Source: Mantamonas sphyraenae STR306
Taxonomy: Eukaryota > Protista > CRuMs
Direction: 5' to 3'
DNA: 64,000 nucleotides
Assembly: GCA_026936335.1 (NCBI GenBank)
Contig: JAPMXV010000063.1
Location: forward strand, 62,001 to 126,000
Shown: piece by piece, positions 1-64,000 of the stretch
Numbering within the stretch: the stretch's first letter is position 1
Layout: the number at the start of each line of letters is the position of its first letter
Program-made: the position numbers and the translations under genes
The notes under the pieces: generated by a model
What the model was told of the DNA's origin: nothing
The model's input: the letters and a program-made list of their open reading frames with translations, nothing else
Database searches by the model: none

Positions 1-2826
1 GCCCTTGCCCTTGTTCTTGAACAGAGACGATTTGAGGGAAGACACAAGCTTGTCCATGCCCTCCTGTCCCCCGCTCTTTCCTCCTTTCCCTCCCTTGTCC
101 TTTCCACCGTTCTCCTCCACACGCCGTCGTTTCCTGTCTCCTCCCTCGCCTGCATGAGCACCACCCCTTCCACCACCCCTTCCACCTCGTCCACCACCCC
201 TTCCACCTCGTCCACCTCCTCGTCCACCACCTCGTCCACCACCTCGTCCACCACCCCTTCCACACCCTCCCACCACCCCTTCCACCCCTCCCACCACCCC
301 TGCCACCACCTCGTCCACCCCATCCACCACCCTCTTCCCTCTCCTCCCTGCTTCGTTTCCTCTGCGCCGCTCGCTTCTCCATGATCTGCTCCCGCACGTA
401 CAACGCCTTGCGGTTCTCCACCGAAAACTCCATGATGGGACGCCACTGGTCACCCAACACATGTGGGTTGTTGTTCAACGCACGCAACACCGCCAATGCC
501 TCCTCGTGACTGCCACAATCCACAAACCCAAACCCACGTGCCTTGGCCTTGCCCGTGGTTTTGTCCTTGCGTCGCGGATCCCTCTCCACCTTGGCCTCCT
601 TCACCTGTACAGTGAACCCCTGCTTCTCCGCCACGTCCTGGATAAGATTGCGCATTCCCTGTTCGTCCATGTCTCGCGGCAGATTCCTCCACGACAGACG
701 CGTGGGCGACACAAAGAAGTTGGGGTTGCCCAGCTTCTCCATCTTGCTCTTCTGTGCCCGCATGCGCTTCTCCATGTACTCCTGTGGCAGAGATTGACCC
801 AATTCACTCTGTGGATCGATGTTGCCCTCGTCGGCCAGGTACAGGTTGCGTTTGTCCTGTGCCTTGCGCTTGTTCTTGCCCGTGGCCTTCAGTTCCGCCG
901 CACGTTCCCGATCCACAGCAAGCACCACCGACAGCACACGTCCACCCAATCGAATGCCCCCATCTGCTCCTGCGTGTTCCACCGTCTGTGCTTTGACTCC
1001 CTTTTCCTCACGCTTGCGCCGCAGCTTGTTCATCTTGCTTTGGAACCCGTCCTCCTCCTCATCCTCCTCCTCATCATCATCATCATCATCCTCATCCTCA
1101 TCAGCGTCATCAAAGCGACTGTGTTGCTTGCGTGTGCTCCTCCCCTCTGCCTCTGCCAGACACGCCTCTACACCGTCTTTGTTGGCAAATTGCACAAAGG
1201 CCATGCCCCGGGAACGCCCGCTTTCCTTGTCCACCAACACCTTGCACAGCTTGACCCGGCCAAACTCTTCAAACGCCTCTCGAACCTCCTCTTCACTGTT
1301 GTCATACGACAGATTGCGCACAAACACCGTCTGGCCTTCGTTCACATCGTTGTATCGCTTCTTCTTGTGATCGTCGTCCTCATCATCCTCATCATCCTCG
1401 TCCTCATCCTCATCATCCTCATCATCCTCATCATCCTCATCATCCTCCTCATCCTCATCATCCTCCTCATCATCCTCCTCATCCTCATCATCGCCTTCGA
1501 TGGCCATATCCCCCTTCTTCTTCTCATACTCCTCGCGTGCAACACACCAATCCACCGCAATGGGTCTGCTCTTCAACTTGGCCCCATTGAGCTTGTTCAG
1601 TGCCTGGATGGCATCCTTCATGACCGCAAACTGCACAAAGGCAAACCCTCGAAACAGGCCCCGGGCATCCTTGGGCATGACAATCTCGCTGATGTACCCA
1701 AACCGCCCAAACAGGGCCTGCAACTGTTTCTCCTTGACCCGAAAGGCCAGGTTGCGCACAATCAAACGACACTTCTTGGGTTTGGGTTCCTCCATGAAGC
1801 GTACCGTCACCTTGTTGCCTCCAAACGTCTTGCCATCCATGCGTTCCCACGCCGCACGTGCATCCGCAATGCTATCGTACTCCACCACCGCCTGGTTGGG
1901 TGAACGTCGTTCCATACTCACCACCTTGACCCCTCCCTTCTTGGCCCTGTTTTCCACTGTTTTGTCCTTTGTCTTGCGTCCCATGCCGTCAATCACCAGC
2001 GTCCGTCTTGCCCTGCGTGACTCGTACATCGCCACTCCGCTCTTCACACTGCCCTTCACATGCGACTCGTCCTTTCCCTCATCCTCATCCTCGTCCTCAT
2101 TCCCATCCTCGTCACTCTCCTCGCTGTCGCTCCCGTCCTCATCGTCCTCGTCCTCGTCCTCGTTCTGTTTGCCCAGTCCGCTGAAATCCCTTTCGCTGCT
2201 AAACTGCTTGCTATCCATTTGTCTGTCGATGCGTTGCTTCCATCGCACCTCGTGTGTCGCCCTATGCTTTGCAATCTCCACACGGATCATGCGTCCGCCC
2301 ACCATGTGTCCGTCCAGTTGTGCCACCGCCTCCTTTGCATCCGCCACCAGCGCACTGTGCCCCTCACGCCCCCACGCACATGTTCCGCAGCCACGTCAGC
2401 CTCTCCTACCATGCATACACACTCTCACAATGCCCATCCTCCCACCTTGGGCCCTTTCCTCCCATTATCCGCCATCAACTTACAACTGCACATAGCCAAA
2501 CTCTCGTGACTGCCGTGTCTCTGGGTCTGTGCATGTACAACAAATCCAGTGGGCGCCCGGCACTCGACGGTGTCAACACGTGGCTTCCGCACACACACAC
2601 ACACGCACACACACTGCCTCTCACATCCCACACAAAACATACCACTGACCACGAAACAGCGTCGGATGGGTCCCACATCGCTGAACAGCTCGCCCAGCTG
2701 CTGCGAAGTCAGTTCGCTGGGCAGAAGCCGCACCACCACCGTGCTTCCACTGGTGTCCTCCTGGGCATTGTTGTTGTTGTTGCCACCCTCCTGCTCTTTG
2801 CTTTTGCCACCCTTCTTCTTGCCCAT
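1..2826 (-). CDS. RBM28: Nucleolar multi-RRM protein RBM28/Nop4 (spliced; 3' end runs off the window start)
   Basis: ATG at 2826 (MGKKKGG...TVVVRLLPSELTSQQLGELFSDVGPIRRCFVV). Minus-strand translation gives further RRMs (CRLIVRNLAF...RGFAFVQF...PIAVDW; TVFVRNLSYD...SRGMAFVQF), DKRNLYLADEG, NPNFFVSPTRLSWRNLP and RPIMEFSVEN, all typical of Nop4. Acidic linkers and a GGRGG-rich tail at about 160-330. Confidence 0.9.
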
Positions 2827-2958
2827 GGGAGGTGTCACTAAGTGTGTGTGTGTGTTGCTTGCCCTCGCGCTGCGGCTGCCAAAGCGAAAAACAAACCGGC
2901 CAACCCATTGACCTGCTCACCCCACACACACACACCCCTCCACACACACACATTCACA

Positions 2959-5572
2959 ATGTCATCGGAGGCTGTGGTGCCCAGTTGGGTGATTGGAGTT
3001 ATGGCCTCGCTGGTGGGTAGCACCCTTCTGAATCTGGGCATGAACGTGCAAAAGTACTCCCACATGAAGAACCTTGCCTTGCCCGACAGCCAGCAGGTGC
3101 CCGAGTACAAACAAACCCTTTGGGTGGTTGGTATGTTCAACAATCCACCCTCCCTCTCCTCCTCCCACCCCCAACCCCCAACCTCCTCCCTCCGTCCCAA
3201 TGCCCCCGCCCTTCCCTCTTTCAAACCCGCGGTGGCTTCCGGCGGAAACGGGTCGAAACGCTCCATCGTGTTTGTCACCGTCCTCCCTGCCTCTACAGCA
3301 TCACAGACAGGACAGGACGCCTGTTTGTGCTTCCATTGCTTACACTCACACGCATTGGTGCCCATGTGCAGGTTTCGTCATGTTTGTGGTGGGCAATCTG
3401 GGCGATTTGGTGGCGCTGGGCTTTGCAGCTCAGTCGCTGATCGCGCCCCTTGGTTCCGTCTCCCTCCTCAGCAACGCCATCATTGCACCCATTTTCCTTG
3501 GGGAACGCTTCACCATCAAAGACGCTGTGGCCACAGTGTTTATTGTCGCCGGTGCCACCCTCACTGTGGTGTTTGGCGCCAAAGAGGAGACGCGTGAGTT
3601 TTCCTGTGCCCTTTTTCCCGCTTTTCATTCACGCCCCCCGCCTTCTGGCGCCTTCCATTGTTTTGCGTTTGCACAGGCCATGTCACTGACAACACGCCGT
3701 GTGCGACCATGGCAACGGTGCCACTGTGCAGAGTACACACTTGCGGAGTTGCTTGCCCTGTACAGCAACGTGGGCTTCATCATCTATGCCGTGTTTGTAG
3801 CCGTCATTGTCATCGGCCTGTATGCCGGCGTGCGCGTGGCTCGCGTGCGTCTGGCCGAATTGGGCGGTGTGCACACCCAAGACCCATTGGGTCAACGCTG
3901 GCGTGTGTTCCTGCCCTTTGGGTTTGCAGCCCTGGGTGGCATCATTGGCTCACAGACGGTGTTGACGGCTAAGAGTGCCGCCGAGCTGGTCAAGGTCTCC
4001 CTGCAAGGCGACAACCAATTTGTGTATCCATTCACCTATGTCATCATCCTCGTGGTGGCTGTCACCGCCATCACACAGGTCCATTGGATCAATGAGGGTC
4101 TCAAGCACTTTGACGCCCTGTACATCATTCCCGTGTTTTTCGTGGTGTGGACCCTTTTTTCCATCCTGGGAGGCAACCTGTACTTTGACGAATTCAAGTC
4201 GTTTGACGAACTCCAGTCCGGCATGTTTGCCCTGGGCGTCATTCTCACTTGCGTCGGTGTGTTCCTCCTCTCGGATCGCAACGAGGAGGCAAACGCATCC
4301 CTGTCCTCGGGGCAAGACGAAATTGGTGAGTGTCCCACACACACACACACACGGCACAACCTCCCACCCAAACCAAGAAAACTCACACACACGCACCCAC
4401 ACACACACAACACACTCTCTCTCTTCGCATCACATCACATCACAGAACTAATGGAACGGGAGGCAGTGGAAGCCGAACGTGCCAATGCAACCAAGAAGCG
4501 AGCCAACTCGCTTGGCTCTCAACTGCGCATCGATCTGGACAAGCCTCTGTCGCCGCGTGAACAGCACCAACAGGACAAGGAGAGTGGTGTGACAGGTACA
4601 GTGGTGGCCGCAGCACAATCAGCAGGTGGACGCTTGCGTGCGCTGAGTGCAGGGGCACGCAAACACAAGAAGCCGCAGGATGGATCGGCATCGGGGATGA
4701 CAGTGACGGTGGGCAAGCATGGTGCTGCTGCTGATGACCATCATGCCATGACACCCAAGAGTGACTCGTCGGAAGTGGGCATCTTGGATCCGGAGGAGGA
4801 CGACGCCGTAGATGTGCGTCAGGGACAGCAAGCTGTGCGTGCAGCACGCAGGCAGGTGTCTGTGGTCAACACCAAGAACGAAACCAAGAAGCGAACGGGG
4901 TCGGTGGATGCGGAACCGGTGTTGCACAAGTATGCACCGGGATTCCATTTTGACGAGGACGAGGCGCCACAATTCTTTCGGCGCAAGACGCCCGTGCACA
5001 CCGCACACCGTGCGCTGTCACCCATCACACCCACACCGGACGAACTCGTGCCCTGCAAACAGGACGAGGCAGAGTATTTCACTGTGGTGGAGAAGCGCAC
5101 GCAAACCTTCCCACCCATCTCGCCCGAAAAGGGCCGCAACAACAACAACAACAACAACAACAACGAGGAGGGACATAGCAACAGCAACAGACATAATCAT
5201 GATCACCACGAAGATGCACAGCAGGAGGACGGCGGACAGGAGGCTCAGGAGAGCGAGCTGGAAACGGAGGAGCAGGCCAGGAGGAGGTCACGTGCATCCA
5301 CACTCGATGAGCTCATGCAACCAGCAAAGCCATTGAGCAGTTCCATGGACGCAGTGGACCCGGAGCTGGGTGACATCACAAACGTCGATTCGCCCTCGCT
5401 GCCGGGCAAGCTCATCACCGATCGCCACAACACCCCGGAACCCACGCGCAACAACAACACTCAGAGCAATGACGTGTCGTCGTCGACTGCTGCCGTGTTT
5501 TCGTCTCCCCCTCCCCTTGGTTCGCTTGCGCAGCCACTGGGAGACAATGGAGAGGAATCCAGCGAAGCGTAG
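2959..5572 (+). CDS. NIPA-family magnesium transporter with long disordered C-tail (3 introns)
   Basis: LLNLGMNVQKYSH, W.VG|FVMFVVGNLGDLVALGFAAQSLIAPLGSVSLLSNAIIAPIFLGE, QVHWINEGLKHFDALYIIPVFFVVW and GGNLYFDEF; GT-AG introns near 3131, 3594 and 4326. Confidence 0.9.
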
Positions 5573-5627
5573 TGCGTGTGTGTCAATCATATCCATTCCC
5601 AATTCGCAATCATCATCATTTTTGTTG

Positions 5628-7614
5628 TCAATCCAACTCTTGGTCGTTGTCCCCTGCTGTCTCTGTCACACTGTCATCCTCAGCAGTGGTGTCCAGAACA
5701 CCAGCCTCCGCCAACAGAGCATCGACGTCGTCCAGCTGTGTGTCGTCGTCTGCTGTTTCGTCGGCCACAATGCGAGCTATGGAATCCACTTGCAGGGTTC
5801 GCCGTGTGCCAAAGATGAGATCGAAGCAGGCGTCGATGTGGGGAAGAAAATGGCCGACAAAGAGCTGGCAGAACAACTCGAAATTGCTGCGCTGCCGCTC
5901 GTCCATACGCTCACGGTTGTCCTCCGCAAACATCTTGAGTGCGTTTGCAGTGTGTGTGAGAGCATCACGCAGATGGGATGCCATGGTGCTGCGCAGGCTG
6001 ATGGGGGCACACAGGCGAATCTGGTTGAACACCTGCACGAGATCGTTTGTGAGGTGGGCCAGACTGGTGAATTGCAACAATGCAATCGGCGGTGCGTTGT
6101 CACTCTGCATGCCACGCGCCTCAAACGAGCTGAGATCCTTGGGTAGAGGGGTGAACGAGGCAAAGTCCATGCCGTTGACAAACCGCACGGTGGCGTTGGT
6201 CACATTCGAGGCAAATAAGTGAAAGATGGTGCGTTCAAAGTAAGGAATGAGCAGCGATCGCAAATCCATGCCCACCCGCGCCAAACTGGCTGCAAACCCC
6301 ATGCACGACTCGAGTTGGTTTGCAATCTGAGCGCCGTCGCTCAACTGCCTGAGCAACGAGTCCAGGGCATAAAGGTATGCCGTGACACGCTGATTAATCC
6401 AGGAGAACAAGAGGGAAGCCTTGGGTGAGAGTAGCATGGCGTTGACACCTGTGGAGGATGAGGATTGGCCGAAAATGGCGCCGTAGTTGCGCACAATGCT
6501 CGCCAGTTGCTTTTTGTACACGCTGGTCAGGTTGATGAGATACAGGTTGGCATCGTCCATGGGAATGGCATCCAAAGCACTCTGCAGTGCCATGTCGCGG
6601 TGTTTGATAAACGTCAACTTGAGCTGCGCCTCGGTGTAGCGATCGAGACGTCGAAGAAAGGTGACAATCTGCACACACTCGCTGAGTTGGATTTTCGGGG
6701 AACGAAGACGGGACAAGAGTTGCAACTCCATCTGTCGGGTGCACTTGGCCACCTCCTGTCCAATGTCCTGGATGATGTGCAGGTCATGGTGCACCCTCTG
6801 CAACCGTGCCACAAACGACTCCAGCTCCAGAGCGTCGTCGTAGCATTCGTTCTTCACAAACGCATCCATCAACAATGGGATTTCCAGGATTTCCATCAAC
6901 TGCTGATGGCATTGCAGCGTCAGCTTGGCTGTGCGACGGCGCCGTCCAATGTCGTCTGCTTCGTTCAGGAACTCCGCCGTGTGTTCCTCCAGCACAGGCA
7001 GGTTTTCGTTCAATGCCAGCAGCCGTTGCTTGACCGTGTGTACCTATGTGGGCATGGCGGGTGGGTGAGGGTGGGGGAGAGGAGAAGTGTGGGGTTGGTA
7101 CACGGAGGGGGGGGGTGGGAGTGTGGGAGGAGAGGCGGAATCCCTCTCAACGCCCCGTGGACGGGGAGATAGACACAATGGGGTCTGGTACGGCTGATGG
7201 AAGCATGCGCATGCAAACGGATGTGCAGATGGTGCATATGTGTGGAGTGGAGGGGAGAGAGTGGATGCGTGGAGGGGGTGGGGCAAAATTCCACTCCTCA
7301 TCACTCACCTCGCTTTTGATGTCCTTGACACTGTCTGCCGTCTGTACAAACGCCTTGCTGTGTCGGAAGCACAGCTCCTCCAGCTCTGTTTGGATGCTGT
7401 GGATTTCATTCTGCAAACGCGAGGGTTCGGATTGCAGGCGTTCGACCGAGTACGAGCTGAGTTCAGTGAGATAGGCCTCGTTGGCTGCGGCCATCATGCT
7501 GCCGCCGCCGCTGCTGCTGCCGCTGTTGCCACTTGTGTCACCGGCAAGCTCGTCCAACAGGTCGGCCATGGGATCATCGGCCGCCTGCAGCTCGTCTGCA
7601 ATGAGGGAGAGCAT
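5628..7614 (-). CDS. COG8: Conserved oligomeric Golgi complex subunit 8 (Dor1 family), 1 intron
   Basis: YLTELSSYSVERLQSEPSRL...LEELCFRHSKAF in exon 1; LMEILEIPLLMDAFVKNECYDDALEL and SLARVGMDLR in exon 2. Confidence 0.9.
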
Positions 7615-7680
7615 GAGACGAGTGTGTTTGTGCTGGCCGGGACGGCGGCCGTGGCGCCAAACCGAAGCAACGAACGAACG

Positions 7681-10514
7681 ATGCCCCAGCCGCGGATTGA
7701 CCCGATCGATTGGGCCAACCAACGGCGGGAGAAACTTGCCAAGGCACGTGCAATCAAGGAGCAGCGGAAAATGGGGGAAGAGGTGGTGCCTGTGGACGGG
7801 GAAGAGGAGTTGAGTGCGTCGCGGAGCCAACTGAGCAGCCGAGGAGGCGGAGGAAACGGTTCCAGGCGCAACTCCAGGAGCGTTCGGACGCTGATGTACG
7901 CGGAGGACAGCGATGAGGAGGAGGAGGGTGGCATGGACATGGGCAGCATGAGTGTGGGAGGCATGGGAGCAGGCACCCCAGCCTCACAGGGGTCCAGTGT
8001 GAGTGTGACGCGGCATCGAAAGGCGAGTGCAGGGAGCACGAAACGCACCGGCACGAGTCGCAAGGGCCCCACACCGCCACCGGGGGCACGCTCACGCAAC
8101 AGCAGCGCAGGAAGGGAGCGTGGGGAGGAGTCGAACCGTGGGGAAGGCATGGTGACGGGTCGTGGAGGCAGTGGACGAGCAGGCAAGGGGACGACGAGTG
8201 GAGGCGGAGGCGGAGGCGGGAATCCCACCTCCCGATACACCCTGGCACAGTACTACGAAGACATCGAAAAGGTGATGCGATCGCCAAGTGGCACAGGAGG
8301 GTCCAATGGACGCACACAGAGCCGTGGCGGTGCTGGGGGCCAGAGCACACGAGGTGGTGGAGCCGGAAGTTTGGCGTCGCAGTACGAAGCGTACCGGCCG
8401 AACACGGCGGCAACGCAGGCTGCGTTTGCGTCCATGCAGGGCCACGGACAGGGACGAAACACACACACATCACATGGAAGCAACCCAGGCAATCTGAGTG
8501 CACGCAGTTACTTTGCAGATGCAAATGGGGGCCACTCTACGGGGCAAGGGGAGACGCGCGCCAATGCCACGCAACGGTACAAGATGACCTACCAGAGCCA
8601 TATCCAGGACGAGGAGGAACGCGCGGCGGGGCACGCAGGGTTGGGTTCACGCACAGCACGTGGGAGCATTGATAGCACGCATGGGGACGACGGAGGGTTC
8701 CTGCTTGCTGGTGTGGGCGACGTGAAACGACTTGATGCAGAGGTGCGTTTTTTTCCAGATGGAAGAAGCAGGGGCTGAGGGCGACAAGGGGACGGGTGAT
8801 GGGTATCATGACTGACACACACACACCCACACACACACACACATGTACACGCACACACACACACGCATGTACACTACACTGAGCACAGCTGGCCAAGGCG
8901 TTGCTGGGAGCCTTGCTGAAGGAAGAGCCGGAGCTGCTTCCGTCGCTGAACCGGTGCTTGCTGCGACTGATCCGCACACATGTGTTTAAGAAACATGAAG
9001 AGGGAGGAGGAGGAGGAGGCAATGGGTCGATGAGTGCACGTGCACAGTCACGTGGCGGTGGTGGTGGCGGCGTTGGTGGGCCGCTGGCATCGCCGCGTCG
9101 AGGCGGAGGCAGACCTGTGACTGCAGCGGGAGGTCTGCTGAGTAGGATGAACAGCGAACAGGGAATGATGATGAGGACACAGGGCAAACAAGGAGGGGCA
9201 GGTGGACAGCAGGGGATGGGGGGACAGACATCATCAGGGGTGCAGGGAGGTGCAGGGGTGGAAACGAAGCGAAAGGCACGCTCAGCAGGACCACATGGGA
9301 CGTTGGAACGGGAACAGATCCGCAGACGCAACCAGGAGGCACTGCAGAGGGAGCGGGAACAGAGGGCAGCAACAGAGGCAGCAAGGACATCGAGGAGGTA
9401 CAGTCCGCAGGATGAAGACGAGGAGGAGGAGGATGGTGATGATGAGGATGAGGAAGCAGAGGAGCAGGAGTATTATCAGGCACGTGCACGCAGGCAGCAG
9501 CAGGAGCAGGAGCAAGAAGAGAGGAGGCAGCAGAGGCAAAGGGAACAACGACGGGAGGAGATTCGACAGAGGAGGATGCAGAGGGAGAGAGAACGGATGG
9601 AGGAAGAAGAGCGAGAGGAACAGGAGAGGAGGAGACAGGAACAACAGCAGCAGCAGCAGCAGCAGAAGAATCAGCATAGAAGGAGAACACAGATGGCAAT
9701 GGGACCTCGCATGGACGACGATGACGACATGCGGGAACAGAGTGTGGACAGTGGAGGTGACGGAGGAGGGTACGACACACGGGGACCGGGCAGGCAGACA
9801 CTGTCGCCGGAGGAGTTTGACGATGTTCAGATGCAAGTGAGCAGGGATGCCAGTGAGTATGAGGAGCTGAAGGCCATGCAGGGTGGAATGGGTGGAAGGA
9901 TGAACACCACCACCTCCACCAGCACGACGATGATGGGTGAAGAACAACCTGTTGGTGGTGGTGGTGGTGGTCGCATGGGCATGGGCATGGGCATGGGCAT
10001 GGGTGGCATGGGTGGCATGGGTGCAGATGATGACATGGATGAGGAGATGCCCTCGGAACCGATGAACCGTGTGGAGTGTCCCGAGTGTGGACGCAAGTTT
10101 GCCGAGGAACGGCTTGCCAAGCATGCCAAGGTGTGCAAAAAGGTGTTTCAGACCAAACGCAAGCAGTTTGACGTGACCAAGATGCGTGTGCAGGGCACCG
10201 ATGCAGCCAAGTACGTGCACAAGGCCAAGGCAGCGAAGCAGGAGAAGAAGCCAACGAAGAAGAAGAACAGCAAGTGGAGGCGGGAACACGAAGAGTTTGT
10301 CAACCAGCTGCGTGCGGGACGAGGGGCACCTCCCATCAAGACAGGCGGTGGATCAGTCATGCCAGAAGGCATGGATGATGGGATGCCCAAGGATGACGGG
10401 CTCACACCGTGTCCCCACTGCGGGCGAACGTTCAACGAAACAGCCGCGGAGAAGCACATTCCCATTTGTGCCAAGGTGCGCAACAAGCCCAAGCGACTGC
10501 AGAGGAAGCGATGA
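7681..10514 (+). CDS. C2HC zinc-finger protein (ZC2HC1/FAM164-like) with long low-complexity N-terminus, 1 intron
   Basis: CPECGRKFAEERLAKHAKVC...KRKQFD...KWRREHEEF...CPHCGRTFNETAAEKHIPIC; intron about 8743-8888 joins ORFs 7240+ and 8901+. Confidence 0.8.
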
Positions 10515-10585
10515 ACAGGGTTGGTTGTGGTGGAGTGAGAGTGGAATGCAGTGAAGAGTCCGTTCTGCCAACCAAAATCCCCCCC

Positions 10586-11322
10586 ATGTCCAGCGGAAGC
10601 AATAAGGGTCACCAGGCCCATGGGACGGGGCGTAGGAAACCCAAGGCGACAAAGAGGCATGGAGTAGGCTCGTTGGATGCCATGAGTGTGGTGGGCAGCG
10701 TGGTGGGTGGCGGAAGCGACACGGTGAGCCGCTTGACCGGTGGAAGCGGCGGGGCGTCGTCACTGCTGGGTGGCAGTGGCAGTGCCAAGGGCTCGACACG
10801 AGTGAATGCAAACACACTGGCAGGCGCAGGAGACGCAGGAGGCAGTGTGGCATCATCGCCGTCGTCGTCACCCTCCAAAGGCAGCAGCAGCAAGAAGAAG
10901 AAGAAGAAAAAGACAAGGACGACGACGCGGACGGGCAGTCCCGTCCAGGTGGCCTTGTCGCTGAGAGACGTGGACAGCAGCACCGCAAGTGTGCTCAGTG
11001 GACATGGATCGGAAGGGGAGGGTGGACAGGAGAGTGGGAGCGACGTGGTGTCTGTGGCCAGCACGAGCAAGAGCGAAGCCAAGCGGCGTGTGTTGGAGGC
11101 AAGCGAGCAGCAAGTGGCACTGGAACGCAAAGTCAGGCTGCAAGCCACCCAGCTGTACGCACAGTCACAAAAGGCCATGGAGGCGGAGAAGCAACTCAAG
11201 CTGTGTCGGAATCTGATTGAACAGCAAGCTCCGCTGTTGCCCTGGCCGCTAACGGAGGTGCGTGGCGCGTTGCAACGGATTTTTTGGCGCGCGATTTGAA
11301 ATGGTTTTGGACTGACACAGAG

Positions 11323-11358
<36 letters not shown>

Positions 11359-13575
11359 CACCATACCACGCATTCAGGAAGCGGTGATGGAATTCCTGCA
11401 GTTTGCACATGCACGGGAGATGGAAGAAGGGATGCGAGAAGACATGGACGAGCAGGTGGAGGCGTTGCTGGAACACGGGGCAGAAAGTAGCAGCACGACT
11501 CAGCAGCAGCGGCGTGGTCAGTCATCGCATGAGGCAACGATGCAACGCGCATTGCGGGAGCAGAAACATGCACTGGAGGATTTGCAGGCGAGGTACAGTG
11601 ACCTGGAGGACAAGTACACACATAGGAACCGGCTGATGGTGCAGCTGCGTAACCAGCTGGAGACGCGTGAGAAGCAGCTGGAAGCAAGCAAGGCCAAGGA
11701 GGAGAAGAGCAGGGTGGCACGTATTGAGGCACACAAGGCATTGGAGGCAAGCAAGCACCAGGTGGCACGGTTGGAAAAGAGACTGATCCAGGGATTCCAC
11801 TTTGCAGAGCAGATGAAACGGAAGCAAGGCAAACAGGGCAGGCAAGGCAAGAACAAGGGCAACGCAGGAGGAGGAGCAGGATCATCATCGGTTCACGGGA
11901 GCCCCAGAAAGGGCGGCAAAGGGAAGCAAGAGGATAAGGAGGAGGAGGGGGAAGAAGAAGGAGTGTATGGATGGGGCGAGGTGAGCGAATTGGAAGACAG
12001 GCTTGCTGGACAGCTTGCAGAGCAGCAGGAGATCAACGCAGGTCTGTTGGAGGAGATGGGACGTGTCAAGGCGCAGATGGCATTGCAACTGGAAGAGATG
12101 GCGACGTGGCGCAGCCAGTTGGAGGAGGCTGCGGAGGAGAAGGAGGTGTTGTTGGACATGAACAATCAGGAGCGACACAGGGTGGAACAGCTGACGGCAA
12201 GGCTGCACGAGGCACAGACGGAAGCCACGCGGGCACGTGACAAGGAACGACGCACACGCGATCGATTGGATCACCTGCGCAGGGAGCAGCAATCGGTGGT
12301 GGAGGATGCCATGTTGTCGTCGTCGTCATCGTCGTCATCGTCCTTGTCGAGGTTGAATGCGTCGCGATCGTCGGTGATGACGTCTGCGTCTGCGTCGGAG
12401 ATGGAGGCGGCGTTGGCTGAGCAGCGCGAGACGATGCAGGCTGCGTTGGACGAGAGTGTGGCCGAGGTGGAACAGCTGCGTGGGGAGCAGGAGGTGGCCG
12501 AGGAGGAGCGTGCGGCGTTGGAACGCAGTGTGGGAGAGCTGGAAACGCAGCTGGAGTTTCGCAACGCACGCGTGGAGGCGCTGCAGAAGAGCGAGGCGCA
12601 GCTGCGCAGTTCGCTGATGCAGCTGACACAGAGCATGCGTGAGGCAAGAGAGAAGGAGCAGAAGGAGAGGCGTGCGTCGTTGCAGCGTGTGGTGGCATCG
12701 CAAGCAGACGCAGAACGAGCACGCGTGGCAGAGCTGGAGGCACAGATCAAGGCCCAACAGAAGGAAATCGAGGAGTACCAGGCTCACATGGTGGCCATGG
12801 CAGGAAAGGAGGAGGATGGTGGTGGTGGAGGCACCCACGCAGGTGGGGATGGAACCGGAGACGATGAGGCACATGAAGAGCTGGCGGTGCTGCGTGTGGA
12901 ACGCACACGTGCGGTAGACGAGGCCAGGAGGCATCGTGAGGAGAACGAACGATTGCGTGGGATTGTGAAGCAGCTGCGTGACGAGATGGGAGGCACGGGA
13001 ACCACGGATGGCGGTGTGAAGGAACAGTTGTTGCGTGAGGCGCAGGAACGCATTCAGGCGCTGGAGGAGCAGTTGGCCATGACGTACACCGACAGCAAGC
13101 AGGAAACGCAACACGACAATGCAATGCACGAGTCGCTGCGTGCTGAGAACAAAACAGCTGGTGGAACAGGTGCGCGAGGCACGCAAAGAGGCGGAGGAGC
13201 ACAGCGAAGAGGCAAAGGCCCTGAAGCAGCAACTGGCGTTTGCCAAACAGGAGGCACAGGCACAGAAGCAGCGTGTGTTGGATGTCAAAGAGTCGGAGGC
13301 TCATTTGCGGGAGCTGTTGCGATCAGGAGCAGCAGCAACAGGGGCGAGTGCAGGCGATGGAGACAGCAATGCGGCGGCAGAGTTGGAAGCCAGCCGACGC
13401 AACGAAAGCAAGCTGGCCGAAACGGTGCGGTTCCTGGAGAGCGAGGTGCGACAGGTGCGCGAGCTACGCCAGGTGGTAAAGAGGCAGGCAATGGCACTGC
13501 GGGCCATGGGAAGCGAGCCGATGGACATGGGGCTGATTGGAGGCGATTTGGAGACCGGTGGCGATGCACAGGGGA

Positions 13576-13606
<31 letters not shown>

Positions 13607-14845
13607 ATCGTCAAGAAAGGTGTTTCAGCTGCCGGAGAATCACCGCTCCCCGCGCCGAGGAGGTTGGTTTGACGACCAGCAGGTGCATGCACAGCGTGAT
13701 GAGGGCGAAGAGGAAGGCCGTGCCAATGCGGTGGCGATGGCAGAGGCGCAACACAAGGTGCGTGAGCTGCAGGCGGAGTTTGCAGCCAGGGAGGGGTCGT
13801 TGCGTGAACAGCTGCTGAAGGCCAAGATGGAAGGGCGAGGGATGCGAAACGACAACACGGAGCTGCGGAAGCGTGCAAGCAGTGCGGAGGAGGCTGTGGG
13901 ACGTATGGAGGAGCAGGTGCGTCAGCTGATGGAGGTGAACGAGCAGCTGGCGGGCGAGTTTTGCAACGTGTGGCAGGCAACACGGCGCAGGAGCGACGAC
14001 GTGCAGAGGCGGCGGTGGAGCGTGTGAGACGGCAGTGGCGAGAGGAGGCAGAGGCGGCACGGGAGGAGTTGGCACGGACGGTGAAGATGTTGGCACACGC
14101 ACAGGGAGTGGCGGAACAGAAGGGTGCGGAGGTGGAACGGTTGCAGGTGCAGTTGCAGGCACGCACGCGTGCGTTGGCCCAGCGTGAGGAGTTGGTGGAG
14201 TCGTTGCAGCGGTACAACGAGGGCCTGCTGGAGGAGTTGGGAGACGCAGGGCGTGCGATGGCACGTGAGCGTGCGGCACACGCAGAGGCGGAGGAGGAGA
14301 CGGAAAGGAGGCGGAAGGCGCGTGTGATGGACAACGGCACACAAACGTGGGAGGCGAGTGCGGAGGAGGAGGCGGCGGAGCAGTGGCGAGGGCGTAGGGA
14401 GAGGCAGGTGGCAACGTTGCGTGCACGCGTGCAAGAGTTGGAGGAGAAGGAGAGGGGCCAGATGGAACACATGCGCAAGATGGTGCACGACTACGAAGGC
14501 AGGCTGGCAGGGAAGAACACAGAGGTGCGTGAGTTGGAATCGTACGTGGCCACGCTGCTGGAGTCGATTGACGACCAAGAGAGAGAGCTGAAGGCCACCC
14601 ACGACGCACAGCGTACCATGTATCTGCGCTGGGTGGAAACGCAACGTCTGAACGGCGGCGGGAAGGAGGGGAAGGACGGCGATGGTGCACATGTGGGCAT
14701 TGTGGGACGGTTTGTGGACGATGGCAGCTGGATGGAACGGTTCTCCGATGTGCGCAGTGTGTCGACGGGGAGTGGAGAGTATGAAGAGGAGGAGGAGTAT
14801 GAGGAGGAGTATGAAGAGGAGGAGGAGGAGGATGGAGAGCAGTGA
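10586..14845 (+). CDS. Large coiled-coil protein of unknown function; 1 intron and two apparent frameshifts (about 13150 and 13960)
   Basis: Continuous E/Q/R/A heptad-rich sequence spread over ORFs 10409+, 11384+, 13119+ and 13961+; frame switches fall in AAAA and TTTT runs. Confidence 0.7.
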
Positions 14846-14874
14846 ATGCAGCAGCATTTGGATTTCCTTTTTGT

Positions 14875-17550
14875 TCAGGCGTGTGACTTTGTGGAGGAGG
14901 GGCTTCGGCGTGCTCGTCGTCGCAGGTGCCAAACGAAAAGGGTGACGAGGCCGAGGGAGAGGACAACGACAATGAGGACGGTGCTGAGGTTGCTGGGCAT
15001 CCAGGAGTGACGCAACACAGTGGTGGGCCAATGGGTAGGGCGCAGGGGCATCCAGGTTGGCTGCCTGGGCAAGCGGGAGCTGTACAAGGGTTGCAACACA
15101 GACGGATCGGTGTTGTCAATGACAACACCAAACAAGTCCACCAGGGCCATGAGCTGGTTGAGGCCCTGCATGCGTTGCTGGAGTATGGACAAATGCCTGG
15201 GTTGTCCCAGCGAGAGGACAATGTGTGACTCGACATCGAGCTTGCTGCGCACAATGACAGGCGGTTTGGAGGTAGAAGTGGTGGTGGCGGTGGTGGTGGT
15301 GGTGGGAGGAGGGGTCCATCCACGCACCAGATGTTGCTGCAAGAGGGCAGAGAGGCCAGCGCCGGTGCTGTCTCTGTCCGATGGCTGCTGGGTGTGTATG
15401 CGCAGGAAAGGACGCAGCTCGAGAGGCAACAGTTTGTCGTTGCCCGTGCCATGGGCCACCAGAGGCAAATGGACAGAAGGGAAGCGATCGGTGCTGCGTT
15501 GGCCCGGAAACACCTCGAGGAACTGCGCCTGGCAGGAGACCACCTCGAGGACGACGGCGACACGCAACGATCGCACAACTTCGTCCAGGGTTCGAACCAC
15601 ACCCAAGTGGAACTGTCGTGTGTTGCGCAGGCCGTCGTCGCCATCCTCCACCATCTGCACACGTCCTCGTTCCGCAAGCACAGGCAACACCATCACCGAA
15701 ATGCTGCCAAGGCGGCGCTTGAGCAGGGAACGAACGGCGTGCACCACCACATCCGTGCTGATGAATGAGTGTACGTCGCGTCCGCCGACGAGGAGGACAT
15801 TCAAACGGCGTCCATCGCCGCCGGCATCCTCCTCGCCGGGCACATACACACCCATGGGATTGGACGCATACTCATCCGCCTCCATTTGCACACGTAGGAG
15901 CTTGGCCGGCGGGAGAGGGGTCTGTGTGCGTGTGGTGGTGTCGCCGACGTCGGCGGCAGTGGCATCTGCGTCTGCGTGAGCATTGCCATGTGGATCGTCG
16001 GTGGCTGGTTGGGAGGGTGAAGAGGAAGAGGAGGAAGAGGGAGGGGAGGAGAGTGGTGGCATGTGGGGCGTGTCTGAGCGCGTGCTGGCGGCGATGAAGC
16101 GTGTGAGGATGGTGAGGTACTCGCGGGTGGTGAGAAACATGTCGCCGCGCATGGGATGGTCGGCCACAGAGTGCCACTGGTCGCGTTGGGTGGACAAGTG
16201 GGAGGAAAGGGGCTGCAGGGTGTACGGAGCCACGGGAAGGGGGTGCTGTGTGCGCAAGGTGGCATGGGTGGCGAGAAGCACGGTCCAGAACGAGTCTGCA
16301 AACGACGACACGACGGTGTGGTACTCCTGCGCACGCGGCGGGTTGAACAACAGGAAGCAGTCGTGTACGTTGGCCTCGTCGCCGTACACCTCGTAGGTGA
16401 GACTGATGTTGGTGTGCCACTGCGCATACATGCTGTCCATGGACGTGCCATACGCCAGGTACGAGGCCACCACCCCAGCCCCGCCATACTTGCACGCGTT
16501 CAGCACACAATGCTGCCGTGCAATCCTGTCCAGCAGCAGCATGGTCATTTGTGGGTCGTCGGGCAAGGCTGCGCGGTGATCCCACGGCATGTAGAGTTCG
16601 TTCAGGCCCGAATGGACGTTGATGTAAACCTCGGGCAGCCAGTTGTGGTTGGCCATGAGGGCATGCACAGCCTGGCTTTCGTACTCGGACAGGGGCTGGG
16701 TTCCGGGAAACACTTCGGTGCCGTGCCCTTCGCCGGGCGCCTGACGCCACGCATGCGGCCAGTTGCGATTCAGATCCACGCCACGGTCGTTGACACGTCG
16801 ACAGGTGTCCCCTTGCTCGGCGGCATGGCGTCCGGATGGATTGAGGACGGGATAAAGGACGATTTCGCTGTGGCGAAGCAGGGCGTTGATGGCCAGCCGG
16901 CGGTTCATGGCGTGCACGGCGTCAAAGGGCAAGCCTGGAGCAAACCGGTCGACGTGTGAGGTATGCGTGGATAACAGGGCAGGATCTGAGGGTTCGTTCA
17001 TGTCTGCATCGCTGCTGGGGTGCCTGCTGGGCGCCCCGGGTCGACGATCGGTGCCGTGTTCGCCCTGCACGTCGCTGCACACCTGCCGCAGCAGAGTCAA
17101 CGCCACCTCTGCCGTGATGAGCTCACGTCCGTGTTCGCCAAAGACCAGGAGCATGCGCAGCGGTGTGGAGGATGACCATGACGGCGGTGGTGATGATGAT
17201 GATGACGATGATGAGGAGGAGGAGGTGGTGGAAGAGGACGAGGAGCTGGAGCTGGTTCCGGTGGGTTGCTGTTGCTGCTTGGTGTTGTGGAGGTGCACAC
17301 GGAGCACCCTGTGCTGAGGCTCTGTGCTGTCCTTGTGTGCGGGATCCACAGTGTAGTGAACCTGAACATAGTCCGGGTGTGCGTGGGCACACTGTTCGGC
17401 AAAGGCGTACAGCTGCGCAGTCGTGTGGTACACGTTGTCCAGATCCGGTTGCTCGTGCACCGTCTGGCTGGACACCCCACGACACAACAGCAACGCTGCC
17501 GCCGTTGTCACACACAGGAGCAGGGGACCCCAGCTCACACGACGCCTCAT
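14875..17550 (-). CDS. M14 zinc carboxypeptidase, type I membrane protein (signal peptide, catalytic domain, degenerate second domain, C-terminal TM)
   Basis: Hydrophobic leader; GEHGRE zinc motif, PVLNPSGR, GVDLNRNW, PLSEYE, INVHSG, YEVYG; C-terminal TM VLIVVVLSLGLVTLFVW followed by RRR. Confidence 0.85.
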   Translation of the reverse strand: MRRRVSWGPLLLCVTTAAALLLCRGVSSQTVHEQPDLDNVYHTTAQLYAFAEQCAHAHPDYVQVHYTVDPAHKDSTEPQHRVLRVHLHNTKQQQQPTGTSSSSSSSSTTSSSSSSSSSSSPPPSWSSSTPLRMLLVFGEHGRELITAEVALTLLRQVCSDVQGEHGTDRRPGAPSRHPSSDADMNEPSDPALLSTHTSHVDRFAPGLPFDAVHAMNRRLAINALLRHSEIVLYPVLNPSGRHAAEQGDTCRRVNDRGVDLNRNWPHAWRQAPGEGHGTEVFPGTQPLSEYESQAVHALMANHNWLPEVYINVHSGLNELYMPWDHRAALPDDPQMTMLLLDRIARQHCVLNACKYGGAGVVASYLAYGTSMDSMYAQWHTNISLTYEVYGDEANVHDCFLLFNPPRAQEYHTVVSSFADSFWTVLLATHATLRTQHPLPVAPYTLQPLSSHLSTQRDQWHSVADHPMRGDMFLTTREYLTILTRFIAASTRSDTPHMPPLSSPPSSSSSSSPSQPATDDPHGNAHADADATAADVGDTTTRTQTPLPPAKLLRVQMEADEYASNPMGVYVPGEEDAGGDGRRLNVLLVGGRDVHSFISTDVVVHAVRSLLKRRLGSISVMVLPVLAERGRVQMVEDGDDGLRNTRQFHLGVVRTLDEVVRSLRVAVVLEVVSCQAQFLEVFPGQRSTDRFPSVHLPLVAHGTGNDKLLPLELRPFLRIHTQQPSDRDSTGAGLSALLQQHLVRGWTPPPTTTTTATTTSTSKPPVIVRSKLDVESHIVLSLGQPRHLSILQQRMQGLNQLMALVDLFGVVIDNTDPSVLQPLYSSRLPRQPTWMPLRPTHWPTTVLRHSWMPSNLSTVLIVVVLSLGLVTLFVWHLRRRARRSPSSTKSHA

Positions 17551-17834
17551 GTACCTCGCCGGCGCGTGGGTGTGGGGTCGATACGAAACGCGTTTGGGAT
17601 GCGCTGGCCAACGCAAAGGCAAGCGCACACATATAACATACTCATGAGTGACATTCCTGCCTGTCCTGTAAGTGATGTGTGTCGTGGTGGAAAGGGAGGG
17701 AGGACATGCAAACAGGAACGAGAGAAAGTGTGAGTGGTGATCGCTCACCTTTTGCGCCAAATTCCTGACACGGGTGTCACGCACACCAGTACGGAGACCG
17801 ATGCTACCGGAAAAATCCGCAGCACTTCAAAGAG

Positions 17835-18632
17835 ATGAGTCATCCAGACAGCCACCCCGGGCCCGGTGCGTTGCCGTACCCGAGGCACGTTCAGGAGCGG
17901 CTGGGCAAGGCCAAGCGTGAGGCGGTGCCAGACCTGGCGACCATGTGGATTGTGTTTGACGACGTGGACGCACCCAGCGACTTGTTGGGTGACATTCGCA
18001 CGTACGGAGGACATGTGTTGAGCAAGTGCACGGACGAGGTGACGGCACTGGTGGTCAGCGATCCAGAAAATCCCACGGCCGCACAGGTGGCCAAACGTCA
18101 GAAGCACATGCTGGCGCTGGTGAGTTTGGACCTGGTGCGCAAGGCCGTCAACGTGGCCATGGTGACACCTCAGTTTGCGGATCAGAGTGCCAGCAGCAGC
18201 AGTGGTGGTGGTGGTGGCGCGTCTGTAGGAGGACCTGTCAAGGCGAAAAAGGCATCGAAGCGAATCCGGCCCAGCGTCGGCCGCGGTCGCGTGTTGAAGG
18301 GAACCGGACGTAGCCAGCGTGCAGGGTTGGTGTTCCCTGTGGGGCGTGTGCATCGACATTTGCGTCAGGGTCGGTTTGCAGCGCGAGTGGGTGCAGGAGC
18401 CCCCGTGTACCTCGCAGCTGTGCTGGAGTACCTCACAGCCGAGCTGTTGGAGCTGGCAGGTCAGGCATCGCGAGACCAGGGCAAGAAACGCATCACTCCA
18501 CGTCACGTCATGCTTGGAGTGCGCAACGACGAGGAACTCGACAAGCTGCTTGGAAAACACACCGTCTTTGCCCAGTCAGGCACTGTGCCACACATCCACA
18601 GCAGCCTCTGGTCTCATCCCAAGAAGAAATGA
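17835..18632 (+). CDS. Histone H2A variant with N-terminal BRCT-like domain (265 aa, intronless)
   Basis: aa ~158-260 is clear H2A: [19 protein letters not shown]...[26 protein letters not shown]...RITPRH...[10 protein letters not shown]. aa ~34-105 follows the BRCT pattern (IVF...[12 protein letters not shown]...VTALVV...[11 protein letters not shown]). Confidence 0.85.
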
Positions 18633-18688
18633 AGAAATGATGAGCATGGCGCCCTGCCAAGCAACCAACCAACCAAGCAGACGCAACA

Positions 18689-20276
18689 ATGTCCGAATCT
18701 GTGGCCTCCTCGCACGTGAGCAACAGTCGAGCTGTGTCCCATGCACGCGATGGCACGTCCGACTCTGCATCGGAAGGTGTGCGTGAGCTGCTGCCGTTCC
18801 TGCCGCCGTCTTCGGACAAGACGGCGGCGCTCCCTGCCGAATCGTACCAAGTGCAGGAAGACGCCGCCCTGGGCTGGTTCTACAAACCCCACTCCATCAC
18901 CGCCCTCCTCATCACCATTGCCATCATGATCTACTTTGGCTGGACCAGTGGCGACCACACAGAGGATGAAACTGTCAAGATGTGCGTTTGCGGAAAGAAT
19001 TGACACGTCGTCAACGATTCCGGCCCCGGCGTGTGTTTCCCCACGCCTGCCAACGGCGCACACGCAAGCGCAGACACATTGCAACGATACACACGACACT
19101 GACACACATACACCCACCCGTCCACATGTCCATGTGTCCGGTTGCATGCGTGTGCACAGCGGAATCGGCGCGGTGATTGTGGCGTTCCTCTTCTTTTCCA
19201 TGCTGCAGCTGCGCGACGGGCCGTTTGTGCGACCGCACCCAGCATTCTGGCGGGTTGTGCTGGGTGTGTCCATTGTCTACCTGATGGCCCTTGTGTTTGT
19301 GTTCTTCCAGAGCCATGAGAAGGTGCAGAAGATCTTGCACTTTTGGTATCCGGAGCTGGGGTTGCAGGATCTGCCCGACCGCTCGTACGCCGACGATTGC
19401 CGTCTGTACACACCGGGGCACGAGGACGGGCCGTTTGCCAACATCAAAGGGGTGCTGTTTGACCGGTTTGTGTTGGCACACATCGGCGGGTGGTTTGCCA
19501 AGGCGTTGATGTTCCGCGACTACTTTCTGGCCTGGACGCTGAGCTTTGTGTTTGAAATGATGGAGTACAGCTTTGAACACATGCTGAAGAACTTTAGGGA
19601 ATGCTGGTGGGATCATTTCATTGTGGACCTGCTGATTTGCAACGGTGTGGGGATCTGGCTGGGCATGCGCTTCTGTCGATTCCTGCAGATGCAGGAGTAC
19701 AACTGGACGGCCATCCGCACGACCACCAGCAGCAACAGCAGCAACGGCGGCAACCGACACAGTCTGTCGTCCACCGCACGGCATTCCGTGAACCAGCTGC
19801 TGCCGGCGCATCTGGAAACGTTTGAGTGGAACATCTTTGGGGATCCCAAACGATTCTTTGCCTTTGTCAGCGTCGTGGTGGGTGTGCTCTTTGTGGATTT
19901 GAATGCGTTCTTCCTGAAGGATGTGCTGTGGGTGCCTCCAGAGTCGCCGCTGAACCAGTACCGTCTGGTGTTGTGGTTCATCTGTGGCACGCCGGCCCTG
20001 CGTGAGTACTACCAGTATGTGACGGATCCGAGGTGCAAGAAGCTGGGCACGCAGTTGTGGGTCACCTTTGCCATCATCATTACCGAGCTGCTGGTCATTG
20101 TCAAGTTTGGCATGGGCAGGTACGACGCCACCTTTTACCACCCGCCTGCACACATTGTCTGGGGTTGGTCCATCGCCCTGGTCTCCCTTGTCGTCTGGTT
20201 CGTCTGGTTCTTTTACATCGGCAAGGGCAAGGAGAGGCGGCTTGAGCGCGCAGGTGGAGCCAAGAAGAGCAATTGA
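18689..20276 (+). CDS. Base-exchange phosphatidylserine synthase (PTDSS1/2 family), intron 18982-19159
   Basis: FYKPHSIT, DGPFVRPHPAFWR, FEMMEYSFEHMLKNFRECWWDH, LNAFFLKDVLWVPP, ALREYYQY, CKKLGTQ. Confidence 0.92.
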
Positions 20277-20457
20277 GAGGGAGACGAGGTGGAGGATCAG
20301 GAATCAGGAATGGAAGATGCCGTTGTTGCTGCTGACCACGAGGCAATCCTGCACATTGTTGCCGAGCAAGGCGTCGACACGCGTGTGCGATACCGGCAGA
20401 CTGGGCTTTTGGTGGCTTGCAAGGTGGGCATGGCTGACACGGCGCAGTTGTTGCTTA

Positions 20458-20479
20458 CAGGCTGTTCGGTTCAAATTGA
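20458..20479 (+). repeat. Left terminal inverted repeat CAGGCTGTTCGGTTCAAATTGA
   Basis: 16/22 identity to the reverse complement of 26255-26276; contains palindrome TCAA-N-TTGA. Confidence 0.8.
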
Positions 20480-20600
20480 AACTTTTGTGTGAGCTGGCGC
20501 AACGCGATTGGGCTCGGGAAAACAAAACCTACGTCCTGTGAGGAGTGGTATACACTCAGTGTTGGTTGGTTGGTTGGTTGACGGTTCTGGTGCCCCGTCC
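20458..20600 (-). ncRNA. Putative Fanzor omegaRNA scaffold (may start within the ORF 3' end; guide would come from host flank <=20457)
   Basis: Lies between the Fanzor stop and the element end, where TnpB/Fanzor omegaRNAs are encoded; short stems visible (GAGTG-gtata-CACTC, TCCT-gtg-AGGA, GAGC...CGC-aac-GCG...GCTC). Inferred, not demonstrated. Confidence 0.5.
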
Positions 20601-23600
20601 TCAGCCTGCACTCGAATTCGCCTCCAGGTTCTGTGCCTCGCCGTCCACATTCTCTGGCAGACCAATCTTGCTTCGAAACGTCCTTCCGATCTGACTCCGT
20701 TGCCAAACCTTGGTCATGCACCATATGGTGTGGCCGCGAAGGGCAGCAAACACCTTGTTGGCGATCGCCTGCGCACTCGCGAAATCCCTGTTCCGGTGCA
20801 TCTCACATCGCTCGCAGTACTTGACACGCGCAGTGCGGTCACTTCCGTGCTTGCTCTTGTGCACACTGCCACATGTGGGACATCTCAGCGTCGTATTGCA
20901 CTCGTTCACACGCACAACAATCATGTTGTGCTTGGCCAGCTCCTCCAGTTTCTTCACTCCACCACGGCCGCCCTTGAATCCGTCACCGATGCACAGCAGT
21001 GTGATGCGTCGCAGTTGCCCCTCCTCCATCAGTGTGATGCCTCGCACTTGCCCCTCCTCCAACTCCAACTGCATCTTCTCTGTCGCTCGCACCTGTGCCA
21101 GCCATTGCTCCCTCATCTTTCGGATCCGTCTTTTCTGTTCGCGTCGATCATGCGTCTTGCTGTCGCCCCTCTGGCTGCATCCCTCATTGAACTGAGCGGA
21201 TGACCCTTGTTCAGACTCCAGGATCTTGCCGCTGCACTGACTCTTCACCACCCGTCCAGCCCTGGCTGCGGTGTGCACGTCCACAAACAACCCAGATCGT
21301 TTGCTTCGCAGTTCCTGCATCTTCTCACGCACTGTCGCCGAGAGCAGAGCGTTGTCGCGCTTGATCCCTGTCCTGCGCTCCATGGCACCCAGTGACGGTG
21401 GTGAAAAACGCCAGGCGTCTGCAAAGTGAAGCACATTGTGGTTCTCAACGAGCTCCGTGCGTGGGATGTACAGAGCTGAAGGCGCATTCGAAATGCCTGG
21501 ATCCATGGCAAGGAACTGCAAGCGCGCATTTGCCTTCGAGCTCAATGGGATGAGCCTGGAGAACGAGCTCACAACACCGTGTGGTCGTCTGCTGTGCTCC
21601 ATGGACTCTGGGCACAGCTTCAGGGCAATGATCTTGTCCGCCGATTGTGGAAGCCACTTGCGGAGCAGCTTATGCACAGCCTCGGTCTGTGTTTGAGTCG
21701 CTCCGTCGCCGTCAGCCTCGTGTGGGTCCTCAACCTCCTTCCCACGCTCCCGGTGCTGGTGTGCGGCCACGTACATGGCAACCTGGCACAGAAGGATAGT
21801 CACAGCAGCAACACGTTCGATGAGGCGTCGTTGGTTGCCTTGATCCTCAGTGTGTGCGTCTTTGTCGCAGCACCTTGTCGACGTTCCTTCCAGGGCACCC
21901 TTGCCATGAATCGCAAAGTTGTACCTGGGTTTGCTGTGAGACAGAAACGGTGACGATTGTGCACGCTCAGCAAGTGGCGCATCCTCCAGGAACCCCACAT
22001 TGCCCTTCAGGAAGCGCAGCAGCTGGGCGTCATCGACTGGTTTCGTGTCTGACAAAGACGTAGCGGTTGGATTGCGGAGCAGATTCAAACACGCACGCAG
22101 AGTAGGGAACAGCGAGAGCCGTTCATCGGGAAGGATGAGATGTTCCAGGTAGTACAACCGGCGTTGGCCAGGCCCTGCCGGCACCTGCCAATGGCGAACG
22201 TGCAGAGCGTGTACCGCAGAGAAGAGGCGGATGGACAGATGCCCATCGTTGATGAAGGGTGTCTTTGAAATCCTGGGCGCGTGCATAGGGTCAAGCACGG
22301 CGAAAACGTTGAAGGCCGCGAGCAGGAGCGGGTCTGTGTACGTGCCCATGTCCTCCCCTGGGATGATGTTGTGGTCCTCATTGTGCGTGACAACACGTGC
22401 TGTGCCGTTGGCGCACCTGGATGCACACACTTGCATCGCCTTGATGGCGTCGCGCGAGAACAAGTGGCTGCTCCCGTTCTCCTCCCCGATCTTGACCATG
22501 TGCCACGCAAACGAAGCCCTCAGGGCATGCACATGTTGGCCATTTCCAGCCAGCTTTGCCCCCCTCAGCCAGCTGCCCACGGCACAGTCGCACGGGCCTC
22601 CTGCCACGCAATGGGGGCACGGAGGTGGAAAGTACTCGCCTTCTGAGGAGCACGCACCTGGACTCGATGTGACCGCACCGCACAAAATGGACCACGCAAG
22701 CATTGTGTCCTCCTTGCCTTCCCAGCAAACATCCAGCAACCCGTCACAGAGTGCGGAAAGGGCCCATCGTCCAAACAGCTTTTCCCGTTCGACCGCGAGC
22801 TGGTGATGAAGAGACTGTTTGACCGGGTACAGCTTGCGTGTGGACTGGCATTCTCTGGCCAGCTCGTACGCGCAAACATGAGAGTCGGCGCCGGAGTCGC
22901 TCGGATCGTTGCACATCAGCGCCTTGTACTTGTCCACAGAAAGCCCCACCACTTCGCGCAGCACAGTCGCGACCGCGTGCTCGCATGCCTTGCTTGTTGG
23001 TGTGTCTTGAGCATCAGTGTCCTCTTTGTCATCCACACCTTTGTGCAGGCGTTTGACAACTGCCAGGACATCACGGCGCTCGACGTCGCCGTTACTTGCC
23101 ACCACCAGGTCGACCAAGTTGTCAACGGCCTGGTTGATCAGCATGACCTTCCAGCTGGTCAGCACGAGGGCAGCTCCCCGCTGGCACAGGGCTGTGAAGG
23201 CTCCACTGGGGAGACAACGCAGGTCGATGCCACACCTCGCTTCCTCGGGTGCCAGCTCATCCAGATACTCCGCAACGACTCCACCGCTCGGTTGTCTTCT
23301 CAACACGAGGTCAGCTGTCACAGAGATGTACTTGGGGAACTCGCTGAGCTTCGGGGTTGCCTCGCATGTGATCTCCATCTCAGACGGCGGCTTCAGGTAG
23401 ATTCGGCCTACCTTGAGCTGCAGGCAAGCCGACAGCACGTTCTCGAGGTCTTTGCTTGGTTCCAGCAGACCACACTCGAGCAAATCACACTGGATGGCAA
23501 CGATTAGCCCAAAGGCGTGCGCCATCGCATCCAACTCTTCCACGGATCGTGCGTTGATGAGCGCAGCATTTCGCAGTTTCTCGAGGCTGCCGAGCTCCAC

Positions 23601-25772
23601 CACACACGAAGACGATGCCAGACGCTCAGTATGGTCCGAGTCCAGCTTCGGTGTCGAGAAGCCCATGAATACTTCCCACTCGTCGTCCGAGGGGTCCGGC
23701 AGAATTGTGTTGATCACTGCGTCCAGTCGCGAGGCACGGTGGCCATCGTCATCGTCGTCTTGCTTTTTGTACACGTAGTCGATGGCATTGCTGGCCATTG
23801 TGTCCCAAAAGACCGCCTCGTCAGAGCTGGGTGGCGTTGGACCAAGGATGGCGGCCAGCTGTTGATTGTCGCCCACGAACACGTCCATGGAGGCATCAAC
23901 ACCCGCCTTCTTCATCGCCTTGGTCATCTTCGTGTTGAGCTTGTCGCGCACGGCTTCCTCAAGCACGCCACGCATCTTGCTGAGCCGCTCGCGCTTCCCA
24001 TTGTCGGCATGCTTCTTGCACAGGGCTTCCCACTTCTTGACCGAGATCATGTTGTTGTACATGGAAGCAGGGTTGGTGTACTCGATCTCGTCTGTGCCCC
24101 GCGCCGCTGCCACAAGGCCCTCGACACCCTCTGCCGCCACGTCAACCGTCACCGGGTACGCGTATCTGGATCCGATGTTCTCCAACGGCACATGTGATGC
24201 ATCGTGTCGCTTCATCGCCTCCCAACGCGTCCGAATCTGTTCCTTCAGGCCGTCCAGCGCGCCACGCAGGGTCTGTTCGCCTTCCAGCTGGCGCGCCTGC
24301 TCCACCACCTCTCCTGGTGGGAGCAGACGTGCCTTTCGCAATGTGTCATGGTCTGTCACGGCATAATCATTGGCGTAGGCCGCAAACAGGGATCCAATGT
24401 GTCCGCCAACACCCAGATCGACTTGGCCCAGCACATGAGGACCAGGCAGGCCACTCCAATCCAGCTCAGCTTTCGTTCCACCCGTATCGAACACGGCGTC
24501 CCATGCGTGCAATGACGTGAGGGTGTTGATCGTGCGGTCGTCGAAGCCCATTTGACACAGGTGGAACTTCACGGCAGCAAGATACTTCTGGGCGTGCTCC
24601 TGCACCAGGTCCAGGTGCTTGGAAGCAGGTTGTGTGCCCCGTGTGCCTTGCAGTAGATGTGCCACGGACTTGTCGTCCCTCAGGATCGGTTGGTAGATGT
24701 ACGTCAGCAAGCTCCCGCCGCCCGCCAGCAACTCATTCAGGCTCCCGGCATCCAGCCGCAGCATGTTCCGGCGTGGGGCTCGCACGGCTGCCTCAATGTC
24801 GCTCGACAGCAGCAACGCCGCCACGAGTGAAACCAACCGGCCGACGTGCGGCTCGACGATGGCGAAGCCAAGGCGAGGGTGCAGGAGAACAACTGGGTGC
24901 TCGGCGACGTTGTATCCCCAATCACTATCATGCAGGGTGATCACAAAGGTGACGTGTTGAAGTTGGTTGTACAAACGCACCAGCTCATTCTTGACGTCGT
25001 CAGCCAGACATGCACCGGGGTTCTCATTCACCTTGTCGTTGCCACACTCGTACACATCGTGCTGGGAACACAGGTGTTTTACAGCATGATAGACAGCAAC
25101 CTGCGCCTGTCCAGTCAAACTCAACGTATGCCCCTGTGCTAGTGTCTTCAAGTCGGCCTTCTCCCGTTTCAACTTGCGCAACGTCTTGCTCATGGTCGCC
25201 ACATGCGCCAGCGTGTTCTCCATGCGCCGCAGGTGCGTGCCGAAGCTCACTGACTGGGCCTGCTCATCGAGAAACTCGGGCTTCAGATCGCAGACGAGCA
25301 CGTACCTGACATTCGCATTCCGAAGGTCCACCCGCAGTTCTGTGGCCGCTTTCTCAGCCTCGACACATCGTGTAACCAGTTCACGCACCTTGTCTTCGGG
25401 TACGTCTGACACGCGGGCCGCCTCCTCCACGACCGTGTGGACCACGGAGCTAACGTCAACCAGCACTTTCACGTCGCCTTCCAGCTGAGTCATGCCTTGC
25501 TCAAATTCGATACCGTAGGTTGCCAAGATATCTTGCTGTCGCCTCGCCTTGCCATTGCCTCCTTGTCGCCCGTGGGCCAATTGGACCGACTTGGTCCGAT
25601 TGAGTCGGTTTCCGTTTTTTGCCCTCCTGCGCTTTCCTTGGACGTCTTGCGACCGGGCTGTACTCCTCATCCTCACTGTCCTCCTCATCATCGCTGTACT
25701 CCTCATCCTCGCGGTACTCCTCATAGTCGCCGTAAACCAATTCCGTGTCCATAGCCGCCTGAGCGGCTGCAA
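20601..25772 (-). CDS. Giant Fanzor/TnpB-family nuclease (>=1,723 aa) with N-terminal FEN1/XPG-like PIN domain; true start uncertain
   Basis: RuvC-I FLAMDPG (D1424), CIGDG, VVRVNECNTT (E1624), zinc finger CPTC...CERC, RuvC-III HRNRDFASAQAI (D1663). N-terminal motifs VLVD106, VLVCD162, LADD258-259, ITLHD282SD284, LLLSSD325. Confidence 0.85.
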   Translation of the reverse strand: MQPLRRLWTRNWFTATMRSTARMRSTAMMRRTVRMRSTARSQDVQGKRRRAKNGNRLNRTKSVQLAHGRQGGNGKARRQQDILATYGIEFEQGMTQLEGDVKVLVDVSSVVHTVVEEAARVSDVPEDKVRELVTRCVEAEKAATELRVDLRNANVRYVLVCDLKPEFLDEQAQSVSFGTHLRRMENTLAHVATMSKTLRKLKREKADLKTLAQGHTLSLTGQAQVAVYHAVKHLCSQHDVYECGNDKVNENPGACLADDVKNELVRLYNQLQHVTFVITLHDSDWGYNVAEHPVVLLHPRLGFAIVEPHVGRLVSLVAALLLSSDIEAAVRAPRRNMLRLDAGSLNELLAGGGSLLTYIYQPILRDDKSVAHLLQGTRGTQPASKHLDLVQEHAQKYLAAVKFHLCQMGFDDRTINTLTSLHAWDAVFDTGGTKAELDWSGLPGPHVLGQVDLGVGGHIGSLFAAYANDYAVTDHDTLRKARLLPPGEVVEQARQLEGEQTLRGALDGLKEQIRTRWEAMKRHDASHVPLENIGSRYAYPVTVDVAAEGVEGLVAAARGTDEIEYTNPASMYNNMISVKKWEALCKKHADNGKRERLSKMRGVLEEAVRDKLNTKMTKAMKKAGVDASMDVFVGDNQQLAAILGPTPPSSDEAVFWDTMASNAIDYVYKKQDDDDDGHRASRLDAVINTILPDPSDDEWEVFMGFSTPKLDSDHTERLASSSCVVELGSLEKLRNAALINARSVEELDAMAHAFGLIVAIQCDLLECGLLEPSKDLENVLSACLQLKVGRIYLKPPSEMEITCEATPKLSEFPKYISVTADLVLRRQPSGGVVAEYLDELAPEEARCGIDLRCLPSGAFTALCQRGAALVLTSWKVMLINQAVDNLVDLVVASNGDVERRDVLAVVKRLHKGVDDKEDTDAQDTPTSKACEHAVATVLREVVGLSVDKYKALMCNDPSDSGADSHVCAYELARECQSTRKLYPVKQSLHHQLAVEREKLFGRWALSALCDGLLDVCWEGKEDTMLAWSILCGAVTSSPGACSSEGEYFPPPCPHCVAGGPCDCAVGSWLRGAKLAGNGQHVHALRASFAWHMVKIGEENGSSHLFSRDAIKAMQVCASRCANGTARVVTHNEDHNIIPGEDMGTYTDPLLLAAFNVFAVLDPMHAPRISKTPFINDGHLSIRLFSAVHALHVRHWQVPAGPGQRRLYYLEHLILPDERLSLFPTLRACLNLLRNPTATSLSDTKPVDDAQLLRFLKGNVGFLEDAPLAERAQSSPFLSHSKPRYNFAIHGKGALEGTSTRCCDKDAHTEDQGNQRRLIERVAAVTILLCQVAMYVAAHQHRERGKEVEDPHEADGDGATQTQTEAVHKLLRKWLPQSADKIIALKLCPESMEHSRRPHGVVSSFSRLIPLSSKANARLQFLAMDPGISNAPSALYIPRTELVENHNVLHFADAWRFSPPSLGAMERRTGIKRDNALLSATVREKMQELRSKRSGLFVDVHTAARAGRVVKSQCSGKILESEQGSSAQFNEGCSQRGDSKTHDRREQKRRIRKMREQWLAQVRATEKMQLELEEGQVRGITLMEEGQLRRITLLCIGDGFKGGRGGVKKLEELAKHNMIVVRVNECNTTLRCPTCGSVHKSKHGSDRTARVKYCERCEMHRNRDFASAQAIANKVFAALRGHTIWCMTKVWQRSQIGRTFRSKIGLPENVDGEAQNLEANSSAG

Positions 25773-25858
25773 ACATCCTGACGCTTCCTACACCTCCCTC
25801 CACCTTCAAACTTCGGCGTGGCCCTTGCACGTCCACCACAGTCTCCCCGGGCGCTTAC

Positions 25859-26068
25859 ACCAAGCACACACACATCACAGAATCGTTCTTGCAGTCCCAC
25901 GCCATTGTCACAATGAACAGAAGCACAGACGTGGCGGCGCGAACGCTTCATTCCGGACCGCTCGGAAACCGAAAGGCCGTCCTCACCGTCGTTGTCAAGG
26001 GCGATGTTGCTGTGGCTACGTTTCCGTTTGTCATTATGCTTTGAATGCTTTGCGTGGTGTTCGCTCAT
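25859..26068 (-). CDS. Probable first exon of the transposon gene (70 aa: basic NLS-like stretch, CxxxxC...CxxC)
   Basis: ATG at 26068, MSEHHAKHSKHNDKRKRS...CASVHC...FCDVCVLG, then GTAAGC donor at 25858; TTTGCAG acceptor at 25767 joins in phase 0 to the long ORF. Confidence 0.5.
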
Positions 26069-26254
26069 TGTGCGCGTTTTCTTGCCCCCTGTGGCGCAGC
26101 TTGTTTGGCGTTCGGTCCTCCATCTGCAGGCCATACGGGCCAAATACAACGAGCACAGCCCCATGACACACAAATGCAGGCGCCATGCCAAAGGTGGAAT
26201 GAACAAACTTCAGAAAGGGGATTTTCATTGGCAACGGGGTTTGCGGCGCGAGGC

Positions 26255-26276
26255 TCAACTTGACCCGAATTCACTG
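26255..26276 (-). repeat. Right terminal inverted repeat (reverse complement CAGTGAATTCGGGTCAAGTTGA)
   Basis: 16/22 identity to the left TIR; same CAG terminus and TCAA-N-TTGA palindrome. Confidence 0.8.
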
Positions 26277-26974
26277 TAGTCTCGGCGCAGATGTCGACGC
26301 CACCGACTCTGTGCAACGCACCAGTCTCCACATTGCTGCACAACGTGGTCACATGGACTGCGTGCGCATGTTGTTGCAGTACGGGGCATCCACACACTCT
26401 GTAGATGCCCAAGGGCAGACGCCGCTGCTGAGAGCCGTCGGCTGGCAGCAAGTGGCCGTGGTGCTCGCCCTTCTGCTGTGTGGTGACGCACAGAAGGACG
26501 CATGCAATGCATACGGGGTGAATGCATTGCTGCTGGAGGATGACTTTGTCGATCACGCCCTCCTGGTGGAGCAACAGAGCCTCGAACGGTGGTGGGATCC
26601 CTTCCGGGACCAGCTGCACGGGTTGCCCATCCATTGGAGCCCACAACGGCATTGGATGATGGACAAGGAGATCGACATGCGTGTGGAGATGGCACTGATG
26701 CTGTGTGAGGCCAGTGACGAGTGTGATGAGCGAGTGCAACTTCGGCTCGCCTCGTTTTGCGCCTGGACATGAAGATATCACTGATCATGCATTGTCAAAA
26801 TGACAATCTGGTTTTGTTCACTCATCCCCATGGCATGTGTGCTGTGTCCTCGTCCACGTGAGTGGTGCTGCGACGCTGCGAGGGTGCCACGTCGGCAGGG
26901 AATTCTGAGCTCTGCCTGGCCACGAAACCAAACGCACTGGCGTCCCACACACACACACACACACTCTCTCTCTC

Positions 26975-27469
26975 TCAGTCGTTGTGGTTGTCTGCATCGT
27001 TGGCCTTGGGTTCTTCGACCTTGTACAGGTGGCTGTTCATGAGGAAGTGGTCGTGGGAGATGAGGGCAGTGACGAGGGTGATGAGACACATGATGGTTGT
27101 GGGCAGGCACAGGGTGCCCATGGGCCACACCATGAGCACGAGCTGCATGAGAGCAAACGCAGCCAGGCCCCACGTGCTGAGGAGCACAATGGCAGGCATG
27201 CGAGAGACAATGAGCTGGTAAATGTGGCCAAAGAGAAAGATGGAGTTGTTGCTGATGGTCCACGAGTGCTCGCCTCCCACCAGCTTGGCCATGACGTTTT
27301 CCCAAGGATGGGCCAGTGTGGTGGCACATGACATGCCAAAGTAGTCACACAACGCCGCATAGTCTTCGCTGCTGCCCAGGTTGCTCTTGACCCACACGCA
27401 ACTCAGGCACAGCAGCACACACATAACGTTGGCAATCACAAGGTCCGAATTGCCCGATGCAAATGCCAT
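26975..27469 (-). CDS. Small multi-pass membrane protein, unknown function (164 aa)
   Basis: ATG at 27469 (MAFASGNSDLVIANVMCVLL...), several hydrophobic segments, host-like codon usage. Confidence 0.6.
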   Translation of the reverse strand: MAFASGNSDLVIANVMCVLLCLSCVWVKSNLGSSEDYAALCDYFGMSCATTLAHPWENVMAKLVGGEHSWTISNNSIFLFGHIYQLIVSRMPAIVLLSTWGLAAFALMQLVLMVWPMGTLCLPTTIMCLITLVTALISHDHFLMNSHLYKVEEPKANDADNHND

Positions 27470-27580
27470 GGTTGTTTGTTCGTTTGCAAGGAGAGGATGA
27501 AAAGGGTGTGTGTTGGTGGCAGGGGTGGGGGTTTTCGTTGTTTGCCCCGTGGCACCCAACCCACCCCCCAAGCGTTTCCC

Positions 27581-30200
27581 ATGAGCAGCGACGATCAGGT
27601 GACGCCCGTGGTATTGGAACTGGACGAAGAAGACGAAGAGGACACCGAGCCGGAGGAGATCTCCGAGGTGGACGACGAGGTGGCTGCTGCAATGGCCACA
27701 GAGCCGCTTGTGGAGGAGGATGAGGCGACCCAACAGCCGTCCTCGTCCTCGTCCTCGTCTTCTTCCTCCGCCACCAATGCAGGCGAGGGAGACGACGCAC
27801 AACGAAGCAAGGCATACAACCTGCACGCTCGCCCCAACCAACGCCTGCAGTACAGCGGCATGAGCGAGTCGCCTGTGCACAGCAAGAGCTTCTCCCTGCC
27901 GGACGTGAACGACACCGAACCCATGGCTCCTTCCGACATCACCAAACGCGACCGCAACGGAACCGAGGTTGCCCAGCTCACCACAGACGACTTTGCACAG
28001 TTGAGCAAGGACACACTGGAGAAGCTCTACCAGCACGCTGCCGATCTGTTGGCCCTCCACGTCCAGCAAAACTACGACCAGCTGGTGCAGGCCTCTGAAG
28101 AGGGCGTCGAAGTCGCCCAGGTGCCAGACATCTCCATCAACATGCTCACTCGTGACGACGAAGCCTCCAATGTGCCTGTACGTAAGCCTCTGAGCCTGCC
28201 TCCTGTCTGCCTTGCCCTCCCTGCTTCCCTCGAGGCGCTGCCCAAAGAGGGGAAAAATTTCTCCCATGCCCAAATGCCCTGAGCTCGCTCTCCCCTCGCC
28301 CCCGCGCGCCTCCTACCGCGCACTCAGCGCCCCGTGCGCTTGCAACACACCCGTAGCCGCGATCACACACCCGTTTCTCGTCGTTGAGTGTCATTTTCCT
28401 GTGCGAGTGTGAGCTGTGGACCGGCCACGGCGCGTGAAAGCCCGGGTCCTGACCCAAGCCGAAATCGCTCACATTCGCCACCGATCCACCCCTTCGTCTG
28501 CCCCGCCCGCAAAATCGTGCACGTTACAGAAACTCAAGTCGTGGCTGCTGTCCAACCTGCTGGTGACACTGCCTGCAACGACGATGACGCTGGAGAAGCA
28601 GATGGAGGAGCTGCAGGCGGACGAAACGATTGCAACGGAATCGCTGCACGAGGCCGACTATGCGCTGTTGCTGGATCTTGTGTGCCGGGAGTTGCGCAAG
28701 GTGCTGGTGTCTCTGAGCGAGGCGGCCATTGAGGCGGTGCTGTTTACACTGGAATCGGTGCAGAATGTGGAGGACAAGGAACACTTTAGCCAGCTGGGAC
28801 GACGGTTGTCGCGACTGTACCGTCGTGCGCGTCTGTTCAACTCGATCACACGCAAACTGTTCCCCAACGACCCGGAACGGCACCAGGTGAGCGTGGCACG
28901 CATGTACCACGGTGTTGTGATCACCCTGCTGTCCAAGGGAGTGATCAGCAAGGCCACGCAGGATCGGTTTGACGCAGACCTGGAACGCAACTCGGCCTGG
29001 ATTTGGGATCCCAGCGAACCCAAGTCGCGCCACTACATGCACTTGCAGATGATGATGGACGACTTTGTGTTGCCCGTGCAGATGCTGGACAAGTTCCCGT
29101 ACAAGGTGTACGACGGCGAGTGGGGTCTGTGGGCCATTGTGGAGGCCTACGCGGGCATGGTGATCGACGTCTCCCTCAAGTGGGTCAATTGCTTCGCCCA
29201 GAGTGCGTCGAGCATGGCCAACACGGAGGAGTGGCGCGCCTCGTTTGAGGAACTCACGCAGATCGACGTCAACACGGCGTTGACCTGGCTGCACGACAAG
29301 GAGCGTGAGGTGGACCACGAGATGGAACATGTGCTCCAGAAGCTCATGGACTTTTCGCCCTTCCTCATGAAGATCAACACGCTGTACGTGGTGAGCAACT
29401 CGGTCAGCAAGTACCTCAACCAGGTCCTCGACCGCTACCGTGCCAAGATGGAGCAGAGCGAAGACGGCCAGGCGGCCATCAAGAGCATCGAACGACAGAT
29501 CACTGTGGCGCGCAGAAGTATCCAGATGAAGATGACGGATCTGCTGTGCTTCCTGTACGAGGCGACGGTGAGCGGTCTGGAGTCGGTGCTGGTGGACATG
29601 CTCAAGACCAAGTGGAGCATCAGCAACCTGTTCTCAGACAAGGAAGATAAGAAGCAATACTCGTGGGACATGGTTTCGCAGGTGGTGCTGCCTGTGATCA
29701 CCTACCTGGACAGCTCGGTCATCTGGATCATCGAGCCGCTGTACAACGAGGTGTTTACCCAGCTGTTTGAGATGCTGTGGAAGTCCACCGTGCGCACGCT
29801 GGGCAAGATTGTGCTTGGCGAACACGAGGATATCAAAGAGGTGCAGGAGAAGCAAAACTCCATCATCACCGCCCTCCTCTCCCCGGAGTACACCTTTTCC
29901 CTCAGCCGCTACTTTGACGCCGAGGGCAAGGGTGTCGCCATGGAGCGTCTCGAACGCGACCGCAAGCGCATCCTCAAGTGTCTGGAGTGGAACACGGCCG
30001 ACACGGAGATTGTTGTTGCCGATCTCAAGGAATCCCAGGAGCGCCTTGTGGCCCTCGACGAGACCCAAGAGGCACAACGCAGCCATGAACGCGTCCTTCT
30101 CGAGGCTGGCATCAAGATCCTCACCCAGCGCAAGGGCGATGCCAAGGCCTCTGCCTTTGTCGACAGTGTGGAGGTCGACAGCGGCAACGAGCGAGCGTGA
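27581..30200 (+). CDS. MUN (Munc13-homology) domain protein with acidic N-terminus, 1 intron
   Basis: Helical protein with MHD2-like segment LPVITYLDSSV...EVFTQLFEMLWKSTV...LSRYFDAEGKGV and KILTQRKGDAKASAFV. Confidence 0.65.
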
Positions 30201-30308
30201 TTTGCAAATGGATGGGAAATTGTTGAATTGAATCCGTGTTCAAGTTTGTGTGTGTGTGTGTGTGTGTCCTTCGTCTTTTGTGCTTTCTGCTTGTGTGGAG
30301 CCCCTCAT

Positions 30309-32023
30309 TCACACCAGCTCACTGGTGCGTGAGCTGCGCGAGCTGGACGAGTCGAGTTCGGTGATGGGAGATGAGCCAATAAAGACAGACATGGGTCGGT
30401 CACGTCCGCCGCTTGTGCTCTTCTTCTTGCTGGTTGCACTGCCGAGGGTCGATTCCGTGGCGAAGCTGCGGTGCGCCTTGAAGGCATCGATCCAGGCCTG
30501 GTGTTCCTCTGCACAGTCTGCTTGGAATTCCCACAGCCGTGTTTGGGTTTCCACGTCGATGGCATGCTTCTTCTTGCCCGCACGGATCGTGGCGTACGTC
30601 AGCGAGAACGACCCCTGCGGGTCGCCTCCCTGGTCTTTGTAATAAAAACACATGCCCGAATCCACTCGGATATACCTTTTCTGCCACTTGCGCATCAGCG
30701 AACCACTCTGGCCGCCCAACTTCTTCAGGAAGCCCTCCCTTGCCTCTGGTCGAGCCACCTCCTCCTCCACGCCGTCCAGGCTCTCTTTCGCATTCCCACT
30801 GTTGCTACTGCTCGACGATGTCCGCTGCTGCTGTGCCTGTGAGTGGCGTGTGTGTCATGTGTATCCACCTGTGCGTCAGTACGTGTGCGTCTACCCGTGT
30901 GTGTGTCCCTGCATGCCAGTCCACGCGGCCCTAAACGAGCCGTGGTCCTCCAAGGCAAAAAAAGGCGGATCCCGCCGCAAACTGGGCCAAAAAGAGGCAA
31001 AAAATCGCCTCGCCCACCCTCATGCTCACCTCCATTTCGCTGCGGATGTCCTCAGACATCGACCTGCCCAGTTCTCCATCGCCTCCCTGCAGCAGTTTGC
31101 CGTTGATCATCTCGCTGCTGGCTCGGCCGCGGTTGTTTGCGTCTGCCAACCGTGCGGCCAGGCTGCTCACGTCCTGCGACCCGCTGCGCATCTTGTCGTT
31201 GCCCCCACCCAGCTGTGCACTCAGAATGGCCTCTTGCGACAAGCCAGCCTCCTTCATCTTGCTCTGCAGCTCCGCATGCGCCGACTCTGATGTCGATGTC
31301 GATGTCGACGACGATGCGTCGCCGCCGATGATCGAAGTCGACGGCGTTGCGCTGCGCTTTGTCGTCGCCGTCGCCAATGCCTCTTCCACCGCCGCACGCG
31401 TTGCCGCCTGTTTCTTACGCCACGCCTGTTTGCCAATCACCCGCACCCCTTCGGGCTCCAGCCATGTCTTCTTCCGTGTCCCTGTGTGATAATAGAAAGG
31501 CAGGTTCTTGCGCGTCCTGTCATGTAACCGCACCCAGCAGCCCTGTGTGCGTTATGTGTGTGTGTGTGTATGGGTGGGTGTGCATGCGTATGTGTGTATG
31601 TGTGCATACATGCATGCGTGTGTGTGTGTGTGTGTGTGTGTGTACGTGTGTGTGAGCGCTGGTCCGTCACCTTTGCTGCGTTTGGTCATTTTTTGCCGCA
31701 GAAGACCCTCTGCGGGCGTGTCTGTGGCCGCAGGGCCTGTGTGTGGCGTTCCCATGTGCCCATGCCGTGTGAAACACACTCACCTGTCTGTCGCTGGAGT
31801 ACACCAGTGTGTTTTTGCCGCCGTCCAGGCTGAGATAGGTGCCTGGCACGTACCCGGTCAGCTCCTCTGCGCCGTGGCCGTTCTGCACAGGTCGAGTCAC
31901 CTTGACCCACCCGCTGTCCTTGATGTCCAGCACCGTCACACGGTCGCCCTTCAACACGGGAATGCAGGACCAGTGGCCCTTGGCAACATAATCGTGCACC
32001 ACCAATGCCTCCTTGTTGGACAT
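30309..32023 (-). CDS. SH3-WW-PH adaptor protein (spliced)
   Basis: SH3: ALVVHDY...KGDRVTVLD...GWVKV...GYVPGTYL. WW: WVRLHD...PFYYHTGTRKKTWLEP. PH: REGFLKKLGG...WQKRY...FQADCAEEHQAWIDA. Confidence 0.8.
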
Positions 32024-32113
32024 TGCGGAGCAGAGACGGCGGGAAAGCGTTGCCTCGCTAATCGCTCACCTGTGCCCAAAACAAACGGCCCCTTTTCCTT
32101 CCCACCCACCGCC

Positions 32114-35100
32114 ATGGATAGCTTGTTGGCGATGGCCAAGTCGTCGTCCAAGGCGAAACTGATTGAGTTGGAGCCTGAAGAGACGTATGAAGCCGAGGTG
32201 AAGGAGGGCGCGTGGAATCTGTACGCCTTGCACGTGCGTGCGCCGGCAGACATCACCGTGTCCGTGCAACCGCTGGAAGGAGACCCCGACTTGTTTCTCA
32301 AATCGCCCAAGAACCAGTCGCCGATTGCATTGGACAATTACACGTGGAAGAGTGCCGGCGTGGGCGGCGACACCATCTCGGTGTTTTCCACCGACCGCGA
32401 CTTTATGCTCGGCACCTACGTGGTCGGCGTCTACGGCGAAACCGACGCCCAGTACACCATCCGCGTGGACATTGTGTCCGTGAACAAGCTCTACCGCAAC
32501 ATGGTCAAGCTCAGCAATGGCAGCCAGGTCGAGGGCAGCGTCCAACAACATTCCTGGTCCCTCTACACCCTCTACGTCAACATCCCCTCCGACATCACCG
32601 TCAGCGTCATGCCAGTCAAGGGTACGTTCTCCACTCCCCAAACAATTCCACACAACACCCCCCGCATATGCTTCTTCTCCCCATGCCCTCCCCCCCGTGT
32701 GTGCCCATGTTTCGCTGGCGTGGGACGAGTTTGCCCCAAAAAAAGCCTTGCAACCTGGCGAGCAAAAGATGAGCAAACGCCCAAGGAACAAACACGGCCC
32801 CAGACGCTGACACAGCAGTGGAATCACATGTGTATGCCTACTGACGCATGTACACAGGCGACCCGGACCTGTTTGTCAACTCGCCGCGCAACACAAAGGC
32901 GATTTCGTTGGACAACAACACGTGGAAGAGCGCGGCGTTGGGCTCGGACACCATCACCATCTTTGCCACGGACCGTGAATTCTGCCTGGGCACGTTTGTC
33001 ATTGGCGTGTACGGCCAAACCGAGGCCATTTTCATGATCAGCGCCTACGTGGTGCCCGTGACGGCACAGAAGAAGCAGGTGCCTCCCTTGTTTGAGTTGT
33101 GTGCAGAGTCCATCTGGGCCTGGGACAAGGTGCCCACAAGCTCCTTCAAGTCCCTGGAGCCCCAGGCTGTGTCACGTCTCTACGACTTTTACATCCACAG
33201 CCACAAGATGAACCTGTCCCTCTTCAAGGCCCTCAACGCCTCCAGCAATCTGCCCACCGTGACCCTGGACGGCCTGGAGATCGTCGATGACGAGTGGATC
33301 AAAGCCATGGCAGGCAACCAGACGTTGCAAAACATGAACCTTCGTGGCTTGGACGAACTCTCCTCCAAAGCCATGAAGGAGGTGGAAAAGTTCAGCACCC
33401 TGAATCTGGTCTCCATGGACCTCAGCAACACCCGTTCCGTCAGCGACCTGAGCCTCATTGCCGCCCTGGCCTCGTATCCGTACACACTCAAGTCGTTGAC
33501 GTTGGCCTCGTGCACCAAGCTGACCGGCAACGCCTTGCGCAAGGGGGTTGCCGAGTGCCAATCGCTCACCTCCCTGGACATTTCCAACATCCGCAACATC
33601 CAGGACGACGATCTCAAGGCCATTGGTTCCCTGGGCAATCTCACAAGCCTCAACATTGCACGCACGGGCTGTGGCGGCGAGGGCATCCTTGCCTTGAGCG
33701 GTCTGACCGGGTTGAAAGTCCTCGACACGCAGGGGTGCGTGTCGTCGTTTGTGTCGGACGTCATGAGCACCATTTGCACCTTTGACGCCCTGGAATCGTT
33801 GGGGCTGGCCAGTGCACGCATCAACGACGACCATCTGATGGGACTCATTGCCTTGCCCAACCTGGCACGGCTGGACCTCAGCGAAACCACCATTACCAAC
33901 GAGGCGATGAGTCTGATCAAGGAAATGCCGGCGCTGACGTATCTGAACCTGACGCGCACGCGTGTGAGCGACATCAATCCCATCGGGGCGTTGGGATCGT
34001 TGCAAACCCTGCTGCTGTCCAACACCAAGGTGGAGAGTGGCGGCGACGTCGACTGTCTCAAGGACATGCAATCGCTGACGGAACTGGATCTGTCGAATTG
34101 CGAAATCAAAGACAGCGTCATCTTCCGCCTGGAGGGCCTGCAGAATCTGCACAAGCTCAATGTGGCCAACAACCGCACCCTCAGTGACCGTGCCATGTTC
34201 ACCCTGGCCAAGGGGGTCCCTGTCCTCGCCTCGCTGGACATCCAAAACACAAATGTGACCAAGATGGGCCTGTCGTGGCTCAACTCGTTGGACAAGCTGA
34301 CGGAACTGAAGCTGAGTCACCAGAGCGGCGCCAAAGCAGGCGTGCCCGGCGAGGCACTCACGGCTGTGGCCCAACTCCACAGGCTCACCTCGTTGGAATT
34401 GCTGGACGGACGCATCAGCGACGACGACGTGATGGTGTTGTCGTCGCTGCAGTCGCTGAAGCACCTCAAGTTGGAACGGTCGCGCATCCAACACTCCACC
34501 GTGGCACAGCTGCGTGCCTCCATCGAAACCCTGACCGACTTTGAACTCGTGGGCCAATTGGCACAGACCGTGCGTCTGGTCTCGTCCACCATCCAGGCCT
34601 CGTCTGCCCTCAAGGCGATGAAGAAGAAGACCGACGAGAAGCGCAAGGCCGAAGACAAGAAGAAGGAGAAGGTGAGCATGAAGGACGTGGCATCAGCCAA
34701 GGTGGCCGCGTCCAAGTTGTCCAAACGAGGCAGTACAGGAGGAGGAAGCAGCAGCAGCAAGGCAAGCGGCTCGTCTTCATCGCCGTCGTCGCGTCGCTCG
34801 TCGTCGCCTGCCAGCACGAAATCCAGTGGCAGCAGTGGCAGTGGCAGTGGCAGCCGACGTGGCAGCTCACGAAGTATGGCCGCGGTTGTGACGGCCAAGG
34901 GGGCAGCCAAAAAGGTGAAGGAGGGGTCGAAACGCAAGGGAAGCACGTCGTCGACGGGCAGCGTCAAAAAGAGCAGCAGTGGCTCGAGTGGCAAGAAGAG
35001 CAGCAGTGGAAGCAGCAGCAAGAAGGGAAGCAGCAAAAAGAGCAGCAGCAGCGGTGGCAGTGCCAAGAAAAAGTCATCCACGTCGTCACGCAGCAGCAGC

Positions 35101-35526
35101 CGTGCCAGCCGCAGGAGCAGGACGTCCACCAACGATGATGACGACGAGGACGAACAGCAAAACGAAGACATGACCGAGGATGAGGAAGCAGCGGCAGCGG
35201 CGTTGCGCGAGGTGGAGGAGGAGGGTGAAGACACGGAAGGGGACGATACAGAAGGGGAGGACACAGAGGCAGACGATGAGGATGGCACAGATGCAGATGA
35301 AGGCGAAACGGGCACAGAAGACGAGGATGAGAGCAACCCATCGACACCCACGTCCATGTTCTCGCTGTCCACAGGCTTTGCCTCGTCGTCGGATCGGCTG
35401 CGCAGCTCACGCGATTCCATGTCCTCGCAGGGCTCCTCAGACTCGTTGATCAGCAAACCGGCGGCACCCAGTCTGCACAACACACCCAAAGAGAAGGACC
35501 GTTTCTCACGCTGGGGCAAGCGATGA
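32114..35526 (+). CDS. Protein with two PPC-like beta-sandwich repeats, a long leucine-rich-repeat array and S/K- and D/E-rich tail, 1 intron
   Basis: Two copies of WxLY...DITVSV.P..GDPDLF...SP.N...I.LDN.TWKSA..G.DTI..F.TDR.F.LGT.V.GVYG; more than 12 LxxLxLSxTxI repeats. Confidence 0.8.
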
Positions 35527-35541
35527 TGAGTGAATGAACCA

Positions 35542-35571
<30 letters not shown>
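35542..35571 (+). repeat. (ATG)n microsatellite between two tandem genes
   Basis: About 10 perfect ATG/GAT units. Confidence 0.85.
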
Positions 35572-35572
<1 letters not shown>

Positions 35573-35616
35573 GTGAGTGGGAGGAGGCACGCGACGCAAC
35601 ACACAACACTTCGGCC

Positions 35617-38600
35617 ATGTTTGCGGATCTGTTGGTGAGTGTGCAATGTTGTGCAAGAGCCAACAATGAACCACAGTGCTTTTCGCATGGGGCTAAGGAT
35701 GCCGTCGGAGATACTTGATGACTGACACTGTGTGTGCTGTGTGCGTGTGTGTGCAGACGCAATTTGACGAGGTGGCGTCTTACACAGAGACGCAGCTGGA
35801 GTACAGCAAGCAAGTGAGCGTGTTTGTGCGCAAACTTGCTCGTATAGAGCTGTTCTACGGACGCGAGCTGACGAAGCTGAGTGAACGCTTCGAGAAGAGC
35901 GAAAAGGAGGCGCAGCTGTGAGTGGGAGTGTGTCGGACGTTTTCGACGTTGCAAGCGTGGTGTGGCTGACACACAGGGCAATGGGCTTCCACACATGTGC
36001 CATATGGACGGCGTTGGTGCGTTGCTACACATGGATGGGATGTGGACGACATACGTGCTATTGCACAGCGCGGAGGAGTGCTCGTTTGTGGCTGGGTGGC
36101 TGGATTTGCTCGAGGCGGTGGCCGAAAGCGGCAGGGTGCACGAAAACACAGGCGCACAGCTGCAGGACGGAGTGGGTGCACAGCTGGAGTTGCTCAACAA
36201 GCGTGGCCATCAACAAGGCTACAAGGTAGGCGATGGAATGGGAGGGTGAATGAGTGTAGATGGCAGGCTGGAGCGAAAAAACCACCGCCGGCGACTGACA
36301 CACACACGTTTGCTCAGTACATCTCCGAGGGCAAGCAGCTCCTGGAACAACTGGAGGAGGAAAAGGCGCATGTGACGAGTTGCGAAAAGGCGTACTACCA
36401 ACAGCTGCGTAATGTGGAGGTGAGTGTGTGCGCAGCGATGGCGTGCGAGCGAGAAGAGGGGAAAGGGTGTGTGCAATCCGTTGCCACCATCCCAACACCG
36501 CCGCCCCCCCCTCACCCTCTTTCCCCCGTCCCACCCCTTTCCTCTTCACAGCGTCTGGGACAGCAATTGAAGGAGACCCTGGAGGAGAACGAGAAGCACC
36601 GTGCGGTGGTGGCACGTGCGGAGGAAGAGTCCAAGGCAAAACGAGCGGCGTACGAGGAGGCGTTGGCGGCGGCCAGCACGCTGCACGCACGCGTGTACGA
36701 CGAGACAAAGGGTCTGCCGTCGATTCTGGATACAATGCAGACATTGGTGGAAGGAAGTGGCCAGTTTATGCAACAGAAGCTGCAGGCGACGGAGGCGGCT
36801 GTGCGAGAGGGTCTGCAGGCACACACGGCGACGCTGGAACAGTGGATGAGTGCCACAGAACGCATGGACACGCAAGGCGACTCGGAAGCGCTGGTGGCAC
36901 GTGTGTTGCAGGCATCGGGTCGTGAGGCAGGGTATGTGCCGCCTGCGGCCGAGTTTCGTGCGTACGAAGCCTATGTGGCCGCTCGCAACGAGGCAGCACA
37001 GGAGGAGATGCAACAGGCGTGTGTGGAACTGGCAGCCAGTGTTCCCGAGAACCATCCCAAGATTGGCGAGCGTGTGGATGCGCCTGGACGCTCGCTGGTG
37101 CGCCGTGGGTTGGTGAACAAGGTGAATCGAGGCCGCGTGGGACGGCGTACCTTGTACCTGTTCAACGACGTCCTGGTCATTGCCAGTGCCGAGGGCCAGT
37201 ATCGCAACAGTGTGCGTGTGGAATTCCTTGCGGTGCCGGTGAGCGGGGAGGTGGGCGAGCGCGCACGCTACTTTGACGTGGTCGACGTCGACTCCATGCG
37301 TGAGTACACGTTTGTGGCCGACAGTGTGGCCGAGAAGCGCGCTTGGGTGGATGCCATGTCGCAGGCGGTCAACGACCTGTTGGTGGAGACGACGGTGGCG
37401 ACGGCGCTGGCAAACGCACGTCGCGTGCACGCAGGCGCTCAAGCAGTGGCACAGCTTCTGGACGAGCGTGCCACCTGGTTCAACTACCGAAGCATGGACG
37501 AGTACGAGTATGCACTGGACGATGAGGATCTGCGAGTGGCCGAGGAGTGGCGACGCAAGCAAGAGGGTGCGGACGACGACGACGAAGCCCCGCAGCAGGA
37601 CCAGCAGCAGACAGGGGACGTCGATGAGGTGCCCGTGGAGGATGACACCCCCGTGGCACACGAAGCCATTGTGCTTGCAGAGGATGAGGGTGTGGAGGAG
37701 CAGGAGGAGCAGGAGCAACAGGGTCAGGTGGAGGAACAGGAGGAGGAACAGGAACAGGAACGTGGTGAAGAAGGAGAAACCACAAGTGGGGCTGAGGATG
37801 AGCAAGGTGTGGCCAACAGCAACGAGGGTGAGGAGCAGGACCAGGAGCAGCCGCAGGATGAGGAGGATGCACAACCGGGTGAGGGTGAGGCAGAAGAGCC
37901 CGTGGCGGAGGAGGAGGACGACGACGACCGCAGGGTAGACACCAGCGAGGTGGACATGGAAGGAGCGGGTGTGTTTGACGAACCAGCAAGCGGTGGCAGC
38001 CACGACGACCGCGTGGAAGGCACGCGTCAAGGATTGGTGGAATTCACCCTGCAGAGTGTCACCACGGTGCCGCGACGTCCCAAGCGCCATGCACCTTACC
38101 CGCCGGACAACAGTGGAGTCAAGCCACTGGACCGCTATGCCTTTGCGTACAACTGGGCGCGTGCGGATGCCCTGCAGGTGCAAGCCAAGCAGCTGGACGC
38201 CATGGTTGCCGCATGCATCGAGGTGGTGGAAACACGTGTGGTGGATCAGCTGGCTGACAGGCAGCTGAACGAGCTGGAACAACGCACCTCGGAGTTGCAT
38301 CTCATCCTGCGCCAACTGTGGGCGTGCATCGAGGATGCGTTTGCCAAACTCGAGGTGGAAATGGGCAACAACGAACAGGACGTGGAGGATCTCATGGCCA
38401 GCCATCGTCTTGAAGTGGGTGATGCCCAAGGTGTACCCACGCTCGATCGTCTGCAAACCTACCTGGACGAACATCGCCAGGCTCGCAAGCAGCTCATGGC
38501 ACGTGCCGCAGAATTGCAGGAGGTGCGACGTGCCACACGCATCCGCACAGTCGCCAGCAAGGCGGTGGGGATGCAATCCAGGGACGAGACGGATGGAGGT

Positions 38601-39056
38601 GACGCACAGGAGGAGGAGGAGGAGGAAGAGGACGACGTGGACGTTGGCTTCAACAGCGACACCATCTTGGCCAGTGCAATGGCCACGTTGGCCACAGGCA
38701 TGGGGGGACCCATCACACAGCAGGAAGCCGACAGTGAGATTGAGGCGGAAATGGAAGCGGAACGGCTGCGTACGCTGGGCGACGACATTTACCTGCCGCC
38801 AGGGTACCGCAATCTGGAGGCAAGTGCACAGATCTACAGGCAGAGACTGTTGGATCTGCAGATTGGATTGGATCTGGAAACAGATAGTGATTTGAGTCTG
38901 TCGGGCCACGAGGGGGCACTCAGTGACGAGGATGACGAGTACGACGAGGACGGCGAGGAGCTTCCGGAGGATGACGAGGACGGCACACTCAAGGCACGCG
39001 AGGAGTTGCCCCAATCGTTCCAGCTGATGCTGCAGGCAGTGGGCAATGTGTTGTGA
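35617..39056 (+). CDS. F-BAR (FCH) plus PH domain protein with acidic and coiled-coil C-terminus, 4 introns
   Basis: MFADLL|TQFDEV...FVRKLARIELFYGRELTKL, SFVAGWLDLL...GRVHE (F-BAR); LVRRGLVNKV...LYLFNDVLVIA...FVADSVAEKRAWVDAM (PH). Confidence 0.75.
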
Positions 39057-39153
39057 TGGGTGTGAGGTGTGAGGTGGGTGAGTGGTTGGGGAGGGGACTC
39101 AAAAACAATGAAACCATTGCGCAGCAGCGCTGGGCAAACCACCGAAACTGCGA

Positions 39154-41089
39154 ATGAGCACCACCACGGGACAGAGCAGCCAACAGGGCAGCAAGGCAAA
39201 CAGCAACACGGACGAGGTGTTGGAACAGCTGATCACCAAGCTTGAGGAAGGTGCCAGCGACGACGTGCTCAACTCCCAGCAGCTGGCCACCGAGTTTGTT
39301 GCCACGCACCAAGCCGTCGTCGGTGCAATCATGTCCCTCCAGGCACGGGAATGCATTGTGTGCACCACCAAGAGTGCGTTCTTCCATGTCGCCTTTGCCA
39401 TGCCATCATCATCATCATCATCATCATCATTGCCATCCACCCACGCTTGCCTCGTTGTTTTCTCCGTCCGTTCCTGACTTGCGCGAGATCCGTTCCCCCC
39501 AATTGCCGGCTGGCTGACGCATGTTTGCAGAGGTGGGCGTCTGGTCCCTCACCGACGAGGGCGCAAGCTACCTCGAGACGGGCTCGCCCGAGTTTCAGGT
39601 GTACAACCATGTCGGTGCCGAGGGCTGCACAATGGATGACCTCAAGGTAAGCCAGGTGTGGGTGGCTTAGTGCGAGCGAGGGTGCAACATGCTCACCCGC
39701 GATGCGTTCCGCGTTTTCCTCCAGGCCCTGGGCAAGGTGGGCAAGATTGGCATGTCGCAGGCGATGTCACAAAAGATGATCCGCAAGGACAAGGAGTCGG
39801 GCAAACTGCTGCAGGTGGTAAGTGTGCCCACCACGGGGGAGTGGAGTGGCCTGTGCGCCATTCGCCGAAAACCCTCTGGGCGAAGGGGAACAACCCTGGG
39901 CGCAGCGGAGTACACAGGGTCGGCAGAAGGAACTGACACACACGAGGGGATGTGCATGGTGCCCTCATACACACGTGTACAGGAGAGCGGGTGCGAAGAC
40001 ACGACAGTGACGCAGCTGAAGGCGGTGGAGAGCGGGGAGGCGGATTCGCTGGGAGACAAGACGCTCAAACTGCTGAAGAAGCGCAAGATGGTTGCATTCC
40101 AGGAGTCCAAGTTCTTTGAAATTGCACGGGGATCGCGTTTCAACAAGATCCGCCAGACGGATTTGGCAGATTTGACGCAGGAGCAGCTGCAGAGCGGGGT
40201 GTGGAAGGACACGGACAACTACAAGAAGTACAACTTCAACGCCAAGGGGGAAAAGACTCAGGGGGGTTACTTGCACCCGCTGCTCAAGGTGCGTGCGGAG
40301 TACCGCAAGATTTTCCTGAACATGGGCTTTGAGGAGATGCCGACGAACAACTTTGTGGAGAGTTCGTTCTGGAACTTTGACGCGCTGTTCCAGCCGCAAC
40401 AGCACCCGGCACGCGATGCACACGACACCTTCTTTGTGTCGGACCCGGAAACGACGCAGGAAATCCCCGAGGATTATCTGGAGCGTGTCAAGGCGACGCA
40501 CGAGAGCGGCGGGTACGGCTCGATTGGCTGGCGGTACGACTGGAGCGAGCAGGTGAGCCGTACAAACATCCTCAGGACACACACGACGGCGGTGTCGTCG
40601 CGCATGCTGTATGCACTGGCACAGCAGGAGGAATTTACGCCGAAGAAGTACTTTAGCATCGACCGTGTGTTCCGCAACGAGGCCATGGACCAGACCCACC
40701 TGGCTGAGTTCCATCAGATCGAAGGGTTGATTGCAGACTACGATCTCACCCTGGCCGACCTCATTGGCGCCATCAACAACTTCTTCCAGTTTGTGGGCGT
40801 GCACAAGATCCGCTTCAAGCCCGCGTACAACCCGTACACCGAACCCAGCATGGAGATCTTTGGCTATCACGAGGAGCTTGGCAAGTGGGTGGAAATCGGC
40901 AACAGTGGCATGTTCCGTCCGGAGATGCTGCGTCCCATGGGCCTGCCCGAGAACGTCCGTGTCATCGCATGGGGTCTCTCCCTCGAGCGTCCCACCATGA
41001 TCAAGTACGAGATCAACAACATCCGCGACCTGTTTGGCCACAAGGTCAGCACCCAGTTCATCGAGGGCAACCCCATCTGCCGTCTGTGA
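39154..41089 (+). CDS. FARSA: Phenylalanyl-tRNA synthetase alpha subunit, cytosolic (3 introns)
   Basis: [91 protein letters not shown]. Confidence 0.97.
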
Positions 41090-41274
41090 GTGGAAGGAGA
41101 CGACGGAAGGAGACGACAATAGAGGGAATCACACATGTTTCAGGAACAACTGGTCCGTTGGGATTGACTGAATGGCGTGTGAGTTGCAGAGGCAGAGTGG
41201 GATGTCTCCACTGATGTTCCATGTTCCTCCCCTTCCGCAAGGGGAGCCACAATAACACACGCACACACACGTCC

Positions 41275-41862
41275 ATGATCCAATCCAACCACCTGTGCGT
41301 GGCATGTGTGCTGTTCATCCTGGGCATCCTGTCCATGGACATCAACTTTGACATGGTGGCGCTGGAAGACGCCGCAACCGCCGATCTGCAAGGAATCGCC
41401 TTTTACTACGCCAGAATGACCACAGAACGACCGGAAATCCTGACGTGGATTCCCATGATGGTTACCGGGACGCTACTCCTTCTTTTGTTTGCTCGCACGA
41501 TGTCCATGTGGAAAGTGCTGCGATCTTCCAAGCTGGAATTCCAAATCACCGACCTCAAGATGGCCCTGGGCTTGGAGGTCACTCTGGCCCAGCTTATCTA
41601 CCACAAGCTGAGCATCGACTGGTGGATGAAGCCAGCCGAGCGAGAGCTGGTGGCATTGATCCGGGAAGCCAGCAGTGTGGAAAAGGTGCGCTCTCAGGCG
41701 TTGGAAATCCTGCACAGCATCCTTTCCATGCACCTGTGGATGGTGGCTGGCCTTGTCGTTGTGGTGTTGTGCCAGATGGGTTCGGCCTACCTCACTGGCG
41801 GCAGTGCAGAGCTGCTGTGGTCGCAAGGCCCACGTCAGAGGGGCCGTTCCAAGCGCGACTAG
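41275..41862 (+). CDS. Four-TM membrane protein, possibly Shr3-like ER chaperone
   Basis: FILGILSMDINFD...FYY...P and C-terminal HLWMVAGLVVVVLCQMGSAY recall the Shr3 family; similarity judged by eye only. Confidence 0.5.
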   Translation: MIQSNHLCVACVLFILGILSMDINFDMVALEDAATADLQGIAFYYARMTTERPEILTWIPMMVTGTLLLLLFARTMSMWKVLRSSKLEFQITDLKMALGLEVTLAQLIYHKLSIDWWMKPAERELVALIREASSVEKVRSQALEILHSILSMHLWMVAGLVVVVLCQMGSAYLTGGSAELLWSQGPRQRGRSKRD

Positions 41863-42012
41863 GGCATGTGTGTGTGTGTGTGGATGGATGGATGTGTGGG
41901 TGTGGCGTGTGTGCGTGGGTGGGTTTTGGAATCCAATGCAGCAGCACGTTGGGAGAGAGCGATGAACTCCCGCAGCAGCAACCATCGAAAGCACCCTCTC
42001 TCTTCCTCCACC

Positions 42013-44789
42013 ATGTCGAATGCAGACAACCACGAGACGGGTGAAGATGGCACGACGACGTCCAAGAGCCAGAGTCCGTCGCTGTTTGCCAGCATGATGA
42101 AGCGCAGCGGCTCAGGATCGGAGCTGGACGGGGTTCAGCAGGGCGATTCGGGCGCTGGCACGAGCCATGCAGGACACGGAAGCGCGCTGCAGGAGGAGAT
42201 TGCAGAGGCACAGGAGAATGCAGCCACAAGCCACAAGATGGAGTTGCCCGAACGCAATCCTCATCAGCTGTCACGTAGCACCAGCACCAACAAGCGACGC
42301 GGTTCAGGCCCTTCAGCCTCGCAAGACTCGGCTGTCATCTCTGCCTCCCTCGCCGTCCCTGAATCCCTCTCCACAGCCAACAACGCCGCCTCTGGCAACA
42401 CACGTGCTTCCCTCGGCTCCTCCCGCGGCAACTCGCCGCCTCGCAACAGGCGATCCGGACGTATGTGATGTGCAACGTGCCAATCCCGAGGCGTTTTCAG
42501 CGCGGGTGCTTTGGGCGCGGAGAGGGGAAAAACTGGAAGAGCACACACACACACCCGTGCTTTTTGCCACACGCTCACACATACAGAGAAACGCACACAT
42601 GCACACACATTCAACACGCACACAGAAATCCAACCGCGCGGTCGCATGGGTTCCAACATGAACGTCAGCCTGCGCAAGCGCAGTGCACTGCGTCCAGTCA
42701 AGGTGAGCGCCAGTGGTTCATGGATTTCCTCACTTTTCGCTCCTTCCTCGCCCTTTTCGACGGCACACACACACATACACACTCACACACACTCTCTCTC
42801 TGTCATTGGCCAGGCGGAGAACCTGTATCTTCACGGAAACGACGGCACCTTGCCGTGGTGGGAACTGCTTGCGTTCAAGCAACCGACGACACCCGAAAAC
42901 AACTTTGCCACCATCCTCGTCGGCTCTCTGTTTCTGCCCTTGGGCATCTCCATTGTCGGATTGTATGTCACGCACGCCACATCCATGAGCACCACCACAC
43001 CACACATGCACGATGTGATGTTGTGATGATGACCACCGACCACTCACACACACGGAACCAACACCCCTCCCCGTACCATCTCAGGTTGGCCCTCATTCCT
43101 GCGGCCCTGCTGCTTGTAGGCATCATCATTGTGGCCTCGTTGTACCTGGGTCTGTTGGGTTGGATTGCGGTGCCTGTGTACGTGGTTGTGAAGGAGCCTG
43201 TGATCAACGACGGGTTCACAGGGGTGGTGCAGAAGGATCTGCTGCGCCGGCTGGTGAGCACCATCATGCGACCCACAGACATTCGCAACAAGGCGTTGGC
43301 ATGCCTGGTCAACCCCCTTCTCTCCTTGGTACTCACTGTGCTCACTGTCGTCTCTGTGTTGGTGATGGTTGCCCTGGTGCCGCTGTTTTTCCTGGGCTTT
43401 GCTGGCCCTTACATCAACCTGGTGCTGCTCATTGTCACGGGCAACGAGGTGCTGGCGTCGGCCAGTGCAGGTCTGCTTGGGGAAACCACACAGGTGGTGG
43501 GTCCCTTTGTCATCTACGTCATCTACATGGTGTTTGCCTGTGTGGTGGACCCGCTTGCCTCGCCCACCGTGAAAGACATCTTTGCCGGTCCGTTTCGCAA
43601 GTGCTGCGCAGGCGACATCGAAGCCAACCTGACCCAACTCTCCAACGAGGCCTACTTTGAGAACAACCGCACCCTGGAGAGCCTGCGTGAGCGTCTCAAC
43701 AGCCGCAAGGCCGCCGATCTCCTGTGGGTTGTCCATCCCAAGGCCAAGCGCGACCGCGAGGTCACCGGCGCAGAGTACCTCAACGAAGTGGGCGTCTTCT
43801 TGCAGGTGGACAAGTCCCACCTCAAGGCCATCAACAAGATGACGGGTCTGCTGGGCGGAGGCAACGCCGCCGACGGTCCCATCAACCTGGACATGATCAC
43901 AGAGAGTTCGCAGGTGTACCGTGGCCTGGACTACGACCGCGCAAGCTTTGCCATCGGCTGGAACACGCTGGGGTGGTTTGCGCTGGCCGCGCTGGCTGCG
44001 GTGCCGGTGATGGTGCAGGCTGTGGCAGGCACGCTGGTGTCCAACTTTGCCACGATGCTGCCTGTGACGGGCACGCCGCTGGTGGCCTCGTTTATCTACT
44101 ACTGCATGTCCATCCTCAGCTTGTTTTCGTACTTTATGCTCTTTGCCTTCCTGCTGGTGGACGCCATGGCCGACCTGGACATGTCACGCAAACAGGTGGG
44201 CAACGTGGAACGCACCATGACCCGTCGCAACTACCTCGACTTGCATGTGCCCCTGCTCACACGCACCAACGCCCACGTTTGGTTTCGCATCCGTGCCTTC
44301 CTGGAGCTCTACCTGCGCCACAAGCACAAGCGCGACCAGGTGACACTCAACAGTGCCGCCGCGGTGCTCTTTCTCCTCGGTGCCACCATGATCATCCGTC
44401 TGGTGGTGCAGGAGACCGGGGTCGACACCATGTTCTTCTTCACCCTCCTGGCCCTGATTGTCGTCTTTGTCGCCTTTGCCCACAGTGTCGACTCCATGTG
44501 TCGCATCAACAAGAGCTTTGCACGCCAGGACGCACACCTTCGCTCCGTTGTCTTTCACCTCGAGTCCACTCCCTTGGACGAACGCTACGACGAGAGCGAA
44601 CAGACCATGCAGGTGCTCCTCCAGGCAGCAAACTACTTCCAGGCACGTGTCAGCACCCTCTCCATCTTTGCCATGCCCGTCGACGGCACCTTCCGCGCAC
44701 GCATCTACGCCCTCTTCTTCTTTTCCGTCATGGCTGCCCTCGCCAAGCAGTTTGCTCTCGACAGCACTGCGGCAACAATCCTCGGGTAG
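42013..44789 (+). CDS. Multi-pass membrane protein with PHTF/7TMIC (gustatory-receptor-like) C-terminus (spliced)
   Basis: Many TM segments; TNAHVWFRIRAFL and terminal LQAANYFQARVSTLSIFAMPVDGTFRARIYALFF...KQF. Confidence 0.6.
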
Positions 44790-44844
44790 AGTGAAAGGTG
44801 TTTGTTTTCAATGTGACCATCATTCATCGTCATCATCATCATCA

Positions 44845-46185
44845 TCAGGCGCTGAATCCAAGGGCAGACGCCACACGGCTCAGCGATGAACCAGACTTGT
44901 CTCCTTCCTGATCACTTGCTGTCTCGCTTCCGCCGGTTCCTTCATGCGTGTTTTCTCCCTCTGCCACACCCTCACCACCGCTGTTGCTCACCCCCTGGTC
45001 ATTCATGTGTGCATCCACCGCTTCGGCTTCCGCACGCGCCTCTGCCTCGGCGCTGGTGGTGTCTGTGAGCGACAAAAAGTCGTCCAGAGGCGGATTCGCA
45101 GGCGAAAAGTAGATTGTGGTGATAAACTTTTTCCGGTAGCGTTGGGTCTGACCAAACACAGCCACGTCCTCGCTGCTCTGCGAGTACGTGTACAGGTGGT
45201 TCAGCATGACGTGGTGGGGCACCGGCAACACACTCGGGTCGCTCTTGCTGGCCACCTCGCCGTCCAACACAGAGCGGAACAGGTGTGGTGGCAGGAAAGG
45301 AGGGTCTTTGGCATACAAGGGTGTCAACTGGCCCGACTGCGGCGTGCCGTCCACCCACAAGTCGGGAATCCGCTGCGACCAGCCTTCCTCGTCGTCTTCC
45401 TCCTCCTCCTGCGTCGCTGTGGACGACCCACCCGTCCACGCCTCACTCTCGCTGTAGAACTTTGACTCCACCTCCACGCTGTTGCTAATGTTTCCGCTTT
45501 CGTCCGACACTGTGTTCTGTTCGGGCGAATAACTCCAGTCGTCGTCCACAATGAACTTGTACCGATGTTCGCCCCTGCGTTCCAAAAAACCGCCCCACAC
45601 GCACAGAGAAACACACATGTGTGTCAGTGGCACGTCCTCACACACGCTTGTTCCCATTGCACGCCCCGTGTGTGTGTCTCCAAGCCACACTCCCGTCCAC
45701 GTACGGCGGCAGGTACAGAATCGTCGTAAAGTCGCTGCCGCTTTTGTTCAGCGGGATGCGGGATTGCCATCCGTTGAAACTGCCCGTCAAATATACATCC
45801 TGTCCTCCGTGTGGCCACGAGAACACCGTTGGATACAGCTCCTCTTCTGCGCGTGTGTGCCACCGTGTGTCGGTCCCAGCAGGTGTCAGCCCAAACTCAA
45901 CCCTTCGGTGCCCTTCCTTCCCTCTGAAAACCCGTCCGCTCCCTCTGCAGCGCTCCCACGCACACACAGTGCGCCTGAGCCAACCCCGTGGCCCTCCCAT
46001 CCACACATACGCTTGGGTGCCTCGCGTGCCGAGGCGCTCCGATGGCTGGTTTCCTCCTCCTCCTCCAGCAGCTCGTCCTCAAACTCGTCGACGATGGGCG
46101 ACATCAGGGGCGACCCAACCTCTCCCGACGAGACGATGTCGTCCTCCTCATCCGCCTCTTCAGGCTTGGAGCGTCCTGTTCCCAT
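44845..46185 (-). CDS. PRKAB: AMPK/SNF1 beta subunit (CBM48 plus ASC domain), 2 introns
   Basis: MG myristoylation-type start; PTVFSWPHGGQDVYLTGSFNGW, GEHRYKFIVD, PPFLPPHL, LPVPHHVMLNHLY, RYRKKFITTIYF. Confidence 0.93.
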
Positions 46186-46279
46186 CCTTCGTCCAGGGAG
46201 AGTTGGTGGTGATTTTGGTTTCGATGGCGGAGGCCGATTCAATTCTTCATGTGCACTGCACCCTCCCTTCTCTCCACGT

Positions 46280-47817
46280 TCACGACGCACACAACGCCTG
46301 CATAAAGTCGACTATGGCCATGGCACTCTTGAACCAAATGGAAGAGGCGTGGCTGTCTTCCGAGACAAAGTCAACCATGCGCGGGTTGCGATTGGGTGGG
46401 ATCACGTGCACGACGTACTGCACATGCTGCTCCGACGCAAGACTCGTCTCACTGGGCACTTCCACGGGATACACGCCTCCCGGTTCGCCTGCACGATGCA
46501 CCCGTTTGCTGAGTGCCGTCAGATCCACACGTGAGCCCAGTGCATCGTCCACCTCGCGCATCTCCGTGTACATCGCCCCCGCTGCCACCTTGAATCTCCA
46601 ATTCGATTCAAACAGCAGCGCACGACACGGATGCCCGCTGCTGTTCATCTCAGCCAAGGAAATGCCCGTCAGCACGCGCATCACCCTTTGTGTGGCCTCT
46701 GGGGCATCTTCCACGTTCCGCCTCCACACCTCGGCCTCCTTCTCGTTGTCACACACCACGTACAGGCGAGCATCGGCGTGCAACAGGCCCTCGTTCCCAT
46801 CCAGTCTGTCTCCCAACGCACGCAGCAACCCGGCGCTGATTAGGTTCACATCCAACGCACGACCGCCTTCGTCCGTGCCCATGCTTCCCATGGCCATGCT
46901 GTGAGCTCCCAACTGATGTCCGTACGCTTCCAGTGTGTATACTTGCTTGTGTATCTTTCTGTTGGTGTTGCTGCTGGACGACGACGACGACGACGACGTG
47001 GTGGTCGTCGTCGTCGTCGTCGTTGCTGTTGTTGTTCCACTCGTTTCCTTCTGCTCGTCCTCATTCTTGTCCTCGTTCACATCCACATCCATCACCTTCT
47101 GCGCTGCTGTAGACACTGTCTCTTTTCCCTTGTCCTGCGACTCCTTGGTCTCCACCTGCTCCGTGCGTGCCTGGTGGTCGTCCCGGCGGTCGGCGTCTTT
47201 GCCCGCCGCTTTGTTGTCGTCCAGGTGCGCGTGTCGATATTTGGCAAAGTGGGCAGGATTCTTGCGGAAACAATCCCTGCCATACTTGCACTCGGGTCGT
47301 GTGTCTGTACCGCTGCTTGCCACCACGCGTTGTCGTTTGGCATCACTTCCCTTGTCGTCGTCGTTGGCGTCGCCTCGAGCACGCTTTCCGGCTGTCCGGT
47401 TGATGGGATCGTCCTCAAACTCCAGGTAGAGATGGTATTTGTGCAAATGGGCCACGAGACTGAAGCTGTTGCCGTGTTCCAGAGTCACACACTCGCCGTT
47501 GGGAAGCTGCTTGGGCGGCTGACCAAACTTGTGCACGTACATCGCGTTCAACCCAAGCATCTTGACGTGCACCGCCGTGCTCTCCGGTTCCAACACAAGC
47601 AACGCCTGTTTACGACTGCACTTCTGGTTGTCTACATTCAACGGCGGCCCACGCCCCAGGTACACCTGGCCGGGACCCTCCAACACCTTGATCTTCTGGT
47701 CCAACCCCTGGTGCCTCGCCACAAGATACACAGCCTTCACCGCCGGGTTCCCCGGCCCTGCTTTGTACTGTGATGATGCACCCCCCTCAATGCTCGCCGT
47801 TCCCTGAGCTCCGGAAC

Positions 47818-47861
<44 letters not shown>

Positions 47862-47869
47862 CCACTCAT
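46280..47869 (-). CDS. FHA + PBZ zinc finger + macro-like domain protein (APLF/aprataxin-related)
   Basis: FHA: LGRGP.LNVDNQKCSRKQ...LGLN. PBZ: CKYGRDCFRKNPAHFAKYRH. Macro-like: SNWRFKVAAG...PGGVYPV...YVVHVIPPNRNP. Confidence 0.8.
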
Positions 47870-49782
47870 CCTCGTGTGCGGCGATGCATTGGTCCGCCGC
47901 GCGCTTTCCTGTCAGGATCGCTGTGGCAACTGTGTTTGCCAGCTGTTCACTTGCATAGTCGCCTGCCAGTTGCAAGTCCCCCTGCCATTGTGGCTGCTCA
48001 AATGCGGCTCGATGTCGTAGCATGCCCACACACGGCATGCGGTACCCAAAGTGCCACACAGCCACGTGTGAGTCCAGCACCTGTGCGTGCAATTGTGTCG
48101 CGTCGCTCGTCTCTCCTCCCAAGTCAGCCAACTGCGCCACAAACTGGTCCACCAACCAGGAATCCTCTTTCCCGGCCTCCAGCAGCTCCTGTAGGCCACG
48201 CCCATTGACAAACCCCACCGCAAGGTGCATGCTACGTGCCTCTCCTTCTTTGCTGTACTCCACACTGTTGAACCACAGCTGCTGGGCAAACCCCATCGGG
48301 TCCAACACCTCGGGAAAATTGCGCGTGTTGACCCCCTTGTCCGCCGTCGCTGCGTCCAGCCACTCCATCCAAACCGGTGCATCCAAAGCCACCATCACCT
48401 TACACGCAGGATGCAGCGTAGGATGAGCATATGCCTCCCGCAATGCTTCGTCTAGCGGTGGGTCAAACTCAATTGCCTCCCGTTGCATGGTCGCCATGTC
48501 AACAGCCAACACCATTGCGTCGCCCGTCACTTCAATACCCGATTCGAGCTCTTCTCCTTCACCGCCCCCGCCCCCACTGTACACATGCACACGCGGACCG
48601 ACGGCGTCTTCCCCCTCGCGACGACGCACCACACGCTGCACACGCATCCCTGTGCACACCTGCACACGCTGAGCACACACTTGCTCCAGTTTGATGTGGT
48701 AATGGTGCAGCAGCGACAGGTACGAAGCACCCAACCGCAGTTCTTCCGTGCCATAATCCCAATTGTTCTCCAACATTGCCAGCTCCGCCATGCCCAACTC
48801 ATCAATGGTGCCACACTCTTCCACCCGCAAACTTGGCTTGCGCATAATGCCACCCAAACGACCCCTCTTCCAGTCCCTCCTTGCGCAACACCTCGGCAAA
48901 CGTCGTGTCCGGCACATTGTCCTCTCCCGCATCGCTCAAATCCATCATGCGGTGGAACAGCGTGTGCACTTGGTCCATGTGCCCATCCACCAGCTTGTCC
49001 AGCTGTTCGGCGGTGCCCAGCTTGCCATCTACGTGCACCAGCATCCACTTGTCCTCCTCCACCCCTTCCTCCTCACCCAACTCGCTCAAACAGTCCATTT
49101 GCCATCCCTGCTTGACGGCCAGCTCATATGTGGGTGTGTTTTTGCCGTGGATAAACTCGGCCCCGAGATCCACAGGCCATTCCAAGCCGTGCCACACTCG
49201 AATCCGTCCCCCGAGCCTTTCCGCCCCTTCAAGCAGCGTCACACGCACTCCAGACTCGGCCAGACGCACACACGCCTCCATGCCGGCTGTGCCCCCACCC
49301 ACCACCACCACATGTGCACTCTCGGATTCTGCCAACGACGGCAGCGGCGTCATGCTCGGCGGCAGCGTCCGAGCTAACCTGAACGGTGCCACCACACAGT
49401 CATCCAAACACGCAGGCAGAAGCACAGTGCACCTCGACGTCGTCTCTTCCACAGCCGCTGCCACTTTGCGCAGCGCTGACATCGGCACACACGCGGGCCC
49501 TCCTCGTGAATGCCACTCGGCGCGAAGCAGCAGTGCGTGCACTCCAGCGTCGTCCTGCACACATGGCCATTCCAACACACGCAGCGCACATGCGTCGTAC
49601 CACACACTTGCATCCAGTCCACACTCCCGCACCGCTCTGGACGTCACAAACACCCTCCCATACTCTCCCTGCGCCTCACGCAGCATTGTCAACGCGTCCT
49701 CCTCGCTGCTGCATCCACCTAACGACTCTACAAGCACGGCGTCTGCGTCTTCCAGGGGCACCCAGCAGCCTGTATTGCTCAT
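47787..49782 (-). CDS. Flavin-containing amine oxidase family protein with N-terminal extension; apparent frameshift at about 48825
   Basis: VVVVGGGTAG...LLEGAERLGGRI...DLGAEFIHG in ORF 48802-49782; IEFDPPL, LQLAGDY...TAILTGKRAA in ORF 47787-48932. Confidence 0.85.
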
Positions 49783-49874
49783 GTGGCCCTAGAAAAACCT
49801 CGGTGGGTCTGGCAGCTCGTTGTCGTGGCTCCCCTGTCGCCATTCTGCAAGAAAGCATGCGATGATTGGACACA

Positions 49875-51499
49875 TGACACGATGCAACACTGTGCGCGCA
49901 GCTTCATTCACAAACACAAACTCCACCACGTCGCTTGCAGCTTCTTGTCTGCACCGTGTTGCCGGGTTGCGATGTTTGGTCGTTCACCGTCGTCGTTGGT
50001 TCGTTGGTTCGTTGGTTGCAGCTTCCAAAACACACGCGACGTCACACTCATCCACGAGGTGCCCCGCTTCATAGCGCCCGCCCGTGTGTTTCTTCGTCTG
50101 CTACCGAAACGCAACGCACTTACTGGGTGATCTCAAACACAGCCTGGGCGGTGCTCAGCACAGCGCTGTGCGGGTGCTTGCTGCCGCACTCACCGTAGCA
50201 GATGGCCACATCCACCTTGTACTGTCCCGGGTTGAAAGGCTCGTCCTCGGACGGCTTGGCCTGCAGCTGGAAGCCGCTGCGGTAGTTGCCCACCTTCAGG
50301 CCCTCGTTCAGGGTAGCGTCGCCAAACGGCATGCCGGGGGGAGGCGGCACCACAGAGATGGCAATCTCGCCAGTTCCCGTGGGCTTGGTCACCTGGAACT
50401 CCAGAGCAAAGTCGAAAGTGGCGCCCTGCTGGCCCTGCTTGGGCGACACGGCAAACTCGGTGATGTTGGCAGCACCGCCATCCAGGATGGGGCACACCTT
50501 CAGCTCCTCGCACATGTAGATCGGGTCGATGTCGGCCTTCTCGATCAGAGCAATGAACTCCTTGATGCCGACGTAGTCGCACAGCAGGTCGCACACGGTA
50601 GCCTCGATCTTCTGCGGCAGCTTGCTGCACAGGTCGCCGCAGCCGCCGATCACACCGGCGTTCAGGATGATGTTGAGCAGCTGGTCAATGGCCTGGCTCA
50701 GGAAGGACACCTGTGGTTCCCCATCATTCCATGTGTCCGTCCATCTTCCGTGTCAGTCTTCTCTTTCCTCCACAATGTGCCTCGTCGCCTGGAAATGCAG
50801 AAAAAAGCTCGCGCCCTCTCCCAACACCCACAGCCCCGTCACAACACGTCCAGCACCCTCCATCATCCCACACATCCTGCACATGCACGCTCTGTCCACA
50901 CTATGCCATCCTCCACACATCCTCATCTGGGTCCAAACACCTCTTTGTGTTCCCCCTTGTTTGTCTGCTGCCGTTGCTCAACGCCGCGGAAATCCACGCG
51001 CTTTTTTCTGGCTTCCCCCAAACGCACACCCCACACCCCACCCACACCCCACACATGCACACACACACCACCATCCCCTGCACACACGTCTCTGCCACCC
51101 ATGCACTGCCTTTTCACACCCCCTCTGTGTCTCGCTTGCACACACTCGCTCGCAAAACACCGCAAAGCCAAAGGGCAAAAAAAGAGAGGGGCGCGACGCC
51201 GCCGAAAACGTACACACACGGGGCACAGCTTCTCATCACCGCCGATCTGCTTGGCAGACTCGTCCTGGATGGACAGCTTGGACAGGGTCATGGCGCTCGT
51301 AGGCGACAGGATCAGAAACAGAGCAATAGCAATGAAGGCAGTCTTCATGGTTGTTGGTCTTGTTGGTTCGCCAGGCGCATCCAGGGACATGGTGATGCAA
51401 GGATGACACACACACACACACACTCACGAACACACATGGTGGGACACACACACACATTGCACCCACTGCACACTGCTTGATCAGTTCCTCCTTTCACCC
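49875..51499 (-). repeat. Left arm of 1.6-kb inverted segmental duplication
   Basis: Near-identical reverse complement of 58901-60519. Confidence 0.93.
50120..51348 (-). CDS. Secreted countin-like saposin-B protein, copy 1 (1 intron)
   Basis: Signal peptide MKTAFIAIALFLIL; LCPVC|VSFLSQAIDQLLNIILNAGVIGGCGDLCSKL...CDLLCDYVGI...DPIYMCEELKVC; ICYGECGSKHPHS. Confidence 0.85.
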
Positions 51500-51584
51500 C
51501 TGTTGCCGTGTGAGCGCGGCTTGACACAGCAAAACAACACGCTCACACGCACACATCCGGTCATCACACGCACGCTTCCTTGGC

Positions 51585-52147
51585 ATGGCATCACAAAGTG
51601 GCATGCACCAGGCACTGGACGGTAAGGAAGCGCGTGGAGAAGCACGTCGAGGTGCTGGCTCGCCCTGACGTGTGGCGGCAAGCCGATCTCACTGATCACT
51701 CGGCACCAAACTGATGTCCACGCCGTCACTCCACACACACATACAGAGCTTCAGGAGGCAGTGGAAGATCTCAAGGCGCAGGTGGTGCGGTTTGAGGAGA
51801 ATTGCGCACGCATGCAGGCATACCAAGAGGCCGAACTTGCGGTGTGCGAGGTGTGGGTGAGTTTTTGCACGCGTGTAGCACGAGGGAGGATCATCCAACG
51901 ACGCCGTGGCGAGCACACACGTACACATGAAGCATGTCACATAGCATTGACACCACCCACGTCCATGTGCACACAGTATACATGGATGAAAAACAGCGAA
52001 ACGGCGCTGGCAAACCAGGTGGAGGCCGAAGAGGAGGGCGAGGGACACATGAGACACACAAGCATTGCGCTGCAACAATCATCACTACAAAGGCAACAAG
52101 ACGACATGGCGGCAAAGGAAGCAGCAAACATGATTGTGGAAGAATGA
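51585..52147 (+). CDS. Small coiled-coil protein of unknown function (2 introns)
   Basis: MASQSGMHQALD|gtaagg...cag|ELQEAVEDLKAQVVRFEENC...|YTWMKNSE...; canonical splice sites. Confidence 0.5.
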
Positions 52148-52171
52148 AAGTAGTTTTCGTTGTTCAGTTTC

Positions 52172-53474
52172 TCACAGTTGCCTGCCGGCAATGGTGCTCA
52201 GGATATTGTACACAGTTTTCATCTGCGGGCCATCGTGGCAGGAGTAGAGGGGACCGGTGTATCCCCACCAATCCCAGCATCCCTTGGGGTTCAACGAGTT
52301 CTTGGAGGCCTGCGGGTAGACGACGATGATGTTGTTGCTCTCCGCCCACTTGTTGTAGCCGGCGTGCACCACATACGTGTCCTGCACGTCCTGCATCTCC
52401 TGTTCGCAGCCGTGGAAGGCCACGTGGAGCTTGCACACGGCCTGCTGGCTCCAGCAGGCGGTGGGCACGTACACAAAGCCCTGCTTGGACAGGCCAACGC
52501 TGCTGCTCAGGTGCAGCGGCACAAACTCGGTCTGGTCAAACATAAACATGTTGGACAGGTTGTTGGGCAGATTCACGGGTGCGTTCAGTTGGCCGTTGTA
52601 GATGTGTTGCAGCAGCGCACCGGCGCCGTCGTAGCCGCAGTTCTGGATGAACGGCGAACCAAACGTGCTGCACGCGTTGCCATAGTCATTCGTCACCATG
52701 CCGTGTGCCGCACTGATGTTGAACACCGTTTGGATGTTGGCGTCGTTCACGTACTGGCTGTAGTACGTGTACAGCTTGTGCATCACTCCCGGATGCACCA
52801 CGTCGTCCGCAGTGCCCGAGAACAGGTACACGCGGTCGTTCTGCAAAAACTTCAGCGGGTCAATGTTGGTGATGGCCTCCGCCGATTCCGTGATGCCATA
52901 CAGTGTCGTCACTGTGGGTGTGTACCGCGTGTGTGGGGCGCCCCGACCCGCGCGAGTGTGAGATGCGGCAAAAGTCAACCTTTAAAAAAACGCCCCTAAG
53001 CCGCGCCTCCGTTTCCCACGCCCCCACAGCCTCAACCTACGCGAAATAAGGTCCGGGTCCTTCATGCATTGGTGCAGTGCAAACTCTACATTGTTCATGG
53101 CGCCTGCGTGTGTGTGTGCGATCGCTCGTGTCAGCGTACGGGACGTGTCTTTTTGTCTCGGCGGGCAATGCGTGAATTGCCTTTCTTCGCGCAAAGACGT
53201 TCTCGGCCCGCGCCAAGGGGCCAACCAACTCACATTCCCACGGCCCGCCTGCAAAGATGCCTGCGCCAATCACGTGGTTCGAGTACGCAATATGATACTG
53301 GACTGCCATGTAGCCGCCGGAGGAGATTCCCGACACAGAGATGTTGGTGGCGTCCACTTGGAGGTTCATCGACTTCAAATCGACCGTTTTGTACGGGTAC
53401 GTGTGCGCCTGGACACACACAACCGCGCATGCCAGCGCAACAAAGACAGTGAGGAGGGTTCTTGACGCACTCAT
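52172..53474 (-). CDS. Secreted poly(3-hydroxybutyrate) depolymerase-like esterase (spliced)
   Basis: Signal peptide; SVSGISSGGYMA lipase box, FSGTADDVV, CKLHVAFHGC, GYNKWAESNNIIVVYPQ, NPKGCWDWWGY. Confidence 0.88.
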
Positions 53475-53602
53475 TGGAACAGTGCGTTTGTGTGGTATTC
53501 CCCCCGCGCGCACGCATCCAGTGCAACACCAACAGGGAGAAAGTCACCGTCAGGGAGCCGCGCACCAACACACACACACGACGTCCCCTCTCGAGAGACA
53601 CA

Positions 53603-55131
53603 ATGTCCAACAAGACGGCGTCGACGGCGATCTCTGTGCACGGCACGGATCCGCAAAACCTGGTGGAAAAGATCCTGCGGGAGAAGATCCGCGAATCGAT
53701 GTATTGGAACGAGGAATGCTTTGGACTGAATGCAGAGACGCTGATGGAAAAGGCAGTGGAGTTGGATAGCTACGGTGGTACGGTGGGAGGGTGGAAGAAA
53801 CCCACACACTTCATCTGCCTCGTGCTCAAAATGCTGCAGATCCAACCAGACATGGATATTGTCATGACATACATCCGCCAAGATCAATTCAAGTGAGTTG
53901 GGCCTGTGGACCTGTGAACGTGTGTGTGAGGCGGCAGGAGCGCGCAAAACGGAAGATGAGCTGACACATTTCGCGCGGCCTGCCAAAAATCGGTGCCGTG
54001 CAAAGGTACCTGCGTGTGTTGGGCGCGTTTTACCTGCGTCTGGTGGGCAAACCGGTGCAAATCTACACAGAACTGGAGGCGCTGTACAGTGACTACCGCA
54101 AGATCCGGCGCAAGACGGACAGCAGCTATGTGGTCAGTCACGTGGACGAGTTTGTGGACGAATTGCTGCGAGAGGAGTACGTGTGCGACATCACGTTGCC
54201 ACGACTCAAGAAACGGCACTTTCTGGAAGAGGCAGGGCAGTTGCAACCACGTGCCAGTGTCCTCCAGGGTGAGCTGGAGGCTGCCTTGCTGAAAGAGAAG
54301 GAAGAACAGCTGCTTGCAGAGATGAATGTGGCTGCCACCGAGGATATTGGCGATGGCAGTGGAAGTGGAGCCCAAAGTGACGCCGAATCGGATTCTGGTT
54401 CGGTGAGCAGCCGCAGCAGCCGTGGCAGTGGCAGTGGCCAAAGCGACGAGGACCGTCATCGACGACGACGACGACACAGCCACAGGCGACGTCACCGCAG
54501 TGGCAGTCGCAGCCGTAGTGGGAGCAGAGATGGACGGGATGGAGAGGACAAAGACGATGACGGCAGCCGTCGACACAAACACAGACACGGTCATCGACGT
54601 CGTCACAGGCATCGCTCTCCCTCGTCCGGTTCGCGTCGTAGTCGCAGCCGCGAGGACAGAGACAGAGACAGAGACAGGGAACGCAGCCATCGTCACCATC
54701 ATCATCGTCATCGCCACCGCAAACGGTCGCGTTCGCCGTCGTCGCGCTCCCGTTCGCCGTCGCGACGACACCACCGTTCGCGTTCACCACGCGACCACAA
54801 GCGATCACGACACGAGGACAGCGACTCTAGGAGCAGCCGGGCAAGCGACAGGGAGCATCATCATCGTCATCATGATCACCACAGCAGCAGCAGCGGTAGT
54901 AGTAGCAGCAGCTCGAAGAAGAAGAGCGGGGGATGGAAGGGGATGAAGAAACAGGGCGGTGGGAACGGTGGACGTGGAGGCGGAGGGAGCAGCAGTGGGA
55001 ACACAGGGCCTCGTATCGACCCACGCACGGGGAAAAAGGTGTGGAGTCGTCACAATCCGGAGGTGCAAGAGGCGCAAGCCATGCGCAAGAAGCTGGGCAT
55101 CCGCTTGCTTGGCGAACAGAGTCGCCAATGA
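53603..55131 (+). CDS. PRPF38A: Pre-mRNA splicing factor Prp38A with RS/RH-rich tail (1 intron)
   Basis: HGTDPQNLVEKILR.KI.ES.YW.EECFGL, FICLVLKMLQIQP, KYLRVLGAFYLRL, DYRKIR, HVDEFVDELLREE. Confidence 0.95.
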
Positions 55132-55171
55132 ACATCCAATGCAAAACACACACACACACACACATTCATTC

Positions 55172-57219
55172 TCAGAACCCGCTGGGTTTGCCCTCGCCAG
55201 CGCCGCGGGTGTCGCAGGCACCGCCAAGAGTACCGTTCTGAGGGAAGCGAGAGATGCTCTGGACGACGCCGAGGTGGCCAACTTCCTCCACGATGTGTCC
55301 GCGTGCAGTGAGAAAGTCGCGGAGGCTGGTGGGTGTCTCTGCTTCGACGTACAGCTTGTCCGGGCTGAACTGGTGGTGCACACGATAGTGCTTGAGGGCC
55401 TCGTCGGCCTCCATGCCAAAGCTGATCTGGTTGAGCAGCGACTGGAGGGTGCTGGTGATGATGCGTGTGCCTCCAGCAGCACCCACCACGAGACGCACGT
55501 CGCCGTCGCGCACGACAATCGTGGGCGACATGGAACTCAGGGGCCGCTTGCCCGGTTCGATAAAGTTTGCGGGCGATGGGGGCACACCAAACGCATTGAC
55601 AAGGCCCGGGGTGGAAAAGTCGTCCATCTCGTCGTTGAGGAGGACGCCGGTCTGGGGTGAAACAAAGGTGCTGCCAAAGTACAGGTTGATGGTGGATGTG
55701 AAGGAGATGGCGTTGCGATCCTCGTCGATGACACTGATGTGTGTGGTGCCGTGGTCCTCCAGAGGGATAAACTCCTTGTCGTTGTAGTACTCGGGAGGAA
55801 ACGTGCGCGAGTCGTCGATGTGCTGGCGAATCCAGCTGGCAAAGCCCTTGTCCATGAGTTTGTCCATCAGGTGGGTGATATTCACAAAGTTGGGGTCGCC
55901 CAGTTCCATGCGCATTGCATACGCCCACTTCATCGACTCCACCAGCCGGTGGTAGTACAGCGGCGTGATCCCCGACCGTTCCAGGTCGTAGCGCTCCAAA
56001 ACGTTGAGCATGTTGAGGATGAGCACGCCACCGGACGACGGCGGCGGGCCCGTGAGCACCTCCAAGCCGTGGTAGAAACCACGCAATGGCTTCATCCACT
56101 GCACGCGGTAGTTCAGCATGTCTGTGTGGTTGATACCACCGCCGGCCGCCTGGATGTCCTGTGCGATGCGTTGGCCAATGATGCCGCTGTAAAACACATC
56201 GGCGCCGTTGGTGGCAATCGACTGCAGTGTTTGGCCCAGTTTGGTGTTGACACAGGTGTCACCCACCTTGAGGGGCACTCCACCCGGAGCATACACTGCA
56301 CGCAGGTCTGGCGATGCGAGCACGTCGGTGAGCTTGTAAGCAATCACGTCCTGGAGATGTTTGTGCACAGGGAAGCCGTTCAGAGCCAGGTTGGCTGCAG
56401 GCGTCACCACAGACGACCAAGCGATTTTGCCGTAGCGCTGCCAAACCTCGTACATGCCCTTCACTTCACCCGGCACCGCTACCGAGCGCGGGCCATGCGA
56501 TGCGTCTCGAGTGCGGTTCACAAACATGTTCTGCGACGAGTTCATGGGCGCGGTCTCGCGGAAGTTGACAAAGTGCCGTGTGCCATTGGCAAGGCGCAGC
56601 AGAAAGAAGCCTCCGCCACCAATCTGCGGTCACCACGAGCGTGTACAGTGTCAGCGTGTGCAAGGCACCCACACAGGTTGGAGGCAAGGGCCACGGTGTG
56701 AATTTGCGCTGGTCTCATTCTCTCTGTGTGTGGCATGCAACCTACACCACTGGAGTACGGATTCACAACACCGATGCACAGCGCCGCGGCAACACCGGCG
56801 TCGATGGCGTTGCCTCCGTCTTTCATGAGCTGGGAGGCAATGTTGGAGCAGATGGGATTGTCGCTGGCGACGGCGGCCTTGGCAGGATTGAACATGGGGG
56901 GAACGGAGGGCTCGGGATTGGGCACGGGTTTCACGGGGTTCACGGGCTTGGCGTCGAGCACGGCAGCAAGGATGACGAAAATGAGGATGGCCAGGAAAAT
57001 GGCCACAAAGCCGCCACGCTCACGAGGAGACATATCTTGGATGCAGCCCATGCGGTGGCGGAAGCGGGACTGGAGCGAGGAGGAAGTGGAAGTGGAGGAC
57101 TTTCCGGCCCCGGTGCCGGCCCCAGGGGTCTCCACATCGATGTCGTGCATGTGGACGTCGTCGTCGTCGTCGTCGCGATGGTCGTGCTGGTTGTCCACGA
57201 GACGCACGGCGTCCGACAT
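55172..57219 (-). CDS. GGT: Gamma-glutamyltranspeptidase, type II membrane (1 intron)
   Basis: N-terminal TM; GGNAIDA...SSG|IGGGGF, NFRETAP, SVAVPGE, GTTHISVID (catalytic Thr), LNDEMDDF, PGKRPLSSMSP. Confidence 0.95.
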
Positions 57220-57442
57220 GGTGACCGACGCGGTGGAAAAGGGTGGTTGAAAGGGTTGGCTCGAACGGCGTCGACAACATGGACCCACACAACGCATGGC
57301 TTTGCGCATGAATGGCGTGTTTGGTGTTGCGTTCGGTGGGTTCTCGATGTGTGGCGTGGTGGTGTGGTAGATGTGCAAGGGAATCAGAGACAGAATGCTG
57401 GGCAAGGATCTGCGATGGCAGCGCCACTCTGAAGTTGGCAAG

Positions 57443-58810
57443 ATGTCTTCCGACTTTGACGTGGACGCCGAAATCATGGCGGTGCTGAAGCAAAAAGTGG
57501 CAGACGGCAAGGGCCAGTCCGTGACCAGCAAGGTAGGTGTATTGATGGAGCAGAGGATGGCAGCAGAAGCGGATGCGCGCGTCAGGCCTGGGCGCCCAGG
57601 TTGTCGCACCCGTCAGGGGTTTTTTCCCGCTTTCCCTCTACTTTCCTGATCGCGCTTTTTGCGTTGACGTCTGGCGGGCCGTGCGTGTGAGTGGGCACAC
57701 ATGGCGAGACGGCGAATGCGTGGAAGGGTGATGGAGTGGACGGGTCACGGGGCACTGACATGTACGTGTGGCGGGCGTGTGTGTACCTGTGCACAGGGGG
57801 TGTGGAAAGCGCTGAAGGAGGCGCACGGAGAGAAGGTCAAGCCGTACAAAGCGCAAATCGGCGACCGGGTGGCGGTGCTGTACGCCAAGCACTTTGTAGA
57901 CGAAGAGGATGCGGAAGATGAGGACGAAGAGTCGGGCAGTGTGTCGGACGAGGAGGTGGAGGTGGGATCCAAGCGCAAGGAGATGAGCAAGGGGACCAAG
58001 ACGAAGGGCAAGGCGGCAAAGCGCAGCAAGCCCGCAACAGCAAAGAAGGTGGGCACAGGCCTCACCGAACCCATGCACATGGACGACGCACTGCGCTCGG
58101 TGGTGCAAACGACCAACGATTGGATCACACGCAGCCAGGCGGTGAAGGAGATCTGGGTGTACATCCGCGCAAACAACCTGCAGAACGAAGAGAACAAGCG
58201 CGAGATCATCTGCGACGACAAACTCAAGGCCCTGTTTGACGGCGAGGAGCGCGTGACCATGTTCTCCATGAACAAGTATGTGGGCAAGCATCTTGAGAAG
58301 ATGACGGACGAAAAGGCAAAGGCAGCTGCCGTGGCAGAGCTGCAGCGACTTGAGGATCTGAAACCACAGAAGGAGACGAAGGCCAAGGCAAGCAAGTCGA
58401 GCAAGGGCAAGGGCAAGAAGGGAGAGGGCAAGCCGAAGAAGGTTGGCACGGGTTTGACCGAACCCATGCACATGGACGACGCGCTGCGTTCGGTGGTGCA
58501 GACGACCAACGATTGGATCACACGCAGCCAGGCGGTGAAGGAGATCTGGGTGTACATCCGCGCAAACAACCTGCAGAACGAAGAGAACAAGCGCGAGATC
58601 ATCTGCGACGACAAACTCAAGGCCCTGTTTGACGGCGAGGAGCGTGTGACCATGTTCTCCATGAACAAGTATGTGGGCAAGCATCTTGAGAAGATGACGG
58701 ACGAAAAGGCAAAGGCAGCTGCCGTGTCAGAGCTGCAGGCAGCGGCGGACAAGCTCACCAAGGCCATGGAGGAGACGGTGGAGAGCAGCGACCTGTTTGA
58801 CACCGAGTGA
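57443..58810 (+). CDS. DEK-C plus tandem SWIB/MDM2 protein (UAF30/Spp27-like), 1 intron
   Basis: Two copies of GLTEPM...TRSQAVKEIWVYIRANNLQNEENKREIICDDKLKALF...VTMFSMNKYVGKHL. Confidence 0.88.
58043..58738 (+). repeat. Intragenic direct repeat, about 303-bp units at 58043-58345 and 58436-58738
   Basis: Near-identical nucleotide copies offset by 393 bp, each encoding a SWIB domain. Confidence 0.93.
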
Positions 58811-58900
58811 TGCGTGGTGGTGACAGACGTGCCAGGAGGAGAGATGAAGTGTTCCTTGCAGGTGTCTGCTTGGGGTGGGTGCGAGGAGAAAATACAGTTT

Positions 58901-60519
58901 GGGTGAAAGGAGGAACTGATCAAGCTGTGTGCAGTGGGGGCAATATGTGTGTGTGTGTCCCACCATGTGTGTTCGTGTGAGTGTGTGTGTGTGTGTCATC
59001 CTTGCATCATCATGTCCCTGGATGCGCCTGGCGAACCAACAAGACCAACAACCATGAAGACTGCCTTCATTGCTATTGCTCTGTTTCTGATCCTGTCGCC
59101 TACGAGCGCCATGACCCTGTCCAAGCTGTCCATCCAGGACGAGTCTGCCAAGCAGATCGGCGGTGATGAGAAGCTGTGCCCCGTGTGTGTACGTTTTCGG
59201 CGGCGTCGCGCCCCTCTCTTTTTTTGCCCTTTGGCTTTGCGGTGTTTTGCGAGCGAGTGTGTGCAAGCGAGACACAGAGGGGGTGTGAAAAGGCAGTGCA
59301 TGGGTGGCAGAGACGTGTGTGCAGGGGATGGTGGTGTGTGTGTGCATGTGTGGTGTGTGTGTGGTGTGTGGTGTGTGGGCGTTTGGGGGAAGCCAGAAAA
59401 AAGCGCGTGGATTTCCGCGGCGCTGAGCAACGGCACAAGGGGGAACACAAAGAGGTGTTGGACCCAGATGAGGATGTGTGGAGGATGGCATAGTGTGGAC
59501 AGAGCGTGCATGTGCAGGATGTGTGGGATGATGGAGGGTGCTGGACGTGTTGTGACGGGGCTGTGGGTGTTGGGAGAGGGCGCGAGCTTTTTTCTGCATT
59601 TCCAGGCGACGAAGCACATTGTGGAGGAAAGAGAAGACTGACACGGAAGAGGGACGGACACATGGAATGATGGGGAACCACAGGTGTCCTTCCTGAGCCA
59701 GGCCATTGACCAGCTGCTCAACATCATCCTGAACGCCGGTGTGATCGGCGGCTGCGGCGACCTGTGCAGCAAGCTGCCGCAGAAGATCGAGGCTACCGTG
59801 TGCGACCTGCTGTGCGACTACGTCGGCATCAAGGAGTTCATTGCTCTGATCGAGAAGGCCGACATCGACCCGATCTACATGTGCGAGGAGCTGAAGGTGT
59901 GCCCCATCCTGGATGGCGGTGCTGCCAACATCACCGAGTTTGCCGTGTCGCCCAAGCAGGGCCAGCAGGGCGCCACTTTCGACTTTGCTCTGGAGTTCCA
60001 GGTGACCAAGCCCACGGGAACTGGCGAGATTGCCATCTCTGTGGTGCCGCCTCCCCCCGGCATGCCGTTTGGCGACGCTACCCTGAACGAGGGCCTGAAG
60101 GTGGGCAACTACCGCAGCGGCTTCCAGCTGCAGGCCAAGCCGTCCGAGGACGAGCCTTTCAACCCGGGACAGTACAAGGTGGATGTGGCCATCTGCTACG
60201 GTGAGTGCGGCAGCAAGCACCCGCACAGCGCTGTGCTGAGCACCGCCCAGGCTGTGTTTGAGATCACCCAGTAAGTGCGTTGCGTTTCGGTAGCAGACGA
60301 AGAAACACACGGGCGGGCGCTATGAAGCGGGGCACCTCGTGGATGAGTGCGACGTCGCGTGTGTTTTGGAAGCTGCAACCAACGAAGGAACGAACAAACG
60401 ACGACGGTGAACGACCAAACATCGCAACCCGGCAACACGATGCAGACAAGAAGCTGCAAGCGACGTGGTGGAGTTTGTGTTTGTGAATGAAGCTGCGCGC
60501 ACAGTGTTGCATCGTGTCA
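58901..60519 (+). repeat. Right arm of 1.6-kb inverted segmental duplication
   Basis: Near-identical reverse complement of 49875-51499. Confidence 0.93.
59054..60274 (+). CDS. Secreted countin-like saposin-B protein, copy 2 (1 intron)
   Basis: Predicted protein identical to copy 1. Confidence 0.85.
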
Positions 60520-60660
60520 AGTCACGCGTCCTTGCTCACTTTCCTGCGGACGGGTAGAGACGTCATGCAACCTGCCCCGACGGTCCCCACACACACACAC
60601 ACATACACTTGGGTCACCGGTGTTCCATTGTTGTTTCCATTCATTTCATTCAACCATCAT

Positions 60661-61138
60661 CTACTGCGCGTCCCCCTTCTTCTTCTCGTACTGTTCGGGC
60701 GTCCAGCAGCGCATGGACAACGCATGCAGCTCCTTCATCTCGTCCTCGAGGGCAGCTTGCACCATGCGCTGACGTTGCAACAGTTTGACCCCCTCAAACT
60801 TGTCGCTGACGACGATGACGTTGAACTTTCCGCCGCAGCCTCCCGAGGTGTCCTCCACAGACTGTGCGCACGCAACAACCACACGACGACACAATACACA
60901 ACACACGCTATGGTGTCAGCGATACTCGCAATGGCTTCCTGGGCGCAATGGCATACACACAGAGACTCCTTTGCGTGCACACGAGACGAGGAATCCGCTG
61001 CTGCCAGGTGTATTCCGTCCGCTCTCGCCGCTCTCTCTCTCTCTGTCTTCACTCAAAACGCACCAGGTGGCTGGGTTCAAACGCGGCGGTCAGTTTTTCG
61101 GTCAGCAACGACTCGTCGATGATTCCTGCGTCACTCAT
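60661..61138 (-). CDS. BOLA2: BolA2-like protein (exons 61138-61064 and 60861-60661)
   Basis: MSDAGIIDESLLTEKLTAAFEPSHL|SVEDTSGGCGGKFNVIVVSDKFEGVKLLQRQRMV...LHALSMRCWTPEQ. Confidence 0.88.
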
Positions 61139-63797
61139 CGTTGGGGTGTTTGCGCAGACGCGATCTCGCCAGCGCTTCCACGGCACGGTCGTTGCTCACG
61201 ACGGCAGAAAACTTGGTGGCAAAGTTCTTGAGAACCCGGAGGCTCTCTGGCGTTGGATTGTCCACCAGCACCATGAGTTTGTCCATGGCCTGCTTGCTGA
61301 GGCCCACGTGGGCCATGGGTTTGCCCGCAGGTGCACACAAGGCCTTGAGGAAGGAGGCATACGTGCTGGGCGACGGCTCGATGTCCATGTGATGGATCAT
61401 GTCGTCCATGATGCGGCAGGCAAACGCAATGTTGTGTTCGTTGGCACTCTGCACCAGCAGCGTCTCGAGCATGATTCGGTCTGGAATCACCCCATACTTG
61501 CTCTTGGCCACATCGTAGGTGCGCATGGCCTGCGGCAGTTTGTGCTGGTCCACCAAGTGCAGGATGGCCACGTTGAAATATGCCGCCATGGTGCCTCTGC
61601 TGCCCAGGGTGGGCGACGAGTGCATCCGTTCAATCGTCTCCAGCATGTTGTCAATGTCCCCACGTTTGGCAAAGTAGTTGATGAGCAGGTCAAAGGTGAT
61701 GCTGTTGGGCTGCACGCCGTTGCGTTCCATGTCCCGCAATGCCTTGTGCAGCAAATCCGTGCGTTCCTCGCGCACACACGCGTCCAGGACGCTCGTGTAC
61801 CCGATGTCGTTCATCACCATTCCGTTCAACTTGGCCTCTTCCAACAGTTCAAACGCTTGGTCCACCTGTCCGCCCTTGGCACATGCGTTGATCAACGTGC
61901 CATAGCTCACGTGGTCTGGCCGCTCCAATTGCTCAAACACCTCCCGCGCCCGTTTGTACTCGCCCGACTGGGCGCATACGTTCATGAGCGAGTTGAGAAA
62001 CACGTCGTTTGCCGCCACTCCCTGCCGTTGCATGTCCTCGTAGAAGCCCATCGCCGCCTTGACATCCTCACGCTGCGCACACGCGCTCATCAACGCCACA
62101 TAAGTCGCCACCGTCGGCCTCGGCGCCGGAGCCGTGCCTCCCACCAGCGACGGAGATGATGATGATGACGACGACGATGACGATGATGACGATGACGATG
62201 CGCCACGGTTGCCCTTGGTGCCGCTATTGCGTCGTCTTCGACGTCGACCTCGTGGCCGCGATGCATGCGAGCCCTGAGTCATGCGGTGATAGATCGCGGT
62301 GGCGTCGCGGAGGCGCCCGTGCTTGCCGTACACGTGGATGAGTGAGTTGAGACACACCTCGTTGAGGGCAACGCCCATGCGGGTGGCTTCGTCCATGAGC
62401 GCCTCGGCCTCGTTGATGTCGCCGATCTTTGCGGCGCGTGCGAGGAGCAAGCCAAAGGTGACGACGTCCTTTTGCACGCCGTGCACACGTGTCATGTCCT
62501 GTGCCAAGCGCAGGGCACTGTCAAAGTCGTTGTTGAGCAGGAAGCCGTTGATCATGATGTTGAAGGAAAACTGGTTGGGCTTGAGGCCGAGCATGCGCAG
62601 TTCGTCGAGCAGGGCCATGCCTTCCACCATCCGTTGCGTCTTTGCATACACGTCCAACACCGAGTTGAAACAGATGACGTCGGGTCGCACGCCTTCCACT
62701 TGCATCTGTGTGTACAGATCCAGGGCCTGATCGTACTCACCCATGCGTGCGCACGTGTTGATCATCGCCGTGTACGTCCGTGTGTTGACAGATCGCCCGT
62801 GGCGTGCGGTGGCACTGTGTGGCGACGTGCGCAGTTCCTCAAACAGGTCCCACGCCAGATCCAAGTCGTTGACACGTGCACACAACGAGATGAGAATGGT
62901 GTAGGTGATTTCGTCCACCTCGTCCACCTTGTCCTTCATCGTGGCAAACAACGCCAACGCCTGCTTCTTTGTCTCTTTGATCCGTGCGGCCGTCTCGCCA
63001 CTGTCGCCCGTGTGCGCGTGCCGTTCCAAGTGTTTCAGGCACGCGTTGATGAGCGTCGTGTACGTAAACTGATTCGGCGTCAACTCTGCCTCCCGCATCG
63101 CCTCGTACAGTTGCATCGACCGCTTGAGGTCGCCGCGTTTGGCCAGCCCGTTGATCAACGCCGTGTAGGTGACAATGTTCGGTGTGATGCCTGCTCCCTG
63201 CAGCGTGTGCAACACCTCAAAGGCACGATTCACGTCGCCGCTCCGCACACACGCCGTGATCAGATGGTTGTATGTGGGCAGACGCACCTCCACGCCTGCC
63301 TCTTGCATGTGCGCAAACACGGAAAACGCCCGTTCCAGCTGTTTGTGTCGTCCGCACACTGCAATCAGGGCGTTGTACGCTTCCGGCGACACGTTGACCC
63401 CAGCGTTGCCTGCCTTGGCAAACAACTCAAACGCACGACTCAACTGATTGCGTTTGGTCGCTGCCACAATCAGGTTGGCGTACAACACCTCATCCTTGGT
63501 CTCCTGGGCCACGGAATCGTCGCCAGCTGCCCTTGCGTCACTCTCGTCCACCTCTATCTGCTGTATGCCAGCCTGTGCCGCCATACCACACCGCTGCACA
63601 ATGGCACCATGGATTCCATGTGCTGTGCCACTCACCTGTGCACACGTGCGACTGCCCATGGCCAGGTGCAGCGGGTGCATTTTGAGACGGATTTCCGCGG
63701 CCGTGGTCTGGCTGCGTTCTTGCCACGTGCACAGGCGGCGAGGGTGCGTGACACGTTCCACCTGCGCATGCACACGTCGCACCACCGCCACATGCAC
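61131..63797 (-). CDS. P-type pentatricopeptide-repeat protein, probably mitochondrial; start uncertain
   Basis: About 15 35-aa repeats, e.g. PNIVTYTALINGLAKRGDLKRSMQLYEAMREAELTPNQFTYTTLINAC. Confidence 0.92.
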   Translation of the reverse strand: MHVAVVRRVHAQVERVTHPRRLCTWQERSQTTAAEIRLKMHPLHLAMGSRTCAQVSGTAHGIHGAIVQRCGMAAQAGIQQIEVDESDARAAGDDSVAQETKDEVLYANLIVAATKRNQLSRAFELFAKAGNAGVNVSPEAYNALIAVCGRHKQLERAFSVFAHMQEAGVEVRLPTYNHLITACVRSGDVNRAFEVLHTLQGAGITPNIVTYTALINGLAKRGDLKRSMQLYEAMREAELTPNQFTYTTLINACLKHLERHAHTGDSGETAARIKETKKQALALFATMKDKVDEVDEITYTILISLCARVNDLDLAWDLFEELRTSPHSATARHGRSVNTRTYTAMINTCARMGEYDQALDLYTQMQVEGVRPDVICFNSVLDVYAKTQRMVEGMALLDELRMLGLKPNQFSFNIMINGFLLNNDFDSALRLAQDMTRVHGVQKDVVTFGLLLARAAKIGDINEAEALMDEATRMGVALNEVCLNSLIHVYGKHGRLRDATAIYHRMTQGSHASRPRGRRRRRRNSGTKGNRGASSSSSSSSSSSSSSSPSLVGGTAPAPRPTVATYVALMSACAQREDVKAAMGFYEDMQRQGVAANDVFLNSLMNVCAQSGEYKRAREVFEQLERPDHVSYGTLINACAKGGQVDQAFELLEEAKLNGMVMNDIGYTSVLDACVREERTDLLHKALRDMERNGVQPNSITFDLLINYFAKRGDIDNMLETIERMHSSPTLGSRGTMAAYFNVAILHLVDQHKLPQAMRTYDVAKSKYGVIPDRIMLETLLVQSANEHNIAFACRIMDDMIHHMDIEPSPSTYASFLKALCAPAGKPMAHVGLSKQAMDKLMVLVDNPTPESLRVLKNFATKFSAVVSNDRAVEALARSRLRKHPNDE

Positions 63798-63901
63798 ACA
63801 GGCACGGCGAAGGGTGGAGCGTTTGCGAAGGAGAATGGCTGCTGGTGGCCCGCCGGGCGCTTCCGGGCCAAATCCAACCTCCTCCCATCCAAAACGTACT
63901 C

Positions 63902-64000
63902 ATGGCTTCGGTGGAGGAACTGAAGGACGCGTTGACCGACGCCTTGCAAAGCAAAGGGGTCATGGGCGACATGAAGGCACAAATCCGCGCAGAGATTTAC
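63902..64000 (+). CDS. CEP20: Centrosomal protein FOR20/FOPNL, N-terminus only (runs off window)
   Basis: MASVEELKDALTDALQSKGVMGDMKAQIRAEIY matches the FOP/FOR20 TOF motif. Confidence 0.8.
   Translation, partial: MASVEELKDALTDALQSKGVMGDMKAQIRAEIY

Follow-up and report, generated by a model that had tools for sequence, protein, structure and literature searches.

A giant Fanzor with a predicted 5' nuclease domain in a non-autonomous IS630/Tc1/mariner-type transposon of Mantamonas sphyraenae

A 64,000-nucleotide stretch of the Mantamonas sphyraenae STR306 genome (contig JAPMXV010000063.1, positions 62,001 to 126,000; hereafter the window) holds a transposon inserted in an ankyrin-repeat gene. 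We consider it probable that this is a non-autonomous, recently mobile element of the IS630/Tc1/mariner type, which has lost its DDE transposase by internal deletion and carries a giant Fanzor, with the homing steps set out below. The giant protein joins, in a single frame, a C-terminal Fanzor and an N-terminal region predicted to be a 5' nuclease of the FEN1/EXO1/XRN type.

The element and its target are laid out as follows.

20310..20456, plus strand: host ankyrin-repeat gene, 5' half, 49 codons from the ATG, joining the 3' half in frame
20456..20457, no strand: TA target-site duplication, left, read from the sequence
20458..20479, no strand: terminal inverted repeat on the 3' side of the giant gene
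26255..26276, no strand: terminal inverted repeat on the 5' side of the giant gene
26277..26278, no strand: TA target-site duplication, right, which by comparison with PMC13565253 would belong to the target-adjacent motif
26279..26772, plus strand: host ankyrin-repeat gene, 3' half (Pfam Ank_4, E 1e-16)

With CAG...CTG termini, the element spans 20458-26276 (5,819 bp). Its ends agree at 16 of 22 positions as inverted repeats and have the palindrome TCAA-N-TTGA in common; random pairs drawn from the window reach an identity of at least 16/22 with a chance of 5e-5. These ends, as described in the original prediction, are borne out on the window sequence. So is the predicted restoration of the host: excision in silico of the element and one TA yields a stop-free ankyrin frame of 213 codons, from the ATG at 20310 to 26772, reading LLL-S-LGADVDATD at the joint (the halves were joined only by script for this frame check, and the ankyrin Pfam matches belong to the 3' half).

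Reads from three sequencing runs contain an empty ankyrin allele, contiguous and in frame across the junction. The expectation of an empty site held in that respect and failed in another, as the allele has AG where TA was predicted (LLL-G-LGAD); a further SNP lies at 20400. Because the empty-site joint occurs in genomic runs too, it represents an allele and not splicing, and removal of the element from host mRNA, for which this was the sole joint, was rejected.

Elements with these ends are dispersed through the genome. Searching the assembly with the termini revealed 16 two-ended elements at unrelated loci, and four copies are 98-99% identical to the window element. TA is present at both ends in 14 of the 16, and the remaining two have one end mutated; inverted-repeat identity ranges across copies from 13 to 20 of 22, in keeping with the predicted IS630/Tc1/mariner type. 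Upstream of the elements conservation is limited to TA, with A weakly favoured at the surrounding positions. After one copy comes TA-CTG-TA, like a 3-nt excision footprint (a single case). The giant frame is kept in every two-ended element examined, and a second cargo family (L041-L043) has the same ends. The original prediction proposed looking in this way for MITEs and an autonomous partner; the assembly showed no MITE family, no intact partner with these ends and no family of short "ghost" loci. That assembly represents a single haplotype of a diploid genome and omits 6 Mb of associated contigs (PMC10492846). Near-identical copies and the empty allele support the prediction of a recent insertion. 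Neither outcome named beforehand as refuting it occurred, since many copies have these ends in common and the host sequence is contiguous in the empty allele. The insertions are recent and partly heterozygous, and autonomous, decayed and non-autonomous forms coexist in this compact diploid genome.

The giant gene, numbered here by the 1,723-aa window frame, and its 3' sequences comprise the following parts.

20601..26068, minus strand: giant Fanzor gene; sibling frames have 1,822-1,824 codons, and here the frame is open for 1,728 codons (20601-25787)
25590..26068, minus strand: N-terminal basic, cysteine-rich, acidic segment, its frame broken in the window copy
24429..25550, minus strand: FEN1/EXO1/XRN-type 5' nuclease (PIN-like) domain, from predicted fold and invariant residues
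22323..24425, minus strand: mostly helical middle, aa 450-1150, predicted; dN/dS mostly 0.24-0.43
21510..22322, minus strand: probable WED/REC region, with NDG at 1175; dN/dS 0.09-0.25
20784..21509, minus strand: RuvC and zinc finger, with D1424 (DPG), E1624, C4 zinc finger 1631-1656 and D1663
20458..20640, minus strand: candidate omegaRNA scaffold, conserved in nine copies; may overlap the last codons
20436..20455, minus strand: putative guide segment, the host flank that would be transcribed on past the 3' end of the element (from Fanzor architecture, PMC13565253)

Four siblings have one unbroken frame starting at an ATG equivalent to window position 26068. Compared with them, the window copy gains 1 nt at about 25845-25848 and loses 2-5 nt at about 25590; these two small indels represent either assembly error or copy-specific decay, and read contigs are mostly or wholly without the extra base. 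The probable first exon of the original prediction, with its intron, was rejected, since the siblings are uninterrupted and the reads have no splice joint. In twelve relatives the frame runs to 1,816-1,977 codons and both active sites are preserved, and dN/dS is about 0.2 in both nuclease domains; the giant protein is under purifying selection. The family is apparently transcribed along the entire frame in run X4, which was taken as a poly-A library.

On its sequence motifs, the C-terminal part is identified as a Fanzor, as had been proposed for the cargo: it matches PF07282 (E 8e-7) and has a DPG motif, a shifted glutamate, a zinc finger and an intact D-E-D. RuvC-I (D1424-P-G) is invariant; the RuvC-II glutamate E1624, shifted to about six residues ahead of the zinc finger (first cysteine 1631), is invariant in six family representatives; and RuvC-III (R-D1663), which follows the C4 zinc finger, is likewise invariant. 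These motifs match the definitions of PMC10711439 and PMC3627910, and Atlas features score 0.96-0.97 against TnpB-domain clusters of eukaryotes and giant viruses. Preceding this core, the stretch at 21510..22322 is probably the WED/REC region; its NDG motif (with invariant N) resembles the TDG motif of Fanzor1 defined in PMC10711439. Fanzor1 differs from Fanzor2 in that TDG motif, in a kinked REC2 and in lacking an IS607 recombinase. The C-terminal structure model reached a pTM of 0.33 and did not resolve WED or REC.

The N-terminal region is a predicted 5' nuclease. An AlphaFold model of residues 75-450 (pLDDT 64, moderate confidence) adopts the FEN1/EXO1/XRN-type fold, with PIN core, helical arch and H2TH domain. 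Foldseek returned 5' nucleases for all of the top 50 matches, with EXO1 (E 2e-4) and T4 RNase H ranked first; VIA Z values were 10.6 for Xrn1, 10.5 for EXO1 and 10.2 for T4 RNase H. D106, D162, D258, D282, D284 and D325 are invariant in 12 proteins, as are an acidic residue (D/E) at 246 and R183, and the six aspartates fit the FEN-like pattern of PMC5499597, an active-site equivalence read from motif position rather than superposed coordinates. This domain has no Pfam match, and its dN/dS is 0.17-0.24. Fold and acidic pattern resemble the FEN1/XPG/EXO1/XRN superfamily (PMC5499597), which counts T4 RNase H and poxvirus G5 among its members, as do a conserved arch arginine and an H2TH-like SSD motif. 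Sequence identity to the superfamily is only 9-15%, and the domain stands apart in being joined to a Fanzor within a transposable element. Of the two acidic residues that precede helix 4, one is out of its usual place, and the acidic position 246 may stand in for it.

Between the two nucleases lies the region that had been suggested to act in mobility. Of the stretch once left unexplained, aa 75-450 fold as the 5' nuclease, and aa 450-1150 match nothing in Pfam, PDB or a fold search on a low-confidence model, the structure search for an RNase H/DDE or recombinase fold included. A hidden DDE or recombinase domain was set aside on these results, with the 1,166-residue model being too poor to exclude such a fold.

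The 3' end of the element is the candidate source of an omegaRNA, with a guide that would derive from the host flank. Stop-to-end distance in the family is 142-169 nt, synonymous divergence drops in the C-terminal codons, and the 3' region contains a small hairpin with some compensatory change and an AACC repeat; flanks differ from copy to copy. Folding z-scores for this 3' region are not significant.

As originally noted, the window copy has no recognisable transposase: neither a DD34E/D transposase nor a serine recombinase was found within it. L035 and L036, two relatives that share both the ends and the giant gene, retain upstream of the latter a broken IS630-like DDE transposase gene (E 2e-14 against one of the genome's intact IS630 transposases; for L036 the query was the first exon), probably intron-containing. 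The window copy is therefore a deletion derivative, and we file it as non-autonomous within IS630/Tc1/mariner. Mobilisation in trans, one of the two alternatives predicted, gains support from this broken gene. The assembly contains 17 intact DDE_3 genes, none inside ends of this type, and no intact transposase with matching ends was found in this haploid sequence, the one haplotype covered. Identity between the intact IS630 transposases and the cognate remnant is no more than 29-36%; other giant TnpB-domain genes in this assembly are found 6-7 kb downstream of such transposases, the ends of these elements and families being judged from coordinates only. A free IS630 family adjoining copy L006 was not accepted as a demonstrated partner: its sequence starts exactly at the shared TA and does not resemble these repeats.

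New insertions would very likely be made by an IS630-type transposase acting in trans, supplied either by a cognate copy missing from the haploid assembly or by an intact family. The Fanzor half, binding an omegaRNA composed of element 3' end and host flank, is likely to cut the empty TA site on a sister chromatid or homologue. The fused 5' nuclease could then trim 5' ends or flaps, either at the break or in the course of repair, and tip the balance towards homologous repair templated by the filled copy, a step we rate at slightly below even chances. The outcome of such repair would be restoration or spread of the element, that is, restorative homing. A rather unlikely alternative leaves the Fanzor role unchanged and has the 5' nuclease act on RNA instead of the DNA break, either trimming the long transcript to yield the omegaRNA or, in the manner of XRN and vhs, degrading host or competitor RNA; such processing or decay of RNA is the chief competing role for this domain. 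Xrn1 ties with EXO1 as best structural match, and virion host shutoff and FAM120A/asteroid clusters appear among the Atlas features at 0.87-0.90; against this, Foldseek places EXO1 and T4 RNase H first, and poxvirus G5, a double-strand-break repair nuclease (PMC5499597), is among the top Atlas matches. The fold alone cannot choose.

Very improbable, in our view, is a self-mobilising giant protein, with an integrase hidden in its middle or with its two nucleases serving as excision and insertion enzymes. It would account for recent movement with no intact cognate transposase in the assembly, for a giant frame present in all two-ended elements examined without a MITE family, and for some 700 middle residues with no assigned domain. 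However, same-ended relatives hold the remnant of a conventional IS630 gene, TA duplication with inverted repeats is a DDE signature, and the middle, predicted mostly helical, is not detectably conserved in L041-L043 despite their shared ends; moreover, the assembly covers a single haplotype, and Spu-1 similarly has no identified transposase (PMC10432273). More improbable still is that the element carries the giant gene as inert cargo, or that misassembly produced the insertion. The two indels point that way, as do filled junctions of the window locus, which are not among the read contigs listed, but the twelve relatives with intact long frames and active sites, with dN/dS well below 1, speak against inertness, and the contiguous flanks of the empty allele and exact TA duplications around the element speak against artefact.

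Absence of a transposase from the element is ordinary by itself. Mariner/Tc1-associated Fanzor1 elements PUl-1, PUl-4 and PGv-1, non-autonomous derivatives included, have been described (Bao and Jurka 2013, PMC3627910); they have the same TA duplication and inverted repeats, a Fanzor downstream of a mariner-like transposase or alone, and in common with this family a D-X-TT-C4 zinc finger-RD motif. Unlike theirs, the frame described here also encodes an entire predicted 5' nuclease domain. Spu-1/SpuFz1 of Spizellomyces punctatus likewise has one Fanzor frame between inverted repeats and many conserved copies (PMC10432273). No transposase was found inside the Spu-1 repeats, whereas broken remnants persist here in same-ended copies; its 3' non-coding stretch is about 80 nt against the longer one here; and CATA is conserved upstream of it, where here it is TA, and no family like its "ghost" loci was seen here. 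At about 1,820 aa, the protein compares with a Fanzor mean of 620 (PMC10530073) and a maximum of about 800 (PMC10711439), and it has no sequence-level match among catalogued Fanzors. Word-index searches and viral and metagenome scans, in collections poor in protists, found no whole-protein relatives outside the genome; full HMMER against 1.84 billion representatives with aa 545-1710, a query covering most of the middle and the Fanzor part, gave one 73-aa zinc-finger fragment (E 3.6e-5). The literature searched, which excluded the supplementary domain tables of PMC10530073 and Repbase, contained no natural Fanzor-5' nuclease fusion and no paper combining Fanzor and XPG. Neither a Fanzor of this size nor such a fusion was found in those papers; non-autonomous mariner-type Fanzor elements are already known.

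These observations extend the known size range of Fanzors more than twofold. The role of Fanzors in eukaryotic transposons has been inferred mostly from bacterial TnpB; with recent insertions, empty alleles and varied forms in one diploid genome, homing becomes testable from existing reads and in culture. Tentatively, and with somewhat less assurance than for its trimming step, the giant protein may be an RNA-guided "cut and resect" enzyme, in which the Fanzor opens the empty site and the FEN1/EXO1-like half processes 5' ends so that repair copies the element, forming a homing system built on two nucleases and diversified in a deep-branching eukaryote. The absence of TA from the empty allele of this locus is what one would expect if alleles remain empty only when they resist targeting. 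Guided endonucleases have been paired artificially with 5' nucleases by genome engineers to steer repair, and from a natural version kept by selection one could learn how the two activities are linked.

Comparison of the two ends of the transposon bears out its original delimitation, a TA duplication enclosing terminal inverted repeats identical at 16 of 22 positions, a level that random pairs drawn from the window reach 5 times per 100,000. The element and two neighboring frames, the latter read from translation only, are as follows:

20458-26276, 5,819 bp: TA-flanked transposon, with TA at 20456-20457 and 26277-26278
17835-18632, plus strand: histone H2A-like frame of 265 aa with a long N-terminal extension
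18936-20276, plus strand: phosphatidylserine synthase-like frame, ending 34 bp upstream of the ankyrin ATG

In silico removal of the element and one TA restores the host gene in frame, as predicted: 213 codons without stops from the ATG at 20310, the 3' half matching ankyrin families. The gene is also contiguous on another allele, since a contig from three of four sequencing runs of one study joins 20455 to 26279; the reads probably come from the samples behind the assembly itself, and thus give no independent confirmation. Splicing of the element from host mRNA was considered and rejected because the joint occurs in genomic runs. The expected empty site was found, but it reads AG rather than the predicted TA and differs by another SNP at 20400. 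The AG can be read in two ways: either the other haplotype truly lacks TA here, and hence the expected target motif, or one-base homopolymer errors affect both assembly junctions and the true insertion lies in a TA one base to the left. Filled junctions of the locus are not among the listed read contigs.

The termini proved to be shared. Searching the genome (25,061,354 bases in 78 contigs; diploid and mostly intronless, PMC10492846) by DNA, by protein, and by end pattern yielded 16 elements whose two ends were both checked, 14 of them flanked by TA on both sides, with only a weak preference for A beyond it. The same giant gene is present in 13, window copy included; nucleotide identity to the window copy is 98-99% for four, 81% for two, and 70% for two, and four more distant members show 35-50% protein identity. 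The closest copies have diverged by ~0.03 at synonymous sites, so movement has been recent, in agreement with the recent insertion first proposed. Three 6.7-kb elements elsewhere in the genome (L041, L042, and L043) have the same ends and a much more distant giant gene, whose long frame, frameshifted in L041, matches weakly, and only over the second half of the motif set, the N-terminal nuclease described below; short frames upstream may be further exons. Individual loci show other traces. At L002:7331-7337, TA-CTG-TA immediately follows the element and resembles the three-base footprint left by excision, or else a duplicated end, in a single case. At L009:7267-7335, the terminal repeat occurs a second time, ~70 nt inward of the 3' end, where it takes the place of part of the candidate omegaRNA. 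Solo 3' ends and one fragment without the giant gene (L040:8655, L044:1132, and L039:8170-8400, on contigs C69, C34, and C43) are possible stand-alone guide sources.

The proposal that the element has no transposase and is served in trans stands in part. Two loci (L035 and L036) with the window family's ends and giant gene have 1.0-1.3 kb of additional DNA, which lies upstream of and co-oriented with the giant gene and encodes an IS630/Tc1-like transposase that matches an intact DDE_3 protein of the same genome (E 2e-14). The L036 gene, with a probable GT-AG intron of ~95 nt, is frameshifted and truncated at the third catalytic position, and that of L035 has lost its catalytic half. Because these same-ended relatives keep a broken transposase upstream of the same giant gene, the window element derives, by deletion, from an element that had both a transposase and a Fanzor. 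An intact partner with these ends was not found: none of the 17 intact DDE_3 genes in the assembly lies inside window-type ends, and identity of their proteins to the cognate remnant is only 29-36%. Five of the 17 sit 6-7 kb upstream of other TnpB-domain frames of 1,536-1,638 codons (C2:226-234k, C44:200-208k, C44:317-326k, C11:271-279k, and C57:104-112k) and with them probably form autonomous giant-Fanzor elements with other ends. Separately, an intact 339-aa IS630 transposase gene (L006:7321-8384; G000:C44:17466-18530) lies next to a giant-Fanzor element, starting ~45 bp beyond its end, and is part of a different family of at least nine copies, 95-100% identical. The matches of this family all begin at an identical (T)GTA, which suggests that TGTA is the preferred target.

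The probable first exon assigned to the giant gene, and its intron, found no support, since the frames of the four closest siblings run uninterrupted for 1,822-1,824 codons from an ATG equivalent to window 26068, and read contigs show no splice joint. Relative to these siblings, the window copy carries one additional base at about 25845-25848, absent wholly from read contigs of two runs and partly from the others, and has 2-5 bases missing at about 25590; it is either mis-polished or newly broken. TruSeq adapter ends mark one run, X4, which, unlike genomic runs, hardly covers the outermost 100 bases at the element's 5' end. The read resource labels X4 DNA, with a question mark, and of four runs the genome paper gives one as a poly-A TruSeq library (PMC10492846). 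We infer that X4 is an RNA library; if so, the giant-gene family is transcribed along its whole frame.

The C-terminus (numbered on the 1,723-aa window frame) has D1424-P-G, glycine at the canonical glutamate position, E1624 just before a C4 zinc finger, and R-D1663, all Fanzor signatures (PMC10711439); the distant gene of L041-L043 shares the DPG, shifted glutamate, and RD motif. In language-model features, aa 1130-1700 group at 0.96-0.97 with TnpB-domain clusters of eukaryotes and giant viruses, and NDG at 1175 is similar to the TDG motif of Fanzor1. Further TnpB-domain frames of 1,780-1,861 codons occur on C8, C10, C25, C29, C30, C31, C45, and C58, plus frames of 1,793 and 2,087 codons; a profile of the window family's N-terminal domain gives no match in this group. 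That domain, aa 75-450, was modeled from seven family members (pLDDT 64). The 50 top Foldseek matches are all 5' nucleases, EXO1 first (E 2e-4); a wide structural search returned Xrn1 (Z 10.6), EXO1 (10.5), and T4 RNase H (10.2), with 214-290 residues superposed at rmsd 4.5-5.1. Two Atlas searches are consistent with this. D106, D162, D258, D282, D284, D325, and R183 are invariant in the family and stand at the positions expected from a FEN-like pattern (PMC5499597). For each of the two nuclease domains dN/dS is ~0.2; in the middle (aa 450-1150) most values are 0.24-0.43.

A guide RNA, the omegaRNA, is expected from the 3' end by family knowledge (PMC13565253). The 142-169 nt from the stop to the element end are conserved in blocks, synonymous change is suppressed in the last codons, and an alignment fold pairs the frame end with the terminal repeat and retains a single small hairpin, in which compensatory change is seen twice. 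Folding energies of the region are no better than those of shuffles, and the conservation could also have arisen through subfamilies exchanging their 3' ends.

Most likely, a transposase acting in trans would make TA insertions, and the Fanzor half would cut empty sites with a guide derived from the flank, both steps following established families. The 5' nuclease would then process the ends in such a way that the element is copied back during repair, a step that we infer; the main rival has this nuclease acting in RNA processing rather than on DNA ends. That the giant protein mobilizes the element itself, through the mobility role once suggested for its middle, is unlikely. Structure searches placed aa 75-450 with 5' nucleases, and a poor model of aa 545-1710 (pTM 0.33) had no structural match; the mostly helical prediction for the middle and its absence from L041-L043 argue, short of proof, against a transposase there.

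Non-autonomous mariner-type Fanzor elements are already known, PUl-1 and PUl-4 being likewise derivatives of a transposase-plus-Fanzor element (PMC3627910), and as first posed the window element is ordinary. Published Fanzors average 620 aa (PMC10530073) and reach about 800 (PMC10711439). Protein, viral, and metagenome searches detected no homologues outside this genome, and the literature searched, supplements and Repbase aside, held no report of a Fanzor fused to a 5' nuclease. It is the cargo that is not ordinary, in its giant size and in its fused 5' nuclease.

Follow-up and report, generated by a model that had tools for sequence, protein, structure and literature searches.

The window analysed here, a stretch of 64,000 nucleotides from Mantamonas sphyraenae STR306 (contig JAPMXV010000063.1, positions 62,001 to 126,000), carries ordinary eukaryotic genes, with phosphatidylserine synthase, ankyrin, carboxypeptidase, LRR, and PPR proteins among the neighbours. 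An ankyrin gene is interrupted by an element of 5,819 bp (20458-26276), which is bounded by a TA duplication and imperfect 22-bp inverted repeats; once the element is removed, the ankyrin gene reads as one frame of 220 aa. An ORF scan of the window finds a stop-free frame of 1,723 codons on the minus strand of the element (20601-25772), and the residue numbers used below follow this ORF. Protein and DNA searches of the 25-Mb, 78-contig assembly recovered 14 copies of the gene, 24-100% identical, together with one 3′ fragment; all 14 belong to a single genome and do not represent independent lineages. Sharp common ends (TA, CAG...CTG, TA) in unrelated flanks are found in 13 copies, and five copies in different flanks share 98-99% identity. 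The features are collected in Table 1.

Table 1. Features of the element and its surroundings (window positions, unless contigs are named).
Feature	Position	Strand	Basis or remark
Host ankyrin-repeat gene, 5′ part, split by the element	20289..20457	+	Single 220-aa frame in empty site
Predicted guide: host sequence just past the right end	20436..20455	-	Analogy with Fanzor/TnpB architecture (PMC10432273, PMC13565253)
TA target-site duplication, right	20456..20457	.	12/13 copies; AA in one
Right terminal inverted repeat	20458..20479	-	Copy comparison
Candidate omega-RNA scaffold: hairpins 20580-20599 and 20543-20557, variable AACC run, inner inverted-repeat copy from 20538, right inverted repeat	20458..20600	-	Conservation, covariation
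RuvC and zinc finger: D1424 (DPG), E1624, C1631/C1634/C1653/C1656, D1663	20604..21572	-	Pfam, conservation, language model, published signature
Region before RuvC with conserved motifs (aa ~1192-1400)	21573..22199	-	Weak model
Putative expanded Fanzor1 REC/WED lobe (aa ~719-1191)	22200..23618	-	Aligns to SpuFz
Mostly helical region, tolerant of insertions (aa ~411-718)	23619..24542	-
FEN-like PIN 5′ nuclease with helical C-terminal part (aa ~75-410); invariant D106, D162, K164, H180, R183, D258, D282, D284, D325	24543..25550	-	Model and conservation
Frameshift 2: 2-5 bases missing relative to sisters	25588..25590	-	Copy comparison
Second frame: acidic tract, probably disordered	25590..25844	-	ORF 25501-25839 matches sister proteins
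Frameshift 1: one extra base in G run	25845..25848	-	Window copy against sisters
True 5′ coding part, first frame: ATG, basic patches KRKR and KRSRR, zinc finger C-x4-C-x10-C-x2-C	25846..26068	-	In frame with the rest in sisters
Left terminal inverted repeat, starts CAG, 22 bp, 16/22 match to the right one	26255..26276	-	15-20/22 in other copies
TA target-site duplication, left	26277..26278	.	TA before CAG end in 13/13 bounded copies, flanks all different
Host ankyrin-repeat gene, 3′ part	26279..26772	+	Pfam Ank_4 E 1e-16; empty-site frame
Further giant TNB frames	G000 contigs C8, C10, C25, C29, C30, C31, C45, C58, C22, C17, C54, C11

The sequence-only reading of this DNA had described an uninterrupted ORF of 1,723 aa. 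The frame is indeed free of stops, but its TTG start is not the gene start. By copy comparison, the ATG of the sister copies matches window position 26068, from which the 11 sister proteins measured extend over 1,813-1,883 aa, and the frame is open over 1,816-1,977 codons in 12 of the 14 copies. Relative to its sisters, the window copy has one base more at about 25845-25848 and two to five fewer at about 25590, both changes lying within short repeats. As a result, residues 1 to ~63 of the 1,723-aa ORF are off-frame, and the basic patch, the C4 zinc finger and the acidic tract are missed there. The four cysteines of this N-terminal finger are kept in all 11 proteins listed, and the basic patches are likely, judging from their sequence, to serve as a nuclear localisation signal. 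The extra base at 25845-25848 is missing from all short-read contigs of runs X2 and X3, a comparison limited by the fact that these samples may themselves be without the window insertion; the frameshifts are either a real lesion or an assembly error. The positions given in the earlier reading for D106, D162, D282, D284 and D325, and for D1424, G1596-D1597, E1624, the two CxxC pairs and D1663, are correct in this ORF. The LADD motif is also present, its invariant residue being D258 and not D259.

The C-terminal part carries the only Pfam match in the ORF, to Cas12f1-like_TNB (aa 1612-1670, E 8e-7). Fanzors and pro-Fanzors are defined by a DPG motif at RuvC-I and a catalytic glutamate six residues before the zinc finger (10.1101/2023.08.09.552727), and the Fanzor motif has been written as D-X(125-275)-[TS][TS]-XX-C4 finger-X(5-50)-RD (PMC3627910). 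The window protein fits the latter with spacings of 202 and 5. D1424-P-G is kept in 14/14 copies, the interval of six residues between E1624 and C1631 in 13/13 copies and, in a shifted frame, in a further, highly diverged copy (L055), while R-D1663 and the RuvC triad are invariant across copies. G1596 and E1624 represent the conserved Gly and Glu before the finger of the Fanzor1 type. A protein language model grouped aa 1100-1723 with eukaryotic and giant-virus TNB clusters (0.97). The Fanzor-type layout of RuvC and zinc finger, first recognised from the letters, is therefore upheld by Pfam, invariant motifs, language model and published signature alike. The AlphaFold model of RuvC, from a 12-row alignment, has a pLDDT below 50 over most of aa 1390-1700.

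About 1,100 central residues had been described as unexplained, of which ~470 can now be placed. GtFz was the best of 48,161 chains for the mid-protein model in an unbiased structure search (Z 5.7). The best matches of the central lobe are SpuFz, PpFz and GtFz, with moderate Z and high rmsd, and Fanzor1 structures alone rise above background. Residues 719-1191 align with SpuFz 18-345 (Z 8.6, rmsd 8.7, 265 aligned), the next non-Fanzor match having a Z of 4.1. At that moderate Z and high rmsd, the models point to aa ~720-1190 being a Fanzor1 REC/WED lobe, which would bring the Fanzor moiety to ~1,000 aa. The remainder is still without assignment: ~300 residues (aa ~411-718) have no match in Pfam-type profile and structure searches, and the ~200 before RuvC (aa ~1192-1400) are probably the rest of WED with insertions. 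A transposase hidden in the central region was considered and rejected, since there is no DDE match and the region folds as REC/WED; CPHC...CDC was likewise rejected as a central zinc finger or metal site, being absent from diverged copies.

The N-terminus, which had been proposed to be a FEN1/XPG-like PIN nuclease, was modelled and searched by structure. The AlphaFold model of aa 64-480 (pLDDT 74.5, pTM 0.75) has FEN-like 5′ nucleases as all of its best 14 structural matches, spanning model residues 12-350 (window aa 75-413), with Z scores of 10.5 for T4 RNase H, 10.1 for Xrn1, 8.8 for Exo1, 8.4 for T5, 8.1 for GEN1, 7.4 for FEN1 and 7.1 for XPG. The FEN-like PIN fold thus stands, and the closer family placement does not: T4 RNase H/T5 and Xrn1 are nearest, and XPG_N and XPG_I have no Pfam match in any copy, XPG_I finding five host genes and not the element. 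The domain was not detected by Pfam, PHROGs or PDB sequence searches. Foldseek returned no PDB match at E<0.001 for either model, FEN-like entries in the PDB falling below significance, and it did return a giant-virus XRN (E 4e-4). The language model assigned the N-terminal part to Pox_G5/XPG clusters. On the model, the domain is best described as FEN-like and outside FEN1/XPG proper.

The hallmarks of FEN-like PIN domains include a C-terminal helical H2TH/H3TH part (PMC5499597). In the model, the PIN core is accompanied by long helices following strand 1, an arch following strand 2, additional strands, and a helical C-terminal part. D106 is at the end of strand 1 and D162 comes after strand 2; D258 opens a helix, D282 and D284 come after a strand, and D325 after the next helix. 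In T4 RNase H, residues D19, D71, D132, D155, D157 and D200 are tied to the two metals (PMC3012046), and by order and secondary structure in the model D106, D162, D258, D282, D284 and D325 would correspond to them. These six aspartates, with K164, H180 and R183, are unchanged across 14/14 copies, even at 24% identity; nine of 99 aspartates are invariant, and six of the nine lie in this domain. The carboxylates of FEN-like nucleases comprise four invariant Asp, two Asp/Glu/Gln before helix 4, and one H3TH acid (PMC5499597). Six of the seven usual acids are present here, and the first of the E-x-D pair is L, C or T. The earlier description of an acidic series in FEN1 order accordingly holds for the six aspartates but not at the position of T4 E130 and FEN1 E158, where there is no acidic residue. 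The dN/dS ratio of the domain (0.13-0.25, ~0.15) is as low as in RuvC, which indicates that it is under purifying selection, and from its sequence the domain is probably active. The earlier proposal of a fusion is confirmed, in that both nucleases share a single frame in 13 of the 14 copies; an arrangement as two separate genes was rejected on the same count.

The TA duplication and short terminal inverted repeats are features of Tc1/mariner-IS630 elements. The window copy is without a DDE transposase gene. Two longer copies, L052 and L053, have a broken one between the left end and the big ORF (DDE_3 E 3e-12), and no intact autonomous copy with a DDE transposase was found among the copies in the genome. 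Elsewhere the genome holds 17 near full-length DDE_3 matches, one of which reads as DD34E. We lean towards describing the element as a non-autonomous cut-and-paste transposon of Tc1/IS630 type with a fusion of Fanzor1 and FEN-like 5′ nuclease as its sole gene. The identity of the two domains and of the element, taken by itself, is highly probable.

Several copies have peculiarities of their own. The transposase remnant of L053 has an apparent GT-AG intron and ends just past the position of the third catalytic residue. At L036:7322-8381 (G000:C44), a copy is found upstream of an intact DD34E transposase gene of Tc1 type (339 aa, opposite strand), ~45 bases from its ATG, and is probably an insertion into another transposon. 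At the left junction of L051 (G000:C75), the insertion falls at the extreme end of a gene, on what looks like its stop codon; read by eye, the translation of this gene resembles deoxyhypusine synthase. L055 (G000:C52:~257,800-263,600) has 24-26% identity, a long insertion of acidic repeat sequence behind the PIN domain, and no recognisable ends; a frameshift lies just before its RuvC glutamate, and its PIN aspartates are all kept. The 3′-end fragment L056 (330 bp, G000:C43:~152,870-153,190) lies a short way upstream of a 2,200-codon LRR/ankyrin gene and shares its frame. Only two lone inverted-repeat ends (L057 and L058, at C69 and C34) turned up in the genome, and the idea of many short ghost elements was rejected. 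No duplicated and recoded stretch of host flank was seen around the 13 bounded copies. On the + strand of the window (20489-26279), a GTGAG donor within the right end, paired with a TAG acceptor at the left junction, is predicted from sequence to remove the element from the ankyrin mRNA by splicing, leaving 30 in-frame bases; an AG acceptor is created at only six of 13 insertion sites.

The 143 bases after the stop codon are conserved and contain two short hairpins; an internal inverted-repeat copy is able to pair with the end. One hairpin shows a single clear compensatory pair (A-U/G-C) among ten related sequences. Rfam has no match for the 143-base right end, and the element occurred in no RNA run. 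These hairpins are a candidate omega-RNA scaffold, to which the one compensatory pair lends a hint of support. By analogy with known Fanzor and TnpB systems, the flank after the right end is the predicted guide, and the empty site its predicted target. None of the 13 insertion sites has G in front of the TA, the base there being C, A or T, whereas the right end of the element itself reads GTA (p ~0.01); a motif that shields the element from self-cutting would be expected to show this contrast. A 5′-HTA target motif that would spare the filled allele is predicted from these sequences; a preference of the transposase could also explain the missing G.

The window insertion is polymorphic or recent, since a contig skipping the element at this site is present in three of four DNA runs of one study. 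The empty allele reads CTAGGT where CTTAGT is expected, a two-base difference exactly at the TA target (window 20455/26279) that leaves no TA immediately ahead of the guide match. Possible explanations are a cut-resistant allele, a plain polymorphism and an assembly-junction error. Sequence exchange between copies is also seen in the ~700 bases nearest the right end, adjoining the predicted cut. L036 and L037 have 38 of their 75 differences within this interval (p 2e-16). At fourfold sites in the last 150 codons, pairs that are near-identical gene-wide diverge by as much as 12-25%, and the difference falls to 0.12-0.2 in pairs that are saturated elsewhere (0.6-0.8); a tree of the right-end part does not recover the subfamily clades. 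Such mosaic right ends would fit the repair of near-end breaks from paralogous copies. They could also arise from ordinary conversion in the best-conserved stretch, and mis-polished repeats could produce or add to them.

To our knowledge, the ways in which Fanzors help their transposons in eukaryotes have been proposed but not demonstrated. For the element described here, the observed anatomy would fit a DD34E transposase acting in trans to move it into TA sites. A transcript through the right end would then supply the guide RNA in its last ~100-150 bases and ~20 bases of flank. With this guide the Fanzor would find the element-free site beside a TA-containing motif, predicted to be 5′-HTA, and RuvC, to judge by its intact triad and by knowledge of the family, would cut it. 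The tethered 5′ nuclease would trim 5′ ends or flaps at the break, which would favour homologous repair from the filled allele, the sister chromatid or an ectopic copy over end-joining, and such repair would restore or spread the element. Restorative homing of this kind has been reviewed (PMC13565253). The best fold matches of the second nuclease include DNA 5′ exonucleases that act on nicks, recessed ends and flaps, and we regard the case for 5′-end trimming in homologous repair as its role as about evenly balanced. The fuller picture is more tentative and falls a little short of that: a single-chain ‘cut and resect’ RNA-guided enzyme that commits the break to homologous repair, within a self-homing element whose repair tracts appear as mosaic right ends.

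Because the closest folds are T4 RNase H/T5 and Xrn1, an RNA substrate is a live rival, if an unlikely one. The fusion would be the same, but its second nuclease would act on RNA in the manner of Xrn1, trimming the 5′ part of the mRNA down to the guide or clearing R-loop RNA for turnover. Xrn1 effectively ties with T4 RNase H in Z score, and its alignment is the longer, covering 289 residues and including the N-terminal helix. The best viral match to the domain is an XRN, T4 RNase H itself acts on RNA/DNA hybrids, and the predicted guide sits at the end of a 5.8-kb transcript. Against this, the LADD and DSDW motifs presumably resemble the phage and bacterial type more, and the GEGE motif and most of the body of XRN proteins are absent. 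Other Fanzors, moreover, form their guide RNA without such a domain (PMC10432273).

Less probable still is that the 5′ nuclease works for the transposon without involvement of the guide, cleaning excision ends or flaps during donor gap repair, or that it is a passenger from a large DNA virus. Nuclease passengers encoded by genes of their own, GIY-YIG among them, are known from Mariner-Fanzor elements (PMC3627910). Large DNA viruses commonly have FEN-like genes, and ~300 unassigned residues separate the two nuclease parts. The one-frame fusion has nevertheless been kept across copies 24-99% identical while the transposase decays, which suggests that the tether matters. That one or both nuclease sites are dead, or that the halves are made separately, leaving an RNA-guided DNA binder or a relic, is very improbable. 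In its favour are the missing E130 equivalent and the frameshifts in two of 14 copies (the window copy and L055); against it stand the invariance of the six aspartates and of the RuvC triad, a low dN/dS in the two nuclease parts alike, and uninterrupted frames of >1,800 codons in 12 of 14 copies.

With the preferred reading of a Fanzor tethered to a DNA-trimming 5′ nuclease, the element can be set beside known systems. Fanzor1 proteins (SpuFz, GtFz, PpFz; PDB 8gkh, 9cer, 9cf0) share the DPG motif, shifted Glu, C4 finger, RD and REC/WED fold with the element protein, as well as a single gene between inverted repeats with TA duplication, a short 3′ non-coding end, and many intact copies. They are 600-720 aa long, compared with ~1,820 aa here, at ~10% identity, and the element differs in its N-terminal FEN-like nuclease and zinc finger and in having almost no short ghost elements. 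Mariner/Tc1-Fanzor1 elements (PUl-1, PUl-4, ROr-1, PGv-1; PMC3627910) also have a TA duplication, short inverted repeats, and a transposase that is upstream or lost. The Fanzors in those of Bao and Jurka 2013 measure 625-928 aa (PMC3627910), and extra nucleases, such as GIY-YIG in PGv-1, are separate genes, unfused and not FEN-like.

The statement that characterised Fanzors are much shorter holds for the characterised ones, but predicted Fanzor1 proteins of 1,699-1,827 aa already appear in a list of 2013 (PMC3627910), and size was rejected as a novelty on that ground. The entries of similar length are from slime moulds and Mucorales (PPa-4, 1,827 aa; PPa-7, 1,756; MCi-2, 1,375). They are multi-exon, in Sola2/MuDR-type elements, and the 2013 paper describes no N-terminal nuclease for them; they are set apart here by description.

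FEN-like nucleases (T4 RNase H, T5 exonuclease, Xrn1, Exo1, FEN1/XPG) resemble the N-terminal domain in core fold, in helical insertions after strands 1 and 2, in the six aspartates, and in a basic residue in the arch region. They differ in sequence (9-14% identity, no HMM family match, the E130/E158 position not acidic here) and in that the domain of the element is fused to an RNA-guided nuclease in a transposon. Guided cutters have been joined to end-trimming nucleases in the laboratory, in engineered exonuclease fusions of Cas9, Cas12, IscB and Fanzor; in contrast to these constructs, the fusion of the element is natural and under selection. No relatives outside the genome were found among 5.8 billion proteins (full protein and two alignments), among 1.84 billion representatives (query aa 81-1200), or in metagenome and viral contigs; length windows and word seeds restrict these searches, which carry little information on eukaryote genomes. 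In the literature on Fanzors with FEN1, XPG, PIN or exonuclease domains no natural fusion was found, subscription papers lying mostly outside the search. Fanzor1 in TA-targeting elements, long predicted Fanzor1, and separate nuclease passengers are already known; a FEN-like nuclease fused to a Fanzor was not found in the papers searched and is new within that literature.

At 13 loci the sequence gives the ends together with a predicted guide and target motif. Alleles without the element occur, and selection maintains the second nuclease site, which makes homing directly testable. A natural tether of RNA-guided cutter and 5′ nuclease would, if true, mean that evolution reached the repair-steering design of engineers, and would give the Fanzors, a family known mainly for REC expansions, a catalytic accessory domain. 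If the FEN-like domain acts on RNA, it would offer a new route to guide maturation.

We also observed ~12 further open frames of 1,480-1,860 aa that end in a TNB zinc finger and are not found by profiles of the fusion family. Their sequences indicate at least one more giant-Fanzor group, in which a UCH scan did not confirm a USP domain. The fusion may belong to a radiation of giant Fanzors with different N-terminal enzymes in this genome.
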